Source of the DNA: an uncultured Mycoplasmatota bacterium
Lineage (GTDB): Bacteria > Bacillota_I > Bacilli_A > RF39 > UBA660
Length of the DNA: 64,000 nucleotides
Assembly: GCA_947574255.1 (NCBI GenBank)
Contig: CANPJT010000002.1
Location: 273-64,272 of the forward strand
Direction of reading: 5' to 3'
Shown one piece after another: positions 1 to 64,000 of the stretch (position 1 is its first letter; every line of letters starts with the position of its first letter). Both the position numbers and the translations under genes were made by a program. The notes beneath the pieces were generated by a model. The model saw only the letters and a program-made list of their open reading frames with translations, searched no databases and was not told where the DNA came from.

Positions 1-2431
1 ATATTCTATTTTTTTTAATATCTGAAAATAGATTTAATCTTTCTGTACGAGCGTTAAAAGCATTAAATACTCCGATAAAAATAAATAACGCAAAATAAGC
101 AGTCATTAAATATTCATAATTATTTCCTGGTCTAATTAAAGTTTTAAAAAGAGGTAGTTTTAAAAATAAAATACATAATAATGCTGAGTATAATCCTGTA
201 AAGATTACTTCTTTATACATATAACTATTCATTATTTCTTCATTTTTATTTTTGGGTGGTTCACACATATATCTTTCTAAAGGTGGTTCAAAGGAAAAAG
301 CAAGCCCAGCAAATGTATCCATTATCATATTTATCCATAACATTTGAATAATTGTTATTGGAGTGTTAACTCCTATAAATGGCCCAATAATGGATACAAA
401 TAAAGCACACATGTTACAGGTTAGTTGATAAATAATAAACTTACGAATGCTTTTAAATATAGTACGTCCATAAAGAATCGCTTTACTAATAGATAAAATA
501 TTATCATCTAAAATAATTATGTCGCTCGCTTCTTTACAAACTTCTGTCCCACTTCCCATAGCAAAACCAACATTTGCTTTTTTAAGAGCTGGGGCATCAT
601 TTACTCCATCCCCTGTCATTCCAACAACTAAATTCATTTCCTCTAAAACTTTAACGAGACGACTTTTATCTTTTGGTAAAGCTCGTGCTACTACTTTAAT
701 TCTTTTAATATATTTTTTGATATCTTCATCAGACATAATATTTAATTCATCACTAGTTATAACTATATCACTTTTATTTGTTAATAATCCTGCATCTTTA
801 GCAATAGAAGTTGCAGTATCTTTATGGTCTCCTGTAATCATTATAATATCAATCCCAGCTTTTTTTATTAAATCAATTCCTGGTTTTGTTTCTTCTCTTA
901 ATTCATCTTTTATAGAAATAATTCCTAATAAAACTAAATCTTTTATTTCTTCTTTAAAAATAGTTGTATTTTTATAAGCCATTACTAAAACTCTTGAACC
1001 ATTTTTTGTTAAAGATTTTACTTTATCTTCTAAAGCTGTTTTATTAACTAAAAGACGTTCTTTATTTTCTTCATCTAAATATTTAGTACATTTTGCTAAA
1101 ATAGTTTCAGCAGCTCCTTTGATAAAAATTGTTTTTTCTGGATTACCTATTTGAACAATTGAATATTTATTTTTACTATCAAAAGGAACTTTATTTATAG
1201 TTTTAAATGTTTCAAATTCATTTTTAGTTTTTAAAAATTTTAATAAAGCTCTATCTGTTGTGTTGCCACCAATAGTTTCATTTTTATCATTAAATACACT
1301 TTCATTATTGTAATAAAAAGATTGATAAATTTTTTGATAAAATTTTTCTTTTTTTAAATCTTCAATTGTTTTAAAACTTTTAAGTTTACCGCTTAGAAAT
1401 TCTGTTACTTCTAGTTTGCCTTTAGTAAGTGTTCCTGTTTTATCAGTTAATAAAACATTTAAACTTCCTGCGGTTTCGATACCTACTAACCTTCTAACCA
1501 AAACATTATTTTTCAACATTCTTTTCATATTACTTGATAAAACTAAGGTTATCATCATGGGAAGACCTTCTGGAACAGCCACAATAATAATTGTAACACT
1601 AAGAGTTAAAGCATATAATAAAGCATTAAACATGACTTCAAAATTTGTAATAGTATTTATAATAGCTGTTTTATCAAAATTATTTGCAATAACAATAATA
1701 GAAAAAAGATAAGAAACAGTAACTAAAATAGCTCCAATATAACCAATTTTACTGATTACTTTAGCAAGATTTCTTAAACGAAGCTTTAAAGGACTTGTTG
1801 GTTCACTTTCTTGAAGTTCACTAGCAAGTTTCCCATAAATGGTTTCATTTCCAACTTCTGTTATTTTAATCAAAGCATTACCATTATATACAATTGTACC
1901 TCGATAAACACAATTATTTTCAGATAATTTATTATCTATTTTACTTGTTTTTTCTGCTTCTTTAGCTTCGCCATTAATGCTTGATTCATCAACAAAAATA
2001 CGCCCATTTAATAAATAACCATCAGCTGGTATTTTATCCCCTGTATTTAAAACTACTAAATCATTTTTGACAACTTCATTTATATCAATTTCTTTTAAAA
2101 GACCATTTCTTTTTACTTTTACCTTTATTTTAGAAGCTTCTTCTTGAAGTCGATCAAAAGCTTTTTCACTTCCATATTCAGAAATACTTGAAATAAATGA
2201 TGCTAAGAAAATAGCTATTAAAATACCAATTGTTTCAAACCAATCAAAACTTTTGAAAAGAATCACTACTTTTACTGCTAATGCAATTAATAAAATTTTG
2301 ATAATAGGATCTCCTAATGATTCAATTAAGAGTGATATAAAACTATTTTTCTTTTTCTTTACTAGTTCATTGCTACCATACATTTTACGATATTTTATTA
2401 CTTCTTCTTCTGTTAATCCATTTGTATTCAT
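1..2431 (-). CDS. Cation-transporting P-type ATPase (P2-type, Ca2+/Mg2+-like); C-terminus runs off the window
   Basis: Absent from the ORF track because there is no stop codon inside the window. My minus-strand translation starts at ATG 2429-2431, preceded by GGAGGA. The N-terminus reads MNTNGLTEEEVIKYRKMYGSNEL. The phosphorylation motif DKTGTLT lies at ~1424-1444 and the hinge motif MTGDGVNDAPALKKA at ~575-619. The plus-strand ORFs 519-977, 1416-1712 and 2253-2546 are antisense artefacts. Confidence 0.9.
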   Translation of the reverse strand, partial: MNTNGLTEEEVIKYRKMYGSNELVKKKKNSFISLLIESLGDPIIKILLIALAVKVVILFKSFDWFETIGILIAIFLASFISSISEYGSEKAFDRLQEEASKIKVKVKRNGLLKEIDINEVVKNDLVVLNTGDKIPADGYLLNGRIFVDESSINGEAKEAEKTSKIDNKLSENNCVYRGTIVYNGNALIKITEVGNETIYGKLASELQESEPTSPLKLRLRNLAKVISKIGYIGAILVTVSYLFSIIVIANNFDKTAIINTITNFEVMFNALLYALTLSVTIIIVAVPEGLPMMITLVLSSNMKRMLKNNVLVRRLVGIETAGSLNVLLTDKTGTLTKGKLEVTEFLSGKLKSFKTIEDLKKEKFYQKIYQSFYYNNESVFNDKNETIGGNTTDRALLKFLKTKNEFETFKTINKVPFDSKNKYSIVQIGNPEKTIFIKGAAETILAKCTKYLDEENKERLLVNKTALEDKVKSLTKNGSRVLVMAYKNTTIFKEEIKDLVLLGIISIKDELREETKPGIDLIKKAGIDIIMITGDHKDTATSIAKDAGLLTNKSDIVITSDELNIMSDEDIKKYIKRIKVVARALPKDKSRLVKVLEEMNLVVGMTGDGVNDAPALKKANVGFAMGSGTEVCKEASDIIILDDNILSISKAILYGRTIFKSIRKFIIYQLTCNMCALFVSIIGPFIGVNTPITIIQMLWINMIMDTFAGLAFSFEPPLERYMCEPPKNKNEEIMNSYMYKEVIFTGLYSALLCILFLKLPLFKTLIRPGNNYEYLMTAYFALFIFIGVFNAFNARTERLNLFSDIKKNRI

Positions 2432-2513
2432 ATATGCTTGTCCTCCTAAAAAACTATATGTGGACAAACTATTATTTATACAAAAAAAAAATCTCTTAAA
2501 AGAGACCTTAATT

Positions 2514-3167
2514 TTATATCTTGTAAAGTTTATTATTTTTACGTGATATAGTAAATACACTAACCGCTAAAATTGCACCTGTAATTATAACTATATAAGG
2601 AACAAAATTTCCTGTTTGTGGGTTTGATAAACATTCATTATTATAAACTTCTTCAGTTACTTCTGTTCCGTTTTTGCCATAATATTTGCCATTTTCTACA
2701 CGACAAGTCGGAGTTTTTGGATTATCACAAATAAATTGGCCATCTTTATTAAAGCATTGGGTGAAGTTAATATCACAATTTTTTGTGTTATCTGATTTAT
2801 CAATATAGAATACTATAGTTGCAACTTCAGATTTAGTATTACTAATTGCAGAAGATGGTTTCCAAGTAATAGCTGCTCCAGTTGATGTTGCACTATTAGT
2901 TGTTAAACTCCATGAATTATTTGTTTGAACATCTTGAACTTTAATAATTGAAGTATCATATGATGCGGTTATTCCATACATTTCTAATGTATTATTTCCT
3001 GTAACATTAACTGCTATATTACAAGTTTTACTATATTTGTATTTTCCGTCTGGTTGAGCAAGTTCTACATCATCCCCACAACTATATTCAAGAGCAACTG
3101 CAGCATTAGCACGCATTGGTAATACTATCATCATTGCAAAAACGATTAGTCCGATAAATTTTTTCAT
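2514..3167 (-). CDS. Cell-wall-anchored surface protein with an NPQTG sorting signal (candidate sortase B substrate)
   Basis: N-terminal signal peptide (MKKFIGLIVFAMMIVLPMRANA). The C-terminus has NPQTG (nt 2610-2624), a hydrophobic helix (NFVPYIVIITGAILAVSVFTI) and a basic tail (SRKNNK). It is divergently adjacent to a class-B-like sortase. Confidence 0.75.
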   Translation of the reverse strand: MKKFIGLIVFAMMIVLPMRANAAVALEYSCGDDVELAQPDGKYKYSKTCNIAVNVTGNNTLEMYGITASYDTSIIKVQDVQTNNSWSLTTNSATSTGAAITWKPSSAISNTKSEVATIVFYIDKSDNTKNCDINFTQCFNKDGQFICDNPKTPTCRVENGKYYGKNGTEVTEEVYNNECLSNPQTGNFVPYIVIITGAILAVSVFTISRKNNKLYKI

Positions 3168-3200
3168 TTCTTACCTCTTTCTACTTTACTATTAGTATGT

Positions 3201-3300
3201 TTTAATTATAACATAAAAATTCATAAAATCTACATTTTTTTTAAAATGTTTGTAAATTTGTGTTATTATAGCATAAAAATTTATAAAATCTATACTTTTT
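3201..3300. repeat. Imperfect direct repeat (about 40 nt, period 60 nt) in the divergent intergenic region
   Basis: 3201-3240 (tttaattataacataaaaattcataaaatctacatttttt) against 3261-3300 (tgttattatagcataaaaatttataaaatctatacttttt) gives 34/40 identical positions at an exact 60-nt offset. Confidence 0.7.
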
Positions 3301-3370
3301 ATAAAAAAAACATGTTTATTATGTTATTATATAATATAGAAAGAGTAAAAAATGGTGGTGATGAGTAAAT

Positions 3371-4912
3371 ATGCGTATTATCCTTATTAGTGTTACAAAT
3401 GATACTATAAGATTTTCATATGATGTTTCTCAAGCAACTACTAATATTTCTAATAGCAATGTTATTAAAGATAATGAATTATCATTTAGCGAAAATTATA
3501 TAAAAGAAAATGAAAGAATTATTGCTTTATTTATAAAAGAGTTATGTAGAGAAAATAATATTTATCGAATAACAATAGATGACAATGATTTAGCTATATT
3601 TTTGTTTAATTTATTTAAAAAGAATACATATATAACTGCTATTTGTATAAAAGAGAATTCTAATCTTTCTTATAATCTTTATGAAAAAATAATTGAAAAT
3701 AGTAATATAAATTATATTGAAGCTCACTCTATACCACCATTTATTGTAGAGCTTTTAGATAAAAAAGGAATTCGTTCAGAATCTCGAAGTGAAGTTTTAT
3801 ATCCAAGTCATTTTATGCAAAGTAATAATTTAACTAACTATTCAAAAATATTTTACAAAATGAATGTTCACATAACTGATGAATTTACAGAAGAAGATCA
3901 AGATGATTTTCTAGCGTTTTGTAATATTAATAAATATTTAAAAACTATTCATTTAGATGTTTACAATAAAAGTGATTTAGAAACTATAATTGAAATTTTG
4001 ATTAAAAGCAAAATTAAAAATATTCAAATTTTAATTTATGATAATATACGAGAATTAAAAACTATTGAATATTTAAAAAAATTAAATAAAAAAATCAAAA
4101 AAAATAAATTACATATTAGTTTAGTTTATTCAAAAGATTATTTAAAGGAAAATATTTTTGCTCAAATTGTTGTTAATACTTTAAAGATATGTGGTTTAAT
4201 TGTTATTATTTTAATTATTGGGGTTATTAGTTATGTGGGTATTAGTAATTATACTTCTTTAAATGAGGTAACTAAAATTCAAGAAAAAGTAAAAACTACT
4301 ATTGAAAAAACAAAAGATGAAGATTTAGAACAAATTAAAGAAGATCATGTCATTAAAAATACCTATATTTCTTCTCTATTCTCTATTAATCCTGATGTTA
4401 TTGGGTGGTTAAAGGTAAATAATACTAATGTGGATTATCCTGTCGTTCAAGCTGAGGATAATGATTATTATTTAAAACATAATTTAGATAAAGAAGACGA
4501 TAAAAATGGATGGATATTTATGGATTATCGTAATTCTTTATATAATATGGATGCTAATACAATCATTTATGGTCATAATATGTATTATAGTGGTGTTATG
4601 TTTGGTACACTTACTAAAGCTTATCGAAAAGATTGGTATTCTAATCCAGATAATTTAGTTATTTCTTTTAATACGATTTATGAAACAATGAATTATCAAA
4701 TTTTTTCGATATATAAAACACCTGTAACTAAAGATTATTTAAAAACATATTTTGCTGATGATAATGAGTTTAATGAATTTGTAAAAATGATCAAATCACG
4801 TAGTATTAAAAATTTTGAAATTGAAGTTAAACCAGGAGATAAAATCCTAACACTATCAACTTGTACTGGTGATAATGAAAGATTAGTTATTCATGCTAAA
4901 TTAATAGCCTGA
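3371..4912 (+). CDS. srtB: Class B sortase with a long (~270 aa) N-terminal cytoplasmic extension
   Basis: The C-terminal ~220 aa carry SrtB hallmarks: NPDVIGWLKVNNTNVDYPVVQAEDNDYYLKHNL, catalytic His in IIYGHNM, catalytic Cys in LTLSTCT and Arg in ERLVIHAKL. A single TM helix (LKICGLIVIILIIGVISYVGI) sits at ~aa 272-292. The preceding ~270 aa are of unknown function. Confidence 0.8.
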   Translation: MRIILISVTNDTIRFSYDVSQATTNISNSNVIKDNELSFSENYIKENERIIALFIKELCRENNIYRITIDDNDLAIFLFNLFKKNTYITAICIKENSNLSYNLYEKIIENSNINYIEAHSIPPFIVELLDKKGIRSESRSEVLYPSHFMQSNNLTNYSKIFYKMNVHITDEFTEEDQDDFLAFCNINKYLKTIHLDVYNKSDLETIIEILIKSKIKNIQILIYDNIRELKTIEYLKKLNKKIKKNKLHISLVYSKDYLKENIFAQIVVNTLKICGLIVIILIIGVISYVGISNYTSLNEVTKIQEKVKTTIEKTKDEDLEQIKEDHVIKNTYISSLFSINPDVIGWLKVNNTNVDYPVVQAEDNDYYLKHNLDKEDDKNGWIFMDYRNSLYNMDANTIIYGHNMYYSGVMFGTLTKAYRKDWYSNPDNLVISFNTIYETMNYQIFSIYKTPVTKDYLKTYFADDNEFNEFVKMIKSRSIKNFEIEVKPGDKILTLSTCTGDNERLVIHAKLIA

Positions 4913-4915
4913 AAA

Positions 4916-6013
4916 TTATTTTTCAGGCTTTTTTAATGCTTTTTCGATATATTTAATATTATTTCTTATTCGTTCATCATCGGGATTTAATTCTAAGGCT
5001 TTAAGAGAATTTTCTAAGGCTTCATGTATTTCTCCAATATTTAATGCTGAAATACTAAGTAAGTCATAAAAATAAGCATTCCAACAAAACTCTTCATTTA
5101 TATAGGTCTTAGTTTTTTCTTTTATCTTACTAGCCTCTTTTAAATTATTATAGGCTTCTAAAAAATTTTTTTCGTCATAATAAATAGTTGCTAGTTCGAC
5201 ATATCCTTCTCTTAAATATGGGGCTTCTTTGATGGCTTTATTAAACCACATTTTGGCTTCTTCTGGACGATTTAAATTTTGATACGAACGAGCAATAAAA
5301 CGCATTGAAGCTGCTCTTTCATCTTTCCATGTACTTTTTTCTAAGTTTAAATGTTTTATCAGAGTATCAATCGCCTCATTCCATCTTCCATAATACATAT
5401 ATTCTCTTCCTAAATAATGCATATTTCGATCATCAGTTGGATCTTCTTTTACTGATAATTCTAAAAGTGGTAAATAAGAATTGCGTTTTTTAGTTAAGTC
5501 TTGATAATGATTTAAGATTATTCCTTCTACTATTATGCTTTTTTCGGTATTATATAAGCATTTTAAAATTTCATGAACAGGATGATACCAACAATAGGCA
5601 TGACGTTTATGAATTTTGGAAATGTAAAATGTTGTTGCAGGATTTCCATATTTATCAAAGCTCCAATTATATAGATACTCTACTCTGGTCGGATTTTCTT
5701 TTACCCAAGCCTTTTCTAATTTTTCACGCCATCCAGGATTAAATTCTTCATCAAAATCAGTACAAATACAAATATCAGCGTCACTTGGCACCATACTTAA
5801 TGATTTATTACGAGCTTCATCAAAACGAAATGGTTCTATTTTTTCTGTTTTAACATGAACATTTAATTTTTTTAATTTTTCTACTGTATCATCAGTTGAT
5901 CCAGTATCAAGAACATATATACCATCAGCTTCACTCATACTTTTAACATAACTTTCAACATATTTACTTTCGTTTTTACAAATAGCATATACATACACTT
6001 TTAATTTATTCAT
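4916..6013 (-). CDS. Family-2-like glycosyltransferase fused to TPR repeats
   Basis: The N-terminus is GT-A-like (VYAICKNESKYVESYVKS...VLDTGSTDDT...CTDFDE). The C-terminal half has TPR-like repeats (YLGREYMYYGRWNEAIDTL, ARSYQNLNRPEEAKMWFNKAI, LATIYYDEKNFLEAYNNLKEA). Confidence 0.65.
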   Translation of the reverse strand: MNKLKVYVYAICKNESKYVESYVKSMSEADGIYVLDTGSTDDTVEKLKKLNVHVKTEKIEPFRFDEARNKSLSMVPSDADICICTDFDEEFNPGWREKLEKAWVKENPTRVEYLYNWSFDKYGNPATTFYISKIHKRHAYCWYHPVHEILKCLYNTEKSIIVEGIILNHYQDLTKKRNSYLPLLELSVKEDPTDDRNMHYLGREYMYYGRWNEAIDTLIKHLNLEKSTWKDERAASMRFIARSYQNLNRPEEAKMWFNKAIKEAPYLREGYVELATIYYDEKNFLEAYNNLKEASKIKEKTKTYINEEFCWNAYFYDLLSISALNIGEIHEALENSLKALELNPDDERIRNNIKYIEKALKKPEK

Positions 6014-6085
6014 ATATCCTCCTTATTAAAAATATATGAAATATATTATTCTTTAGAAATTAAAAAACAACTAATTTAGTTGCTT

Positions 6086-7954
6086 TTATTCACAAGTATA
6101 GCCTAACATTGAAAGATACATTTGAATAGTACTTATATTATTTGCTACATTTATATTTAATTCTGATTTTATATCATCTAATGTTTTATTAGATTTTAAT
6201 GTAATAATTTTATTTAATTCATTAAATGTTGCATTTCCAGTTATATTATAAATTCCAGAAGTTTCATTATAATTATTTTTGATGGAATTGTAAGAATCTT
6301 TAGAATTGAATTTAAATTCAGAGCTTTTAACAGAATTAAAGAAATTATTATTACTATCTACGCCAAAACGAAAAGATGTTGTTAAAGATGCAGATAATTC
6401 TTCAATATTTTCAGTACTACTAACTGTACAAGTAATGTATTTTGTGGGAGCATTTTTAGAAACAATTAACTTAGTTTTTATTATTGATTCATTGTTGTAT
6501 TCATCACTAGCATTTATTTCTATTTCATGTTCCCCTATAGTTTTTAAAGCTTCGTTTACTGCAGCTTCGTCATTAAATTTATAAATACACATAGAGGCGT
6601 CAATACAGTTTTCAACAATATCAGTAACATTTAATGTAGCATTGGGCAAAACTGTTATTTCATTTAAAATTAATTCTGGTTTAGTTGTATCATCAACTTT
6701 AGCGGTTCCTTCTACAACTTTATTCCCACATGTAACACTAAACTTATAAGCTCCTACTTTATTCATTAAAATCTCTTTAGTGTCTAATTTACAATCTTTT
6801 TTATCAATACCACTAATATTTGCATAATCATCGATATTAGTAGATAATTCATCCCCTAATTCCAATTTTAATTCTTTTGTAGTAATACCAGAGGCAAAAG
6901 TTTTATTTTTAGCTACTATTAAAAAGTAATATATTCCAAACCCTATAGCTCCTATTAATAAAATTATTAATATCATTAATAATATTTTACTTTGCCCTTT
7001 TTTCTTTTCTTTTGATTCTTTATCAAATATTGGTGGTTTTGGAACTGCATTAAATATTTCATCATTTGCTTCTAAACCGTCATTTGAATTTATAGTATTA
7101 TTATTTTGATTATTTAATTCATTATTTTTTGAATTATCAGTTGTTAATTGTTCAGAAATTTGTGATTCATTAATATTACTTTCAGGTATTGTTTCTATTA
7201 TTGGTGTACTTATTTTTTGCTCAGATATTTGATTGTTATTGATACTGTTAACTACTACAGGAATCTGATTATCTAAAATTTGGTCGTCTGCTTTTGGTTC
7301 AACTGGTAATTCTTGATTCTTGGTTGGAGTATTATTATAGTTTGATTGTGAATTATAATCTAAAGGAATTGAATTAGCAGTATTTGTTCCAGACTCAACA
7401 ATTGTTTCTGAAATTGAATTTTCAATAGGAGTTTCTGGATTCAAACTTTCAACTGGCATATTAACTACTTGATTTTGTTCATTATTTATGACTGGTTCTT
7501 CTAATATTTCTGTATTTTGTTTTTCAACTTTTGCTCCTATATCATTTAGTATATTTTCATTATTAACTGGCATCGCTTCAATAATTGGTGGAACTAAATC
7601 TTGATTATTATTAGATTGCTCTTGGACACTTATATCAGAATTAGACATTGATTCAATTATTGGATTAGCATTTACAGAATTCTGTAAAGTTTGATTATTA
7701 TCTGCTGATAAATTAAGCCCTGAATCAACATTATTATTGTTTATTATTGAGGTTTCCAAAATAGTTGGTTTTACAGGAGCTTGTGTATTTTTTGTTGGCA
7801 TTTGTTCAATAGTTTGTCCATTTAAACTAGAGATATTTACTGCATCTAAAGCATCAATTTCTCCTTGATTTTCTGGTTTTAAAGAAATATTTGGCGTAGA
7901 ATTTTGAGTATTTTGATTTGAATTTAAAGTATTATTATTTTCTTTATTGTTCAT
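6086..7954 (-). CDS. Single-pass membrane protein with an N/Q-rich low-complexity N-terminal half and a C-terminal extracellular domain
   Basis: 622-aa ORF. About 320 aa are N/Q/S/E-rich low complexity, followed by a TM helix (ILLMILIILLIGAIGFGIYYFLIV) and a ~260 aa globular region. I do not recognise a family. Confidence 0.6.
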   Translation of the reverse strand: MNNKENNNTLNSNQNTQNSTPNISLKPENQGEIDALDAVNISSLNGQTIEQMPTKNTQAPVKPTILETSIINNNNVDSGLNLSADNNQTLQNSVNANPIIESMSNSDISVQEQSNNNQDLVPPIIEAMPVNNENILNDIGAKVEKQNTEILEEPVINNEQNQVVNMPVESLNPETPIENSISETIVESGTNTANSIPLDYNSQSNYNNTPTKNQELPVEPKADDQILDNQIPVVVNSINNNQISEQKISTPIIETIPESNINESQISEQLTTDNSKNNELNNQNNNTINSNDGLEANDEIFNAVPKPPIFDKESKEKKKGQSKILLMILIILLIGAIGFGIYYFLIVAKNKTFASGITTKELKLELGDELSTNIDDYANISGIDKKDCKLDTKEILMNKVGAYKFSVTCGNKVVEGTAKVDDTTKPELILNEITVLPNATLNVTDIVENCIDASMCIYKFNDEAAVNEALKTIGEHEIEINASDEYNNESIIKTKLIVSKNAPTKYITCTVSSTENIEELSASLTTSFRFGVDSNNNFFNSVKSSEFKFNSKDSYNSIKNNYNETSGIYNITGNATFNELNKIITLKSNKTLDDIKSELNINVANNISTIQMYLSMLGYTCE

Positions 7955-8031
7955 GCTATCATGCCCCTTTATTATTTATATTATAACTTTGTAAGAAAAA
8001 AAAGGCAAGAAAAAAGATAGAAACAATTTTT

Positions 8032-8733
8032 CTACCTTTTTTTAATTAAATTGATATAGTGTCTTATTTTAGTTGGCCAAGATTCACTTTCCGCATATTT
8101 TTTCCCGATTTGTTCAGGCGTTGTTAATCCCATTTGATAGTAATTTTTTGATAAATTCTTATAAAAAGCTTTTATTCCTTTATCTAGTGTTTCGAATTTT
8201 TTATATGGCCCGCCGCCACAACCTGGAGAACCTTTCATTCCACCTATATTATTACACTTTCTTGCTAGTCTACTACATACTCCTGAATTACATCCAGTTT
8301 CATGTAAAACAATTGCTAAAGAAAGATATGGGTCAACATTATATTTAATTGAATACTCAGCAAAAACTTTACCATATCCTTTTAGAGTTGATTTTAAACT
8401 CTTTTCTAATTTACTTGCTAATTCATCTATAGTCATTCCATCATAAACTATTTTTGGTGTTTCTTCTTCAGGTATCTCAGGTTCTTTAGAAATCACTATA
8501 GGCTCTTTAACTTCTTTTTTACTTTCATTAATAGCTAATAATTCATTATTAACTGTTTCTTTTTCTAATAGTCTTTTAACCCCAATACTACTTGCTAACA
8601 TGTAGTTATCTGTAATATAAGCTTTACTACTAGTAATAGTTTTATTACCATCTATTTTTTGAGCGGTAAAGATAGTAATAAATACAATCGCGATTATGGC
8701 CATTAAGGCCTTAATCGACGGCAATTTTTTCAT
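8032..8733 (-). CDS. Membrane-anchored peptidoglycan hydrolase (glucosaminidase/muramidase-like domain)
   Basis: N-terminal TM anchor. The C-terminal domain reads YNVDPYLSLAIVLHETGCNSG...CNNIGGMKG, which resembles the Glucosaminidase/FlgJ-type catalytic region. Confidence 0.6.
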   Translation of the reverse strand: MKKLPSIKALMAIIAIVFITIFTAQKIDGNKTITSSKAYITDNYMLASSIGVKRLLEKETVNNELLAINESKKEVKEPIVISKEPEIPEEETPKIVYDGMTIDELASKLEKSLKSTLKGYGKVFAEYSIKYNVDPYLSLAIVLHETGCNSGVCSRLARKCNNIGGMKGSPGCGGGPYKKFETLDKGIKAFYKNLSKNYYQMGLTTPEQIGKKYAESESWPTKIRHYINLIKKR

Positions 8734-8830
8734 TTAACTCTACCTCTTTTTTGCGGAAACGTTTTTAATGGTATCATAAAAAGATAAGTAAAGTCAAATT
8801 CTTGATAATTCCAAAATTTGGTAGATAGTA

Positions 8831-9352
8831 CTAAGAAAAGAAGAAATTTACTATTAAAAAGCTAGCTAAAATCCCTATAAAATCAGCAAATAAACCAGTA
8901 GATAGAGCATGTCTAGTTTTTGATATTTTGATACTTCCAAAGTATAGTGCTAAAACATATATTGTTGTATCTGTACAACCTTGAAGAACTGATGCTATTC
9001 TTCCACTTAAAGAATCTGGGCCATATTTTATAAAAATATCGTTCATGATGGCTAAAGATGCGGTCCCAGAAATTGGTCTTATTAAGGCCATTGGTAAAAT
9101 ATTTAAAGGAATATTTAAAATACTTAGTAATGGATTTAAGAATTGAAATAAAAAATCTAAAATATTACTATTTAAAAAAATATTAATAGCGAATACCATT
9201 GCTATTATGGAAGGAAATATATTAAAAACAGTAACTAATCCTTCTTTAGCTCCTTCTAAAAAGACATCATAAATCACTATCTTTTTTTTTAAACCATAAA
9301 AAATTACAAAAAGAACAAATAAGGGGATCATTAATTTAGAAATCTGACTCAT
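8831..9352 (-). CDS. spmB: Spore maturation protein B
   Basis: 173-aa polytopic membrane protein. It is the last gene of a dacB-spmA-spmB arrangement with 4-nt overlaps, and its size and position match SpmB. Confidence 0.75.
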   Translation of the reverse strand: MSQISKLMIPLFVLFVIFYGLKKKIVIYDVFLEGAKEGLVTVFNIFPSIIAMVFAINIFLNSNILDFLFQFLNPLLSILNIPLNILPMALIRPISGTASLAIMNDIFIKYGPDSLSGRIASVLQGCTDTTIYVLALYFGSIKISKTRHALSTGLFADFIGILASFLIVNFFFS

Positions 9353-9927
9353 TTTCTTTTTCTCCTTCTTATATAATCTAGGGAAAGTCCAGCAATACTA
9401 GAACAAATAGTTGCTAGTATTGCTGGAATAATTATTTCTTCAGGATTAGCGCTTTTATGCATTAGGCGAAGAGCAATAACTGTAGTTGGTATGATAGTAA
9501 CTCCACTAGTATTTAATACTAAAAAAGTAATCATTGCATCACTTGCTACTTTTTTATTATCATTTTCATTTTGCATACATTCCATTGCTTTTAGACCAAA
9601 TGGTGTTGCTGCACTCCCTAAACCTAAAGCATTAGCTGCAATATTAGATGTAATATAACCTAGTGCTTTACTATTTTTTTTTAAAGAGGGAAATAATTTA
9701 CTTAATAATGGGTGAAATATTTTAGAAATTTGCTCAAGCAGTCCACTACTCTCGGCAATTTTCATTAACCCTGACCACAAAATAATAATTGGTATTAATT
9801 CAAGTACCATATCTACTCCACTTTTAGTACTTGTTAAAATTGTATCATTTAAACCATCTAAATTACCGACTAAAATTGTAAATGAAATCCCTATTATTAT
9901 AAAAAATCCCCATAATTTATTAATCAT
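9349..9927 (-). CDS. spmA: Spore maturation protein A (nucleoside-recognition-domain membrane protein)
   Basis: 192-aa membrane protein between dacB and spmB, overlapping both by 4 nt. This is the classic Bacillus/Clostridium operon order. Confidence 0.75.
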   Translation of the reverse strand: MINKLWGFFIIIGISFTILVGNLDGLNDTILTSTKSGVDMVLELIPIIILWSGLMKIAESSGLLEQISKIFHPLLSKLFPSLKKNSKALGYITSNIAANALGLGSAATPFGLKAMECMQNENDNKKVASDAMITFLVLNTSGVTIIPTTVIALRLMHKSANPEEIIIPAILATICSSIAGLSLDYIRRRKRK

Positions 9928-11015
9928 TTTTTAAACCATTCCTTAATTTTTTGTAAAAAATTAGTTTGTTTTTTTATCTTTTCATCTTTTTTACTAACAT
10001 AAATATTTACTTCCTTTAAAGTTTGATTTTTTAAATTTATTTTGACACTACCAACTTTGTCACCATTTTTAAAATCTGATATTTTTAGTAAATTAATGTC
10101 TAATGTAATGTCTTTTTTTTCGTTTCCTTTTAATAAGACATATACATCATCTTTAAGATACAATTTATTCTTCTTATAATAATTTTCTTTTTTTATTTTA
10201 AAGTTATTGGCATCAATTATTTTTACACTTGTATATTCTTTAAATAATTTTTCATATAAATCAGTATGATCTTTCCAATCATCAGGATCATTTAGAGAAA
10301 CGACAACAATATTTTTATTATCTTTTGAGGCAGTTGAAACAAGCGTTCTTCGAGCTTTTTCAGTAAACCCTGTTTTACCTCCAGTTGTATATTCGTAAGT
10401 ATTTAATAATTTATTTTTATTGGCCCAACTATAGCTTTTTTTATCAGATTTTACAACGTAATTTTTAGTACTTACTATTTTTTGATATTCTTTATTTTTC
10501 ATGGCATAACTTGTTAGAAGTGCCATATCGTATGCAGTTGAAGTATTACCTTCTCCTTTATTATTTTCTAAACCATGAGGATTAATAAAATTTGTATTTT
10601 TCATACCTAATTCTTTGGCTTTTTGGTTCATAAGACTTACAAAATTATCGACACTACCCCCAACAGTTTCAGCAATTAAAAGTGCCGCATCATTCCCACT
10701 ACGAAGCATGAGGCCATAAAGTAAGTCTTTTAATTTCATCGTTTCTCCTATTTCAATATATATTGCACTTCCATATGCCTTTAAAATTGTATCAGAAGCC
10801 GTTACATCACTTTCTAAATCGCCTAGTTCAATAGCAACAGTTGCAGTCATTATTTTAGTAATACTAGCAATTAAATGTTCATCATAAATACTTTTTTCAT
10901 ATAATATACGATTTGAATCCATATCCATGGCAATTATATTCCTAGCACTAATAGCTGATACATTTAATGGGATTAACCCTATTAACACCAAAAGAAGTTT
11001 TTTCATAAAGTTCAC
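9924..11015 (-). CDS. dacB: D-alanyl-D-alanine carboxypeptidase (sporulation-type PBP5*)
   Basis: Signal peptide plus the SxxK (SITKIMT), SxN (SGND) and KTG (GKTGFT) motifs of serine DD-carboxypeptidases. It sits upstream of spmA and spmB. Confidence 0.9.
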   Translation of the reverse strand: MNFMKKLLLVLIGLIPLNVSAISARNIIAMDMDSNRILYEKSIYDEHLIASITKIMTATVAIELGDLESDVTASDTILKAYGSAIYIEIGETMKLKDLLYGLMLRSGNDAALLIAETVGGSVDNFVSLMNQKAKELGMKNTNFINPHGLENNKGEGNTSTAYDMALLTSYAMKNKEYQKIVSTKNYVVKSDKKSYSWANKNKLLNTYEYTTGGKTGFTEKARRTLVSTASKDNKNIVVVSLNDPDDWKDHTDLYEKLFKEYTSVKIIDANNFKIKKENYYKKNKLYLKDDVYVLLKGNEKKDITLDINLLKISDFKNGDKVGSVKINLKNQTLKEVNIYVSKKDEKIKKQTNFLQKIKEWFKK

Positions 11016-11074
11016 CTAAAAAATTTTATGAGAAATGAAAAAAATAAATGCTTTTAATAAAAAAAGAAAGTCAT

Positions 11075-11551
11075 TTATTTTAGACTTTCTATTGCTTTTA
11101 TTAAATATTTACAGCTTTCACTTACGAAACTAGAATTTATTGCTTCTTCATAATCAAAAAATTTATATCCCATACATTTATCTGGCTCCATTATTTGTAT
11201 TTTTCCACTTAAGTATTTTCCATAAAATATAATAAATATCCAATTTATATTATTTTTATAACAATGATAGATTCCTAATGATCCACTTATCTCAATATTT
11301 ACTAAAGTTCCCATTTCTTCTTTTATTTCTCTAAGTAAAGCAGATTTATAATCTAAATCTTTTTTTTCTACTTTACCTCCTACATCTTCGTATAAGCCAT
11401 TTTCATCACTTGCAAGATTTCCTCTTTGTTGTAGCAAAATCTTTCCATCTTCATTTTTAATATGAATAATGACTCCAATTTTTTGATTTGGAAATTGAAA
11501 TTTTTGAATATCTGATGGTTCTATTTCTTTATCATATTTATAAAAATTCAT
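11075..11551 (-). CDS. NUDIX hydrolase
   Basis: Nudix box GGKVEKKDLDYKSALLREIKEEMG, matching GX5EX7REUXEEXGU. Confidence 0.8.
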   Translation of the reverse strand: MNFYKYDKEIEPSDIQKFQFPNQKIGVIIHIKNEDGKILLQQRGNLASDENGLYEDVGGKVEKKDLDYKSALLREIKEEMGTLVNIEISGSLGIYHCYKNNINWIFIIFYGKYLSGKIQIMEPDKCMGYKFFDYEEAINSSFVSESCKYLIKAIESLK

Positions 11552-11587
11552 TTTTTTACTTCCTTTTCTTCTAGTAGTTTTAGTTTA

Positions 11588-12400
11588 CTATTTTTTCATA
11601 TATTCATATACCATATTTTTATAATCTTCTATAAACTTTTTCTTAATATCTTCATTTATACAATCCAAATCTAAATAAGGTGCAATATCTTCTATTTCTG
11701 TTAATAAAAGAGTTTCATTTTCTAGTTTTATGAAATCTATTCTTTGTATTCCATAATAATCTTCATTTAGTTTTGCAAACTTATCTGCTAATTGTTTTTC
11801 TTTTTTGTTATAAGTATAAAAAGCTGCATCTGGGTAAACAGGAACTTTACTGGGTATAAATTCTAAAGCATATTCTAATTTATCTTTTATATAATAAAAT
11901 TGTATTTCAGATTTAAACTGCATAAATGGCTGAATAATATAATTATTATTAAATTTTTCTTTTATTTCTTCTTTTTCTACTATTATTTGTCCTAAACCAT
12001 CATAACTATCTTTTAACTTTAACATGTATTTTTGAAAATCATTTAATAAAGATAAATCTTTTAAATTATCAATACTAGGAATTACTTCATATCCTTTTTT
12101 GAATAAATCTACTAAATATTCTTTATTATTTCCATCAAATTTTCCATCAAAATTTATACGTGGTAAATTTTTTTTTATTATTCTTTTTCGAAATGCATAA
12201 TTGTTGTGAATATTTTTTATAGTTGCTTTGGAATCCCATGTATTTCTTCTAATAAAAATATCAAAAACATCTTCTAATCTTTCATCATAATTTTTATCTA
12301 CGATTGCTACTTTATGTCCATCTTTTTGAAAAGCACGAGCAAACCAGATATCTTCTAATTTTTCATCATTGTCAAAATTACTAATTATTAAAATATTCAT
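11588..12400 (-). CDS. Hypothetical protein, possibly ATP-grasp fold
   Basis: Clean 270-aa ORF. Weak ATP-grasp-like features are visible by eye (YIIQPFM, EIQFYYI, IQRIDFIKL...LTEIED). Not verified. Confidence 0.4.
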   Translation of the reverse strand: MNILIISNFDNDEKLEDIWFARAFQKDGHKVAIVDKNYDERLEDVFDIFIRRNTWDSKATIKNIHNNYAFRKRIIKKNLPRINFDGKFDGNNKEYLVDLFKKGYEVIPSIDNLKDLSLLNDFQKYMLKLKDSYDGLGQIIVEKEEIKEKFNNNYIIQPFMQFKSEIQFYYIKDKLEYALEFIPSKVPVYPDAAFYTYNKKEKQLADKFAKLNEDYYGIQRIDFIKLENETLLLTEIEDIAPYLDLDCINEDIKKKFIEDYKNMVYEYMKK

Positions 12401-12416
12401 TATTTATATTCTCCTT

Positions 12417-13451
12417 TTATCGTTTTATAATTGATTGTTTAGCAGTTATATATTTATGTATAGCAGTAAATAATTTTGGAACAAAGTTTGTATCATTAAT
12501 ATCAATTCCAATAATTAAACAAATATCGTAAATACTTTTATCGTTATATTCATGAATATGATTATTCAAATAAACAATATCTTGAAAAGCTGAATATTCA
12601 TGTGCATAAAAAGCTAATAGAGTTCCTAATATATATCTATAATTTGAGGTGATAAATTCTTCACTTAATACGCATCCTAGTATTTCGGGATTTTTTTCTA
12701 TTTTGGTTCTATTCCTTTCTTCTGCAATATATAAATTTTTATATAAAATAGTACATTCTTTTTCAAATGCTTCTTTCTTAATATTTAACAAGTATTTTTG
12801 CAATAAAGAAACTGTATTTTCATCTAAGTTGCCAAATTTAATAAAAGCTAATAAAACTATCTCGTATCGATTAAAAATATTAGAGTGTTCTTTTGTAGAT
12901 TTAATTCGATGAAAATAATCTATTTCTTCTTTATTTATTCCTTTTGCTAGTAAATAGTCGATTGCATAAAATTCAAAATAAATCGACAAAAATTCTGTTA
13001 AATATTTTCTATTTATTGAATATTTTTTTCCATTTGTATAATGAATGAATTCATGAATTAAAACTCTTACATCGTTATAATTAAAATCTCTATTAATATT
13101 AATTATTTGTTTTACCTCATTTTTTCTATACATGCTTATACAATATGAATCATCATAATCATTATTAAAACTAAAATCTAATTCTCCACTTTGAATTAAA
13201 TTATCAAACTCTTTAAGATAATTTTTATCAATCTGTTCAATAATTTCTCTAGTAAGAAGATAAACATCATCAAATGTTAAATTATTTTTAATGGTTTTAT
13301 TATCAAAAGAATCTTGCTCTATGTATTCTAAAAAAGTATCATTTAATTTAGCAATACTTAATATATTATCTAATAAAAATGAGTTTTCTTTTTCTAAATA
13401 ATTACAAATATCATTCAAATAGAAATTTAGTTTATTATAAATTTCTTCCAT
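12417..13451 (-). CDS. Putative zinc metallopeptidase (HExxH)
   Basis: 344-aa ORF with LIHEFIHYTNG (an HExxH motif). The family is not recognised. Confidence 0.45.
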   Translation of the reverse strand: MEEIYNKLNFYLNDICNYLEKENSFLLDNILSIAKLNDTFLEYIEQDSFDNKTIKNNLTFDDVYLLTREIIEQIDKNYLKEFDNLIQSGELDFSFNNDYDDSYCISMYRKNEVKQIININRDFNYNDVRVLIHEFIHYTNGKKYSINRKYLTEFLSIYFEFYAIDYLLAKGINKEEIDYFHRIKSTKEHSNIFNRYEIVLLAFIKFGNLDENTVSLLQKYLLNIKKEAFEKECTILYKNLYIAEERNRTKIEKNPEILGCVLSEEFITSNYRYILGTLLAFYAHEYSAFQDIVYLNNHIHEYNDKSIYDICLIIGIDINDTNFVPKLFTAIHKYITAKQSIIKR

Positions 13452-13641
13452 TTTTTCCTGAACCTCTATAATAGTTAAATTTTTCTACAGCATTTGTAAA
13501 GTCTATCACTTAATTAACCTTCTTTCTTAAATAAATGATAGCATAAATTAATAATAATAAAAAGAACGATTATTCGTTCTAGAAAGTTGAATTATATATA
13601 TTATTTATCTGTATATTTTATATAAAAAATACAAATGATTG

Positions 13642-14187
13642 TTAATCATTTGCATAATTATAAATACCATGGATTTTTTCTAAGTCTTCAGTACTAATAT
13701 TATCAATAGTCCATTTACCATCTTTTTTTACTACTTTGAAATCAATTGTATATTCTGTTCTTTCATCGCTTTTTTTCATTTCTTTTATTTTGTAATCTAA
13801 GAATTTTTTTACATCATATTTTTTATCCTCATCAGTAAATTCTTCTTCATGTTCATTCTTATACTCTTCGGCATTTTTTTGAGCTTTATATAAATCATAA
13901 ACAGTTATTTTAGTTGTAACAGTAGCTTCATCACCATTATAAGTTTCATCAACTATCTCATATTTTAAATCAGTATATTGTTTTTTCATAACTTCTTTGT
14001 AAGATTCACTTTGTTCATCAGTAAATTCTTCTTCTTTTACTAAACTATCTAATTCAACTAATATTTCTGGATCTTGGTTATTATATTTTCCAAGATATTC
14101 TTTTACAGCATCGCTTGCTTTAGTCATGGTACAAGCACATCCTACTACCGCGATTAAACTAATTAAAAACAAAGCTAATTTTTTCAT
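13642..14187 (-). CDS. Lipoprotein, unknown function
   Basis: Signal peptide with lipobox (LISLIAVVGC). The mature part is acidic and Lys-rich. Confidence 0.7.
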   Translation of the reverse strand: MKKLALFLISLIAVVGCACTMTKASDAVKEYLGKYNNQDPEILVELDSLVKEEEFTDEQSESYKEVMKKQYTDLKYEIVDETYNGDEATVTTKITVYDLYKAQKNAEEYKNEHEEEFTDEDKKYDVKKFLDYKIKEMKKSDERTEYTIDFKVVKKDGKWTIDNISTEDLEKIHGIYNYAND

Positions 14188-14269
14188 TCATACCTCTCCT
14201 TTATTCTTTATTTTTGACAATTATTTAAAAATTATTCACATTATGATAGAATACTTATAGGTGATTTTT

Positions 14270-15253
14270 ATGAAAAGATTATTGACAGGTTTACAACCAA
14301 GTGGTGAACTAACTTTAGGTAGCTTTATAGGAGGCATTAAACAAAGTGTTGAGTTTCAAGATAAATATGATTCTTTTATATTTGTTCCAGATTTACATGC
14401 TATAACGGTTCCTCAAGATCCAGAACTTTTAAAGACAAGAATTAAAAAAAATGTAGGACTTTATTTAGCATGCGGAATTGACCCAAAGAAGAATACTATT
14501 TATTTACAGTCAGAAAATTTATATCATACTAATTTATCATGGATTTTAGAATGTCATACTTATATGGGAGAAGCTAGTAGAATGACTCAATTCAAAGATA
14601 AAAGTAAACGATATGGAAATGTTAGTGTAGGACTTCTTACTTACCCTATTTTAATGGCAGCTGATATTCTTCTTTATAACGCTGATTTTGTTCCAACAGG
14701 CATTGATCAAAAACAACATGTTGAACTTGCCAGAGATTTAGCAGAAAGATTTAATAATAAATATGGTGAAACTTTTATAATTCCTGAACCTTTAATTCCA
14801 GAGGTTGGATCTAAAATAATGGATTTACAAAATCCTACAAAGAAAATGAGCAAATCTAGTGAAGATACTAAAGGATTAATTTTTCTTTTAGATAGTGAAG
14901 ATGTTATTCGTAAAAAAATAATGTCAGCTGTAACTGATAGTGATAATAAAGTCTATTATGATATTGAAAAAAAACCTGGAATATCTAATCTTTTAACAAT
15001 CTACTCTGCTCTAAGTAATTTAAATATTAAAGAAGTAGAAGAAAAATTTAAAGATTCTAATTATGGAAATTTAAAAAAGTGTGTTGCTGATTTAGTTGTA
15101 GAAAAATTATTGGAAATTCAAAAAAAATACCATGAATATATGGATTCTGGTATGGTTGATAAAGTTTTAGATGAAGGTTTAAAAACTGTTGAAAAATTAG
15201 CAAAAGAAAAATATAATGAAGTCTTAAAAAAAGTAGGTTTAGGTCGAGTTTAA
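14270..15253 (+). CDS. trpS: Tryptophan--tRNA ligase
   Basis: Class I aaRS TrpRS pattern: GLQPSGELTLGSFIG, GIDQKQH and KMSKS (KKMSKSS), ~327 aa. The ORF track begins at GTG 14261, but ATG 14270 (MKRLLTG) is the more likely start. Confidence 0.92.
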   Translation: MKRLLTGLQPSGELTLGSFIGGIKQSVEFQDKYDSFIFVPDLHAITVPQDPELLKTRIKKNVGLYLACGIDPKKNTIYLQSENLYHTNLSWILECHTYMGEASRMTQFKDKSKRYGNVSVGLLTYPILMAADILLYNADFVPTGIDQKQHVELARDLAERFNNKYGETFIIPEPLIPEVGSKIMDLQNPTKKMSKSSEDTKGLIFLLDSEDVIRKKIMSAVTDSDNKVYYDIEKKPGISNLLTIYSALSNLNIKEVEEKFKDSNYGNLKKCVADLVVEKLLEIQKKYHEYMDSGMVDKVLDEGLKTVEKLAKEKYNEVLKKVGLGRV

Positions 15254-15894
15254 ATTACTTTGTAATAGGATTTTTTTATTAAATCATAAACTCTTTTTTG
15301 ATTATCATCAAAACTATTTTTTAAAGATTTTTTCATTATTTTATAAATTTCTTCGAAATTATCATTTAAAGTATTAAACCATTCATAATATAAATATTTT
15401 AATTTACTAATATTTTTAGATTCATAAAGTGTGTTTATTTCACAATTTATGAGTTTTTTTATTTCTTCAATTTGACGAATATTTTGAATATTTTTAAATT
15501 TAGAAATTTTTTCATATTCTATTTTTGATTCTTTCATTGTAAACATTACTTCATTTAAATTAATTTCATCTGCTAAAAGTAATTTACTCCTACTTATTAC
15601 TACTCCTTCATCATCTAATTCTAAAGCTAAAGCATCTTTTGTATCGCTTACTAAAAAAGTATTTTTTAAAGTCTTAGATGAATTTTTTAATATTGTTTTA
15701 TTTTTTATTTCTTCAATTAGTTTTTGAGAAAATTTAACTTTATATTTAAATAAATTTTGTAAATCTGTTGTAGTTATGCGATATAAAGGAATTTTTTTTA
15801 TATAATCAAGATTGTCATTTTCCTCCCATTCATAAAAATTATATAAATTTATGCTATCTTGAAAATTTAGAAGAATGTCGTAATAATAGTACAC
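15250..15894 (-). CDS. Hypothetical protein
   Basis: 214-aa ORF converging on trpS with a 4-nt overlap. No motif recognised. Confidence 0.5.
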   Translation of the reverse strand: MYYYYDILLNFQDSINLYNFYEWEENDNLDYIKKIPLYRITTTDLQNLFKYKVKFSQKLIEEIKNKTILKNSSKTLKNTFLVSDTKDALALELDDEGVVISRSKLLLADEINLNEVMFTMKESKIEYEKISKFKNIQNIRQIEEIKKLINCEINTLYESKNISKLKYLYYEWFNTLNDNFEEIYKIMKKSLKNSFDDNQKRVYDLIKKSYYKVI

Positions 15895-16090
15895 TTTTAA
15901 TCCATCCTTTCAATGAAAATATTATTATAATAATACCAAAAAAAAATAATAAACATTCAAACCTTATAGTAATAAAGTGGACATATTCTAAAAAATTATA
16001 CCCTAAAGTAAATAAGTTTAAATAAAGAAAAATAAACATTAAGCCAATACTAGTTGTTATAATACCTAATAATAAACCAAATATATTCAT
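15854..16090 (-). CDS. Small membrane protein (two predicted TM helices)
   Basis: 78-aa hydrophobic ORF. It overlaps the start of the downstream ORF by 41 nt, so its true boundaries are uncertain. Confidence 0.4.
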   Translation of the reverse strand: MNIFGLLLGIITTSIGLMFIFLYLNLFTLGYNFLEYVHFITIRFECLLFFFGIIIIIFSLKGWIKSVLLLRHSSKFSR

Positions 16091-16158
16091 TTTCGCTCCT
16101 TTATAATATTTTATTTCTTATTCTTAAAATTTATTATATAATTAATTAGGTGATAATC

Positions 16159-16968
16159 ATGAAATATATTATTTATATTCTTTTAGGTATTTTACAAGGT
16201 TTTACAGAACCATTACCGATTTCTTCTAGTGGACATTTATTTTTATTTAAAAATATTTTTAATACTAATATGCTTAATGATTTAAATTTTGAAATATTTG
16301 TTAATTTTGGTTCTTTTTTAGCTATTTTACTTATATTTTTTAAAGATATTATAAATCTTATTAATGATTTTTTTACTTATTTATTTAATAAAAAGAAACG
16401 CAAAGAAAGTGTTAATGGATTTAAATATTGTATGCTTATTTTAATTGGCAGTATCCCTGTTGGAATTGTAGGTGCTTTATTTAAAGACCAAATCGAAAGT
16501 ATTTTAAGTATTAAATTTTTGGGTTTTGCTTTTTTAATAACAGCAATAAGTTTATTTTTAGTAAAAAACGTTAAAGGAAATAAAGATGATAAAGATATAA
16601 CTATTAAAGATGCTATTATTATTGGTCTTCTCCAAATGGTTGCTTTAATTCCTGGAGTTAGCCGTAGTGGTGCTGTTTTAGTTGGTTGTCTACTTTGTAA
16701 ATTAAAACGAGAATCAGCATTAAAGTATACTTTTATGCTTTATTTCCCTGTTAGTATCGCTTCGATGGGATTAGGAGTATTAGACTTTTTAGAAAATCCA
16801 GCAAGTTCTAGTTTAATTTTATCATATTTTTTAGGAATGTTTGCAGCAGGAGTTGTGACATATTTTTCATACAAATGGTTAAGTGAATTAGTTAAAAAAG
16901 GAAAATTGTGGAAGTTTTCAATTTATTGTTTTATTCTCGCAATATTTATATTTATATATTTTAGATAA
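16159..16968 (+). CDS. uppP: Undecaprenyl-diphosphate phosphatase
   Basis: BacA/UppP motifs: GFTEPLPISSSGHL and PGVSRSG. ~270-aa polytopic membrane protein. ATG 16159 is preferred over the track's GTG 16150. Confidence 0.9.
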   Translation: MKYIIYILLGILQGFTEPLPISSSGHLFLFKNIFNTNMLNDLNFEIFVNFGSFLAILLIFFKDIINLINDFFTYLFNKKKRKESVNGFKYCMLILIGSIPVGIVGALFKDQIESILSIKFLGFAFLITAISLFLVKNVKGNKDDKDITIKDAIIIGLLQMVALIPGVSRSGAVLVGCLLCKLKRESALKYTFMLYFPVSIASMGLGVLDFLENPASSSLILSYFLGMFAAGVVTYFSYKWLSELVKKGKLWKFSIYCFILAIFIFIYFR

Positions 16969-17024
16969 ATAAAAAAGGAATCAATTTAGTTTTGATTCTT
17001 TTTTTATTTATTTCATACTATTTT

Positions 17025-18273
17025 TTAGCTTTCTAAAACAAACGGTGTTGTGCTTGAGCCATCGCTCTCACTCTTAATTCCTATCTTTGAATCTAGATAT
17101 ACGACTGGATAAACGGCTCTATTTCTATTAGAATCATTATTATGAACAGCTCCGTAAGTTTCAACATAGAAAACACTACTACTATTCAAACCAGGCATTA
17201 ATGTCCATTGTTCTTTATCACTTTTAAATAGCCAGTCATTAATATAACAGCGACTACCACCATGCCAATAATTACTAGTACTTAAATTAAAACTTAAACA
17301 TGTTTCTCTACTTGTTGCTTCGCCTCCCGCAGTTGCATATCCGTAATCACTTGGATACATTAAGCCAACAAGCCCTGTCCATTTTGTTGCATGACCACTA
17401 TATATTGTTGTCCCTCTTTCTTGAAAATACGAATCAACCGCTTTATAACTTAAATTAATATTCCCACCACCTAAACTCCATACTGATTTGCTTATCATGT
17501 TCATGGCATTAACAGTTAAACCAGTCTCACTAAAATCACATGCTGTTGTTGCTCCATTACTTCCACTTGGACAATCTCCACTTGTTCTATTATAGTAGGC
17601 TCCTTCATTTAAGACTTTTTTTAAAGCACTTGTACTCCAATTATTATTTCCAAAAAAACCTACATTGTCCCATGCATATGAGCCTATTTTCTCACTTCTT
17701 ATTAGTTTTACCTTATCTGAGACTGTTCCATCAGCATTCTTTATATCTTTCATTACTCCTATTATTCGCCATTTTTCACATGTACTTTCATCATTTGAAT
17801 CTGTACAATTAAAATTTACGTAGTTATTAGGATCTGCTCCAATGTACCTTAAGTTGCCATAATCGTCTTCTACTATCTCTTCTGATGTTTTAGATAATCT
17901 TTTTAAGGTTCCTACAAAACTATTGTCTCTAAAATCAATATTACAACTTATTTCTGTATTATTATTAGTATTTATATTTATTAATCCCCATAAATCCTCA
18001 TTCCATTCGGCTGTTACGCCATCTTCACATGTTACGCTATTTACCGTATATTTACTGCCCTTTGTCGGAAATACATTTCTTACTTTGGTTCCATCTATAG
18101 TATACGCTATCTCACTTGTTTGGTTTGCATTATATATTTTAGTATAATCATCCTGGTATAAGTTATCTCTCTTATATAGTACTACTGTACCCCCCCCCCA
18201 GGATGATTAATGCACCTAGAGTTAGGAGGGTATTCTTTAATTTTTTATTTTTCTTAAAATTTTTTAGTTTCAT
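17025..18273 (-). pseudogene. Frameshifted (phase-OFF as sequenced) membrane-anchored secreted protein of unknown family; paralog of 63196-64000 and distant paralog of 33041-34180
   Basis: ATG at 18271-18273 follows the RBS AGAGGGA and encodes MKLKNFKKNKKLKNTLLTLGALIILGGG. After a G10 run (plus-strand C10, 18190-18199) this frame stops. The +1 frame is open from the run through the track ORF 17025-17753 (TVVLYKRDNLYQ...DPNNYVNFNCTDSNDESTCEKWRIIGVMKDIK...). A G9 run would give one ~415-aa ORF. Confidence 0.8.
18190..18199. repeat. C10/G10 homopolymer tract inside the 5' end of a coding region
   Basis: The sequence reads gta-cccccccccc-agg at 18190-18199. It is the only long G/C homopolymer I noticed in this very AT-rich window. 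Confidence 0.95.
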
Positions 18274-18342
18274 TTTTATCCCTCTTTCTATTATTTAGAT
18301 TATATCATACTTTTTTATTCTTACAATACTAATTTTAAATTC

Positions 18343-19407
18343 TTATTTATGCTCCAATTTTTCTATATCAACACTATTTATTGAGTTAAATCTTTTAGTT
18401 ATTTTCTCTGTTGTTATATTAATATCTTTAACATCTTTTGTCACTGTGTCAATACTTCTTGATAGTTTATCCCAACGTTCTTTATAGCGGTCAAATTCAA
18501 AAGATAATTTATTTAATTCTTCATGAATAACTTTAGCATATTTGTCTCTTTCCATATTTTTTAATATCATACTAATAGTGGTTAAGGTGCTCATTAATGT
18601 TGTAGGACTAGTAATCCAAACTTTTTTATTATATGCTTCTTTTATTAAATCAGAATGATAAGCATTAAGTTCTGCAAATATTGCTTCTGCAGGTAAAAAC
18701 ATAATAGCTTCACTTGCTGTTTCTCCAGGAACAATATATTTTGAACTAATAGCTTCAATATGTTTTTTTACATCTATTTTAAATTGTTTTGTAGCATTAT
18801 CTCTTATTTCTTTTGGAAGAGTTTTATCAGTCATTTTTTGATAATTTTCTAAAGGAAATTTAGAATCTATACAAATTGTTCCTAAAGGAGCTGGAGCATA
18901 CAAAATTGCATCTGCAATATTCCCATTTTTTAGCTTATGTTGAATTTCATATATTCCACGCGAATTATCACCAAAAATATTAGTTAGAATATAATTTAGA
19001 TTTACTTCACCAAATATTCCTCTAGTTTTTTTATCAGTTAAAACACTTTGAAGTGAAACTATTTCTGAAGATAATCCATCTATCTTTTTTTGAGCTTCGT
19101 CAATTTTAGATAATCTTTCTAAAATATTATTAAAAGTTTTATTAGATTTTTGAAAATTATCTTCTAATCTTTCATTTACTTTATCATTTATATAATTTAA
19201 TTTATTAATTATTACTTCATTTAAATGTTCAAAATCATTTCTTAAGTTATTAGAAAACCCTAATTTAAATTCTCCTATTTCTTTGGTTATATTAGTTTCA
19301 AAACGACCTAATCGTTCTGTTACATCATTATTATCTTTTTTTCTTACTAAAATTATTATTATTAATATAATAATTAGAATTAATAATCCAATTATTATGT
19401 ACTCCAT
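18343..19407 (-). CDS. rmuC: DNA recombination protein RmuC
   Basis: N-terminal TM, a long coiled-coil and a C-terminal RmuC-type region (ICIDSKFPLENY...AIMFLPAEAIFAEL...VWITSPTTLM). Confidence 0.85.
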   Translation of the reverse strand: MEYIIIGLLILIIILIIIILVRKKDNNDVTERLGRFETNITKEIGEFKLGFSNNLRNDFEHLNEVIINKLNYINDKVNERLEDNFQKSNKTFNNILERLSKIDEAQKKIDGLSSEIVSLQSVLTDKKTRGIFGEVNLNYILTNIFGDNSRGIYEIQHKLKNGNIADAILYAPAPLGTICIDSKFPLENYQKMTDKTLPKEIRDNATKQFKIDVKKHIEAISSKYIVPGETASEAIMFLPAEAIFAELNAYHSDLIKEAYNKKVWITSPTTLMSTLTTISMILKNMERDKYAKVIHEELNKLSFEFDRYKERWDKLSRSIDTVTKDVKDINITTEKITKRFNSINSVDIEKLEHK

Positions 19408-19415
19408 AAATCCTC

Positions 19416-20009
19416 CTAATCAAAATTAAATTTCTTACTGACTATTTTACTAGAAATGTAAGCTATTATCATTAAAATTACTACTTTTAGTAAAGCAATT
19501 GGATGAGTTAAACTTTGGATTAAGCTTGTCCCAACAAATCCCCAAAATAAAACTAAAAATATTTTACCAATTAATAAAGCGGTTAAGAACTTTTTAGTAG
19601 GTATTTTAGATAGTCCTGCGGCGATATTTATCATAAATGCCGGAGTAAAAGGAACTGCTATTATTACTGCTAATTGTTCTAATTTAATAGTATCAATCAT
19701 TTTCATTATTTTTTGAAATTGAAGATTATTTTGTATTTTTCCATCAAACCAATTTTTTATTTTTTTACGAAATATAAAGAAAGACAATAAACATCCTAAT
19801 ACGGTAAATATCCAAGATATTATAAAACCAATAATATTACCAAACACTAAAAAATTAATTGTTATAAAAACGAATAAAGGTAATACTGGAACAATAGATT
19901 CTATTAAAATTAAAAAGCATCCTAGTATTGGGCCAAATATCCCCATACCTAATAAAAAATTATTAATTAAATCATCAAAGTTATTCATAAATTCTAACAT
20001 AATCATCAC
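19416..20009 (-). CDS. TVP38/TMEM64 (DedA/SNARE-associated) family membrane protein
   Basis: 197-aa polytopic membrane protein with a pattern typical of this family (ESIVPVLPLFVFITINFLVFG...FTPAFMINIAAGLSKI). Confidence 0.65.
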   Translation of the reverse strand: MMIMLEFMNNFDDLINNFLLGMGIFGPILGCFLILIESIVPVLPLFVFITINFLVFGNIIGFIISWIFTVLGCLLSFFIFRKKIKNWFDGKIQNNLQFQKIMKMIDTIKLEQLAVIIAVPFTPAFMINIAAGLSKIPTKKFLTALLIGKIFLVLFWGFVGTSLIQSLTHPIALLKVVILMIIAYISSKIVSKKFNFD

Positions 20010-20154
20010 TTTATTATTATAACATATTATAAAGAAAATTATTTACTTATGATACTAATATTTTCTAAAGTTTTTTAAAAATAAAAGAAATATATACAAT
20101 TTTGTTAAATTATATAACATTTCTTTTTATATGTATTTAATTCATAAATTTAAG

Positions 20155-20433
20155 TTATTTTAAGTCGTTTCTTATTACTTGAGTAACATCATATCCATAA
20201 AATTCTAAAATACTTACAGCTTTTTGACTGTGAATTCCTTTTGAACAAGTTAAATAATATTTTTTATTTTTATCTAAAAGTTCTTTATAATTTAACAAAA
20301 GTTTTTGATATGGAATATTGACACTACCAGAAATTTTTTTTTCTTCATAAATTGTTGGATCCGATAAATCAATCAATAACCCCATACTTTTATTATATGT
20401 ATTTAAATCTATTCTTTTCATTTTTTTCACCAC
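20155..20433 (-). CDS. Rhodanese-like domain protein
   Basis: 92 aa with SGSVNIP and an active-site loop CSKGIHSQ. Confidence 0.7.
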   Translation of the reverse strand: MVKKMKRIDLNTYNKSMGLLIDLSDPTIYEEKKISGSVNIPYQKLLLNYKELLDKNKKYYLTCSKGIHSQKAVSILEFYGYDVTQVIRNDLK

Positions 20434-20447
20434 TTTATTATATGAAA

Positions 20448-20485
20448 AAAAGTTAAAAAAACAGATGATTAATAACTAATCATCT
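20448..20485 (-). terminator. Intrinsic terminator closing the T4SS/Tad locus
   Basis: Minus-strand RNA forms AGAUGAUUA-guuau-UAAUCAUCU followed by GUUUUUUUAAC. The stem overlaps the T4CP stop codon. Confidence 0.6.
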
Positions 20486-22656
20486 ATAAAAAAGTCATCA
20501 AAAAATTCATCGTCAGTTATAACATTATCATTAACTATAACACTATCAACATCTACATTTATTTGCGGTTTATCGTTTGTTTTAGAATCTTTTTCTTCCT
20601 TAAAATCTTTTGGTGTTTCTTTTTTTATAATTTTTTTAGAATCAAAGAAAGGCTTTTCTAAAATATCTTTTTTAGGTTGGTTAGAAATACTTTCCATCTT
20701 CTTTTGACGCATTTCTTCTTCATCTAATTCTTTTAGTTTCTTATCAATATCTGCTATCATTTTATCAATATCTTCATTACTCATCGGAGGATTTTTTGAA
20801 AATGGATTATTTAAAGGATTTCCTAATGGATCCGCAAAAGGATTAGCCATATTATTCATATTTTTAAAAAAAGGAGTATTCATTCCTGGAAGATTTGGCA
20901 TGAATGAATTATTATCTTTATTTTTTTCCATATCTTCCATCATTTTTTTTCTTTTTTCTTCTGAAACATAATTTTTTAGATCAAATAGTTTAATTTCTTT
21001 TTTTTCACGTGTTGGTAATTCTGCTGTTTTTCTTTCAATTCCCCAATTTATTTTAAAATCTGGTTCTAATTTAGTTTTAAATGGATCTTTTCTCAAGCGT
21101 TTTATTATTACTTCAAATAATTTCATTCTTTGTAAATCAGTTACAGTTACAAGAGGAGTTGATGCCGTTTTATCTTTATCTTTTGATTTTACTTCTCCAC
21201 ACATTTTACTTATTTCTTCAAGTGCAGCCATTTCGGTACTTATTAAATAAACTAAGTTACCACAATTACCTTTGATTACTTCAGCAACTTCTTTACCATA
21301 AACATCATTTAATTGAGCAAAGTTTTGAATAATAAATGTAAATCTTATATCACGACTACGGGCAGCAGAAACCATAGAATCAACGTCTTTTAAAGGTGGC
21401 ATATTAGCAAATTCATCAAGAATAAAGTTAGTTCTAAATGGCAGTTTGCCACCTGTTTCTTTTGCAACATCTATTAAAGTTTCATAACATTGTTTAATAA
21501 AAATGGTAAGTAAACTATGATAAGTTGTCTTTTCATCATGGATAATCATAAATACAGCTGTTTTTTCTTTACCAATATCACGCATATCAAAATCACTATA
21601 GGCAAGCATTTCACTTAATAATTCTCGAGAAGCAAAAGTTCTTACTTTTTGTTTAAATGTTGATGTAATACCACCTTGAGTATCTTTCGGAGCATTAACT
21701 GTTCCTGAGGCAAAAATATATGCACTTGATTCTGCACCTTTTAAATTAAAATATTCTTTAATATATGTACCAGCAGCAAACCTTTCTTCTCCAACAGAAC
21801 TCATATAATTAATAGAATTCATATTAACTTCTTCTTCTTTAGCATCCATAAATAAACCTAAAGCCAGTCCAGAGAAATAATCAGCAGCACTATTTTCCCA
21901 AAATGGCTCTCCTTTATTATTAGGATCTTTTACGATATTTAAAGCTACGTCATCTAAAAGTTCTGTTGCTTTATCAACATTACCATTCTTATAATAACGA
22001 TAAGGTAGAGTTAATGGATTCCAAGCGTTACCATTAATAGGATCACGAAAGTTTAAAACAATTATTTTGTATCCCTGCTCTTTTAAATATTCTCCACTAT
22101 ATTTATAAATTTCTCCTTTTGGGTCAGTGATAATCATACTTTCGCCTTTTTTAGCAAGTAAATTAACCATTGGTTTTACTATTGTTTCAGTTTTACCTGA
22201 TCCTGTAGAACCAATTACAAGATTATGATATTCTCCATTATCAACCCAGATATCTTTTCCATTATTTATTAGCGGAATTCCAGCAGCTTCCACTTTAGGG
22301 CTAGTGGCATCAACATGCTCAACGTTTTTGTCTTCTTTCATTTCTTTATCTTTAGACCATCTAGAATATCCTTTTTCTTCTTTATCTTTAATATTTAAAC
22401 CTACTCCATGACCTTTTTCTTTATCAAAAATATAGGAAGAGACGGAAGAAAAAATAATGATTAAAGCAGCGAAGAATATACACATTGTAAGTGTTAAATT
22501 GCTACCTATAAAAGCTGGAAATGGATTTAATCCATAAAAACCACCTTCATTTATAAATGAAGTAAAATTTAAAACCGCAATTGCACAAAGATAAAGTAAA
22601 AATATACAAAATATAACAAAAATCATAAAATCTTTAGGTGATATTCTAAATTTCAT
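20476..22656 (-). CDS. Type IV secretion coupling protein (VirD4/TraG/TcpA-like T4CP)
   Basis: Two N-terminal TM helices, Walker A VIGSTGSGKTE and a Walker B-like FILDEFANMP. 726 aa with a low-complexity C-terminal tail. This is the TraG/VirD4 architecture. Confidence 0.85.
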   Translation of the reverse strand: MKFRISPKDFMIFVIFCIFLLYLCAIAVLNFTSFINEGGFYGLNPFPAFIGSNLTLTMCIFFAALIIIFSSVSSYIFDKEKGHGVGLNIKDKEEKGYSRWSKDKEMKEDKNVEHVDATSPKVEAAGIPLINNGKDIWVDNGEYHNLVIGSTGSGKTETIVKPMVNLLAKKGESMIITDPKGEIYKYSGEYLKEQGYKIIVLNFRDPINGNAWNPLTLPYRYYKNGNVDKATELLDDVALNIVKDPNNKGEPFWENSAADYFSGLALGLFMDAKEEEVNMNSINYMSSVGEERFAAGTYIKEYFNLKGAESSAYIFASGTVNAPKDTQGGITSTFKQKVRTFASRELLSEMLAYSDFDMRDIGKEKTAVFMIIHDEKTTYHSLLTIFIKQCYETLIDVAKETGGKLPFRTNFILDEFANMPPLKDVDSMVSAARSRDIRFTFIIQNFAQLNDVYGKEVAEVIKGNCGNLVYLISTEMAALEEISKMCGEVKSKDKDKTASTPLVTVTDLQRMKLFEVIIKRLRKDPFKTKLEPDFKINWGIERKTAELPTREKKEIKLFDLKNYVSEEKRKKMMEDMEKNKDNNSFMPNLPGMNTPFFKNMNNMANPFADPLGNPLNNPFSKNPPMSNEDIDKMIADIDKKLKELDEEEMRQKKMESISNQPKKDILEKPFFDSKKIIKKETPKDFKEEKDSKTNDKPQINVDVDSVIVNDNVITDDEFFDDFFIDD

Positions 22657-22752
22657 TCATCATTCCTCCGTTTATAACATTATTAATTATACTATAATTT
22701 TTTATTTATTCAAAGTTAATTATTTTAGCTGCCTACATTATACTACATGCAA

Positions 22753-22789
22753 ACAAAAAAAAGAATACTTAAATTTAATTTGTATTCTT
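22753..22789 (-). terminator. Intrinsic terminator between the lipoprotein gene and the T4CP gene
   Basis: Minus-strand RNA forms AAGAAUAC-(13 nt)-GUAUUCUU followed by an 8-U run. Confidence 0.6.
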
Positions 22790-22792
22790 GTA

Positions 22793-23476
22793 TTATTTGT
22801 TATTTTTAGTTTTATATACTATTAGTCCAATTAAAATCAAGAAAAAAACGGCTAAAAATATAAATATTATTGGAGATGGAGTTTTAGATCTATTAATTTC
22901 ATTTGCTTCTTTTTCTTTTTTAAATTTGATAATAATTCCACTATTTTCATAATTATCTCTTGTTATATTCCATTCATATGTATTGCCATTAATTTTACTA
23001 GCATTATGAGTAACTACAGGATTGGCAATATTTATTTTGATATTAACTTCATTTAAACTAGGATAATTTTCCATACATAAGAATTTGGAACTAGTTGATA
23101 AAGAAATTGTTTTTTCTTTTTCATCTTTATTTACATAAAAGCTTTCATAACAAGTTTTTATTGAATTATTATCATAAATATTTTCACTATTAAATTTATA
23201 GGATAACTTTTTTAGATAATAGTTGTTATTTAATACTAAATTAGATTTATAGTATTCTACACCTTCTAATTCTTCTGGATATTCTCCTGAATCTAAATCA
23301 CTATAAAGGGCTTTTATTGGCCAAGGATCATTAAATAATGATTGGCTTTCACTATCGTTTTCTGCTTGAATATAAATACTTTCATCAAATTCATTATTTT
23401 CATTGATTGTAAGATTATAATCAACACTACAACCTGTTAGTAAAACTAGTATTAATAATAAACTAAGTTTCTTCAT
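22793..23476 (-). CDS. Lipoprotein with a C-terminal TM anchor (T4SS accessory, unknown role)
   Basis: MKKLSLLLILVLLTGCS (lipobox) and a C-terminal helix (PSPIIFIFLAVFFLILIGLIVY). The track start at 23494 is probably too long; I prefer the Met at 23474-23476. Confidence 0.65.
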   Translation of the reverse strand: MKKLSLLLILVLLTGCSVDYNLTINENNEFDESIYIQAENDSESQSLFNDPWPIKALYSDLDSGEYPEELEGVEYYKSNLVLNNNYYLKKLSYKFNSENIYDNNSIKTCYESFYVNKDEKEKTISLSTSSKFLCMENYPSLNEVNIKINIANPVVTHNASKINGNTYEWNITRDNYENSGIIIKFKKEKEANEINRSKTPSPIIFIFLAVFFLILIGLIVYKTKNNK

Positions 23477-25787
23477 TGGACCCTCCTCTTGCATTACACA
23501 TATTAGTAAAGTCTGAATTTCTAGCAGCTGTACTATAATAATTACTCATAAGTGCAAGTTTTCTATTAGCACTAAATGGTACTTTACTAAATACTACTCC
23601 ATAAGCTTGTCCCTGAGCATGAACTACAGTATAATATTCTTCTTCTTGATGAATAGCTGTTATAATTACAATATGATTAAATCCTCGACTTCCAGGAGTA
23701 ACAATAAAATCGCCAATTTGAGCTCGTTCATCACCTAAATTTGTTATTTCTCCTAAGCTACCCCAACCAGTTGCACCTAAACCTTTCCAAGAAAATCCAA
23801 CATTATAAAGTGCCCAGTTAACGAATCCAGAACAATCTGGTCCTGTTGGACCAAAATCAGGTCCATTTGGTCCCCAAGCTGCAGGAACTCCATATGTACT
23901 TGGTGCAGAACCATGCATTCCACCCCAAATATAATTGAATTTTTTACCATATTTAGCTAATTCGGAAACTGCAGTTGCCGCAACATATGCTACTCCTGTT
24001 CCTGTTCCTTGATGTTTACATCCATAGTCAATTATTTTGTTATTATATTCTTCTAAAGAAGAGTTTTGACTAATAAGAAACGATTCTATAGTTTCATTTA
24101 AAAATGTTGCTCCCTCAGTTGATCCATCCAATCCAGCTCCAGCATCACAATTATCTCCACCTAAATTAAATATAGCCATACGATGATTAATCATCTTTTT
24201 AGCTTGCCAATCAATATAAGCTTGTTTTTCTTCATCAGTTGTTAAAATACATCCTGCTCCACCATTAGAACTTGCACATCTATAACTAGGATTACACCTA
24301 CTATAATTAGGTCCAAAAATATCAGCTAATGTTAAATAATAACATCCACCATCATCAGAGCTTCCAGGATTAGCTAAATATGTACCAATATAAGAATATA
24401 CCTTAGTAAAAGCATCTAAACTTCCTTTATCATGAACATATTGTAGCATTTTTTTGACACCATCTTCAAAGGTATCAAAACACACTCCAGTCAATTGACC
24501 ATTATAAACTCCATAACCATAAAAATTATTACAACTAAGAGTAAAATTATTATCTCTCCAACCATATTCTTTTCTTGCAATAATATAAATTAATTCAGGA
24601 TTGGCTTCCATTTCTTTACCCAAATCATAAATTTTTCCAGCATTTTCAGTAAATATACGTGCTGTTGTTGTATTTACATTGGCTAAATGTGCTGTAACTA
24701 AAGAAATAAATTCTTCTTTACTTAATGGAGTTTCAAAAAAATTTATTTCTGAACAATCTGAATTAGCGGTTCCAGTTTTAATAGTATAGTATTCAATATC
24801 TTTACCATAATAGTATTCTAAAACTCTATATAAATCATATAAAGAATCTTTTTTTTCAAGTAAGTATTTAGAGCCATAAAGACTTAATGATTCTAAATTA
24901 GTAGAATTTAAAACTTTTTTGGTTGGAACATTTTTTTCTTCTACCCAAGAAGCAGGGATAATTTGTCCACCTTCCTTATTTTTATTCATCATGTAATAGA
25001 CACCAATATTTTCTTTTCCATCAACATTTTCTTGAGATTTTTTGATATAAGAAAAAGTATCATATTTGGCATCAATTGCTTTTTCTCCACGAGCTATTAT
25101 TAAGCCACCTGTACTATTTACCGCTTTATTTATATCTTCGTATTTTTCTTCGCTACCAGTTAATTCAGTAAAGTTTTCCGAATTATGTTCTTTTAAAACA
25201 ACACAATTTTCAGGGATAGAAGAAATGATTCTACTACGAGTAGCAATACTCATTAATTCATAAACAACCTTGTTATCTACATCATGAGCATTTTGATTAT
25301 CTTGCCAAATTATTCCTGCAATATATTTGTTTATATCATAATCTTTATAACTAAAACGAGTAGTATCATTTATATCAACATCTTCTGGATTCGTTATAGG
25401 TGAATAACTATTTGATTTTTTATATTCATCAGTTTCTGATACTAAATGTATTCTATTACACTTATTATTTCCAGAATACATTTCAGCTTTTGGAATAGTT
25501 GTTCCACCCATATCAAAATCCATTGCAATAATAATTATCATAAAAATGAGTATTATGACAATAATTATGCCAATTACGAGAAAAGGATGAGTCAATAAAA
25601 AGGCTAAAATTTTCTTCTTTATAAAAGCCTTAACTTTAGCTTTTTTTTTCTCTTCCTCATCTTTTTCTTCATTTAATGAATCATTTGTTTCTGGTTCGTT
25701 TTCAGCTGGTTGTGTTTTTTCTAAATTATTATCAGAACCATTTTCTAATTCTTCTGATTCATTATCTAACTCTTCATCGTAGTTCAT
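23463..25787 (-). CDS. Bifunctional cell-wall hydrolase (muramidase/glucosaminidase-like + NlpC/P60), CwlT/TcpG/PrgK-like
   Basis: Acidic N-terminus and one TM helix. The middle domain reads IIARKEYGWRDNNF...NNFYGYG (glycosidase-like with a catalytic Glu). The C-terminal NlpC/P60 domain reads YIWGGMHG...GPDCSGFVNWALYNVGF...NHIVII. Confidence 0.8.
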   Translation of the reverse strand: MNYDEELDNESEELENGSDNNLEKTQPAENEPETNDSLNEEKDEEEKKKAKVKAFIKKKILAFLLTHPFLVIGIIIVIILIFMIIIIAMDFDMGGTTIPKAEMYSGNNKCNRIHLVSETDEYKKSNSYSPITNPEDVDINDTTRFSYKDYDINKYIAGIIWQDNQNAHDVDNKVVYELMSIATRSRIISSIPENCVVLKEHNSENFTELTGSEEKYEDINKAVNSTGGLIIARGEKAIDAKYDTFSYIKKSQENVDGKENIGVYYMMNKNKEGGQIIPASWVEEKNVPTKKVLNSTNLESLSLYGSKYLLEKKDSLYDLYRVLEYYYGKDIEYYTIKTGTANSDCSEINFFETPLSKEEFISLVTAHLANVNTTTARIFTENAGKIYDLGKEMEANPELIYIIARKEYGWRDNNFTLSCNNFYGYGVYNGQLTGVCFDTFEDGVKKMLQYVHDKGSLDAFTKVYSYIGTYLANPGSSDDGGCYYLTLADIFGPNYSRCNPSYRCASSNGGAGCILTTDEEKQAYIDWQAKKMINHRMAIFNLGGDNCDAGAGLDGSTEGATFLNETIESFLISQNSSLEEYNNKIIDYGCKHQGTGTGVAYVAATAVSELAKYGKKFNYIWGGMHGSAPSTYGVPAAWGPNGPDFGPTGPDCSGFVNWALYNVGFSWKGLGATGWGSLGEITNLGDERAQIGDFIVTPGSRGFNHIVIITAIHQEEEYYTVVHAQGQAYGVVFSKVPFSANRKLALMSNYYSTAARNSDFTNMCNARGGSNEET

Positions 25788-25808
25788 TATATCACCTACT
25801 TTTTACTG

Positions 25809-27593
25809 CTATAATCCTCCACCTGATCCAAATGAATCTAATTCTTCTTGAGTTACAACAATATTTATTCGCATTCTTCTGTTACCACAAACAAATAGTC
25901 CTTCTCCTTGATTATAATATTTTATACTATCTTTTTCATTATCATTTAAATCAATTAATTTTGATAAATCATCTGTTGCTTGTTTACGAAGTCCCATAAT
26001 TAAATAATAAGAGGCATTATCAAATATTGCTTTACCATGAACTATTACATTAGGTGCAGCAAAATCAGTTGGTTGTTGAGTTATAATGATAGTTCCAGTA
26101 TTGTATTTACGACTACGTCTTTGGATTTGAGCTAAGAATTCAGCGCCAAGTTCATTTTTAGTAGACATAAGAACATGAGCTTCGTCAACACACATAACAG
26201 TATCTATATTTTTATCAAGACAAAGTCCCCAAGCATATTTCAAAATATTAAAAAATAAGGCATTTTTAATATTTTCATCACTATTCATTAGTTCACGAAT
26301 ATTAAAAACAATAAAATCGCTTTGAATATTCAATGTTGTATGACCAGTAAAATAATATCTTAATTCTTTAACAAGTGGTCTAACTTTTAGTTCTAAACGT
26401 TCCATGACATCTCGTTCATGAGTTTGTTCAGGCATCGATAAAATTCGCCCTTTAATAGTTGCATAAACATCATCAAAGGTTGGATAATCACTTGCTTTAA
26501 ATTTAGTAAAGTCAGAGTCATAATCAATTTTATAACGTTTATAAGTATCTTGTACTACTTCACTAAACATGGTTAGTACATCTTCTTCAATTGATGGTGA
26601 GTAATATTTCATGAAAGCTTTTAGTTGTTGTAAAGTTCTAGTTAAAACTGTATAACCTAGACCTTGTTCAATTTCTTCTTCATCAGCATCAACAACAATT
26701 TCAAGAGGATTAATCATTCCAAAATCTCCACCTTTACCAAGATCTAAGAAATCTCCTCCAATACTTCGAGTCATTTCAGCAAGCTCACCTTCAGGATCAA
26801 TACAAATTACTTTATAACCATTTCTTAAATGACTTCTAATTAATAATTTTGCTGCGGTTGATTTTCCACTTCCGCTTGTCCCCAACATAATCATATTAGC
26901 ATTGTTACGATTGTTTTCTTTTTTTATTTTATATAAGAATTGATTAAATAAAACTACTCCTCCAGAGAAATCAACACCAAATAATACACTATTTCCTGGA
27001 TCTTTAATACTATCGAAAATAAAGGGATACATGGCTGCCATCGTAACTGATGGTATTGGTGTTCCTACACGATTTTCAATATCTTGTTTAGGGAATATTG
27101 GAATTATTGATTTTAATGCTTTTTCTTGTTCAAACATTAATGATACACCACGCATACCAAGACCATCTAAATAGTTACGAACTTGCATTTTTTTCATTTC
27201 TAATTCTTCTTTGCTATCAGCAGCTATAAAAACATGCATTTGAAAATCAAAAATACGAGCTTGAGTAGCAGCAAGCATTTGAATAAACTGTTCTAATGAT
27301 TCATAATCTTGTCTAATTCTTTCTTGAATAGTACGATCATTCTCTGTTTGAAATCTTTGCTTTAAATCAGCAATTTCTTTATTTAACATTTTTTGTAATG
27401 TTGAAAATTCAATAGGAATATGTTTTATAGCAATTTTAACACCAGATATATTTGTTAAATTGGCTAAATAGCCTTCTGATATATATTTTGGAAAAGTAAT
27501 TATTGTTAATATTGTACAAAATTTTCCACTAATTACCATTTCCGTTGGTTTAAATTCTATACCTTTTGGGGCTAATTGACTTTTTATGTTCAT
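25809..27593 (-). CDS. VirB4-family T4SS ATPase, C-terminal ~3/4 (ConE/TcpF/PrgJ-like)
   Basis: Walker A MLGTSGSGKST, Walker B VMCVDEAH and IIITQQP. Its start codon overlaps the stop of 27590-28153 in an ATGA arrangement. Confidence 0.85.
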   Translation of the reverse strand: MNIKSQLAPKGIEFKPTEMVISGKFCTILTIITFPKYISEGYLANLTNISGVKIAIKHIPIEFSTLQKMLNKEIADLKQRFQTENDRTIQERIRQDYESLEQFIQMLAATQARIFDFQMHVFIAADSKEELEMKKMQVRNYLDGLGMRGVSLMFEQEKALKSIIPIFPKQDIENRVGTPIPSVTMAAMYPFIFDSIKDPGNSVLFGVDFSGGVVLFNQFLYKIKKENNRNNANMIMLGTSGSGKSTAAKLLIRSHLRNGYKVICIDPEGELAEMTRSIGGDFLDLGKGGDFGMINPLEIVVDADEEEIEQGLGYTVLTRTLQQLKAFMKYYSPSIEEDVLTMFSEVVQDTYKRYKIDYDSDFTKFKASDYPTFDDVYATIKGRILSMPEQTHERDVMERLELKVRPLVKELRYYFTGHTTLNIQSDFIVFNIRELMNSDENIKNALFFNILKYAWGLCLDKNIDTVMCVDEAHVLMSTKNELGAEFLAQIQRRSRKYNTGTIIITQQPTDFAAPNVIVHGKAIFDNASYYLIMGLRKQATDDLSKLIDLNDNEKDSIKYYNQGEGLFVCGNRRMRINIVVTQEELDSFGSGGGL

Positions 27594-28153
27594 TCTGGCA
27601 TCACCGTTCCTAAACTTGTTGGCTTACCGCCATTAAAGAAATTGTCGATAAGCATACGTAAATCATTATTTGATACTTGAGTTGATGTAAGACCACATGT
27701 GGATAGATTTGCAATAAGATTGTGAATTCTTTTTTGAATAGTTTCCATTTTTTTATCCTTGAATAAGATGAAATATTCTGTATCTACAACACTATATTCT
27801 GCACTCATAAACATATTGGCCTTATTAATATCTTGCATTATCAATTTACGCATGGTGCCATTTGAGGCATTGTTATATAAAAGTTGAAGTTGAGATAAAT
27901 AAATATTGATGTCAACTGGTCTATCTGCGACAATTAACCAAAATTCATAATCTATCATGTTATAAAAATTTCTTAAATTATAGATAACATTTTCTTGAGT
28001 TCCACGATCTAAGATAAAGATATTTCTTGGAGTAACTTTGACCCCTGTTACATATTCTCCACTATCTAGTTGAATCATTCCATTTAAGATTTGTTTTACT
28101 GGAATCCAATCTTCTGCATATTTACTAATAACTTTAGCATTTTTATTTTTCAT
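27590..28153 (-). CDS. VirB4 N-terminal-domain-like protein (separate ORF)
   Basis: 187 aa. DWIPVKQILNGMIQLDSGEYVTGVKVTPRNIFILD resembles the N-terminal region that is normally fused to Gram-positive VirB4 ATPases. It is translationally coupled (ATGA) to 25809-27593. Confidence 0.6.
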   Translation of the reverse strand: MKNKNAKVISKYAEDWIPVKQILNGMIQLDSGEYVTGVKVTPRNIFILDRGTQENVIYNLRNFYNMIDYEFWLIVADRPVDINIYLSQLQLLYNNASNGTMRKLIMQDINKANMFMSAEYSVVDTEYFILFKDKKMETIQKRIHNLIANLSTCGLTSTQVSNNDLRMLIDNFFNGGKPTSLGTVMPE

Positions 28154-28454
28154 CGTTTATACACCACCCTTTCCAATAATATCTTTTTCTTCCCATTATG
28201 AATGTTACAATGTTAGTTATTAATTGTAATACATTATGGTAATTTGGAACTGGCATTACTAAGAATGAAGCAATTAGTGCTGGGGATAATATTAATAATA
28301 TTGAGCTAATACTCATTGCAGAATTAAATATAAATAACATTACAAGTGTAAATAAACATCCTGTTGCAAAAATTATTAAATCAATCCATGTAAACCAACC
28401 TAATATTAATTTTGATTTCTTAGAATTAGCGGGAATTAAGTAATTAGTATTCAT
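28143..28454 (-). CDS. VirB3-like/PrgI-family small membrane protein
   Basis: 103 aa with two TM helices, sitting immediately upstream of VirB4. Size, topology and position are as in Gram-positive T4SSs. Confidence 0.6.
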   Translation of the reverse strand: MNTNYLIPANSKKSKLILGWFTWIDLIIFATGCLFTLVMLFIFNSAMSISSILLILSPALIASFLVMPVPNYHNVLQLITNIVTFIMGRKRYYWKGWCINDEK

Positions 28455-28476
28455 TTAAGTTTCCTCCTTTTTATCT

Positions 28477-30531
28477 TTATTTATTATTATTTGCTTCTTG
28501 GCGTTTTTGTGCTTCTTTATATTCAACAGACATTTGATCTCTTCTTAATTGATCTGAAGCTTTCTTTTTTTGATGACTCATACCATCTTTTGTTTGACTA
28601 GCCGCAGTATGAGTGAAATCTACAACTGTACCACTAATACTGTCAATATACTGCCCAGAAAGAGTATCATATTCTACATTTCTTAAACTGCTTCCTTCTA
28701 TCATTTTATATAAATCATCTGCTTCTACAATTCTGTTCGTACTTTTATCAATTATTTGATTTCCTTTTAATTTTAAATTTTCTACCATTGACACATCAAT
28801 CCCGATGTCTTTTGCATATTCTGGATTTTGTTTAGCTATTTGAGCGATATTATACATTGCATATGCGGCAGATTGTGAATTATTTCTAATAGAATCCATT
28901 CTAGACTTTAACATATTTCCTTTTAATTGATCAATTGCAGCAGCTACACTTTGTCCTTCATAAGTTGTTACACCTGACGCTTTTAAAGCTTCGTATTTTT
29001 GCAATTGATTTTTCATCGCATTATAATTAGGATTCTCATAAATTGCCTCATATTCTTTATAGCTATTTTTAAACTCCTCTTCAAATTTAGTCTTTCTTAA
29101 AATACTTGCAGCACCTCCTGTTGCCCAATTTTTAATACCTAAACCACTATCTGCTATATGTCCTGCTAAAACCCCTTTAATTGTTCCACCATGGTTAGCT
29201 TTATAAGATTCTCTTTTATTTCTGTTTTCAATAGTTTGAGTAACTCCTTTACTAGCACTATTTCGCATATCAGTAAAGTTTTTAGCACTTCTTGCTCCAT
29301 ATCCTCCTCTTGCTGCACCTGAAAATCCTCCAGCGACACCACTTAGTGCTCCGCCAAATAAGTTTCTAGCAACACTTCCAGCAGTTACATTTCCTGCTGC
29401 ATTTTTCCAGTTATTTTTGTTTGCCCATTTGTTACTTAAATTTCTCACCATCGATGTTGCTCCTGCACCAATTAAACCACCAGCAACAAAAGCACCACCA
29501 TCTGCTAATTTTTGGCGTACACCAAGTTTTATATTTCCAGCATCTACTCCAATTATTTCGCCAATCAATTTTGGCGCTTGTTTACCAAACGCAAATATAC
29601 CTAAAATGACTATTATTTTGCCAAATAATCCTAATCCCTTTAAATTTATTATATTTGTGAGTATCTGTGAACATAAAAATGCTATTATGAACATTATAAA
29701 TATTCGAACAAATACCTCGAAATAAGTTGCAGACACTTTTTTAACATAATTATCAAAAACACTCTTTTTCTCAGGTATTATTCGCATCATAATTGGAATT
29801 GGAGATATAATTTGATAAAATGCTAATTTTACTACTCTAACTCCCATATCTAAACAAAAAGAGAAAATTACATATACTAAAAAGGCCCCACATAAAGTTC
29901 CTATAAGAGGGGTGTAAGATGCTTCATCTGGATTATCTGCAATAACTTCAGTTGCATATGTTATGTCTAAAAAACTTACTTCTTCTATATCATTAGCAAT
30001 TATCGCCTCTTTTAAATCTCCCCAAGTATCAAAATCTTTATGGCTTATTTCAGCATCTTCTGGTAAGTTTTGAGCAAATGATTCAAAAAGAGTCAATGCT
30101 GTTCTTCTTCCTACAGAAGTTAAGTCATTATTTGTATTTCCAAATACTATTTTATCAATTATACCATCTTCAATTATAATATTTTGAATTCTAAATGCAT
30201 ATGTAAATAAACTAGGTACTATAGCAATTAAAATAAGAGAAATAATTAAATTTGTTACAATTTTACCTGTACCTTTAGTTAAGTCATCAGGATTTACAAG
30301 GGCTTTTAACAATGAATAAGCTAGATAAAATAACATTACTACTCCAATAATAACTAAAAATCGGTTAGCTATTTCTTCATAGACTTTATCTGTTATAAAT
30401 TCTGTACTAGCTAAGGAATAAAAAAGATCATATAATTCACTAATTAGCCAGTAAACTAAAGAATCTAAAAGCATAAAGAAACCATTTAAACCATGAGTAA
30501 AAATATTGCTTAAAATTCCAAGAGTTAGCAT
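28477..30531 (-). CDS. VirB6-like polytopic T4SS membrane protein (ConG/TcpH/TrbL-like)
   Basis: 684 aa with at least 6 hydrophobic helices in the N-terminal ~400 aa. These are followed by Gly-rich stretches (GGLIGAGATS, GGALSGVAGGFSGAARGGYG) and a soluble tail. It sits next to the VirB3/VirB4 genes. Confidence 0.6.
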   Translation of the reverse strand: MLTLGILSNIFTHGLNGFFMLLDSLVYWLISELYDLFYSLASTEFITDKVYEEIANRFLVIIGVVMLFYLAYSLLKALVNPDDLTKGTGKIVTNLIISLILIAIVPSLFTYAFRIQNIIIEDGIIDKIVFGNTNNDLTSVGRRTALTLFESFAQNLPEDAEISHKDFDTWGDLKEAIIANDIEEVSFLDITYATEVIADNPDEASYTPLIGTLCGAFLVYVIFSFCLDMGVRVVKLAFYQIISPIPIMMRIIPEKKSVFDNYVKKVSATYFEVFVRIFIMFIIAFLCSQILTNIINLKGLGLFGKIIVILGIFAFGKQAPKLIGEIIGVDAGNIKLGVRQKLADGGAFVAGGLIGAGATSMVRNLSNKWANKNNWKNAAGNVTAGSVARNLFGGALSGVAGGFSGAARGGYGARSAKNFTDMRNSASKGVTQTIENRNKRESYKANHGGTIKGVLAGHIADSGLGIKNWATGGAASILRKTKFEEEFKNSYKEYEAIYENPNYNAMKNQLQKYEALKASGVTTYEGQSVAAAIDQLKGNMLKSRMDSIRNNSQSAAYAMYNIAQIAKQNPEYAKDIGIDVSMVENLKLKGNQIIDKSTNRIVEADDLYKMIEGSSLRNVEYDTLSGQYIDSISGTVVDFTHTAASQTKDGMSHQKKKASDQLRRDQMSVEYKEAQKRQEANNNK

Positions 30532-30549
30532 GTGTCATACTCCTTTCTA

Positions 30550-31638
30550 TTATTTAATATCACAAACACCAAATTCAATACCAGCAAGTTCTAATAAAAC
30601 CTCAAGAAGTGTTGGTAACAAAAATATTAGAACACCAATAATTAATCTTTTACCTAATTTATTAGTTACTTTTTTTATTTCATTTGGATCTTGAGCAGCT
30701 AAAGCTTTGATAAAATCAACAACTGACAAACCAATTATTAAAATTGGAACAGCAAATCTAATCAAAGATAAAATTTGTTTTAATAAAGTACCAAATTTAC
30801 CATTAAAAATATTATCACAATCTATATCATTAGTTTCCAAATCTAAGTCTTCTTTTTCTTCTTTATTAGGATCATCTTTAGAATTTTTAAAAGTACACTT
30901 CCCTTTTCGCCAACGACATTCTTTTCCTTCTTCATCTCTTTCCTTACATTGATCTTTAGTTAAATAATCTGTACAAATAAATAAATTCTTTTTTTCACAT
31001 TTATTTGTTGTATCATTCCAACGACATCTTCCTGAATCAGTAAGTGAAGGACAAGATTCCTTTGTTATATAATCAGCACAAGAAGATGGTCTTTTACAGA
31101 TTTTTTTTTCTGTATCTTTTATACAGACATTCCCTTGAGCATCAGTTTTATTAACACATTCTTCATATGTGTATTCTGTACAACTTCCCTTTTTGTCAAG
31201 AACTTCTTTTGATTCAGTATTTTCTATAATATAAGACTTGTTTTTAATTTTTTTTTGTTGATTTTCTAAAATACTTTTTGAATAAGAAATGTATAATTCT
31301 TTTTTTTCACCAATATTAATTAATGGTATTCCTTTTTTGTAAGAAACTAGAATATAAGTAGGACATAATTCTTTATTTGATGATATTTCTGTAGCTAAAT
31401 AAGAATTTTTAGTTTCTGATGACCATAATCCACAATTAACACTTTTATTAATGCTATTAATGTCAGGCCATTCTTTTATTGTTGCTGAACAATTTAGATT
31501 TTTCTTTTTATCTACAGTAATATTAACGATAACATTTACCCCATTAGAATCATATATACATTTTTTACCTTCTGCTGCTGATACTATTCTTGGATATAAT
31601 ATTATTAATAATAAGAAAATTATTTTAAATTTTTTCAT
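30550..31638 (-). CDS. Secreted Cys-rich protein with a C-terminal VirB2-like two-helix membrane module (paralog 1)
   Basis: Signal peptide (IVSAAEG). Three tandem ~30-aa Cys-rich repeats at aa 153-248. The C-terminus FAVPILIIGLSVVDFIKALAAQDPNEIKKVTNKLGKRLIIGVLIFLLPTLL aligns with 31814-32944 and 34232-34639. Confidence 0.6.
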   Translation of the reverse strand: MKKFKIIFLLLIILYPRIVSAAEGKKCIYDSNGVNVIVNITVDKKKNLNCSATIKEWPDINSINKSVNCGLWSSETKNSYLATEISSNKELCPTYILVSYKKGIPLINIGEKKELYISYSKSILENQQKKIKNKSYIIENTESKEVLDKKGSCTEYTYEECVNKTDAQGNVCIKDTEKKICKRPSSCADYITKESCPSLTDSGRCRWNDTTNKCEKKNLFICTDYLTKDQCKERDEEGKECRWRKGKCTFKNSKDDPNKEEKEDLDLETNDIDCDNIFNGKFGTLLKQILSLIRFAVPILIIGLSVVDFIKALAAQDPNEIKKVTNKLGKRLIIGVLIFLLPTLLEVLLELAGIEFGVCDIK

Positions 31639-31707
31639 AAAATATCCCTACTTTTTTCATTTATTTTTTTAATTATATCAATTTTTTTATAATAATACTA
31701 GTATGAA

Positions 31708-31738
31708 AACAAACTGATTATTAAAAAATCAGTTTGTT
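31708..31738 (-). terminator. Hairpin downstream of 31814-32944 (possible terminator or attenuator)
   Basis: AACAAACUGAU-(9 nt)-AUCAGUUUGUU is a perfect 11-bp stem, but the U-tract is weak. Confidence 0.45.
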
Positions 31739-31813
31739 ACTATTTACCAAAATCTATAATTGTTTATTATTTAAAAAGTACTTTATATGATAATATACAT
31801 ATATTTAATTAAT

Positions 31814-32944
31814 CTATTTATTAATATTACATTTATTAGGTTTAAATAAACAAGTATTACACTTTTTAAAGTTATTTTCTGATTCTGGAAGTAAGTTAAA
31901 TACAAAATTTATTACAGTAGGTAATAAAAATATTGCTACTCCTGTAATTATTCTAGTAGCAAACATATTTGTTGCTTTTTTTACAGCATCTTGACTAGAA
32001 TTCATAATCGCCTTACTAAAATCTAATGATCCCATAATTATTAAAATAATTGGCACAGCAATTTTTACTACCATTAATAAATATCCTATAAAGCGAAAGG
32101 CACTTAATACACCAGTTTGTTTGCATAATGAAGGTATTTTTGTTGATCCTTTTATTATATCTGTAATTTCATCACATTTTATATTTCTATTATTGGGGTA
32201 TTCACAATTCTCATCACATAAATATTCAATATTTTTTTTATCATCTCCACATATGAATTCATAAATATCATCATTATAATGATCAGCGTTTTTAAAAAAT
32301 TCATTATAATCATATGTAGCCCATTTCATTTCTTTAGTTTTTTTATTGTAATAAAAATCTGGACAATTATTAGAAGAAATCATACTACATACACCATTAA
32401 CTTTTGATTCTGATGTTCCATCAGGATAAGTTATAGTACATTTATTACCTTCACCTTCAATTTTTAGCTGTTTATTTCCAATGTTATAAGTACAACTCTT
32501 TTTATTTGAGGTAGGTGTAAATATAGTACATTTTCCTTCACAACTACTTTTATTTTTATTTAATGAAACCAAAACTTCTCCATTATTAATTAACTCATTA
32601 GAAAATTTTATAATTTCTTTTGGCTTACCAGGTTTTAAAACAGCATAAAGTGGACAATCCCATTTATTATTTGAATCTAAAAAATTATAATCGCGCAATT
32701 CTTGATAATCATATTTAGTAAAAGGTAAATATCCAGGATATTGAACAGCATCTGGTTCTATTTCTAGATGATCTGTTTCATTTATTCTAATGTACGTTCC
32801 ATTAGAATACTCACAGTATAAAACTGTACCATTATTATTTGAATTATCTATTTTTATTCCATTTGTTGTAGTTGCTGCAAAAGTATTTGGTGTTAATAAT
32901 AAGAAAACAAACATTATTAAAACAAAATAAAATTCTTTTTTCAT
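31814..32944 (-). CDS. Secreted Cys-rich protein with a C-terminal VirB2-like two-helix membrane module (paralog 2)
   Basis: Signal peptide (TPNTFAATT) and many Cys residues. The C-terminus is KIAVPIILIIMGSLDFSKAIMNSSQDAVKKATNMFATRIITGVAIFLLPTVI. Confidence 0.6.
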   Translation of the reverse strand: MKKEFYFVLIMFVFLLLTPNTFAATTTNGIKIDNSNNNGTVLYCEYSNGTYIRINETDHLEIEPDAVQYPGYLPFTKYDYQELRDYNFLDSNNKWDCPLYAVLKPGKPKEIIKFSNELINNGEVLVSLNKNKSSCEGKCTIFTPTSNKKSCTYNIGNKQLKIEGEGNKCTITYPDGTSESKVNGVCSMISSNNCPDFYYNKKTKEMKWATYDYNEFFKNADHYNDDIYEFICGDDKKNIEYLCDENCEYPNNRNIKCDEITDIIKGSTKIPSLCKQTGVLSAFRFIGYLLMVVKIAVPIILIIMGSLDFSKAIMNSSQDAVKKATNMFATRIITGVAIFLLPTVINFVFNLLPESENNFKKCNTCLFKPNKCNINK

Positions 32945-33015
32945 AAAATCTCCCCAGTTTTTCTATTAGTATTATACCAATGTTTTTCTTTGAAGTAAAA
33001 CATTTCCTATTAATA

Positions 33016-33042
33016 ATTAAAAAAATGCTTATAAAAGCATTT
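33016..33042 (-). terminator. Intrinsic terminator after 33041-34180
   Basis: Minus-strand RNA forms AAAUGCUU-uuau-AAGCAUUU followed by UUUUUAAUU. It overlaps the stop codon. Confidence 0.6.
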
Positions 33043-34180
33043 ATCTAATTTCATATGGTTCCTCTAATGTTCCTTCTCCTGATTTAAATAATATATTTTT
33101 ATTTAGTGCCAAAACATATCGATAATTAGCACCCATAGCTGCTTCATCTGATTCAATATATCCATTATAATTTACATAATATACATCAAAAGTATTTTTC
33201 GTATCACCAGTCGCTGTCCACCAATGATCATCCTCATTTACAAGGTAATTATAGTTTTGACATTCTTCATTAATAGTTGTTAAACAAGTACTATCTAAGC
33301 TAGCATTTAAAAAATCATAAACAGGTAATAAACCAATATATTGTTTTTCTATTATATTACTACATTCGATACTTCCATCTTTTGAGGCATCAACTTCACT
33401 TCTTTTAGCGGCACATATATTAAAGTTTGATAAAAATTCTTGATATTTACTATATTTTGTTTGATATATATCCCTAATATTTGCTAATGCTCTACTTACA
33501 GCAAAATTATTAATTCCTTTTTGACTTTCGCCTTCGGTATTATAACGATCATCCCAATAACCATATTCTGTTTCATCAGTATGTTCAGAATCCAAATAAT
33601 TTTTAATAATTATTATTTGTTCATCTTTATTTATTTTTACAATTCGCCACAATTCTTCAGCAAATTTTAAATAGTTATTAGGGTTTTCTCCACGATATAC
33701 AAGTTCTTCATTCATTTCATATAATCCTTCACCAAATGAAGAAATTTTATTATGACTTTTTAAAATATCACTAAGCTTCTCTGTTTTGTATTCCTTACAA
33801 TTTAAGAAAGCTTGATAATTATAACTACCATCATTATAGTAAACTTTTACTTCTGCATTACATGATTCATCTCTTACATATCTGCTAAACTTTTTAATAT
33901 ATTTATTTTCGATCAACGATGTGTCGTTAATTGTTGCAACTGGTTTATCTTTAGTTGGTAAATTGCTTGGATAATCATTCATATACTTTTGTGACGCTGT
34001 TATAAGTTTTTTTTCTAATTCAACATATGATGTTTTCTTATTTACTGCTTTAGTACTAATAGAAATAACTACTATTATTAAAATCATTACTACTATTACA
34101 CCAACTAAAAAAGTAATTTTTTGTTTATTTATATCATTAAATTTATTTTTTATAGAAGATAATATATCTTTCACTTGCAT
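33041..34180 (-). CDS. Membrane-anchored extracellular protein, distant member of the 17025/63196 family
   Basis: N-terminal TM anchor (ITFLVGVIVVMILIIVVISI). It shares blocks with the two outside paralogs: NPNNYLKFAEELWRIV against DPNNYV(N/S)F..(E/K)(L/K)WRIIGV, WWTATGD against QWTLMPG/QWSITPV, and the C-terminal GEGTLEEPYEI against DGSSTTPFVL/DGSSEKPFIL. Confidence 0.6.
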   Translation of the reverse strand: MQVKDILSSIKNKFNDINKQKITFLVGVIVVMILIIVVISISTKAVNKKTSYVELEKKLITASQKYMNDYPSNLPTKDKPVATINDTSLIENKYIKKFSRYVRDESCNAEVKVYYNDGSYNYQAFLNCKEYKTEKLSDILKSHNKISSFGEGLYEMNEELVYRGENPNNYLKFAEELWRIVKINKDEQIIIIKNYLDSEHTDETEYGYWDDRYNTEGESQKGINNFAVSRALANIRDIYQTKYSKYQEFLSNFNICAAKRSEVDASKDGSIECSNIIEKQYIGLLPVYDFLNASLDSTCLTTINEECQNYNYLVNEDDHWWTATGDTKNTFDVYYVNYNGYIESDEAAMGANYRYVLALNKNILFKSGEGTLEEPYEIR

Positions 34181-34231
34181 TCACCTATAATAGAATATAA
34201 CATAAGGCAAAAAAAAAAGCAATTATTGCTT

Positions 34232-34639
34232 CTATTTCCATGCATTATCTGCTTTTCCTTTACATTCTGTACCTCTTGGACTTGTAATACAAGATTTACA
34301 AATACTATAATCTTTTTCTACCTTACTAAAATCAGATACAAATCCCATAACCAAACCAATAATTGTTGGAATTAAAAAGATTGCTATAGCTGCTACGGCT
34401 CTCATCGCTAAAGATGTAGTAGCTTTTTTAACTTCATCAGATTTACTAGCAACTACGGCTTTTCCTAAATCTAAAATTCCCATAACAATTAAAATTACTG
34501 GTATTACAATTTTAAATGCTAATAAAACATAACCAACTAATTGCCAAATATTAGCAGTATTAGCACAAAATCCATTATTTTCTGATCCTATATTTACCAA
34601 TGTTAAAAATATATCCATAAGTATTAACCTCTCTCTCAT
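34232..34639 (-). CDS. Small VirB2-like (TrbC/pilin-like) two-helix membrane protein (paralog 3, minimal version)
   Basis: 135 aa. The core is KIVIPVILIVMGILDLGKAVVASKSDEVKKATTSLAMRAVAAIAIFLIPTII, a two-TM hairpin with a charged loop, followed by a short Cys-containing tail. Confidence 0.6.
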   Translation of the reverse strand: MRERLILMDIFLTLVNIGSENNGFCANTANIWQLVGYVLLAFKIVIPVILIVMGILDLGKAVVASKSDEVKKATTSLAMRAVAAIAIFLIPTIIGLVMGFVSDFSKVEKDYSICKSCITSPRGTECKGKADNAWK

Positions 34640-34681
34640 TCATAAACTTATTTTATAGTTTATTTATTATATTGTCAAGTT

Positions 34682-35686
34682 TTATGACTTAAATATGTTA
34701 AATAGTTTACTATTCTTACTATCTTCTCCTGATTCTTCAAATCTTACAAAACCTAGAGAAATTAGAAAATTATTTAAAATTTTGTGTTGATCTAACTTAT
34801 CATCTAGATAAGGAATATTAAAAAATACTTTACTTTTTGATTCATATTCAAAATCTTTAATATCTTTATCATTTAAAACACTTCTATTTAGAACAATCTT
34901 TTTGTCTTTTAATTTCTCGAATGTACGTTTATCTTTACGAATTAATTTATTTAATTTAATTAAACCAGGTTCAATTAAATATATGACTTCAGTACAAGAA
35001 CTTATGCTACCACGATCATTTAAATCAACTAATATTACTTCTGTGTCACTATTAGTGGCTATAAAAGCAGGAAGATCAAGGCTAGAAGTTGTTTTTAAAG
35101 TTTTATCATTAAAATAAATAAAATCATGTTCATCAACTTCTACAGCTATACATTTATATTTTTTCTCTAAATGCTTTTTCATTAAATATGTTAGAGTTGT
35201 TGATCCAGCATGCTCTGTAACATTTTTAATTCCAATCACACGAAGTCCTAATTTGTTATAATCAGTTGATGATGCAGTTGTGGTTACTTCTGGATTTGTT
35301 ACACTATTTAATTGATGATATTGAGCTACATCTTTATAAATATTAGGATTATCTATTAAAAATTTTATAGAATCTATATTTCTAGTAAAATTATATATTC
35401 CCATTGAAACTAAAGCAGATAAGTATCTTGGTGAATTAACGATTTCAGAATCATCTAATAAAATTATAATATTACTAACATCCATGCTTAATGATAAATT
35501 TTGAATAGTTGCTACATCTTGATAGTTTCTTATAGCAGTTATATCTAAAATCATTTTATTGAAATAAAAATTAGTAAACTGACTAACTAAGTCTTCTACC
35601 TCAAATTCTCCATTAATACTTTTTATAATATCAATATCTAATGTTGCAAGTAGAGATTGATATTTATTTGATACAATTACATTCAT
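34682..35686 (-). CDS. TadZ/CpaE-like protein (pseudo-receiver + degenerate MinD/ParA-type P-loop domain)
   Basis: The N-terminal ~110 aa are receiver-like (MNVIVSN...ILDITA...IIILLD). The C-terminal domain aligns by eye to MinD/ParA (RVIGIKNVTEHAGSTTLTYLMKKHL...CIAVEVD...VILVDLND), but the Walker A Lys is absent (AGSTT where GKT/S is expected). Confidence 0.45.
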   Translation of the reverse strand: MNVIVSNKYQSLLATLDIDIIKSINGEFEVEDLVSQFTNFYFNKMILDITAIRNYQDVATIQNLSLSMDVSNIIILLDDSEIVNSPRYLSALVSMGIYNFTRNIDSIKFLIDNPNIYKDVAQYHQLNSVTNPEVTTTASSTDYNKLGLRVIGIKNVTEHAGSTTLTYLMKKHLEKKYKCIAVEVDEHDFIYFNDKTLKTTSSLDLPAFIATNSDTEVILVDLNDRGSISSCTEVIYLIEPGLIKLNKLIRKDKRTFEKLKDKKIVLNRSVLNDKDIKDFEYESKSKVFFNIPYLDDKLDQHKILNNFLISLGFVRFEESGEDSKNSKLFNIFKS

Positions 35687-35700
35687 AAATTTTCCACCTC

Positions 35701-36189
35701 TTATTCTGATATTGCTCTTAAGCCATCATTGCTTTTTATAATATCATTAGTTGTTCCATTAATTCTAAATTTAAATAAATCTCCTATTACTGGTAGGTTA
35801 AAATAAAAGAATATTTCAACTTTGTAATACGATTTTTCATCATTGTTATTTGATGGTGATTTTACTTTTTGAATACAATAATAGTATTTTCGAGAATTAT
35901 TTGAAACTTTTTCACTTGTTGAACTATTTAAATTAGAAACCCCATAACTCCCTCTGGGACATGTGTTTGTAACATTATATCCACTACTTTTTAAATAATT
36001 ATTTATTAACTCAATACTTCCATTGTTTCCTGAAGTAAATCCTTCTTTTTTTTCTATCATAGTTAGAATATCATTTTTCACTTGGAATGCTTTACTATAA
36101 TTTAGCGTTAAAGCTAGAAATGCTACAAAAAGGAGCATAAAAACAATTACTAATTGCATTATCCAAGTTCCACCTATTGCTTCTCTCAT
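35701..36189 (-). CDS. TadE/TadF-like pseudopilin candidate (paralog B)
   Basis: MREAIGGTWIMQLVIVFMLLFVAFLAL, a short polar leader followed by a hydrophobic helix. It is a paralog of 36198-36767 (shared NYSKAF.VKN, NYLK.S.Y, YY.V..F.....P.....F.F...G.T). Confidence 0.5.
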   Translation of the reverse strand: MREAIGGTWIMQLVIVFMLLFVAFLALTLNYSKAFQVKNDILTMIEKKEGFTSGNNGSIELINNYLKSSGYNVTNTCPRGSYGVSNLNSSTSEKVSNNSRKYYYCIQKVKSPSNNNDEKSYYKVEIFFYFNLPVIGDLFKFRINGTTNDIIKSNDGLRAISE

Positions 36190-36197
36190 ACTATCAC

Positions 36198-36767
36198 CTA
36201 TCCAACTATTTTATTTGCAGGAACATCACGACATCTTTTAGGATTCCCAATTTTTTGACCATTTTTATACTCTTGACACATACTTTCTGGTCCTCGATAA
36301 TAGCCATCTTTAGTGAATGAATTACTTAATACTTTCGTATCACCTGTTACTTGAAAGTTAAACATTTCATTAAATATTGGTAAATCTAATTGATAGAATA
36401 CTACTATGCGATAATAAGCCATCTCTGGTAATTCTGAGGGTGTTCTGGTTAATTGCTGTTTTATACAAAAAGCTGGATTACGATTATCTTTTTCTCCATC
36501 ACGATTTATTCCTATATAATTATCTGGACAATTACCAGTAGTACGATAAGATGTTTCTTTTAAATAATTAGTAATTTTCTTAATAGCTTCATCATCTTTA
36601 GGATTATCTAAATTTAAGCCTTCTGATCTTTCAATAGTATTTACTATCATATTTTTAACGTTAAAAGCTTTGGAATGATTAATTGATAAACACAAAAAAG
36701 CTGTAAATAACAAAACAAAAGCTATAACTATTTGAAATAACCAAGTTCCTCCGATTGCCTCTCTCAC
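36198..36767 (-). CDS. TadE/TadF-like pseudopilin candidate (paralog A)
   Basis: MREAIGGTWLFQIVIAFVLLFTAFLCL N-terminus; a paralog of 35701-36189. Confidence 0.5.
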   Translation of the reverse strand: MREAIGGTWLFQIVIAFVLLFTAFLCLSINHSKAFNVKNMIVNTIERSEGLNLDNPKDDEAIKKITNYLKETSYRTTGNCPDNYIGINRDGEKDNRNPAFCIKQQLTRTPSELPEMAYYRIVVFYQLDLPIFNEMFNFQVTGDTKVLSNSFTKDGYYRGPESMCQEYKNGQKIGNPKRCRDVPANKIVG

Positions 36768-36783
36768 TATATCACTTCCTCAT

Positions 36784-37023
36784 TTAACCTTTCCAAACGC
36801 ATTTAAAGCTACTTCCTTGCTGACGACCATTTTGGTCATATAAAGCACATGTGGCCATATTGCTATTGCCATCTCTTTTGCAGACAGCAGCATTACATTT
36901 ACTTTTGGAGTCTAAATTATTACTAATCATCGGCCAGATTGTAGTATAGAAAAAAGCCGCTAGGACTCCTACCGCTACAACTACTACAACAGTCATATTT
37001 AATTCTCCAGTGGCTTCTTTCAT
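36784..37023 (-). CDS. Flp-like small pilin candidate 1
   Basis: 79 aa. MKEATGELNMTVVVVVAVGVLAAFFYTTIWPMI is followed by a short variable Cys-containing C-terminus. A strong RBS precedes it, and it lies just downstream of the TadB/TadC-like genes. Confidence 0.6.
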   Translation of the reverse strand: MKEATGELNMTVVVVVAVGVLAAFFYTTIWPMISNNLDSKSKCNAAVCKRDGNSNMATCALYDQNGRQQGSSFKCVWKG

Positions 37024-37072
37024 ATTCTATAACTCCCTTATTTTCTTTTCTCTTTTAATTTTTCAGAATATA

Positions 37073-37348
37073 TTATCCGCATTGTTTTGATCTAGTAACA
37101 TAACTATTTCCTTTTTTCACTTTAAAAGTACATGAATATTTTCCTTGGGCATTAGCAGCAGTACAACTTACATAATCTGGATCTCCACTATTACCCATCG
37201 TATTACCTGCTCCAGTATTACAAGCTGTTGTTCCTTGTAAGTTTGTTTGGATTGCTGGCCATACAAATGCATAGAAGAATGCTGCTACTGCAGCTATTGC
37301 TACTACAGTAATTACTGTCATATTTAATTCTCCAGTTGCCTCTTTCAT
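37073..37348 (-). CDS. Flp-like small pilin candidate 2
   Basis: 91 aa. MKEATGELNMTVITVVAIAAVAAFFYAFVWPAI is followed by a variable Cys-containing C-terminus. RBS GAGGAGGA. Confidence 0.6.
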   Translation of the reverse strand: MKEATGELNMTVITVVAIAAVAAFFYAFVWPAIQTNLQGTTACNTGAGNTMGNSGDPDYVSCTAANAQGKYSCTFKVKKGNSYVTRSKQCG

Positions 37349-37408
37349 TTTTTATTTTCCTCCTCTTTTTTAAGGATTAGTAGCAATAGCTGCAAATATA
37401 CTTATATA

Positions 37409-37556
37409 TTAATTACAAGTACATGTTTCAGTTTCAGCATTATAAGTTCCTTGTCCATTTGGACATTGATTAGCACAAGTATTATTGCCTAAGCCTGTTT
37501 TAATTGCTGGCCATACAAATGCATAGAAGAATGCTGCTACTGCAGAATATGCTACT
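37409..37556 (-). pseudogene. 5'-truncated third pilin copy (no start codon, leader missing, novel C-terminal region)
   Basis: My minus-strand translation is (E)VAYSAVAAFFYAFVWPAIKTGLGNNTCANQCPNGQGTYNAETETCTCN*. nt 37503-37545 are identical to 37251-37293 in pilin 2. The in-frame upstream sequence is TAA AAA ATA GGG AGG GAA, with no ATG, GTG or TTG. It is not in the ORF track. Confidence 0.7.
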
Positions 37557-37621
37557 TCCCTCCCTATTTTTTACTTTATTATTATATCATTTTTTATTTA
37601 TTATATCAATAATTTATATTA

Positions 37622-38410
37622 TTATGTTCCCATTAGCATTAATACCGCAAATATTAAGAGAACCATTACTCCAAGACCAGTAGTAACTAACATACTCATG
37701 GTTTTGGATTCCATTTTTTCTAGACGTTGCTTATACTTTAAATCACGAGCTTTTTGAGTCAAGTTTGAAATAGTTTTAGAAAAAGCAAGTAATTGATCTT
37801 GTTTATGTTCTTGTCTACCTAAACTTAAACGATATAGTAAACGCATCATACGCATCGAATCTCTTACAGGATATTGTTTAGCAAAATTAACATATGGATC
37901 GATTTTATCATTACCAGAGTTAATTTCATTAATAAGTTCATGTAATCCTTCTTTAAATATTGCAGGTGCATCATCAATAGATTTTCCAATTGCTACTGGT
38001 ACAGTATAATGTTGAATTAAAATCTCTAAGCTTTTTAAGTAATGTGGTAACATTGCATCTATTTCGTGAAGATGCTTTTTATAATAATTTCTAATATTAA
38101 AATAATCTAATTTAAATATTAATACTCCACCTAATACCGAAAATAAAATTGTAACATAATTTAATTTTGAAATAAAACAGAACATTAATACTACTGCTAC
38201 AATTAAACCATTTCTTATTCGTTTATTAAATAAAGCATCTCCATTTACACCGTCACCATATTTTGCTTTAACATAAAAATCCCAATCTTCTTCTTTTAAC
38301 TTTTTAAAATAGACTTCGTTATCAGCAATAAATTTGTTAGTGTTTATTCTTCCAGTATAGCTCATCATAAATATAATTATTATACCAATTATTAAAATTT
38401 CTATAGTCAT
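37622..38410 (-). CDS. TadC-like platform protein (type II secretion system F-domain family)
   Basis: 262 aa with TadC-like topology: an N-terminal TM, a TM pair at ~aa 68-100, a cytoplasmic helical domain and a C-terminal TM. It has a 1-nt overlap with the upstream TadB-like gene. Confidence 0.55.
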   Translation of the reverse strand: MTIEILIIGIIIIFMMSYTGRINTNKFIADNEVYFKKLKEEDWDFYVKAKYGDGVNGDALFNKRIRNGLIVAVVLMFCFISKLNYVTILFSVLGGVLIFKLDYFNIRNYYKKHLHEIDAMLPHYLKSLEILIQHYTVPVAIGKSIDDAPAIFKEGLHELINEINSGNDKIDPYVNFAKQYPVRDSMRMMRLLYRLSLGRQEHKQDQLLAFSKTISNLTQKARDLKYKQRLEKMESKTMSMLVTTGLGVMVLLIFAVLMLMGT

Positions 38411-39303
38411 TATTCTACCCCCAAATCTTCATTATAATATTTTTCACCTGTCACTAAAAAATAACTATTTATTATGATGATTAAATGGAGAATTAATTGA
38501 ACATACCATATTTCTAATAATTCTATATAACTATCTGTTCCGAGTAAAAATTGCATAGCCATTACAAGTAAAAACAATGCTAAGCCAAATGTAATAAATT
38601 TACGATGAAAGTTTTTTCTATCTACTTGATCACGATAAACTCCTTCTACTAAAGCATCGATATCTTGAGCCATATTTTCTAAAGCTTCACCAGAATCTTT
38701 AGCACCTTCTTTAGTAATTTGAAGAAATAATTGATTCATATTTTTAACCATATAAAATGGATATTTTTCATTAAAAAATTCTACTGACTCATCTATTGTA
38801 CCATTTTGGTAAGACATCTCTATCATGGTTTTTACATCTTGCAAAACTGGATCTTCTAATATTCCAGAGTCTCTAACACCTTCTAGTGATTTAACAAAAC
38901 TTTGAGTAGTTGTAAATTCCATAATAACATTAGTTGTATATATTTGAATTTGTTCAAATATATATTCGCTATATATTTTTTGATATCTTAAATATGTTAA
39001 ATATGGAATAAAAGCTATTGCAACTCCAGCATATATCAGGGTAAAAATTATGTTATAAAAGTAAAGATATGAGATGCCACCTGCAACTGCTCCAAACATA
39101 ATTATTTGAGTTGCATATTCTCTAGTTGAGAAGTCTTGACCTAAACTTTTAACTTTTTCTCTTACTTCTTTATAACTATAAGGTGCATATTTATTATAAA
39201 TATCACTTACTTGAGTAATAAAAAATCGATAAACATTTTTGCCGTTATTTTGGCGGTATGATATCACATATATTGCAATTATAATTAATATAATTAATTC
39301 CAT
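38410..39303 (-). CDS. TadB-like platform protein (type II secretion system F-domain family)
   Basis: 297 aa with an N-terminal TM, a TM pair at ~aa 65-105, a cytoplasmic domain and a C-terminal TM pair. It sits immediately downstream of the secretion ATPase. Confidence 0.55.
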   Translation of the reverse strand: MELIILIIIAIYVISYRQNNGKNVYRFFITQVSDIYNKYAPYSYKEVREKVKSLGQDFSTREYATQIIMFGAVAGGISYLYFYNIIFTLIYAGVAIAFIPYLTYLRYQKIYSEYIFEQIQIYTTNVIMEFTTTQSFVKSLEGVRDSGILEDPVLQDVKTMIEMSYQNGTIDESVEFFNEKYPFYMVKNMNQLFLQITKEGAKDSGEALENMAQDIDALVEGVYRDQVDRKNFHRKFITFGLALFLLVMAMQFLLGTDSYIELLEIWYVQLILHLIIIINSYFLVTGEKYYNEDLGVE

Positions 39304-39327
39304 TTTGCACCAACTCTCTTTATACTT

Positions 39328-40512
39328 TTATAGGGTTTCTACTGCATTTTTTACAACATTTGGTTGAATTTGAGTTTGTGATTGTTGTATTTTTTGTTCA
39401 GGGGCAGTAATTGTCATATTTAGGGTACTATTAGATTCTTCACTATCTGATCTAAATATGTTATCTGGAAGAGTTACTCCTTGAATTGATAAATAATCTC
39501 TTAAATTTTTAGAGGGATTATTTAAGGTGTATTTGCCATCCAATGTTTTTTTAAAAATGGTATTTGCTTTAGGATTATTGTCTTCATCAACATAAAATTC
39601 ACAGATTTCCATTATTTCTCTTTGAAATCTTCCTAATTCTTTACTCATATACCCTTTAACATATATACCAATTTGTACATAACGATGAATCGTTGTTAAA
39701 AATTGTTCAACATCTAGGTTTGATTCTAACAAACTATACATACGCATTGGTATGGATGAAGCTTTATCAGCATGAATAGTAGATATAATATGGTGTCCAG
39801 AAGATATTGAATTACGTACAGCAAGTACAGCTTCGGCACTACGAACTTCAGATAATAAAATCCAAATAGGATTTTGACGCATACAAGTTACTAATACTTC
39901 AGAATAGGAAGCAATGTTATTGGTTTTCATTGCTACTATATCTCGATGAGGAAATATGCGGTCTAAATGTAATTCTAGAGTATCTTCTATTGTTATTATT
40001 TTCTCATTCTCTTTAGTGGTACTAGCTAAGTATTTAACTAGTTCAGTTTTACCAGAACCAGTTTCTCCACTAACAATAATATTAGCATGACCTTGAACAC
40101 ACGCTAATAGAAAATCAAGTAAATCTTCAGAAACGTATTTTTCATTAATTAATTTTTCTTTATTTAATCTAATTTTAGCAGGAGTTTTACGTATCAAACA
40201 AGCTATTCCATTAGTTGCTATTGATTCATGAACAAAGTTAAGACGAAGTTCAGTTGACTCAGCATCTAAGAAAGGATGAGCCATATTAAACGTTTTTCCC
40301 ATTACATTAGAACATTGAAACGCCAATTTTTCTAATAAAGTATTATTTATTTCTGGTCTTTCAATTTTGAATACACCACGAGAAAGAGTTTTTAACCATA
40401 CTTGTCCACCATTACTATATGAAATATCGGTGACATCATCAAGTTTTAAAAATTCATCAAGAGGACCGAAGTCCAATTGAGAAAATATAGCATCATTATC
40501 CATTAAAGTCAC
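39328..40512 (-). CDS. Type II/IV secretion-family ATPase (CpaF/TadA/VirB11 clade)
   Basis: Walker A VSGETGSGKTE, Asp/Walker B region KIITIEDTLEL, LLSEVRSAEA and His box IISTIHA. The N-terminal region (LDEFLKLDDVTDISYSNGGQVWL) is typical of this family. Confidence 0.85.
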   Translation of the reverse strand: MTLMDNDAIFSQLDFGPLDEFLKLDDVTDISYSNGGQVWLKTLSRGVFKIERPEINNTLLEKLAFQCSNVMGKTFNMAHPFLDAESTELRLNFVHESIATNGIACLIRKTPAKIRLNKEKLINEKYVSEDLLDFLLACVQGHANIIVSGETGSGKTELVKYLASTTKENEKIITIEDTLELHLDRIFPHRDIVAMKTNNIASYSEVLVTCMRQNPIWILLSEVRSAEAVLAVRNSISSGHHIISTIHADKASSIPMRMYSLLESNLDVEQFLTTIHRYVQIGIYVKGYMSKELGRFQREIMEICEFYVDEDNNPKANTIFKKTLDGKYTLNNPSKNLRDYLSIQGVTLPDNIFRSDSEESNSTLNMTITAPEQKIQQSQTQIQPNVVKNAVETL

Positions 40513-40526
40513 CCTCTTTTGTATTT

Positions 40527-41372
40527 TTATTCATTATTTACATTATTATTATTGTTGTTGTTATTATTTGTATTAGTTGAAGTTGTTTCATTTTGTGGTA
40601 AAGTTACACTTTGAGCCAAAATGAAATCTCTTATTACATCACTAGATACTAATGTATCACCAGGATTAGCGCTATAAGATGCATTTCTTGGTACTGGAAC
40701 TATTTCAATTGAATGAGATGTTATATATCCAGCTTTCATTAAAAGTAAGTACATATCATCAGGAACAGCAAATAATAATTCTTCTGGTGTACGACTTTCA
40801 ACATTTGTTTCAAAAACATGATTTCCATTACCATCTTTAACAGCTAAAACTTTAATACTTTCAATTAATTTTCCAAACATTACTTTTCCAGTATCATCTA
40901 CACCTTTAAAGTATAAGTCAATATAGTTGTTAGGATAAATTGAATTACCATATGTTGAATGTAAATTAACATTTAAACTATATATAGTATATCCGTCTGG
41001 AATATCGGCAAATGCACTATCTGGCATTTCATTTGATTCAATTACTTGTGATTTATAAAACATACCATTTTCTGGGATAGTTGTTCCATATGATACATAT
41101 TTATTTATTAATTGATTAGCATCAATAATTAAATTATCACTTTCATTTACTACATTACGAGAAACCTCTCTGTAACCTATCATATCACTCGTTATTTGAG
41201 TACGAGATGATATTTCTTCTTTGGCATAAGGAACACTAACTGGGGTTGTTGCTTGTTTTACACGATAATTATATCCAATATATAATACCAAAATACAAAG
41301 TATCACACCTATAATTGTTACAGTGTTCTTATTTCCTAAAAATCTTTTTATTGTTGTTAAAATATTTCCCAT
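40527..41372 (-). CDS. CpaB/RcpC-like pilus assembly protein (TM + SAF-like domain)
   Basis: N-terminal TM anchor. PVSVPYAKEEISSRTQITSDMIGYREVSRNVV resembles a SAF/CpaB N-domain. It sits directly upstream of the ATPase, as in tad loci. The protein ends in a poly-Asn tail. Confidence 0.5.
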   Translation of the reverse strand: MGNILTTIKRFLGNKNTVTIIGVILCILVLYIGYNYRVKQATTPVSVPYAKEEISSRTQITSDMIGYREVSRNVVNESDNLIIDANQLINKYVSYGTTIPENGMFYKSQVIESNEMPDSAFADIPDGYTIYSLNVNLHSTYGNSIYPNNYIDLYFKGVDDTGKVMFGKLIESIKVLAVKDGNGNHVFETNVESRTPEELLFAVPDDMYLLLMKAGYITSHSIEIVPVPRNASYSANPGDTLVSSDVIRDFILAQSVTLPQNETTSTNTNNNNNNNNNVNNE

Positions 41373-41399
41373 TTTTTTCTTCCTCCATTTTATTCATTT

Positions 41400-41819
41400 C
41401 TAATCTTTTTGTGTATCAGCACCAGATAATTCTAATACTCCATCAACTTTATTTACAATATCAAATGATGCAGAATCTCCTGCTACTATAAAACTTCCAC
41501 TTTTTGTTGAGACTTTAACACTTACTTTAGGTGGTGCTTCATAAATATCATAAAAATCTACTTGATATGTATTAAAACTAACATTTTCTGCAAATCTTCT
41601 TAAAAAAGACTCAATAAATTTTTCTCTATCTATTTTTAATTCGCCATATTCACGATAATAACCATAATTAATGGCATCGACCATTGAAGCTTCTGTAACT
41701 TCTTTTATTAAATAGTAATCTTGTGTGTTGTTTGTAGTTATATTAGAGATTAACATCATAATTACTATTATGAAAACACCTAATGTAATCAACCAATAAC
41801 CCCAGTATGATTCTTTCAT
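41400..41819 (-). CDS. Small N-terminally anchored protein, unknown role (pseudopilin-like or VirB8-like size class)
   Basis: 139 aa. MKESYWGYWLITLGVFIIVIMMLISNI is followed by a ~110-aa soluble domain. Confidence 0.5.
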   Translation of the reverse strand: MKESYWGYWLITLGVFIIVIMMLISNITTNNTQDYYLIKEVTEASMVDAINYGYYREYGELKIDREKFIESFLRRFAENVSFNTYQVDFYDIYEAPPKVSVKVSTKSGSFIVAGDSASFDIVNKVDGVLELSGADTQKD

Positions 41820-41838
41820 TAGTTATTTTCCCCCATTT

Positions 41839-44583
41839 CTATTTCCAAGAAGGTCCAGAGCCTTCATTATTTATGGTACCATTCCATAAAGTCCATTTAT
41901 CATTTAATTTAGCATCAAAATATTTATTACTACGATTTTTATCACGTAAGAATTTGCTTGTTCCATAAACATTATTGTATCCTTCTAATTTATGAAATTC
42001 TAAGTCTTCATCAACATAAGTACCAGTACTTTTATTGTAATCTCTTATAGCTTTCATTTGAGTTGGCGTTATTGTAAATGAATATTCTGCTTTTTTATAA
42101 GCATCTTCTTTTGTCACTTCTTCTATAATTCTTTTAGTTTCTTTTCCTTTATCGTTCGTCCAATTATATCCCATTGTACGATTGTTTGGATTTATATCAG
42201 ATAATGATACAGTACGGAAATTATATACTTCATTACCATCAAAGATACAATTTATACAATGAACTTCACATTCTGGACAATAATCATCAGATATAATTTC
42301 ACAAATTTGTTTACCATCTTGTTCTTTTTCTTGGCATCTCCAACCTTCAGGTAAGTTATTGTAATCTTCACATGAACAACTAACTTTACATTCTGGACAA
42401 TCAACTACATAAAAACATACATAACCAATATTTGTAGTTATTCCTTTTCCATTATTAATTGCTTTTACAGCTTCATTTAATCTTCCAGACTCACATCTTC
42501 TATCATTATATTGACCAATTTTTGTGAAATCTAATTTCCAATTATAAACTCCGGTTGGTGTTTTTAAGGCAACTGGCAATATAGCTCCTAAATAAGAATA
42601 ATTTTCTTTGACATTATTTCTATCTTCCACTTTTTCTATAATACCATGAGGATAATTAGATTGAAATTCTTGTTTGTTGTTATATTTAGCAGTTTTTTTC
42701 ATTGAAGCTTTTATAAATTTTACACTACTAGAAATATTACTTTGAGTGTTTCCTTCATTATTACATCCATCATGAACACCATCAACTATACATTCTAAGA
42801 ATGGAATATTTTCTTTGATATTTCCACCACCTGAAACGTCATATTGTTCATTAGTTGAAGTACCAACAGAAACTTTTCTATCTGAGACTTCAGTTTCTCC
42901 TATTTTCTTATAATTAGCTGGATAATCTTCTTCATATTTAAATTTCATTTCTGGATTAAAGCAATATTGTTCACCAGTTTTATTATCTTTAAGTTCAACA
43001 CTTTCCCATTCATTTGCCCAACTATAGCAACTACTAATTTGTTTAAGAATATTATTCAATTCAGATTTTGCTTTATCAAAATTATTTTTTAATGGTGCTA
43101 TATCTCCGAGATCTAATGCTACTACACTTGTTGGTTGTAAATTCAAACTACAAGATCCTGTATTGCTATCACAATTATTAATAGTATATTTATTATAAGT
43201 TCCGCCACCATTTTTAGCTGTATTTGCTTCAGCATAATTATTATAAGCATCTACAACAGCTCTTTGGGCATCTTGAACATCAGTTTTAAATTGGGCTAGA
43301 TCAATTCCTTCTACACCATTGTCTGATGCTCCTGAAATATAACATGATCTAGTTCCTTCTATTTTAGTATCATCTAATTTGAAATATCTACCACTAGTTG
43401 TATATTTAGCTTTTGGTAAAGTCATTTTATAATCTTCTTTACAATATACAGAACAATATTTATTTCCAGCGTCTACTAAACTAGTGTCTTGATATGAATT
43501 TCCACCTTCATCTCTTGATCTAATAACACAAGAATTTATTTTTGTTGGACCATTAATGGTAGCTGTTTTATTTTCAGAATCATCACAATATTCAGGAATA
43601 TCTACTGTAGTTTTGCCATCTGGTCCGCTACAATCATTAGGTCCACCACCATTATGACAATATTTTTCCCAATATTCTCCACCTTCAAGTTCTGATATTT
43701 CTTTGGTGAATGTTTGATTAGGCTTTACTACTTCTGTTCCATTTTCAACAGCTACTATTCCTCTAACCTTATCAGATTTTTTAAAAGCCATTATACGTTG
43801 ATTAGCAATATTATCAGGCGTACACATATATAAATCTGTGCTATCACTTTCATAAAAAGCATTTATTGTATATTTACAAGTTGGTTTTGTAATAGATACA
43901 ATAAGTTCACCATTAGCACCTCGACTGATATTAGAGCATTCATCACATGTAAAATCAACATCTATTGGACTTCCATTAAACGTTTTAACATCATATGTAA
44001 TAACGATACTTTCTTTATTTTGACTAATTTCTATATTCTTTTCATTTAATATTATTTTATTATTTCCTACGCTTTCAACGTTTTCATTTTTTTTGCCAAC
44101 TGAAGCTACTGCATCTTTATATAATTGATAAGCTTCTTTTAAAACATAACTACTTCCAAATAAGCCAGCTGTTCCACCAGATGTTACATATTCGTTAATG
44201 TATCTAGTATGATCCCATCCAGAGCGACTTATTTTTGACCATTGTGCTAAAAAACGTACAGCAAGTTGTTTTACTGCATGACTTTTATCACTATCTATCG
44301 CATATTTAAATGCTTTAGCTGTTGTATAATCATTTAATTGAGTACATGAAACACTAAATGTTCCTCCTCCTACACCATATCCAGCATCAAGACAATATCC
44401 TTCACCATATCCATCTACACTAAAATAATTATCTTTATATCCAGATCCTCCTGGACTTCCATAATGTAAATCAGGTATTATTGAACCACTTGTATATCTA
44501 GCTGTTGCAGCTTTGACATTTTCAACATTTAATATCAATAATCCTAATAATATAATACTTAAAACCTTTACTTTATTTTTCAT
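41839..44583 (-). CDS. Large secreted Cys-rich protein (candidate adhesin or fibre-associated protein)
   Basis: 914 aa. Signal peptide (LLILNVENVKAATA), dozens of Cys residues including CPEC...CPEC clusters (CPECKVSCSCEDY...CPECEVHCINC), and no C-terminal anchor. Its start overlaps the upstream stop (TAATG). Confidence 0.65.
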   Translation of the reverse strand: MKNKVKVLSIILLGLLILNVENVKAATARYTSGSIIPDLHYGSPGGSGYKDNYFSVDGYGEGYCLDAGYGVGGGTFSVSCTQLNDYTTAKAFKYAIDSDKSHAVKQLAVRFLAQWSKISRSGWDHTRYINEYVTSGGTAGLFGSSYVLKEAYQLYKDAVASVGKKNENVESVGNNKIILNEKNIEISQNKESIVITYDVKTFNGSPIDVDFTCDECSNISRGANGELIVSITKPTCKYTINAFYESDSTDLYMCTPDNIANQRIMAFKKSDKVRGIVAVENGTEVVKPNQTFTKEISELEGGEYWEKYCHNGGGPNDCSGPDGKTTVDIPEYCDDSENKTATINGPTKINSCVIRSRDEGGNSYQDTSLVDAGNKYCSVYCKEDYKMTLPKAKYTTSGRYFKLDDTKIEGTRSCYISGASDNGVEGIDLAQFKTDVQDAQRAVVDAYNNYAEANTAKNGGGTYNKYTINNCDSNTGSCSLNLQPTSVVALDLGDIAPLKNNFDKAKSELNNILKQISSCYSWANEWESVELKDNKTGEQYCFNPEMKFKYEEDYPANYKKIGETEVSDRKVSVGTSTNEQYDVSGGGNIKENIPFLECIVDGVHDGCNNEGNTQSNISSSVKFIKASMKKTAKYNNKQEFQSNYPHGIIEKVEDRNNVKENYSYLGAILPVALKTPTGVYNWKLDFTKIGQYNDRRCESGRLNEAVKAINNGKGITTNIGYVCFYVVDCPECKVSCSCEDYNNLPEGWRCQEKEQDGKQICEIISDDYCPECEVHCINCIFDGNEVYNFRTVSLSDINPNNRTMGYNWTNDKGKETKRIIEEVTKEDAYKKAEYSFTITPTQMKAIRDYNKSTGTYVDEDLEFHKLEGYNNVYGTSKFLRDKNRSNKYFDAKLNDKWTLWNGTINNEGSGPSWK

Positions 44584-45323
44584 TATAAAACCCTACTCCT
44601 TCTCTTTTTTATGAGTATTATAGCAGTAGTTAACCCCCCTACTACAATTACACTCCCGGTTATATTTATAACAAGTTTATTTCTTTTATATAATTCTTTT
44701 ATTTTTTCTAAAAAGCCTTTTTTTTCTTCTTGCTCTTCTTTTTGTTTTTTTTCATCTTCTTCACGTAAATCTTCAACTTTATTAATGAATGTATTGTAAT
44801 CAACATTCTCATCTGCGATGAATTCCTGACAATAATAAAATTCTGGATGCTCATTACATATTGCTAATTCTGAATAAGAATTGTACATTGGTGCAATAAA
44901 ATCAATTTTTCTAATTAAATCTCCTGCACAGCTATATTTATTAGCTATTACTTCAATATTATAATTAGTAACTGAAGTAACATCATTATGATCAAATGAA
45001 ATTATTCCATTTTGAGCATCTTTTGAAGTAAAGTTTTTTACTTCTTTAGTTTTATTATTTGTTACTTTTATTGTTATTTCATCAGATACATTCAAAATAT
45101 TGATTTTTAATCCTTTATTATAAGAGTCAAATTCTTCATCGGTTTCAGGATTAATAAGTTTACCTTTATATACTTCTACTACATCATAAGCAACTTTGAC
45201 ATTTGCTGCAATATTATTTAATTCAGCCTGTTCACTGTAACTGCAACTACTTGCTGCAAATACATCAATTGGCCGAAAAAATACACTTAAAGCCAGTATC
45301 ACACTCACTAAACTTTTTTTCAT
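44583..45323 (-). CDS. Secreted protein with a C-terminal TM anchor; first gene of the locus
   Basis: Signal peptide (FFRPIDVFAASS). The C-terminus has a Lys/Glu-rich coil, a TM helix (VINITGSVIVVGGLTTAIILI) and KKRRSR. Confidence 0.6.
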   Translation of the reverse strand: MKKSLVSVILALSVFFRPIDVFAASSCSYSEQAELNNIAANVKVAYDVVEVYKGKLINPETDEEFDSYNKGLKINILNVSDEITIKVTNNKTKEVKNFTSKDAQNGIISFDHNDVTSVTNYNIEVIANKYSCAGDLIRKIDFIAPMYNSYSELAICNEHPEFYYCQEFIADENVDYNTFINKVEDLREEDEKKQKEEQEEKKGFLEKIKELYKRNKLVINITGSVIVVGGLTTAIILIKKRRSRVL

Positions 45324-45354
45324 TTAACTCACCAACCTAAAAATTTATGCTTCG

Positions 45355-45383
45355 ATTATAACATATGAGTTAAGTAATTACAA
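45355..45383 (-). promoter_or_regulatory. Sigma-A-type promoter for the Tad/T4SS locus
   Basis: The minus strand reads TTGTAA-17 nt-TATAAT with an extended -10 TG (TGtTATAAT). It lies ~30 nt upstream of ATG 45323, with a GGTGAG-like RBS between them. Confidence 0.5.
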
Positions 45384-45436
45384 GAAATAAATTGAATTTG
45401 CTCTTTTTGTGTGATATATTTTAGAAAGGTGGTTAT

Positions 45437-45892
45437 ATGAAAAGTAAAAATTTGAAGTTTATTATAGGGGTAATTTTAATAATAGTTATTATTTTAGGAG
45501 CATTTTTAATTTATAATTTTGTTTTTCAAAATAATAACAAAGAATCAAATAATTTGGTAAATATTAATATGACTGATTTAGAGCAAAAAATCAATAGTAA
45601 GGAAACGTTTATGTTAGTTATTAGCCAAACTGGCTGTAGTCATTGTGAACAATACTTACCTGAACTTGATAGAACACTTAGTGATTACGATTTAAAAGCA
45701 AATGTTTTAAACATTAGTAATTTAAGTGATAGTGATAGTAAAAAGTTAAGTCAATATGCTAATTTCTCTGGAACTCCTACAACAATGTTTTTTATTGATG
45801 GTGAAGAGAAAACTTCTCTTAATCGTTTAGTTGGATATGCATCTAAAGATAAAATTGTGGAAAGATTACAATCTTTGGGGTATGTAAAATGA
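45437..45892 (+). CDS. Membrane-anchored thioredoxin-fold thiol-disulfide oxidoreductase
   Basis: N-terminal TM, a CxxC motif (GCSHCEQ) and a cis-Pro loop (SGTPTTMFF). The catalytic domain is predicted to be extracytoplasmic. Confidence 0.75.
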   Translation: MKSKNLKFIIGVILIIVIILGAFLIYNFVFQNNNKESNNLVNINMTDLEQKINSKETFMLVISQTGCSHCEQYLPELDRTLSDYDLKANVLNISNLSDSDSKKLSQYANFSGTPTTMFFIDGEEKTSLNRLVGYASKDKIVERLQSLGYVK

Positions 45893-46614
45893 TGGAAAAA
45901 ATTATTAAATTTGGAAAAGGAATACTTTTTAGTATTTTTGTTTTTTTACTTTATATCTATATTGGTCCAAGTATATTTGCCTTTATTTTTCAAAAAGGAC
46001 TTAAAAGTTCTAATTTTTGGATTTTAAATTTCTCAGCATTAGCTGTTTATGCTTTGACTTTTTTAGTTGTTTTATTAGTTGTTAGAAAAGATATTCTTAA
46101 ACAATTTAGAGAATTTATTAAAGAACCTAAAAAAGTATTAAATAAAGGGTTTTCCTATTGGGGGTATGGAATTATTGTAATGATTATTTCTAATTTAATA
46201 GTAACAAGTATATTAGGAGATATTGCAGTTAATGAGCAAGTAACAAGAGAAACAATTATGAAAACTCCTTTTTATGCTATTCCAACAATAGTTTTCTTTG
46301 GACCTTTTTTAGAAGAATTAGTCTTTCGTTATTGTTTTCGTAAGTCATTTTCTAAAGAAATTCCATATGCATTGTTTTGTGGATTTATTTTTGGACTTTT
46401 ACATGTTATGACAGCTTTTGATTCTCTTAGTTTATCAAACATTTTAAAACATGCTGGAGAGTTTTTATTTATTATTCCTTATGGTTCATTGGGTTTCTTT
46501 TTTGCTAAATCTTATTACGAAACAGAAAATATTTTTTCTTCAATAATTCCTCATATGCTTCATAATACATTTTCAGTTTTGTTAGTTTTAATTATGTATT
46601 TTATAGGAGTTTAA
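45889..46614 (+). CDS. CPBP-family intramembrane glutamic endopeptidase (CAAX protease-like)
   Basis: Motifs EELVFRY, FGLLH and HMLHN in a polytopic membrane protein. It overlaps the thioredoxin gene by 4 nt. Confidence 0.8.
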   Translation: MMEKIIKFGKGILFSIFVFLLYIYIGPSIFAFIFQKGLKSSNFWILNFSALAVYALTFLVVLLVVRKDILKQFREFIKEPKKVLNKGFSYWGYGIIVMIISNLIVTSILGDIAVNEQVTRETIMKTPFYAIPTIVFFGPFLEELVFRYCFRKSFSKEIPYALFCGFIFGLLHVMTAFDSLSLSNILKHAGEFLFIIPYGSLGFFFAKSYYETENIFSSIIPHMLHNTFSVLLVLIMYFIGV

Positions 46615-46615
46615 T

Positions 46616-47503
46616 ATGAATGAAAATATAGAAACTAAAAAGATTAAGAATTCATGGATAAAAAAATTTATAAAATTTTTTTTATTGATTTTAGTTTTTT
46701 TAGGTTTATTTTTTTATCTATATATTAGATATTTTGAGCCAAAGATGGTTATAGTTAATGAAAAGTCTATCATTGATAGTAATCTTCCAGAATCATTTAA
46801 TGGTTTTAAAATAGTACATTTTTCAGATATTTTTTATGGAAGTTCAATTAATGATAAAGAACTAAAAAAAATTGTAAAAAAAATTAATGAATTAAAACCT
46901 GATGTAATTGTTTATACCGGTGATTTATTTAATAATACAATTAATATAAACGATGAAAATATAGAAAATATAAAAAATATTTTAAAAAATACTGAAGCTA
47001 AATTTAAAAAATATGCTATAATCGGAGATTCTGATTATATAAATAAAGATAAATATTTAGAAATTATGAATGGTGCTAATTTTACATTTTTAGATAATGA
47101 AGATGATTTTATTTATTATAAAGGAAATGATCCATTGCAATTTGTAGGCACTTCTTCTATACTTGGTGGAGAAAATAATATTGATAAATTTATATCTAAA
47201 AATTTGAATGATCCTGAATATTTTCAAATATGGTTAAATCATGAACCAATTATTATAGATAATTTACTTGATAATGAAATACACCCTAATATTTTACTTA
47301 CTGGTCATACATTAAATGGTCTTGTTAACTTTCCTTTTATGGGTTATTTATTAAAACAAGATGGAATTTCAAAGTATACAAATGATTTTTATCATAAAAA
47401 AAGAATTAATATGTTTGTTTCGAATGGTTTAGGAACTTATAAGTATAATATTCGTTTTATGAATATTCCTTCAATTAATTTCTATCGTCTTTATAATAAT
47501 TAA
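46616..47503 (+). CDS. Calcineurin-like metallophosphoesterase-family membrane protein with degenerate metal-binding motifs
   Basis: N-terminal TM with YkuE-like layout, but the motifs read FSDIFYG (DxH expected), TGDLFNN, IGDSDY (GNHD/E expected) and TGHTLNG (GHxH expected). Confidence 0.6.
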   Translation: MNENIETKKIKNSWIKKFIKFFLLILVFLGLFFYLYIRYFEPKMVIVNEKSIIDSNLPESFNGFKIVHFSDIFYGSSINDKELKKIVKKINELKPDVIVYTGDLFNNTININDENIENIKNILKNTEAKFKKYAIIGDSDYINKDKYLEIMNGANFTFLDNEDDFIYYKGNDPLQFVGTSSILGGENNIDKFISKNLNDPEYFQIWLNHEPIIIDNLLDNEIHPNILLTGHTLNGLVNFPFMGYLLKQDGISKYTNDFYHKKRINMFVSNGLGTYKYNIRFMNIPSINFYRLYNN

Positions 47504-47527
47504 AAAAGGATTGTAGTTACAATTCTT

Positions 47528-48037
47528 TTATTTTTTAGATATATTTCGGGCAGGTATTCCAATAACTGTTGAATTTTCTGCTACATTGTTTAATACTACG
47601 GCTCCTGCTCCTATTTTAGCATTTTTACCAATGGTTATATTACCAAGAATTTGGGCGTGGGCACCTACTGTTACATTATCACAAATAGTTGGATGTCTTT
47701 TTTCTTTTTTACTTGATGTTCCACCTAAAGTTACACCATGATAAAGAATAACATTATTTCCAATAATTGTTGTTTCTCCTATTACTACGCCACATCCATG
47801 ATCAATAAAGAGATTTTTTCCTATTGTTGCTCCAGGATGAATTTCAATTCCAGTTATTCTTTTCCCCTTTTCAGAAAAATATCTTGCTAAGAAAAATAGA
47901 TTTTTTTTATAAAGAAAATGTGCAATCTTATAATAGATTTGAACTTTAAAACTAGGATATAATAATACTTCTAAATTACTTTTAATAGCTGGATCTCTTT
48001 CTCTTATTAATTTTAATTGTTCTTTTATAAATTTCAT
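47528..48037 (-). CDS. cysE: Serine O-acetyltransferase
   Basis: Short-form CysE: [34 protein letters not shown] with hexapeptide repeats. Confidence 0.85.
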
Positions 48038-48127
48038 ATTATCAATTCCTTAATGTATTTTATGAAATAAAAAAAATTAGTTAAGTATTTATAACTAATT
48101 TTTGATATAAACCATTAATAAATGTTT

Positions 48128-48577
48128 TTAAACACATTCTACAAATGTATCTGTTAAACATCTTATGGCACAAACGCAATCTAAACTAATTGTAAAAAAT
48201 GAGTTTGTTGCAATATATGGATTTAGACTTGTTGTGTCTGGATTATCAGTAAGTACTCGGCAAGTACAACAATTTCCATCTACTTTTTCTACTCTAAATA
48301 CATTTGAACATATTGTTGTACCAGCATCTGGACATGTTGCAGTTGAATCTTTACTAGTTGGCATGCTCCATGGAGTTCCATTTCCACAACATGTATATAG
48401 CATTATTGGTCTAGTATTACAAATAAGACAATTTGGTCCGCCACCAAGCATTGGTCTATCACAAGAATCTAAACAATTATCTGGGCAAGCATTTTGTTGA
48501 AGGACTAAAATAACGTTTAGAATTTCAGCAATACAGCTTGTTTGTTCGTCATTGTTATTATTATTACACATAAACAT
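48128..48577 (-). CDS. CotY/CotZ-family Cys-rich spore coat/exosporium protein
   Basis: CIAEILNVILVLQQNACPDNC, FRVEKVDGNCCTCRVL and SLDCVCAIRCL resemble the conserved blocks of Bacillus CotY/CotZ. Local GC is higher than in the surroundings. Confidence 0.7.
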   Translation of the reverse strand: MFMCNNNNNDEQTSCIAEILNVILVLQQNACPDNCLDSCDRPMLGGGPNCLICNTRPIMLYTCCGNGTPWSMPTSKDSTATCPDAGTTICSNVFRVEKVDGNCCTCRVLTDNPDTTSLNPYIATNSFFTISLDCVCAIRCLTDTFVECV

Positions 48578-48692
48578 TTTCCCCTTTCATGTATTCTCAT
48601 TATTAATTTATGATAATTTTTTAAAATAGTTCTTGAATTCAAAAATGTTTTAAAATTTTAGTTTTTGTTGTATAATTCTTATAGGTGATAAA

Positions 48693-49010
48693 ATGAGTAC
48701 AATTATTCAATATATAATTATTATAGCGATTTTAACTTTAATTTCTTTAATTGTCATTAAGTTGACTAAAAGAGATTTTAGTGTAGAAGCTAATAAATTA
48801 ATCAATTATTTAGGGGGAAAAGATAACATTGTTAGTGCTGAATGCAATATGTCACGATTTAAAGTAATGTTAAAAGATATTAATGTTGTTGATAAAAATG
48901 CTATTCAAAAACTTGGAGCGAAAGGTATTGTTGAAATAGATAATCAATTAAAAATAATTTTTGGTAAAGATGCTAGATCTTTAAAAAAATATATTGATGA
49001 TATAATTTAG
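48693..49010 (+). CDS. Membrane-anchored PTS EIIB-like domain protein
   Basis: N-terminal TM followed by LINYLGGKDNIVSAECNMSRFKVMLKD, which matches the glucose-family EIIB pattern (..GG..NI....HC.TRLR..). Confidence 0.55.
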   Translation: MSTIIQYIIIIAILTLISLIVIKLTKRDFSVEANKLINYLGGKDNIVSAECNMSRFKVMLKDINVVDKNAIQKLGAKGIVEIDNQLKIIFGKDARSLKKYIDDII

Positions 49011-49017
49011 TGTAGAC

Positions 49018-49320
49018 TTACACTTTTTTTATTTCTAAAATTTCAGTAAGGGGAATTAGTTTGCCATCTAATGTTAATAGATTATCTTTTTTTAAACCTA
49101 TTAAATCTACTTCTTCTTGTTTTTTTTGAGTTTTAATAAATACTCTTGTTTTATAAACGTGATTTTTTGAATTAAATATTTTATTTATTTCATTAATATC
49201 TATTGTTTCTTCTTTTTCTTTTCTAAAAGATTCTTCTTTGCTCATAAAAATATCTTTATTATTGTTTAATTTCTTATCCATGGGAACAACAAATACTTTT
49301 GGTAAGTTTTTATTCATCAT
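49018..49320 (-). CDS. Hypothetical protein
   Basis: 100-aa ORF with an RBS-like GAGGTG upstream. No motif recognised. Confidence 0.45.
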   Translation of the reverse strand: MMNKNLPKVFVVPMDKKLNNNKDIFMSKEESFRKEKEETIDINEINKIFNSKNHVYKTRVFIKTQKKQEEVDLIGLKKDNLLTLDGKLIPLTEILEIKKV

Positions 49321-49375
49321 AATACACCTCGTTACATTTTATGATTAAATTAGATTTTTGTTGCATACTAAAAAT

Positions 49376-50473
49376 ATGAAAAAGATTTTAAGAAAAAGTA
49401 ATTTAATTTTATTTATTCCGTTATTTATATTAATGATATTTAGTTTTTTTTGCATGTATCAAGCCCAGTTTGTAAAGTCAATATATGCTCTTCATTTAAA
49501 GAAACAAATTCTTTGGTACTTTATTGGTTTTATTTTAATTTTATTATTTCAAAAACTAAAAATTAGATTTTTCTTTGAACATAGTTTTTTTCTCTATTTA
49601 ATAGGAAATATATTATTAATATTAGTTTTATTTTTTGGTAAAGAAGTTAACGCTTCACGGGCTTGGTTTGATTTAAAATTTTTTAATTTTCAACCTAGTG
49701 AGTTTGTAAAAATAACCTTACTTCTTTATCTTGTTCATTTAAGCGATTTGTTTCATAATAAAATTTTTAGTGAATTTAAATTTATTTTAATAGCTATTAT
49801 TGCAACTTTAATTCCTTCTATTTTAGTATTTTTAGAACCAGATACTGGAGCAATAATTATTTATCTCCTTATTTTATTTTCTATTTTTCTTTTATCTGGT
49901 ATTAAAAAAATATGGTTTATTTTAGCGTTTGGTCTGGCTTTTGTTTTATTGGGTGGCTTCTTTTATCTATATTTTTGTAATCAAGACTTGTTAATTAAAT
50001 GGATTGGCACTAGTTTTTTTTATCGGGTTGATAGGTTACTTAATTTTAAAAAAGGAAGCGGTATGCAACTTAATAACGCTTTAGTAACCATTGGTAATGC
50101 TAGTTTTTTAGGTCATGGTATTCAAAATAATTTATTATATGTTCCTGAATTCCCTACAGATTTTGTTTTTACTTTAAATACTGCTATTTTTGGATTTTTA
50201 GGAGATATAATAGTACTATTTTGTTTCTTATTACTAAATTTATTTTTTATTAATAAAATATTCAAAGAAAAAAAATATCATTATAAATTATTTATCAATG
50301 GCTTCTTATTTATTTTCATCTATCAACAAATACAAAATATTTTAATGAATTTAGGTCTTTTTCCTATAATGGGTATTCCTCTTCCTTTTTTATCTTATGG
50401 AGGATCAAATATGATTATTTATTTTATATTTTTAGGCTTTATTTTAAATATGACTAAAAGAAAAAATATTTAA
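49376..50473 (+). CDS. FtsW/RodA/SpoVE-family peptidoglycan glycosyltransferase
   Basis: SEDS pattern: QPSEFVKI, EPDTGA, PEFPTDFVF and LPFLSYGGSN. ATG 49376 (MKKILRK) is preferred over the track's TTG 49358. Confidence 0.88.
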   Translation: MKKILRKSNLILFIPLFILMIFSFFCMYQAQFVKSIYALHLKKQILWYFIGFILILLFQKLKIRFFFEHSFFLYLIGNILLILVLFFGKEVNASRAWFDLKFFNFQPSEFVKITLLLYLVHLSDLFHNKIFSEFKFILIAIIATLIPSILVFLEPDTGAIIIYLLILFSIFLLSGIKKIWFILAFGLAFVLLGGFFYLYFCNQDLLIKWIGTSFFYRVDRLLNFKKGSGMQLNNALVTIGNASFLGHGIQNNLLYVPEFPTDFVFTLNTAIFGFLGDIIVLFCFLLLNLFFINKIFKEKKYHYKLFINGFLFIFIYQQIQNILMNLGLFPIMGIPLPFLSYGGSNMIIYFIFLGFILNMTKRKNI

Positions 50474-50571
50474 TCTAAACAATTTTTTGTATTTAGTATT
50501 TTCTTTTCCATAATAAAAAGAAAATATTAAAATAAAATTAGATTAATATTTTCTTTTTTTACTAAATTTTT

Positions 50572-50787
50572 TTATCTTCCATAAGGATAATAGTATCCAT
50601 AAGAAGAATAGCCATATGGTCCTGGTCCCATTGGAGGGTATGGACGTACTGGTGCAACATTATAAATTGGTCTAGGTCTAGTAAGTCCTACTGCTGCTCC
50701 ACCAAGTAAAGCTCCGCCTAAAAATGGGAATAAAAATTGGCGATCTCCATTTTGATAATAAGGTTTATTATAAGGATTTTGATACAT
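50572..50787 (-). CDS. Small Gly/Tyr/Pro-rich protein with a central hydrophobic segment
   Basis: 71 aa: MYQNPYNKPYYQ...FLFPFLGGALLGGAAVGL...PYPPMGPGPYGYSSYGYYYPYGR, preceded by the RBS GAGAGGAG. Function unknown. Confidence 0.5.
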   Translation of the reverse strand: MYQNPYNKPYYQNGDRQFLFPFLGGALLGGAAVGLTRPRPIYNVAPVRPYPPMGPGPYGYSSYGYYYPYGR

Positions 50788-50833
50788 ATTTTTTCTCCTC
50801 TCATAAGTATATTATGAAATAAAAGAAATATGT

Positions 50834-52066
50834 CTATTTATAAAGGCCTAGATAATATTTTTTCTTTCCTTTTCGAAGAATAATAATTTTATTGTCAATA
50901 GAATCTTTTTTAGTTATTATTTTATCTAAATCTGTTTCTTTTTTATTATTAAGATAAATAGCTCCACTACTAATCATTTCTCTAGCTTCTCTTTTACTAG
51001 AACAAATTTTATTATTAACTAATAATTCAATTAAACTAATATCTTCTAAAATTTCAAATTTAGAAATGTCTTTTAAGCAATTTAAAATGTCTTCAGCGTT
51101 CAATTTAGTAATATCTTCACTAAATAGAGATTCACTCATTTTACATGCTTTATCATATTCTTCTTTACCATGTAAAAAAGTTATTACTTCACAAGCAAGT
51201 GTTTTTTGAGCAAGACGATTTTCTGGATTTTCTTGATGAGCTAAAATAATTTTTTCAATTTCTTCTTTTGATAAAAAAGTGAACCTTTTTAGATAATCTT
51301 CCATCATTATATCCTCAAAATTAAGAATATATTGATATAATTCATAACTAGATGTCTTATTCTTGTCTAACCATAAAGCATTTCCATAAGATTTTCCTAA
51401 TTTTAATCCATTAGAATCAACAGTCAAAGGCATGGAAAATGCATATACTTCTTCATTATTTAATTTACGAATTAATTCAACTCCAGTAGTTAAATTACCC
51501 CATTGATCACTTCCCCCAAACTGTAAATTTACGCCATACTTGTCATGCAAACATTTAAAATCGTATCCTTGAATTAACATGTATGAAAACTCTGCATATG
51601 AAATCCCAATTTCCATTTGACGTTTTACTAAATCTTTATTTATCATATAGTTGACGTTAATATATTTCCCTACATCTCTTAAAAAATCAATATAGTTTAT
51701 ATTTTTAAACCAATCATAATTATTAACTATTTGAATTTCTTTACCAAATAATTCTTGCATTTGAGTTTTTATTTTTTCAAAATTACTTTCAATAATCGCT
51801 ATATCAGCTTTTTCACGTTCTCCTGTACCTCGTGGATCTCCAACTCGCCCTGTAGCACCTCCCACTAAAACAATTGGGTTGTGTCCAGCTCTTTTTAATC
51901 GTTCAATCATTAAAAATGTAGGAAATTGGCCAATATGTAAACTTTCAGCAGTAGGGTCTGCTCCAATATAAAAAGTTAATCCTCCTTTGTTTATTTTTTC
52001 CTCTAATTCTGGTGAAGTGATATCTTTTATTAAACCTCTCCATACTAAATCTTCATATACACTCAT
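50834..52066 (-). CDS. tyrS: Tyrosine--tRNA ligase
   Basis: TyrRS pattern: FYIGADPTAESLHIGQ (HIGH region), GGSDQWGN, KLGKS (KMSKS-like) and a C-terminal S4 domain. Confidence 0.92.
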   Translation of the reverse strand: MSVYEDLVWRGLIKDITSPELEEKINKGGLTFYIGADPTAESLHIGQFPTFLMIERLKRAGHNPIVLVGGATGRVGDPRGTGEREKADIAIIESNFEKIKTQMQELFGKEIQIVNNYDWFKNINYIDFLRDVGKYINVNYMINKDLVKRQMEIGISYAEFSYMLIQGYDFKCLHDKYGVNLQFGGSDQWGNLTTGVELIRKLNNEEVYAFSMPLTVDSNGLKLGKSYGNALWLDKNKTSSYELYQYILNFEDIMMEDYLKRFTFLSKEEIEKIILAHQENPENRLAQKTLACEVITFLHGKEEYDKACKMSESLFSEDITKLNAEDILNCLKDISKFEILEDISLIELLVNNKICSSKREAREMISSGAIYLNNKKETDLDKIITKKDSIDNKIIILRKGKKKYYLGLYK

Positions 52067-52608
52067 TTTCTTTCATCCTCTAATTTTATTTCAGTTAGTT
52101 TTTCTAATTCATAACCATAATCTTTATATATGCTAGCTACATCCTTACTAGTTATTTCACTTGCTGTAAATCCTAGTTTTTTGACAATATTCATAACTTC
52201 TTCAGAGTTATTTCCCTCAATTTCTATATAATCAGGAATCATTGGCCATGAATCAATATCGATTTCTACATTATCTAAATAATAACGACATCTTTTATTC
52301 TCTTGAAAAGCTTTTGGTAAGTATCCTAACTCTTTTAATATTAAATTAGTTTTTTCAAAGTCATTTACTTCGATTTCTAATTCTTCTGTTCCATCTATTT
52401 CATGAGATTTAACATTCTTAATTGTTAATGTATTTTCTATTCCATCAGTTCGCAGACGAATCCATTTATAAGGCAATATCGGTTTAAAATCATAAGTATA
52501 TCTTTTTTGAATTCTTTCCCATTTAAATTCTGCATTTAATTCTTTTAATTTTTTGATTATTTCATCTTTATTTACATTCAATACTCTTACTTCATATTCA
52601 ATATTCAT
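52063..52608 (-). CDS. CYTH-domain protein (class IV adenylyl cyclase / triphosphatase family)
   Basis: 181 aa. N-terminal NIEYEVRV (an ExExK-like motif) plus WIRLR, TLTIK, ELEIEV and IEIEG strands typical of the CYTH tunnel fold. It overlaps tyrS by 4 nt. Confidence 0.7.
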   Translation of the reverse strand: MNIEYEVRVLNVNKDEIIKKLKELNAEFKWERIQKRYTYDFKPILPYKWIRLRTDGIENTLTIKNVKSHEIDGTEELEIEVNDFEKTNLILKELGYLPKAFQENKRCRYYLDNVEIDIDSWPMIPDYIEIEGNNSEEVMNIVKKLGFTASEITSKDVASIYKDYGYELEKLTEIKLEDERK

Positions 52609-52624
52609 TTTTTATCCCTCCAAA

Positions 52625-52790
52625 TAAAAATGCGATTTTATCTTCCTAAGGACGAAAAATCGCGGTACCACCTTAATTTATGAGTAAACATACACTTTAT
52701 ACTATAACGCGTTACCGATTAAACTCCAAATACGTAATTTCATTATTATTATTTATTCGTTTCCACCGACCACGAATTCTCTAAAAAATA
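52625..52790 (-). promoter_or_regulatory. T-box riboswitch leader (Tyr specifier) controlling CYTH-tyrS
   Basis: Minus-strand RNA shows four elements. There is an AGAGA motif (52778-52782). There is a candidate specifier loop GAAAUUACGUA with UAC at 52734-52736. The conserved T-box GGUGGUACCGCG lies at 52661-52672. A terminator, GCGAUUUU-(16 nt)-AAAAUCGC (52632-52663), is followed by AUUUUUAUUU. Confidence 0.85.
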
Positions 52791-52880
52791 AATAATAACT
52801 ACTAAATATTTTTCTTCGTTTATTTATTTATATTTATATCATATTTTTTTTATTACTTCAAGAATAAAATAAAAAAAATA

Positions 52881-53345
52881 CTAAGCTTTTTTCTTGCTAG
52901 TATTAGTACTTTTAGAATTCTTTTTCTCTGCAGTTTTTGGTTTATCTTCAAGTTTGTCAACTGCACTATTTAGAATGTCTATTGTTTTATTCTTAATTTC
53001 TTTAGTAGCTTTTTCAATAACTGGTGCACTTTTTTCTTTAGCAATATCAATAAGTTCGTCTGCTTTATCAATTAAAAGATCAGCTTTTTCTTTAATTACT
53101 TCTTTTACAGTTTCTTTGTCAAGATTTTCTAAATCATTCTTTAATTCACTTAATTTTTTATTTAAAGCTTCTTTTATTTCTTTGGCATCTGTATTTTTTA
53201 TTTTTTCAATTACTTCATTTGATTTTTTCTTTAAATCTTTTCTTGTTTCACTACCTTTTTTAGGAGCAAGTAATAAAGCTATTCCAGCCCCTAAAGCAGC
53301 TCCAGTTAAATATTTACCCAAATTTTTTTTACTCATTTTTACCAT
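52881..53345 (-). CDS. YtxH-domain protein
   Basis: MVKMSKKNLGKYLTGAALGAGIALLLAPKKGSETRKDLKKK is the YtxH signature, followed by a coiled-coil. The track's upstream extension to 53414 is probably not translated. Confidence 0.75.
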   Translation of the reverse strand: MVKMSKKNLGKYLTGAALGAGIALLLAPKKGSETRKDLKKKSNEVIEKIKNTDAKEIKEALNKKLSELKNDLENLDKETVKEVIKEKADLLIDKADELIDIAKEKSAPVIEKATKEIKNKTIDILNSAVDKLEDKPKTAEKKNSKSTNTSKKKA

Positions 53346-53628
53346 CCTTTTCTTTCTTTTTTTTCTTTTTACTAAATAACATTTTGCTAATAAAGCCCAT
53401 GATGTTTTCAACAACTTTATCAGTTGCTAGATTTATTTTATCTGTAGCATAATCAATCACATGAAAGAATCCATTTAATGTTTGTATTTTCTCATTAATG
53501 TTATTAATTACTTCTTCTATTTTATTTAATGTTATTATAGTCTTTACACCTAATATTATGCCAATTATTAGAATAATTATTAATAATAAATAAATTACTA
53601 TTGGTAAAAAATCAAGCCAAAAATTCAT
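53329..53628 (-). CDS. DUF948-like small membrane protein
   Basis: 99 aa with an N-terminal TM followed by a coiled-coil. It sits upstream of YtxH, a common pairing in Firmicutes. Confidence 0.6.
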   Translation of the reverse strand: MNFWLDFLPIVIYLLLIIILIIGIILGVKTIITLNKIEEVINNINEKIQTLNGFFHVIDYATDKINLATDKVVENIMGFISKMLFSKKKKKKEKDGKNE

Positions 53629-53630
53629 TT

Positions 53631-54539
53631 TTATTCTTCCTCTCTACTATCATACATTGAATCAATTAAATCAAATAAATCACTTTCTAGGGTATCTTCT
53701 AGATTATCTTTAGAATTTTTATTCTTTTCTAACAATTCTTCTTCTAATTCAAAATCTTCTACTTTTTCTAATTCATTTTCTAACTCATTTGAAAAATCAG
53801 CAGAATTATAATCTGTTAAAGTATCTTCAAAAGAATCCTTATTTTCAATAATTTCATCATAATTAATATCAATAGTATCATCAATAGAGTCATTTAATAG
53901 TTCGTCTATACTTTTAGAATTTTCATTATAGAAAGTTTCTACTGGTTTGTTTAAAGTCTTTTCAATATCTTCTTCTAATGAACCTGGAGTAAGAGCTCCA
54001 AAAGCTTTTTTACGAGCTATATCAACATCAACCATTTTTTTAGCTATTGAAGTTTTTTCTGCTGAAATAATATCTTCCTTAGTATAATTTTTATCTAATA
54101 CTCCATATACTGGTGAGATTACAGGAGATGGCTTGAACATTTTTTTAGTTGGTTGATCTTTTATAGATTTCTTATCTCTTTCTCTTTTTCTTTTTGAAGT
54201 TGGTTTATCTTGTGTTATTTTAATCGTCTTTTCTGAATAAATATTCTCTGCCTTTGGTTTTTCTGGCTCTACTTTTCTAGAAATACGTGTTTCTTTAGGA
54301 GGTTCAAATGGAGGTTCGTAATTAGATACAAACTCATCTTCATCAAAATCAGGAAAATTAAAGGTATTTTCAGCTTTAAACAAACTCTTTTCAGTTTCCA
54401 AAGGTAAATCTACTTTTTTAGGTTCTTCTTTTTTTTCAATTGGTTCTTCATCTTTGATAACTACTTTTTCAGTTGAAGAATCTAATTCTATTTCTTCTTC
54501 TTCAAATAAGGCATTCTTTAATTTATTAAATAATCCCAT
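53631..54539 (-). CDS. Acidic low-complexity protein, unknown function
   Basis: 302 aa, rich in Glu, Asp and Lys. The N-terminal MGLFNKLKNALF looks like an amphipathic helix. Confidence 0.5.
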   Translation of the reverse strand: MGLFNKLKNALFEEEEIELDSSTEKVVIKDEEPIEKKEEPKKVDLPLETEKSLFKAENTFNFPDFDEDEFVSNYEPPFEPPKETRISRKVEPEKPKAENIYSEKTIKITQDKPTSKRKRERDKKSIKDQPTKKMFKPSPVISPVYGVLDKNYTKEDIISAEKTSIAKKMVDVDIARKKAFGALTPGSLEEDIEKTLNKPVETFYNENSKSIDELLNDSIDDTIDINYDEIIENKDSFEDTLTDYNSADFSNELENELEKVEDFELEEELLEKNKNSKDNLEDTLESDLFDLIDSMYDSREEE

Positions 54540-54553
54540 TTCTACACCATCCT

Positions 54554-55201
54554 CTAATTAATTAAGTCTGTATCTGGTACATCTTCATTATTTTCTGAAT
54601 TGCCAGAGTTTTCATCGTATTCGATTATATTACTATCATTTTTTACGGTTTCAAAAATATTAAACTCTACTTCACTATAATTTAATATATCTTCACCAAT
54701 CATATTTTCTAGTATTTTGTCATTATAAGAAATGGTACTAAGTATTGCAAGAGCTTTACTAACCATGTCTTTTAAATCACACTCATCTACTATTACTTCT
54801 ATTTTAGCATAATTATACATGATTTCAACTAAATATTCATTATCTTCTTGTAAGTTTATTTCTAAATAGCCAAATTTCTCATTTTTTTCAATACTTTTTG
54901 AGAAAAGAGATTGGTTATTTTCTTTATAAGTTTCTTTTCTTTTATTATAATAGCTTATAATATCTACATACATATAAAGACGATATTTATCATTTTTAAA
55001 GATAACATTATTTTTAGTATTTTCAATTAATTTTAAACCTCTTGGTAAATAATAACTATATCCATTTGTACTTTTGCTCTTTAACTTTATATTTTCGTTA
55101 TTTAATGCATAATTAATTATTTCTTCATAACTACTATTATTAATATTTACGCATCCAGTTAAGAAAAACGTAATTGTTATAAGTAATATAACCTTTTTCA
55201 T
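54554..55201 (-). CDS. Lipoprotein, unknown function
   Basis: Signal peptide with lipobox (ITFFLTGCV). Confidence 0.65.
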   Translation of the reverse strand: MKKVILLITITFFLTGCVNINNSSYEEIINYALNNENIKLKSKSTNGYSYYLPRGLKLIENTKNNVIFKNDKYRLYMYVDIISYYNKRKETYKENNQSLFSKSIEKNEKFGYLEINLQEDNEYLVEIMYNYAKIEVIVDECDLKDMVSKALAILSTISYNDKILENMIGEDILNYSEVEFNIFETVKNDSNIIEYDENSGNSENNEDVPDTDLIN

Positions 55202-55257
55202 ATTCTTACTCCTTATGCTCTAAATTATTATAGCAGAAAATGTTTATTTTTTAAATA

Positions 55258-57090
55258 TTATTTTTGCATAAAAATTTTGTCCATTTTTTCTTTAATTTGT
55301 TCTTTTTTAAATGGTTTAGCTAAATAATCAGTAAATCCTATTTTTAAATATTTTTCTTGAGCTCCATCAATTGCATCAGCAGTAAGAGCGATTACTGGAA
55401 TAGAAAAGTTAGGTTTTTCAGTTAATTTTTTCATTGCTTCTTCTCCACCCATAATGGGCATCATTATATCCATTAATATTAAATCAAATTCATTTCCAGT
55501 TTTAACTTGTTCAAGAGCCTCTACACCATTTTCACAGGTGGTAATATCAAATTCAAAACCATCTAATGCACGTTTAGCTACTTTAATATTTAACTTATTA
55601 TCGTCAACTAACAGGATTTTTCTTTTACCATAGTTAATAGCGGCTACTTCTTTTTCAGTTTTTAAATTATTTGTTTCTTTTGGAACATGCATTCTACTAA
55701 TAGTTTGGGGGATTTGAACCATAAATAACGAGCCTTTACCAAATTCACTTTGAATATTTATTGTACCATTCATCATTTCAACTAAGCTTTTAGTTATAGC
55801 AAGACCTAGTCCAGTCCCTTCCATTGTAGTATTTCTTTCTACATCTAACCGATCAAATTTCTCAAATAATCGACTTATTTTTTCGGCTTTTATTCCAATT
55901 CCTGTATCTTGAACGCTAATGAATAAAAGACAGATTTTATTTTTATTAATACATTTTATATTTAAAGTTATATTACCTTTTTCAGTATATTTGATAGCAT
56001 TAGTTAATAAATTATTAATAATTTCTTTAACGTGAATTTTGTCCCCTATTAGTTCATCTGGAATATCTTCAGCAATATCTAATTTAAAGTCAATTGGTTT
56101 ACTGCCTATTCTGGTTGTAGTTACTTTAACTAATTTAGTTACTTCTTCTCTAAAATCATAAGGCATGGTTATGATTTCCATTTTATCACTTTCTATTTTA
56201 TTAATATCTAAAATATTTCCAACAATTTCTAAAAGTGTTTGAGAAGCATTTCCAATGTCTTCAACATCTTCAAGTACTTGTGGTGGTACTTCGTGTTTAA
56301 ATGTCGCGATGTCTTCTGATAAACCTACAATTGCATTTAAAGGAGTTCTAATTTCATGAGACATACTTGATAAAAAATCTGATTTTGCCCGGTTGGCTTT
56401 TTCAGCAGCGTCCTTAGCATAAGTTAATTCGTTTACCAGATTTAAATCTGGATTTTCAATGGTATGATACATAATAAAAATAATCATAAATTCCATTACG
56501 GTTGTTAATGTTAATTCTGGATTTGCTCTTTGAATACTAGATATAATAACCATAAATAAAACAAATAGAATTAATGGAATGATTTTTTTTCGATTAATAC
56601 TCTTAATATTTTTAATAAATGGAAATATCCATTCTAGTAGTACTAAGGATGAAGCTATATAAACAAAATTTACAGATAAACCTGTAGCAAAGCCTTTTTT
56701 AGTTGTTATTGGTAAAATAGCACATATTAAAACACATATTATCCAAATAAAGTAAGATAATAATTCTAATTTTTTATAATAATCAATTTTTGGTTTATCA
56801 TTTGAAACATAACAAATGACATATATGTATAAAGTCATAAATAGTAAAAATGACATCAAACATATTAAGTATAGTTTAGTAGCGAGTTGTGATATCAAAG
56901 AATTTTCTGGTAAAATAAAACCAAAATAAAGACATAATAGTTCACTAATTAAACTAATTAAATTTATTATTATTAAAACTGAAAATATTTTTGTTTCAGC
57001 ACTTTTTACATGTTTTTTAGAAAAATAAATGATGTTTAATACTAAGGAAAATATTAAACCACAAATTATAAAATATGAAAAATTCCCCAT
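55258..57090 (-). CDS. Hybrid sensor histidine kinase / response regulator
   Basis: About 6-7 N-terminal TM helices, a HisKA H-box (SHEIRTPLN), an HATPase_c domain ([14 protein letters not shown]) and a C-terminal receiver ([10 protein letters not shown]...LILMDIMMP...ALTA). Confidence 0.88.
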
Positions 57091-57117
57091 TTTTATTCTC
57101 CTTTTTCTTTTATTCTT

Positions 57118-59067
57118 TTATTTCTTTTTCAAAGATCTTATTTTTATATCTTTGAATTGATTTTCTAATCTATTAAACATATGGGTTTTTTCATCTATTC
57201 CTATTCTCTTTAACGTGCTAACACTTCTTTTGCCACTTGGATCTAAAGGAAATGATTCTATATTATCTCTTATACGATAAAATAAGTTATCTATAACTTC
57301 TTTTGAAAATTTTGTTTTTAATCTTTCTGTAATACTTTTTATTATTTGCCTAGTACTTTTTTTTCTATAAGGTTGTAATTCAATATGACATATTAAATTA
57401 TTATCATTAGTTTTAATAACACTACATGATAAAACATTTTTAGTATCACATAAAATACAATCTTCAATTAAATAATATGGTATTATTTCTCCATTTGTTA
57501 GTTTTAAAAAACTATCCATTCTTCCTTTCATATGAATTCTTTCTGTTTCATCTTTATAAGAGTAAGTGCCAAGACTTAACCATTCACGATTATCTCTACT
57601 TGTAACTTTTATATTTTTATTTAATGATTCGTCAGTATATCCAATCATTTCACAGGGATTTTTAGCTACTAAGAGACCTGGTTCATTAGTTTTACAATAC
57701 TCTCCAAATTCATTTATTATTTCTACTTCAGCAAATTTATGTGGTGTTAAACCAAGACTTCTTTTATAAATTAAATGTTTTAATCTTTTTTCTTGTAGAG
57801 ATTTAAATAAAGTTACAAAAATACCACTACTTTCTGTTGTCCCACCACCTATTGAAAAAGTTATAGGTGCTAGAGGAAATGGTAATTTTTCAGTACCAAA
57901 TTTATGTTTTCTTGAGGTTAAGTTAAAGAATTTTTCTTCTCCAGGTGAACATCCTTCTCCAGTTACAGTTGGAAGCATTAAATATGGCATATTTATTTTT
58001 TGCCATGCAGGATCAAAATTTAATAATTTACATAAATGTCCCCAAAAGCCAACACTAGCTGGGACAAAATTAGGCTTATTGATATGAAGAGAATATGGAA
58101 AAAACTCTTTATTATAAAACGGTTCTAAAGCAAGTGTACAACCACAATATAAAGTATCTGATATTGCACATGAAAGTTCCATGTGGGTATATGTTGGAAT
58201 GTGAGCTAAAACACTCATATCTTTCATTGTAGGCATTCCTGAAACATCTGATTCTTTAAATCTTGATAGAGTTATATAACTACGATGAGCTTGTTTAACT
58301 CCTTTAGGCTCTCCAGGTTTTGTTGTACCACTTGTATAAGTAATAGTACATACATCATTTAAATCAACTTTTTCAAGTACCATTTTTTTATAATCTTGGC
58401 CAATTTCTATAAAAGATTTATTGTCATAAGTTTGACCATGAAAATCTTTTTTTATAAATTCAACATTATTATCTATTTTGTGAAATTTAGAATCTATTCT
58501 TTCATAATAATTTTTATTATTTTTAAATGAATCTGTTAAAGAAAAACAAACAAGACTATCTATGCTGCTAGCATTAATAGAATCTTTTATTTGTTCATAT
58601 GATATATCATCAATAAACATTATTTTACTTTTAGTTTTATTTAAAATATTGGTTAAATAATCTTTATCAAACCAATCTCCTACGATATGAGCTTTAGCTC
58701 CAATAAACATACACGCTATAAACATATAAATAAATTCAGGGGTATTAGTTATACAAATAGGTATTTCACTTCCCTTTTTAAATCCTAAGGCTTTTAATGA
58801 CTTAGCATATTTATATGCTTCATTAAACATTTCATAATATGTTATTTTTACTCCTCGATATAATAAAGCAGTTTTATTTAAGTTATTTTTATTTCTGTTA
58901 AAAAGTTCAATTGCTAAAGAATGGTTACGATTTTGATCGATATCTATTAAAGCTTTTTGCGCTTTTTTATTTATTTTATTACTAAAATTATATGGTTTTT
59001 TACATGACTTTTCATTTTGTTCAATTATTCTTTTTTCTTCTAAAAATTTGCTAAACATTTTGTTCAC
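57118..59067 (-). CDS. AMP-binding (adenylate-forming) enzyme, acyl-CoA synthetase-like
   Basis: 649 aa. The AMP-binding core TYTSGTTKPGEPKGV carries an insertion relative to TSGTTGxPKG. Also present are SIGGGTTES and a C-terminal KGR (MKGRMDSF). Confidence 0.7.
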   Translation of the reverse strand: MNKMFSKFLEEKRIIEQNEKSCKKPYNFSNKINKKAQKALIDIDQNRNHSLAIELFNRNKNNLNKTALLYRGVKITYYEMFNEAYKYAKSLKALGFKKGSEIPICITNTPEFIYMFIACMFIGAKAHIVGDWFDKDYLTNILNKTKSKIMFIDDISYEQIKDSINASSIDSLVCFSLTDSFKNNKNYYERIDSKFHKIDNNVEFIKKDFHGQTYDNKSFIEIGQDYKKMVLEKVDLNDVCTITYTSGTTKPGEPKGVKQAHRSYITLSRFKESDVSGMPTMKDMSVLAHIPTYTHMELSCAISDTLYCGCTLALEPFYNKEFFPYSLHINKPNFVPASVGFWGHLCKLLNFDPAWQKINMPYLMLPTVTGEGCSPGEEKFFNLTSRKHKFGTEKLPFPLAPITFSIGGGTTESSGIFVTLFKSLQEKRLKHLIYKRSLGLTPHKFAEVEIINEFGEYCKTNEPGLLVAKNPCEMIGYTDESLNKNIKVTSRDNREWLSLGTYSYKDETERIHMKGRMDSFLKLTNGEIIPYYLIEDCILCDTKNVLSCSVIKTNDNNLICHIELQPYRKKSTRQIIKSITERLKTKFSKEVIDNLFYRIRDNIESFPLDPSGKRSVSTLKRIGIDEKTHMFNRLENQFKDIKIRSLKKK

Positions 59068-59173
59068 TTCCTTATATTATACATTCACTATAGTATTATT
59101 TTTTTAATTTTTCAAGACAATTCAAAAAAAGCGTATCAAATATGATACGTTGTTTAAGTTAAATAAAATATGT

Positions 59174-59812
59174 TTATTTTTTGGTTGCTTCTAAGTAATT
59201 AATTTTAAACCCTAAATTCTTAAATTTTTGTTCATATTCAGTTTCGATATTAAAAATGTCTGTATTAGCTAAATCTAAAGATACCTTTTCAAAATAATAG
59301 CCAAAATTATTAAGGTTTTTTAAACTACTAGCAAAAAGAATAATATTATCAGTTTTTTGAATTATTCTTTTTTGCCCTTTAAATAATTTTTCATAAATTT
59401 CTAAGAAATTTTTACTAGTTAAACGGCGAAGTTCATGACGTTTTTTAGGCCATGGATCAGAAAAATTTAAATATATACAAGATAATTCATGATCAAATAC
59501 ATTATTTAAATTCTTAGCATCTATATTTATTAATCGTAGATTTTCTAAAGGCCTAGTCATAATTTTTTCAACAGCACGCACTAAAACACTTTCATATTTT
59601 TCAACACCTATAAAATTAATATTTGGATATTTTAAAGCCATTTCATAAATAAATTGCCCTTTTCCCATTCCTATTTCTAAATGAATTTCATTATTATTAT
59701 TAAAAATATGAGAAAATTTCCCTTTATATTTATCGGGATTTGAAATTATATATGGACAATTATCTATTATTTCTTTTGCATTTTTTACTTTTCTTAGTCG
59801 CACAAATATCAC
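59174..59812 (-). CDS. trmB: tRNA (guanine-N7)-methyltransferase
   Basis: LEIGMGKGQFI (SAM motif) and NFSDPWPKKRH (TrmB signature). Confidence 0.9.
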   Translation of the reverse strand: MIFVRLRKVKNAKEIIDNCPYIISNPDKYKGKFSHIFNNNNEIHLEIGMGKGQFIYEMALKYPNINFIGVEKYESVLVRAVEKIMTRPLENLRLINIDAKNLNNVFDHELSCIYLNFSDPWPKKRHELRRLTSKNFLEIYEKLFKGQKRIIQKTDNIILFASSLKNLNNFGYYFEKVSLDLANTDIFNIETEYEQKFKNLGFKINYLEATKK

Positions 59813-59861
59813 TACTTTCTAAAATTTAACATATATTATTAACATAAAGGGAGTGTTTTTA

Positions 59862-60179
59862 ATGAAAAAAGATCGTAATACATTTTTTAATGAATCTGGA
59901 TTTCAATCAAGTTATGGAAGTATGCCAAATTTTGGAATGCCAAATCCAATGAATAATGGTTTTGGTAGTCAAGCAAGCCAAAGTTTTTATGCTGGACCAA
60001 TGCCTAATACCACAATGAATAATAATAGCTCAAATGATTATATGAGTGATTTAGAATCAAGACTTGCCAAAATTGAACGCCAAATAAATCGTTTAGATGC
60101 TAGAATTAGTAAATTAGAATCTAAAGGCGTTGTTACTACGGAAAATTTTGATAATACTACAAATATGTATATGCTTTAA
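59862..60179 (+). CDS. Small Asn/Met/Pro-rich protein with a C-terminal coiled-coil
   Basis: The ORF has ATG 59862 (MKKDRNTFF). It combines a low-complexity region with LESRLAKIERQINRLDARISKLESK. Function unknown. Confidence 0.5.
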   Translation: MKKDRNTFFNESGFQSSYGSMPNFGMPNPMNNGFGSQASQSFYAGPMPNTTMNNNSSNDYMSDLESRLAKIERQINRLDARISKLESKGVVTTENFDNTTNMYML

Positions 60180-61837
60180 ATACTTAACTTACCAAGTGTA
60201 AGTTTTTTTATTATTTTATTTAAATAAACATTCCCAAAAACATGTTGTAATAAACCCATTTTATAAGATATTACTAAGTATGTTATAGCCCCAATTATAC
60301 TAACAAAAGCTATATAAAATATATTAAAAATTTTATTAATTGGAACAGGAATTAATATTTTAACAAATATTACAATTATTATCATAGCAGTTGTTGGAAG
60401 TAATATCTTAAAAAATGTTTTAATTGTATCATTATAATCTAATTTATGATCTTTTTTTAAAGTTTTTAAAGCAATTATAAATGCTACTATATAACCTGAT
60501 GCAGTCGCAAATATAGCTCCTAAATATGGAGCAAATCCTAAATATTTAAATAGATACATTAAAGGAATATTTAAAATCATATTAGTAATAAATCCTGTTA
60601 TTGTACTTTTGTATACTGTACTAAATTTGTTTAACCCTTGAAGAGTTGATGATGTGATAGTAAATAAATTAAAGAATAATGATACAAAAATGTGAATGGA
60701 AAAAATAGTTGGTCCAAGTGTGCTATAACCATAAAAAACATTCCAAACGCTTTTAGATAATAAAGATAAACCAACACACATTGGAATACAAATAATTAAG
60801 ATAAATTGTAATGCTTTATTGACTTTATTATTTACTTCATCCCATTTTTTTAAAGTATATGCCTCTACTATAGTAGGAATTAAGCTAGTAGTCATTCCTA
60901 ATGCTACAGAATTTACGATCATGCTAATTTTAGCACTCCATGTAGTTATAGCAGTTGTTGCAAATTCGATTGTTGTAGTTTTAAGCCCCATATTTTCTAA
61001 TGTTCTTAAAATCATTACCATGTCCATGAAATTATTAATAGATGCTGCTATAGCAATAATGATAAATGGAATAGCATAAGTTACTATTTTTTTAGAGATT
61101 TCTTTATTAGTAATCTTATCTTTTTTAAATTTTTCATTGAAGCCTAATTCACTTTTATTTTTCTGCATTTTTGAAAGTATATATACAATTGCAATTATTC
61201 CTCCAGCACAAGCCCCAAACACAGCGATTCCAATGGTAGTTCTTAATGATAAATGAAAGATATTTATTGCAATATAGCTTCCTCCTAAAATTACCATAAT
61301 TCTACCTATTTGTTCTAAAACCTGGCTAATAGATGAAACATTAATAATATTATGCCCTTGTAAAAAGCCTTTAGAAACACTCAAATAAGGAACTACTAAA
61401 ATTGCAAAAGAAACAGATCTTATAACAAATGTTACATCTTCGATCGTATTTCCACCACTTAAATCTCCTAAAATTAAAGATGCAATATTTTTAGCAAAAA
61501 TAAATAAAATAGTAAAAATACTAATTGATAAAATCGTGATAATTCTTTTACCAATTTTATAAGCCCGCATTTTAGCATCATATAATTTTAAAGTATTATA
61601 TTCTTTAATTATTTTACTTATGGCAATTGGTAACCCTGCACTTGATATATCTAAAAATATAATATATATGTTATAAGCATAAGCATAAAGTGCACTACCT
61701 CTTTCTCCAACCATGGCATAAAAAGGAATAACATAAAGCATTCCCATTATCTTAGTAATAATAATTGCTAATGTAGCAATGATTGTTCCTTCTAAAAAGC
61801 CACTTTTCTTCACTTTAAACCACTCATTCTTTTGCAC
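60176..61837 (-). CDS. MOP-superfamily flippase (MurJ/YtgP/SpoVB family)
   Basis: 553 aa with about 14 TM helices and an N-terminus typical of polysaccharide-biosynthesis/SpoVB proteins (GTIIATLAIIITKIMGMLYVIPF). Confidence 0.75.
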   Translation of the reverse strand: MQKNEWFKVKKSGFLEGTIIATLAIIITKIMGMLYVIPFYAMVGERGSALYAYAYNIYIIFLDISSAGLPIAISKIIKEYNTLKLYDAKMRAYKIGKRIITILSISIFTILFIFAKNIASLILGDLSGGNTIEDVTFVIRSVSFAILVVPYLSVSKGFLQGHNIINVSSISQVLEQIGRIMVILGGSYIAINIFHLSLRTTIGIAVFGACAGGIIAIVYILSKMQKNKSELGFNEKFKKDKITNKEISKKIVTYAIPFIIIAIAASINNFMDMVMILRTLENMGLKTTTIEFATTAITTWSAKISMIVNSVALGMTTSLIPTIVEAYTLKKWDEVNNKVNKALQFILIICIPMCVGLSLLSKSVWNVFYGYSTLGPTIFSIHIFVSLFFNLFTITSSTLQGLNKFSTVYKSTITGFITNMILNIPLMYLFKYLGFAPYLGAIFATASGYIVAFIIALKTLKKDHKLDYNDTIKTFFKILLPTTAMIIIVIFVKILIPVPINKIFNIFYIAFVSIIGAITYLVISYKMGLLQHVFGNVYLNKIIKKLTLGKLSI

Positions 61838-62009
61838 TATAAATTACCATAGCTGAAAAACAATAAATTTGTTCTTCCCCACAAATTCCTATAGCAACTT
61901 GATACTTAATATCAATTATATCACTATTTGTATTACTTAGAAAAGCATTTATTGAGTTTTCTAGGTCCCTTTCATGAGATTCATCAAATACTTTTATTTT
62001 CAATATCAA
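61824..62009 (-). CDS. cse60: Cse60-like sporulation protein
   Basis: 61 aa. KVFDESHERDLENSINAFL...IIDIKYQV...EEQIYCFSAMVIY resembles Bacillus Cse60. Confidence 0.6.
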   Translation of the reverse strand: MILKIKVFDESHERDLENSINAFLSNTNSDIIDIKYQVAIGICGEEQIYCFSAMVIYSAKE

Positions 62010-62153
62010 ACACCTCTTTTTATAGATTACTGCATAAATAATGCAAAAAAAGTCGAATTATAAGAAATTTTTGGCGTTCCATTCTTAATTGACAAATCAC
62101 ATAAAAAGATTTAGTATATTTAGTACTTATTACTTAAAAGGTGGAATTTAAAA

Positions 62154-62969
62154 ATGACCATAACTAATACTGAATTAAAACAAATGAATAAGTTAAATAT
62201 TGGCTCTAATTTTCATCAAGGAGGAGATATTTTTATTGAAAATGATTCTACGTTAATTAAAGCAACAACTGAAGATATTCATAAAAATGTTGATTACTTA
62301 ACTAAAATTCCTGATCATAAAAACGTAATTAAACCATTAGAAGAAGTGCAAATTTTAAATGAAGATAATAATAAAAAATACGAAACTGCTTATCGTATGC
62401 AATTTTTAAATAATGCAAAAACTTTAGTTTCTCTTTATAAACTAGATATTCCTTATGAAAAAAAATTAAAATATGCTAAAGATTTTTTTAATGGATTAAA
62501 ATTTTTGCATCAGTATCTTATTGTGGGAGATATTCATTCTAAAAATCTTCTTGTTAATGATGGTAATGCATATATAAGTGATTTAGATAATTTTAGAAAG
62601 CCAAAAGAAATTTTTACACCTATTTATTGTTACTACTATTTAAATGCTTTACAAAGTTATGGTAATAATAAATATACTGATATTATAAAAATGTATATTG
62701 AATGCTTATCTTTAATTTTAGAAATTAATTTTTCAAAAATTATTTTAATGTATGGATATCATGAGTTTTATAAAATCTTTACTTCTTACAATTTACCTGA
62801 TGAAGTATTAAGATTCTTTAAAGTTAGTAAAAATAAAAGTAATTTAAAAAAATTAGGTGAAAAAGCATATGATTTTGAAAGATTTATAAATCCAGAAATA
62901 TTAGAATTAAAAAGGAAATTAAGTTATTTAGAACCTGGTTGTCCAAAAAATAATAACTTTCAATTTTAA
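62154..62969 (+). CDS. Protein-kinase-like fold protein (CotS/APH-type)
   Basis: Catalytic-loop-like VGDIHSKNLLV and a metal-binding-like ISDLDN. Confidence 0.5.
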   Translation: MTITNTELKQMNKLNIGSNFHQGGDIFIENDSTLIKATTEDIHKNVDYLTKIPDHKNVIKPLEEVQILNEDNNKKYETAYRMQFLNNAKTLVSLYKLDIPYEKKLKYAKDFFNGLKFLHQYLIVGDIHSKNLLVNDGNAYISDLDNFRKPKEIFTPIYCYYYLNALQSYGNNKYTDIIKMYIECLSLILEINFSKIILMYGYHEFYKIFTSYNLPDEVLRFFKVSKNKSNLKKLGEKAYDFERFINPEILELKRKLSYLEPGCPKNNNFQF

Positions 62970-63195
62970 AATAAAAATCCATGACTAGAAGATGTGGTAT
63001 TTCGCTAAGGTACATAAGACCAAAATTATTAAGCTGCTTTACTCCTTGATAATCACATAGTCTTCTGAAATATCTTCCTAAATGGTGGTCACCAGTACTT
63101 ACAAAATATCTTTCTGTCCAAAAGCCATTTTTCAATTGCTACATAAAGAAAAAATGAGAAGTCAATAATTCTCATTTAATATTAATAAAATATAT

Positions 63196-64000
63196 CTATT
63201 TTAATATAAATGGTTTTTCACTTGAACCATCATTTTCGTTCTTAATTGTAATATTTGAATTTAAATAAACAACAGGCTTTACATCCTTATCATAAGTAAC
63301 ATGATTTCCTCCAGATGATCCCCAATAATTTATATCAAAAGCAAGTAGACTATTAGATTGGACAGGTGTAATTGACCATTGAGTTTTATCTTTTAACCAT
63401 ACCCAGTCATTTTCTATACATTCACTATTCCAATTATTATTTAATGAAGTAGTTATACAAATTTCTCTACTTACTGTAGAACCTCCCTTAGTCGCATATC
63501 CATAATCACTTGGATATATCAATCCAACTCTCCCTGTCCATTTTGTTGCATGATCATCAGGTACGTTTTCTCCTCTTTCGACCTCATAAAATTCTTTTAC
63601 TGTCGAAAATGATTCATTTTTACCACCTAACTTCCATACTGATTCACTTATCATATTCTTAGCTTCATTTGTTAACCCTGTCTCACTAAAATCACATGGT
63701 GTTGTTGCTCCACTATTTCCATATGGACAATCGCCGCTTATTCTATTATAGTATGCTCCTTCATTTAATATACCTTTTAACGAAGCTGTACTCCAATTAT
63801 TATTTCCATTACTATTCCAAGTCAAATTCCCAATACTTTCGCTTCTTATTATCTTAACTTTATCTTCTTTAGTTCCATCTGGATTCTCTATATCTTTCAT
63901 TACTCCTATTATTCGCCATAATTCATTATTAAATGATACATAATTGTTAGGGTTTGCTCCTATATATCTTAAATTACCAAAGTCATCTTCTACTAGCTCT
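63196..64000 (-). CDS. Secreted protein, paralog of 17025-18273; N-terminus lies beyond the window end
   Basis: The track ORF starts at an internal Met. The same frame stays open to nt 64000 (...ELVEDDFGNLRYIGANPNNYVSFNNELWRIIGVMKDIENPDG...). It is strongly similar to 17025-18273 along its length. Confidence 0.75.
   Translation of the reverse strand, partial: ELVEDDFGNLRYIGANPNNYVSFNNELWRIIGVMKDIENPDGTKEDKVKIIRSESIGNLTWNSNGNNNWSTASLKGILNEGAYYNRISGDCPYGNSGATTPCDFSETGLTNEAKNMISESVWKLGGKNESFSTVKEFYEVERGENVPDDHATKWTGRVGLIYPSDYGYATKGGSTVSREICITTSLNNNWNSECIENDWVWLKDKTQWSITPVQSNSLLAFDINYWGSSGGNHVTYDKDVKPVVYLNSNITIKNENDGSSEKPFILK

What the first reader, a model, noticed from the sequence alone, without database searches (positions are those of the whole stretch)
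37251..37556. 5'-truncated third pilin copy sharing an identical 43-nt block with the expressed pilin: a possible silent cassette
Seen in sequence:
- A segment upstream of the two intact Flp-like pilin genes, missed by the ORF track, encodes ...VAYSAVAAFFYAFVWPAIKTGLGNNTCANQCPNGQGTYNAETETCTCN*.
- It has no start codon. The in-frame upstream codons are TAA AAA ATA GGG AGG GAA.
- It lacks the MKEATGELNMTV leader.
- nt 37503-37545 are 43/43 identical to 37251-37293 in pilin 2, the region encoding the AAFFYAFVWPAI helix end. The C-terminal surface-exposed part is completely different.
- All three copies have a conserved N-terminal helix and divergent Cys-containing C-termini.

Established knowledge: promoterless, 5'-truncated pilin cassettes with conserved recombination blocks drive antigenic variation in Neisseria (pilS to pilE).

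Inference: this may be a donor cassette for gene conversion of the Tad-like pilin. Alternatively it is a simple deletion remnant of a tandem triplication.
Basis: partly seen in the sequence, partly recalled or inferred. Interest (0 to 1): 0.62.

Follow-up and report, generated by a model that had tools for sequence, protein, structure and literature searches.

The report
Silent leaderless pilin cassette in operon leader
A third pilin gene copy that has lost its start codon and signal leader sits, untranslated, between the pilus operon's promoter and the expressed pilin gene, and because related uncultured gut bacteria carry the same arrangement it looks like a kept reserve copy rather than random debris, though no actual switching was seen.

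Summary
A 48-codon pilin reading frame (37555-37412, minus strand) has no start codon and no MKEATGELNMTV leader, and it shares a 43/43-nt block with pilin 2.

- The copy is not promoterless. It lies 25 nt downstream of the operon's near-consensus sigma-70 promoter, so it forms part of the 5' leader of the pilin-2 mRNA.
- It keeps a Shine-Dalgarno-like GGGAGGG with no start codon after it.
- It is followed by an inverted fragment of the pilin helix-coding sequence. This fragment is a perfect 17-nt inverted repeat with pilin 2 and brackets pilin 2's SD, ATG and leader.

Comparative evidence:
- The same "slot" occurs in at least three other species, and a second form occurs in three more.
- The cassette bodies are unrelated between species but all are intact and contain cysteines.
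- Each cassette's conserved block carries the genome-specific synonymous variants of its own expressed gene, which indicates gene conversion.
- The window's cassette type is a normal leader-bearing first pilin in other organisms.

No recombinant, inverted or duplicated form was found, but sequencing depth was low.

Verdict: probably a maintained silent donor or archival cassette (about 0.45). A slowly decaying relic (about 0.30) and a structural RNA leader remain live alternatives.

The parts
37581..37609 (-). Sigma-70-type promoter of the pilin operon: -35 TTGATA (37609-37604), 17-nt spacer, extended -10 TGaTATAAT (37589-37581).
   Evidence: 11 of 12 matches, TG present. The same TTGATA-17-TATAAT lies directly upstream of the first pilin gene in most related loci. 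No other promoter-like site lies on this strand between it and pilin 2.
37558..37564 (-). Shine-Dalgarno-like GGGAGGG with no start codon after it. It is the retained ribosome-binding site of the truncated copy.
   Evidence: The equivalent GGGTAGGG, GGGTGGG and GGGTAAGGG precede the truncated copies in L003, L007 and L013.
37409..37555 (-). Leaderless, start-less pilin copy ('deltaX'): 48 sense codons (37555-37412) plus the stop TAA (37411-37409). It comprises the C-terminal two thirds of the transmembrane helix and a 4-Cys body.
   Evidence: The body is 62% identical (71% over all 48 residues) to full-length, leader-bearing first pilins P0001/L089.
37503..37545 (-). 43-nt block identical to 37251-37293 in pilin 2. 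The 67-nt repeat at 88% identity spans 37490-37556 against 37238-37304.
37378..37394 (.). Inverted fragment of the pilin helix-coding sequence (N'), starting 14 nt after the deltaX stop. It is a perfect 17-nt inverted repeat with 37289-37305 (codons VVAIAA of pilin 2) and an imperfect one with the deltaX 5' end.
   Evidence: repeat I1. About 1e-4 such pairs are expected by chance in 1 kb. Equivalent inverted fragments follow the truncated copy in L003, L007, L013, L050, L057 and L060.
37306..37377 (-). 72-nt segment enclosed by the 17-nt inverted repeat. It holds the anti-SD-like AATCCTT, the true SD AGAGGAGG (37366-37359), the ATG (37348-37346) and the first 14 codons (leader) of pilin 2.
   Evidence: The RNA fold pairs the two arms around this segment.
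37073..37348 (-). Pilin 2: the intact, leader-bearing first expressed pilin (91 aa).
   Evidence: Identical in L001 and L082.
36784..37023 (-). Pilin 1: the second intact pilin (79 aa), of the conserved '...CVWKG' type found as the second pilin in nearly all related loci.

Best explanation
The segment is a silent pilin cassette. It was the former first pilin gene of the operon and has lost the spacer, the start codon and about the first 15 codons (the leader and the start of the helix). It kept its Shine-Dalgarno-like site.

Shown:
- It lies between the operon promoter and the SD of the expressed pilin 2.
- It is bracketed by inverted repeats: its own helix-coding 5' end on one side and an inverted helix fragment after its stop on the other. 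These repeats fold the leader into a long hairpin.
- The same slot exists in other species with different, intact bodies.
- The conserved block is kept identical to the expressed gene of the same genome, which indicates gene conversion.

Inferred from its position: it is transcribed as an untranslated part of the pilin mRNA leader. No RNA data were available to confirm this.

Inferred: the cassette serves as a single archival or donor copy. Homologous recombination in the shared 43-59-nt block would place its body behind the SD-and-leader module, giving occasional pilin replacement. The recombination could take two forms:
- Unequal crossover between sister chromosomes, which would create leader-X ahead of pilin 2.
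- Gene conversion that uses the next gene's leader as the 3' homology.

This would be a low-frequency event, not the high-frequency, many-cassette variation seen in Neisseria.
For: - Anatomy: promoter, SD-like site, frame without a start, 43-nt block and 17-nt inverted repeat.
- Stability: the same structure is present in two other assemblies, one of a strain with 10 SNPs.
- Recurrence, first form: promoter, GGGxxGGG, leaderless frame, stop, inverted helix fragment plus AATCCTAC, SD, then leader and pilin, in L003, L007 and L013. Bodyless hairpin remnants occur in L016 and L021.
- Recurrence, second form (L050, L057, L060): the copy starts at the ATG of ELNM|TV with no SD or promoter. It is followed by a conserved inverted-helix element of about 60 nt and then by the promoter of the expressed pilin.
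- All 7 truncated copies keep an open frame, a normal stop and paired cysteines. Their bodies are unrelated (about 30% nt identity), while the flanks are 78-97% identical.
- L003 and L013 share the derived junction, their bodies have diverged to 67% nt identity, and both keep the frame and a CxxxC...CxxxC pattern. Under simulated neutral drift, P(no stop and 4 Cys kept) is 0.004 at 33% divergence.
- Concerted evolution: each truncated copy carries the genome-specific synonymous variants of its own expressed gene. The 43/43 match compares with a between-species mean of 87.6%.
- Every cassette body type has a leader-bearing counterpart elsewhere. For the window's cassette this is P0001/P0002, sitting in the first-pilin position behind the same promoter.
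Against: - Only one cassette is visible in the 64-kb window, and the rest of the genome could not be searched.
- No chimeric, duplicated, deleted or inverted form appeared in the assemblies of this organism, in the L003 sample (four runs at about 12-16x each) or in L050 runs. No leader-X protein identical to the window's body is in the protein collection.
- Homology 3' of the body is weak: about 35 nt at about 91%, with a longest perfect run of 20 nt, in the next gene's leader.
- The slot is patchy among close relatives, and two loci keep only a bodyless hairpin. That is what gradual loss would look like.
- There are signs of relaxed constraint in the retained helix: Y-S in place of I-A in the window, A>T and F>L in L013, and loss of the FY..WP motif in L060.
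- The dN/dS estimate of about 0.2 rests on 27-42 codons and an ambiguous alignment. Over the unambiguous 15 codons my hand count gives a ratio nearer 0.6.
- L013's body is closer to an expressed pilin of a distant species (55%) than to L003's (44%). Bodies may therefore be imported rather than maintained in place.
Confidence: 0.45

Rival explanations
1. It is a non-functional relic of pilin gene turnover. An older first pilin gene was inactivated by a deletion of about 50 nt when a newer leader-bearing pilin took over. The inverted fragment is a scar of the rearrangement (for example a remodelled tandem-inversion duplication), and the copy is on its way to being lost.
For: - It is a single copy with no start codon.
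- Its distribution within the clade is patchy, and L016 and L021 keep only bodyless hairpin remnants.
- Conserved helix residues have degenerated in the window, L013 and L060.
- No variant forms appear in any sequence data.
- First-pilin types differ even between sister species, so turnover is fast.
Against: - 7 of 7 copies keep an open frame with paired cysteines.
- A shared derived junction carries different bodies in four species, so the slot outlives its contents.
- L003 and L013 keep frame and Cys pattern despite 33% divergence (simulated P = 0.004).
- The flanking inverted element is conserved across three species while the body and the promoter region are not.
Confidence: 0.3
2. The functional unit is the RNA. 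The inverted repeats make a long 5'-leader hairpin, with an SD-like sequence near the 5' end, that stabilises or processes the pilin mRNA or tunes its translation. The pilin fragment is only the loop's filling.
For: - All six long leaders fold as one hairpin that ends 12-25 nt before the ATG and leaves the true SD free.
- Folding z-scores are -6.6 (L003), -6.3 (L007) and -3.7 (window).
- L016 and L021 keep the hairpin without any pilin body.
- The right arm (AATCCTAC) is also complementary to the true SD (repeat I3 in L007).
- From my own knowledge: an SD-like site without a start codon near a 5' end resembles the STAB-SD stabiliser.
Against: - An RNA role does not explain the open frames, the conserved cysteines or the exchange of bodies.
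- Most relatives express the same pilins from a leader of about 30 nt with no hairpin.
- No Rfam family matches.
- In the window the left arm is degenerate, and the fold prefers pairing of the inverted fragment with pilin 2 itself.
- Compensatory-looking changes cannot be told apart from homogenisation of DNA inverted repeats.
Confidence: 0.13
3. It is a DNA inversion switch. Recombination between the inverted helix fragment and pilin 2's own helix-coding sequence would flip the 72-nt SD-ATG-leader segment. In the second form (L050, L057, L060) it would flip the promoter-SD-leader segment instead. Either flip turns the expressed pilin OFF and ON, and a second flip of the cassette body could in principle fuse leader and cassette on the other strand.
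For: - A perfect 17-nt inverted repeat brackets exactly the SD, start and leader.
- In L050, L057 and L060, 25-nt repeats at 88-92% identity bracket the promoter, SD and leader.
- The arms are kept identical to the gene in patches, so they do recombine.
- From my own knowledge: pilin inversion at sites inside the conserved 5' coding region is known in Moraxella.
Against: - The cassette has the same orientation as the expressed gene, so a single flip gives no alternative pilin.
- All 8 slot-bearing loci and all three assemblies of this organism are in one orientation.
- No inversion junction appears in four runs at about 12-16x each of the L003 sample or in L050 runs.
- No protein with the predicted flipped fusion is in the collection.
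- No recombinase family was found among the 28 window ORFs scanned.
- A 72-bp segment is very short for an inversion loop.
Confidence: 0.07
4. The fragment is translated from a non-canonical start into a small leaderless pilin-like protein.
For: - An SD-like site precedes the frame in all four loci of the first form.
- L003 has an in-frame TTG, and L007 and L013 have an in-frame ATA.
- Copies of the second form begin with ATG.
Against: - The window has no ATG, GTG, TTG or near-cognate codon in frame within reach of the SD.
- The candidate starts are not conserved, and a 1-nt indel puts L013's TTG out of frame.
- Copies of the second form have no SD, and in L060 there is no promoter because the copy follows a terminator.
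- The product would lack a signal leader and a third of the membrane helix.
Confidence: 0.03

Closest known systems
Neisseria pilE/pilS pilin antigenic variation (from my own knowledge)
   Same: - A 5'-truncated pilin copy that cannot be expressed by itself.
- A conserved block shared with the expressed gene.
- A divergent, Cys-containing surface part.
- Evidence here that the shared block undergoes gene conversion.
   Different: - One cassette rather than many.
- It lies in the same operon, directly downstream of the promoter and inside the mRNA leader.
- It keeps an SD-like site.
- There is no G4 motif in 37350-37640; the only adjacent G-runs are the two in GGGAGGG.
- 3' homology is weak.
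- No recombinants were observed.
- The pilus is a Tad-like system of a low-GC uncultured gut bacterium, not a type IVa pilus.
Pilin inversion systems: Moraxella tfpQ/tfpI (Piv) and the R64 pilV shufflon (Rci) (from my own knowledge)
   Same: Inverted repeats made of, or lying at, the conserved N-terminal pilin coding sequence, next to alternative C-terminal bodies.
   Different: - There the alternative body lies in the opposite orientation and one flip swaps it in.
- Here the cassette has the same orientation, no recombinase was found nearby, and only one orientation was seen.
Campylobacter fetus sap and Borrelia vls loci (my own knowledge; vls as described in PMC11499132, abstract seen)
   Same: A single expression site with silent homologues that lack the 5' end. 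I recall inverted repeats near the expression site, but did not check this here.
   Different: Those systems have arrays of cassettes and experimentally shown switching. This locus has neither.
STAB-SD and 5'-stem-loop mRNA stabilisers of Firmicutes (from my own knowledge)
   Same: An SD-like sequence without a start codon, plus a strong stem, close to the 5' end of an abundant mRNA.
   Different: Here the stem encloses a whole pilin reading frame, and most relatives do without it.

Membership tests
Neisseria-type silent pilin cassette system (pilS/pilE) | The silent copy lacks the start codon and 5' coding region. | tested here: met
   There is no ATG, GTG or TTG in frame, and the leader and about 15 codons are missing.
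Neisseria-type silent pilin cassette system (pilS/pilE) | The silent copy is promoterless and has no ribosome-binding site. | tested here: not met
   A promoter with 11 of 12 matches lies 25 nt upstream, and the SD-like GGGAGGG is retained.
Neisseria-type silent pilin cassette system (pilS/pilE) | Several silent cassettes in the genome. | tested here: inconclusive
   There is no other fragment in the 64-kb window.
Neisseria-type silent pilin cassette system (pilS/pilE) | Conserved recombination blocks on both sides of the variable part. | tested here: inconclusive
   The 5' block is 43/43 (67 nt at 88%). On the 3' side there is only about 35 nt at about 91% in the following gene's leader.
Neisseria-type silent pilin cassette system (pilS/pilE) | Chimeric expressed alleles in populations or strains. 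| tested here: inconclusive
   None were seen. However, depth was 2-16x, the data were contigs rather than raw reads, and only about 3 samples hold this organism.
Neisseria-type silent pilin cassette system (pilS/pilE) | A G4-forming sequence next to the expression site. | tested here: not met
   No run of four G3 tracts occurs in 37350-37640.
Site-specific pilin inversion (Moraxella Piv, R64 shufflon, gut invertons) | Inverted repeats that bound the switched segment. | tested here: met
   A perfect 17-nt repeat in the window, and 25-nt repeats in L050, L057 and L060.
Site-specific pilin inversion (Moraxella Piv, R64 shufflon, gut invertons) | An alternative coding segment in the opposite orientation. 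| tested here: not met
   All truncated copies are co-oriented with the expressed gene. Reading out of the inverted arm gives VVAIAANILIY*.
Site-specific pilin inversion (Moraxella Piv, R64 shufflon, gut invertons) | Both orientations present in sequence data. | tested here: not met
   Only one orientation appears in 8 loci, in 3 assemblies of this organism, in the L003 sample (4 runs at about 12-16x) and in L050 runs. Rare variants are not excluded.
Site-specific pilin inversion (Moraxella Piv, R64 shufflon, gut invertons) | A recombinase gene at or near the locus. | tested here: inconclusive
   No recombinase family was found in the 28 window ORFs scanned. Several ORFs match no family, and the rest of the genome was not searched.
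Flp/Tad (type IVc) pilin | A match to the Flp pilin family models. | tested here: not met
   There is no Flp hit. The only hit is a sub-threshold one to the archaeal Pilin_N model (16 bits against a cut-off of 25).
Flp/Tad (type IVc) pilin | A short leader ending in Gly before a hydrophobic helix, and a neighbouring TadA-type ATPase with two polytopic membrane proteins. | tested here: inconclusive
   The leader MKEATG|ELNMTV+helix is seen. The ATPase passes T2SSE (92.8 bits against a cut-off of 24.9), but TIGR03819 scores 100 bits against a cut-off of 373. The two membrane proteins match no family.
STAB-SD / 5'-stem mRNA stabiliser | An SD-like sequence without a start codon near the mRNA 5' end. 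| tested here: met
   GGGAGGG lies about 17-23 nt after the -10 box with no start codon. The transcription start is predicted, not measured.
STAB-SD / 5'-stem mRNA stabiliser | It raises the mRNA half-life. | not testable with these tools
   No RNA data for this organism were found.

The most novel reading that the evidence does not exclude
Uncultured gut Bacilli may carry a minimal two-copy pilin replacement system in their Tad-like pilus operon. A leaderless cassette is stored inside a hairpin in the pilin mRNA leader and kept recombination-ready by gene conversion of a 43-59-nt block. It would be re-armed by unequal crossover or conversion that puts it behind the SD-and-leader module, with the conserved inverted helix element acting as a recombination or processing signal. 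Two architectural forms of the system would have persisted across separate clades.
Probability: 0.25. Interest if true: 0.75.

Novelty: new variant of a known kind. Interest (0 to 1): 0.5.

Why it matters
- If the cassette is used, it would be a silent-cassette pilin reserve outside the classical Gram-negative pathogens. It would sit in a Tad-like pilus of uncultured, low-GC gut commensals of mice, rabbits and birds.
- It would also have an unusual layout: a single cassette stored in the transcribed leader and wrapped in inverted repeats. Two copies, one promoter and a block of about 50 nt would make a very simple model for how surface variation systems begin.
- If it is only a relic, it still records fast turnover of the first pilin gene in these bacteria.
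- Either way, gene callers miss such copies, and their repeats can collapse short-read graphs.

Tried and rejected
- The genome search and the fetch from genomes were closed, so the rest of the genome could not be searched for further cassettes or recombinases.
- Raw-read run X21 held no reads of this organism.
- Logan contigs of X1-X4 cover the locus at only 2-6x. They break at the 43-nt repeat, and none spans 37534-37580.
- The protein search with the L003 truncated copy found nothing.
- The search with the fusion protein predicted for a flipped promoter-leader segment in L050 found nothing.
- An exact look-up of pilin 1 found no record. The look-up of L007's second pilin returned only the same MAG and a 560-nt contig. 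One look-up failed because of a coordinate error.
- A 232-nt contig in run X26 joins L007:4882 to 5147 across the 59-nt repeat. I do not count it as a deletion product. At 3x depth, with no contig for the skipped part, a graph collapse is at least as likely.
- Rfam gave no match.
- Covariation analysis of the hairpin was considered and dropped, because homogenisation of DNA inverted repeats gives the same signal as RNA pairing.
- A model of single or double inversion that would fuse leader and cassette was worked through. It was rejected for the window's form because the promoter would end up on the wrong side.
Full report
**1. Check of the observation**

All pilus genes here lie on the minus strand. 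The stretch 37555-37412 reads VAYSAVAAFFYAFVWPAIKTGLGNNTCANQCPNGQGTYNAETETCTCN, followed by the stop TAA (37411-37409). The in-frame codons before it are TAA AAA ATA GGG AGG GAA, so there is no start codon and no MKEATGELNMTV leader.

The block 37503-37545 is 43/43 identical to 37251-37293 of pilin 2, and the repeat extends to 67 nt at 88% identity. About 2e-18 such perfect pairs would be expected by chance in this 1 kb. Between species of the same clade, the same block of the first pilin gene averages 87.6% identity, and 0 of 136 pairs are 43/43.

The truncation is real. Contig L082, from another sample, is colinear with window 39338-36928 and has 10 SNPs, none of them between the upstream gene and pilin 2. 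L001 is identical over 666 nt.

**2.

- **A promoter.** A near-consensus sigma-70 promoter (TTGATA, 17 nt, TGaTATAAT; 37609-37581) lies just upstream of the fragment. It is the only promoter-like site on this strand before pilin 2. The same promoter directly precedes the first pilin gene in most relatives. By position, then, the fragment is not promoterless: it is predicted to be the first 230 nt of the pilin mRNA leader.
- **A stranded ribosome-binding site.** The fragment keeps an SD-like GGGAGGG (37564-37558). A deletion of about 50 nt, running from just after the SD to about codon 15, would turn a normal first pilin gene into exactly this junction. The comparison gene is L089, and the alignment was done by eye.
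- **An inverted helix fragment.** Fourteen nt after the stop lies an inverted fragment of the pilin helix-coding sequence (37394-37378). It forms a perfect 17-nt inverted repeat with codons VVAIAA of pilin 2 (37305-37289), and it encloses the true SD, the ATG and the leader codons, 72 nt in all. About 1e-4 such pairs would be expected by chance. The same fragment is imperfectly complementary to the fragment's own 5' end.

**3. Context**

The locus is chromosomal, with tRNA synthetases, FtsW, PBP5 and BacA nearby. The pilins follow a secretion ATPase and two polytopic membrane proteins, and they precede two pseudopilin-like genes that carry a similar leader.

The ATPase passes Pfam T2SSE but falls below the cut-offs of the TadA and VirB11 NCBIfam models. 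Neither the pilins nor the two membrane proteins match any Pfam or NCBIfam family. "Tad-like" or "Flp-like" is therefore an analogy, not a tested membership.

Relatives are uncultured "Bacilli", "Tenericutes" or "Erysipelotrichaceae" MAGs from mouse, rabbit, chicken and ruminant guts.

**4. Relatives**

I fetched 80 loci using the neighbouring membrane protein as the query. The usual layout is: stop of that gene, promoter, SD, leader-bearing pilin A, pilin B.

*First form.* Three other species (L003, L007, L013) have the window's layout:
- promoter;
- GGGTAGGG, GGGTGGG or GGGTAAGGG;
- a leaderless frame that starts at GTAGCA;
- a stop;
- an inverted helix fragment followed by a conserved AATCCTAC;
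- SD;
- leader-bearing pilin A.

The inverted arms extend beyond the pilin sequence into the SD-like part, so each cassette body is bracketed by arms of about 20-40 nt. In every case the whole leader folds into one long hairpin that ends 12-25 nt before the ATG. L016 and L021 keep such a hairpin with no pilin body.

*Second form.* In another clade (L050, L057, L060) the leaderless copy starts at the ATG of ELNM|TV and has no SD. In L060 it directly follows a terminator. A conserved inverted-helix element of about 60 nt comes next. That element contains a terminator-like hairpin and is followed by the promoter of the expressed pilin. Across these three species:
- the element is 70-83% identical overall, with a near-identical core;
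- the helix block is 83-97% identical;
- the cassette bodies are unrelated (about 30%);
- the promoter region is about 55% identical.

On a tree of the two membrane proteins, the first form is scattered within one clade and the second form sits in another.

**5. Is it decaying?**

Evidence against plain decay:
- All seven truncated copies keep an open frame, a normal stop and paired cysteines.
- L003 and L013 share the derived junction, so the truncation predates their split (synonymous divergence of the neighbouring gene is about 1.05). Their bodies have diverged to 67% nt identity with in-frame indels, yet both keep CxxxC...CxxxC.
- In a neutral simulation, the chance of keeping the frame and all four Cys is 0.004 at 33% divergence and about 0 at the synonymous divergence of the neighbours.
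- The Nei-Gojobori ratio is about 0.2. I treat it as weak evidence: it rests on 27-42 codons, half the alignment is ambiguous, and my hand count over the clean 15 codons gives about 0.6.
- L013's body is closer to an expressed pilin of a distant species (L071, 55%) than to L003's (44%). Slot contents therefore seem to be exchanged with the general pool of pilin bodies.
- Every cassette type has a leader-bearing counterpart elsewhere. The window's type is the first pilin behind the usual promoter in L089/L090 (P0001, 71% identity over all 48 residues) and in L091/L092.

Signs of relaxed constraint:
- Y-S in place of I-A in the window's helix.
- Two substitutions in L013's helix.
- Loss of the FY..WP motif in L060.

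**6. Does it recombine?**

In the conserved block, each truncated copy carries the genome-specific synonymous variants of its own expressed gene:
- GCATTT in the window against GCATTC in L007;
- GTAGCT and TATGCA in L003 against GTAGCG and TATGCG in L013.

Matches are perfect over 43, 35 and 59 nt in the window, L003 and L007. Because the slot is older than these species, this is gene conversion between the two copies, and it is the one recombination step that the data actually show. The inverted fragment also matches the expressed gene perfectly in patches: 17 nt in the window and 15 nt in L007.

**7. Is switching seen?**

No.
- Three assemblies of this organism agree.
- The L003 sample (four runs at about 12-16x each) gives unitigs that run colinearly through the cassette, the inverted fragment and the leader, with no alternative joint.
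- L050 runs, including a second strain at about 15x, show the same.
- A contig in X26 that skips 264 nt across L007's 59-nt repeat could be the deletion product, but at 3x depth it is more likely a graph collapse.
- The protein collection holds no protein with leader plus the window's X body, and none with the fusion expected from a flipped promoter-leader segment.
- These data are contigs at low depth. They exclude frequent variants, not rare ones.
- No other pilin fragment lies in the 64-kb window.
- No recombinase family was found in the 28 ORFs scanned.

**8. Mechanism**

*What is shown.* This is a start-less, leaderless pilin copy sitting between the predicted operon promoter and pilin 2, wrapped in inverted repeats. 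It is conserved as an architecture, and it is homogenised with the expressed gene in the shared block.

*Most likely reading (0.45).* It is a retained silent cassette that can be rejoined to the SD-and-leader module by homologous recombination in the shared block.
- A single unequal crossover between sister chromosomes (cassette block against pilin 2 block) would give: cassette, inverted fragment, leader-X, inverted fragment, leader-pilin 2. That is an intact X gene inside the operon, and the change is reversible by loop-out.
- A conversion tract could instead end in the next gene's leader (about 35 nt at 91%).
- Either route would be a rare replacement event, not Neisseria-style rapid variation.

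*Rivals.*
- A relic of fast first-pilin turnover that has not yet decayed (0.30).
- A leader hairpin that matters as RNA, with the cassette as a passenger (0.13).
- An inversion switch of the SD-start-leader segment (0.07).
- Non-canonical translation (0.03).

I worked through inversion models. Because the cassette is co-oriented with pilin 2 and the promoter lies upstream of it, no single or double flip yields an expressed X in the window's form.

**9. Comparison with known systems** (from my own knowledge unless cited)

- **Neisseria pilS/pilE.** It works most like this system in having a 5'-truncated donor with a shared block. It fails several defining features: it is not promoterless, one cassette rather than many is visible, there is no G4 motif, and no recombinants were seen.
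- **Moraxella tfpQ/I and the R64 shufflon.** It resembles them in having inverted repeats built from conserved pilin 5' coding sequence, but the alternative body is not inverted.
- **STAB-SD-type stabilisers.** The SD-like site without a start codon, together with the 5' stem, resembles these.

I file it as a new variant of the silent-cassette kind, with function unproven.

Noticed in passing
window 37305-37318 (minus strand, leader of pilin 2): The leader coding sequence contains a perfect 14-nt palindrome, ACAGTAATTACTGT (codons T-V-I-T-V). It lies immediately 5' of the point where the truncated copy and the inverted fragment begin. It may be a breakpoint hotspot.
   Followed up: no
L050:4566-4625, L057:8571-8633, L060:5002-5069: A conserved non-coding element of about 60 nt, made of nested forward and inverted pilin helix fragments, follows the leaderless copy in three species. 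It contains a terminator-like hairpin, AGTAGTGGCAAT..TTGCTACTACT followed by GTTATTTCTG.
   Followed up: partly
L007:4882-5147 in run X26: A 232-nt contig at 3x depth joins the leader of the truncated copy to the body of the expressed pilin across the 59-nt repeat, skipping 264 nt. It is either the loop-out deletion or a graph collapse.
   Followed up: partly
L057:4868-8310 and L033:4861-8339: A family-2 glycosyltransferase-like gene and a polytopic membrane protein of about 838 aa are inserted between the membrane-protein gene and the pilin cluster. The functional labels are from reading the translations, not from a family scan. They may indicate pilin glycosylation in that clade.
   Followed up: no
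L019:5072-5356 and L026:2199-2768: Some relatives carry extra leader-bearing pilin copies. The middle copy in L019 has a degenerate, extended leader (MNEATKNSGMTVATGQLNTTV...) and looks like a decaying duplicate of its first pilin.
   Followed up: no
window 37622-39303 and 36784-37348: Neither the two polytopic membrane proteins in the TadB/TadC position nor the pilins match any Pfam or NCBIfam model. The ATPase scores far below the TadA and VirB11 family cut-offs. The pilus system is very divergent.
   Followed up: partly
window 18343-19407: An RmuC-family gene lies 18 kb away. From my own knowledge, E. coli RmuC limits inversion at short inverted repeats.
   Followed up: no
L002:4937-5410: In L002, an ORF of about 155 aa with no obvious relation to pili is inserted between the membrane-protein gene and the pilin promoter.
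   Followed up: no
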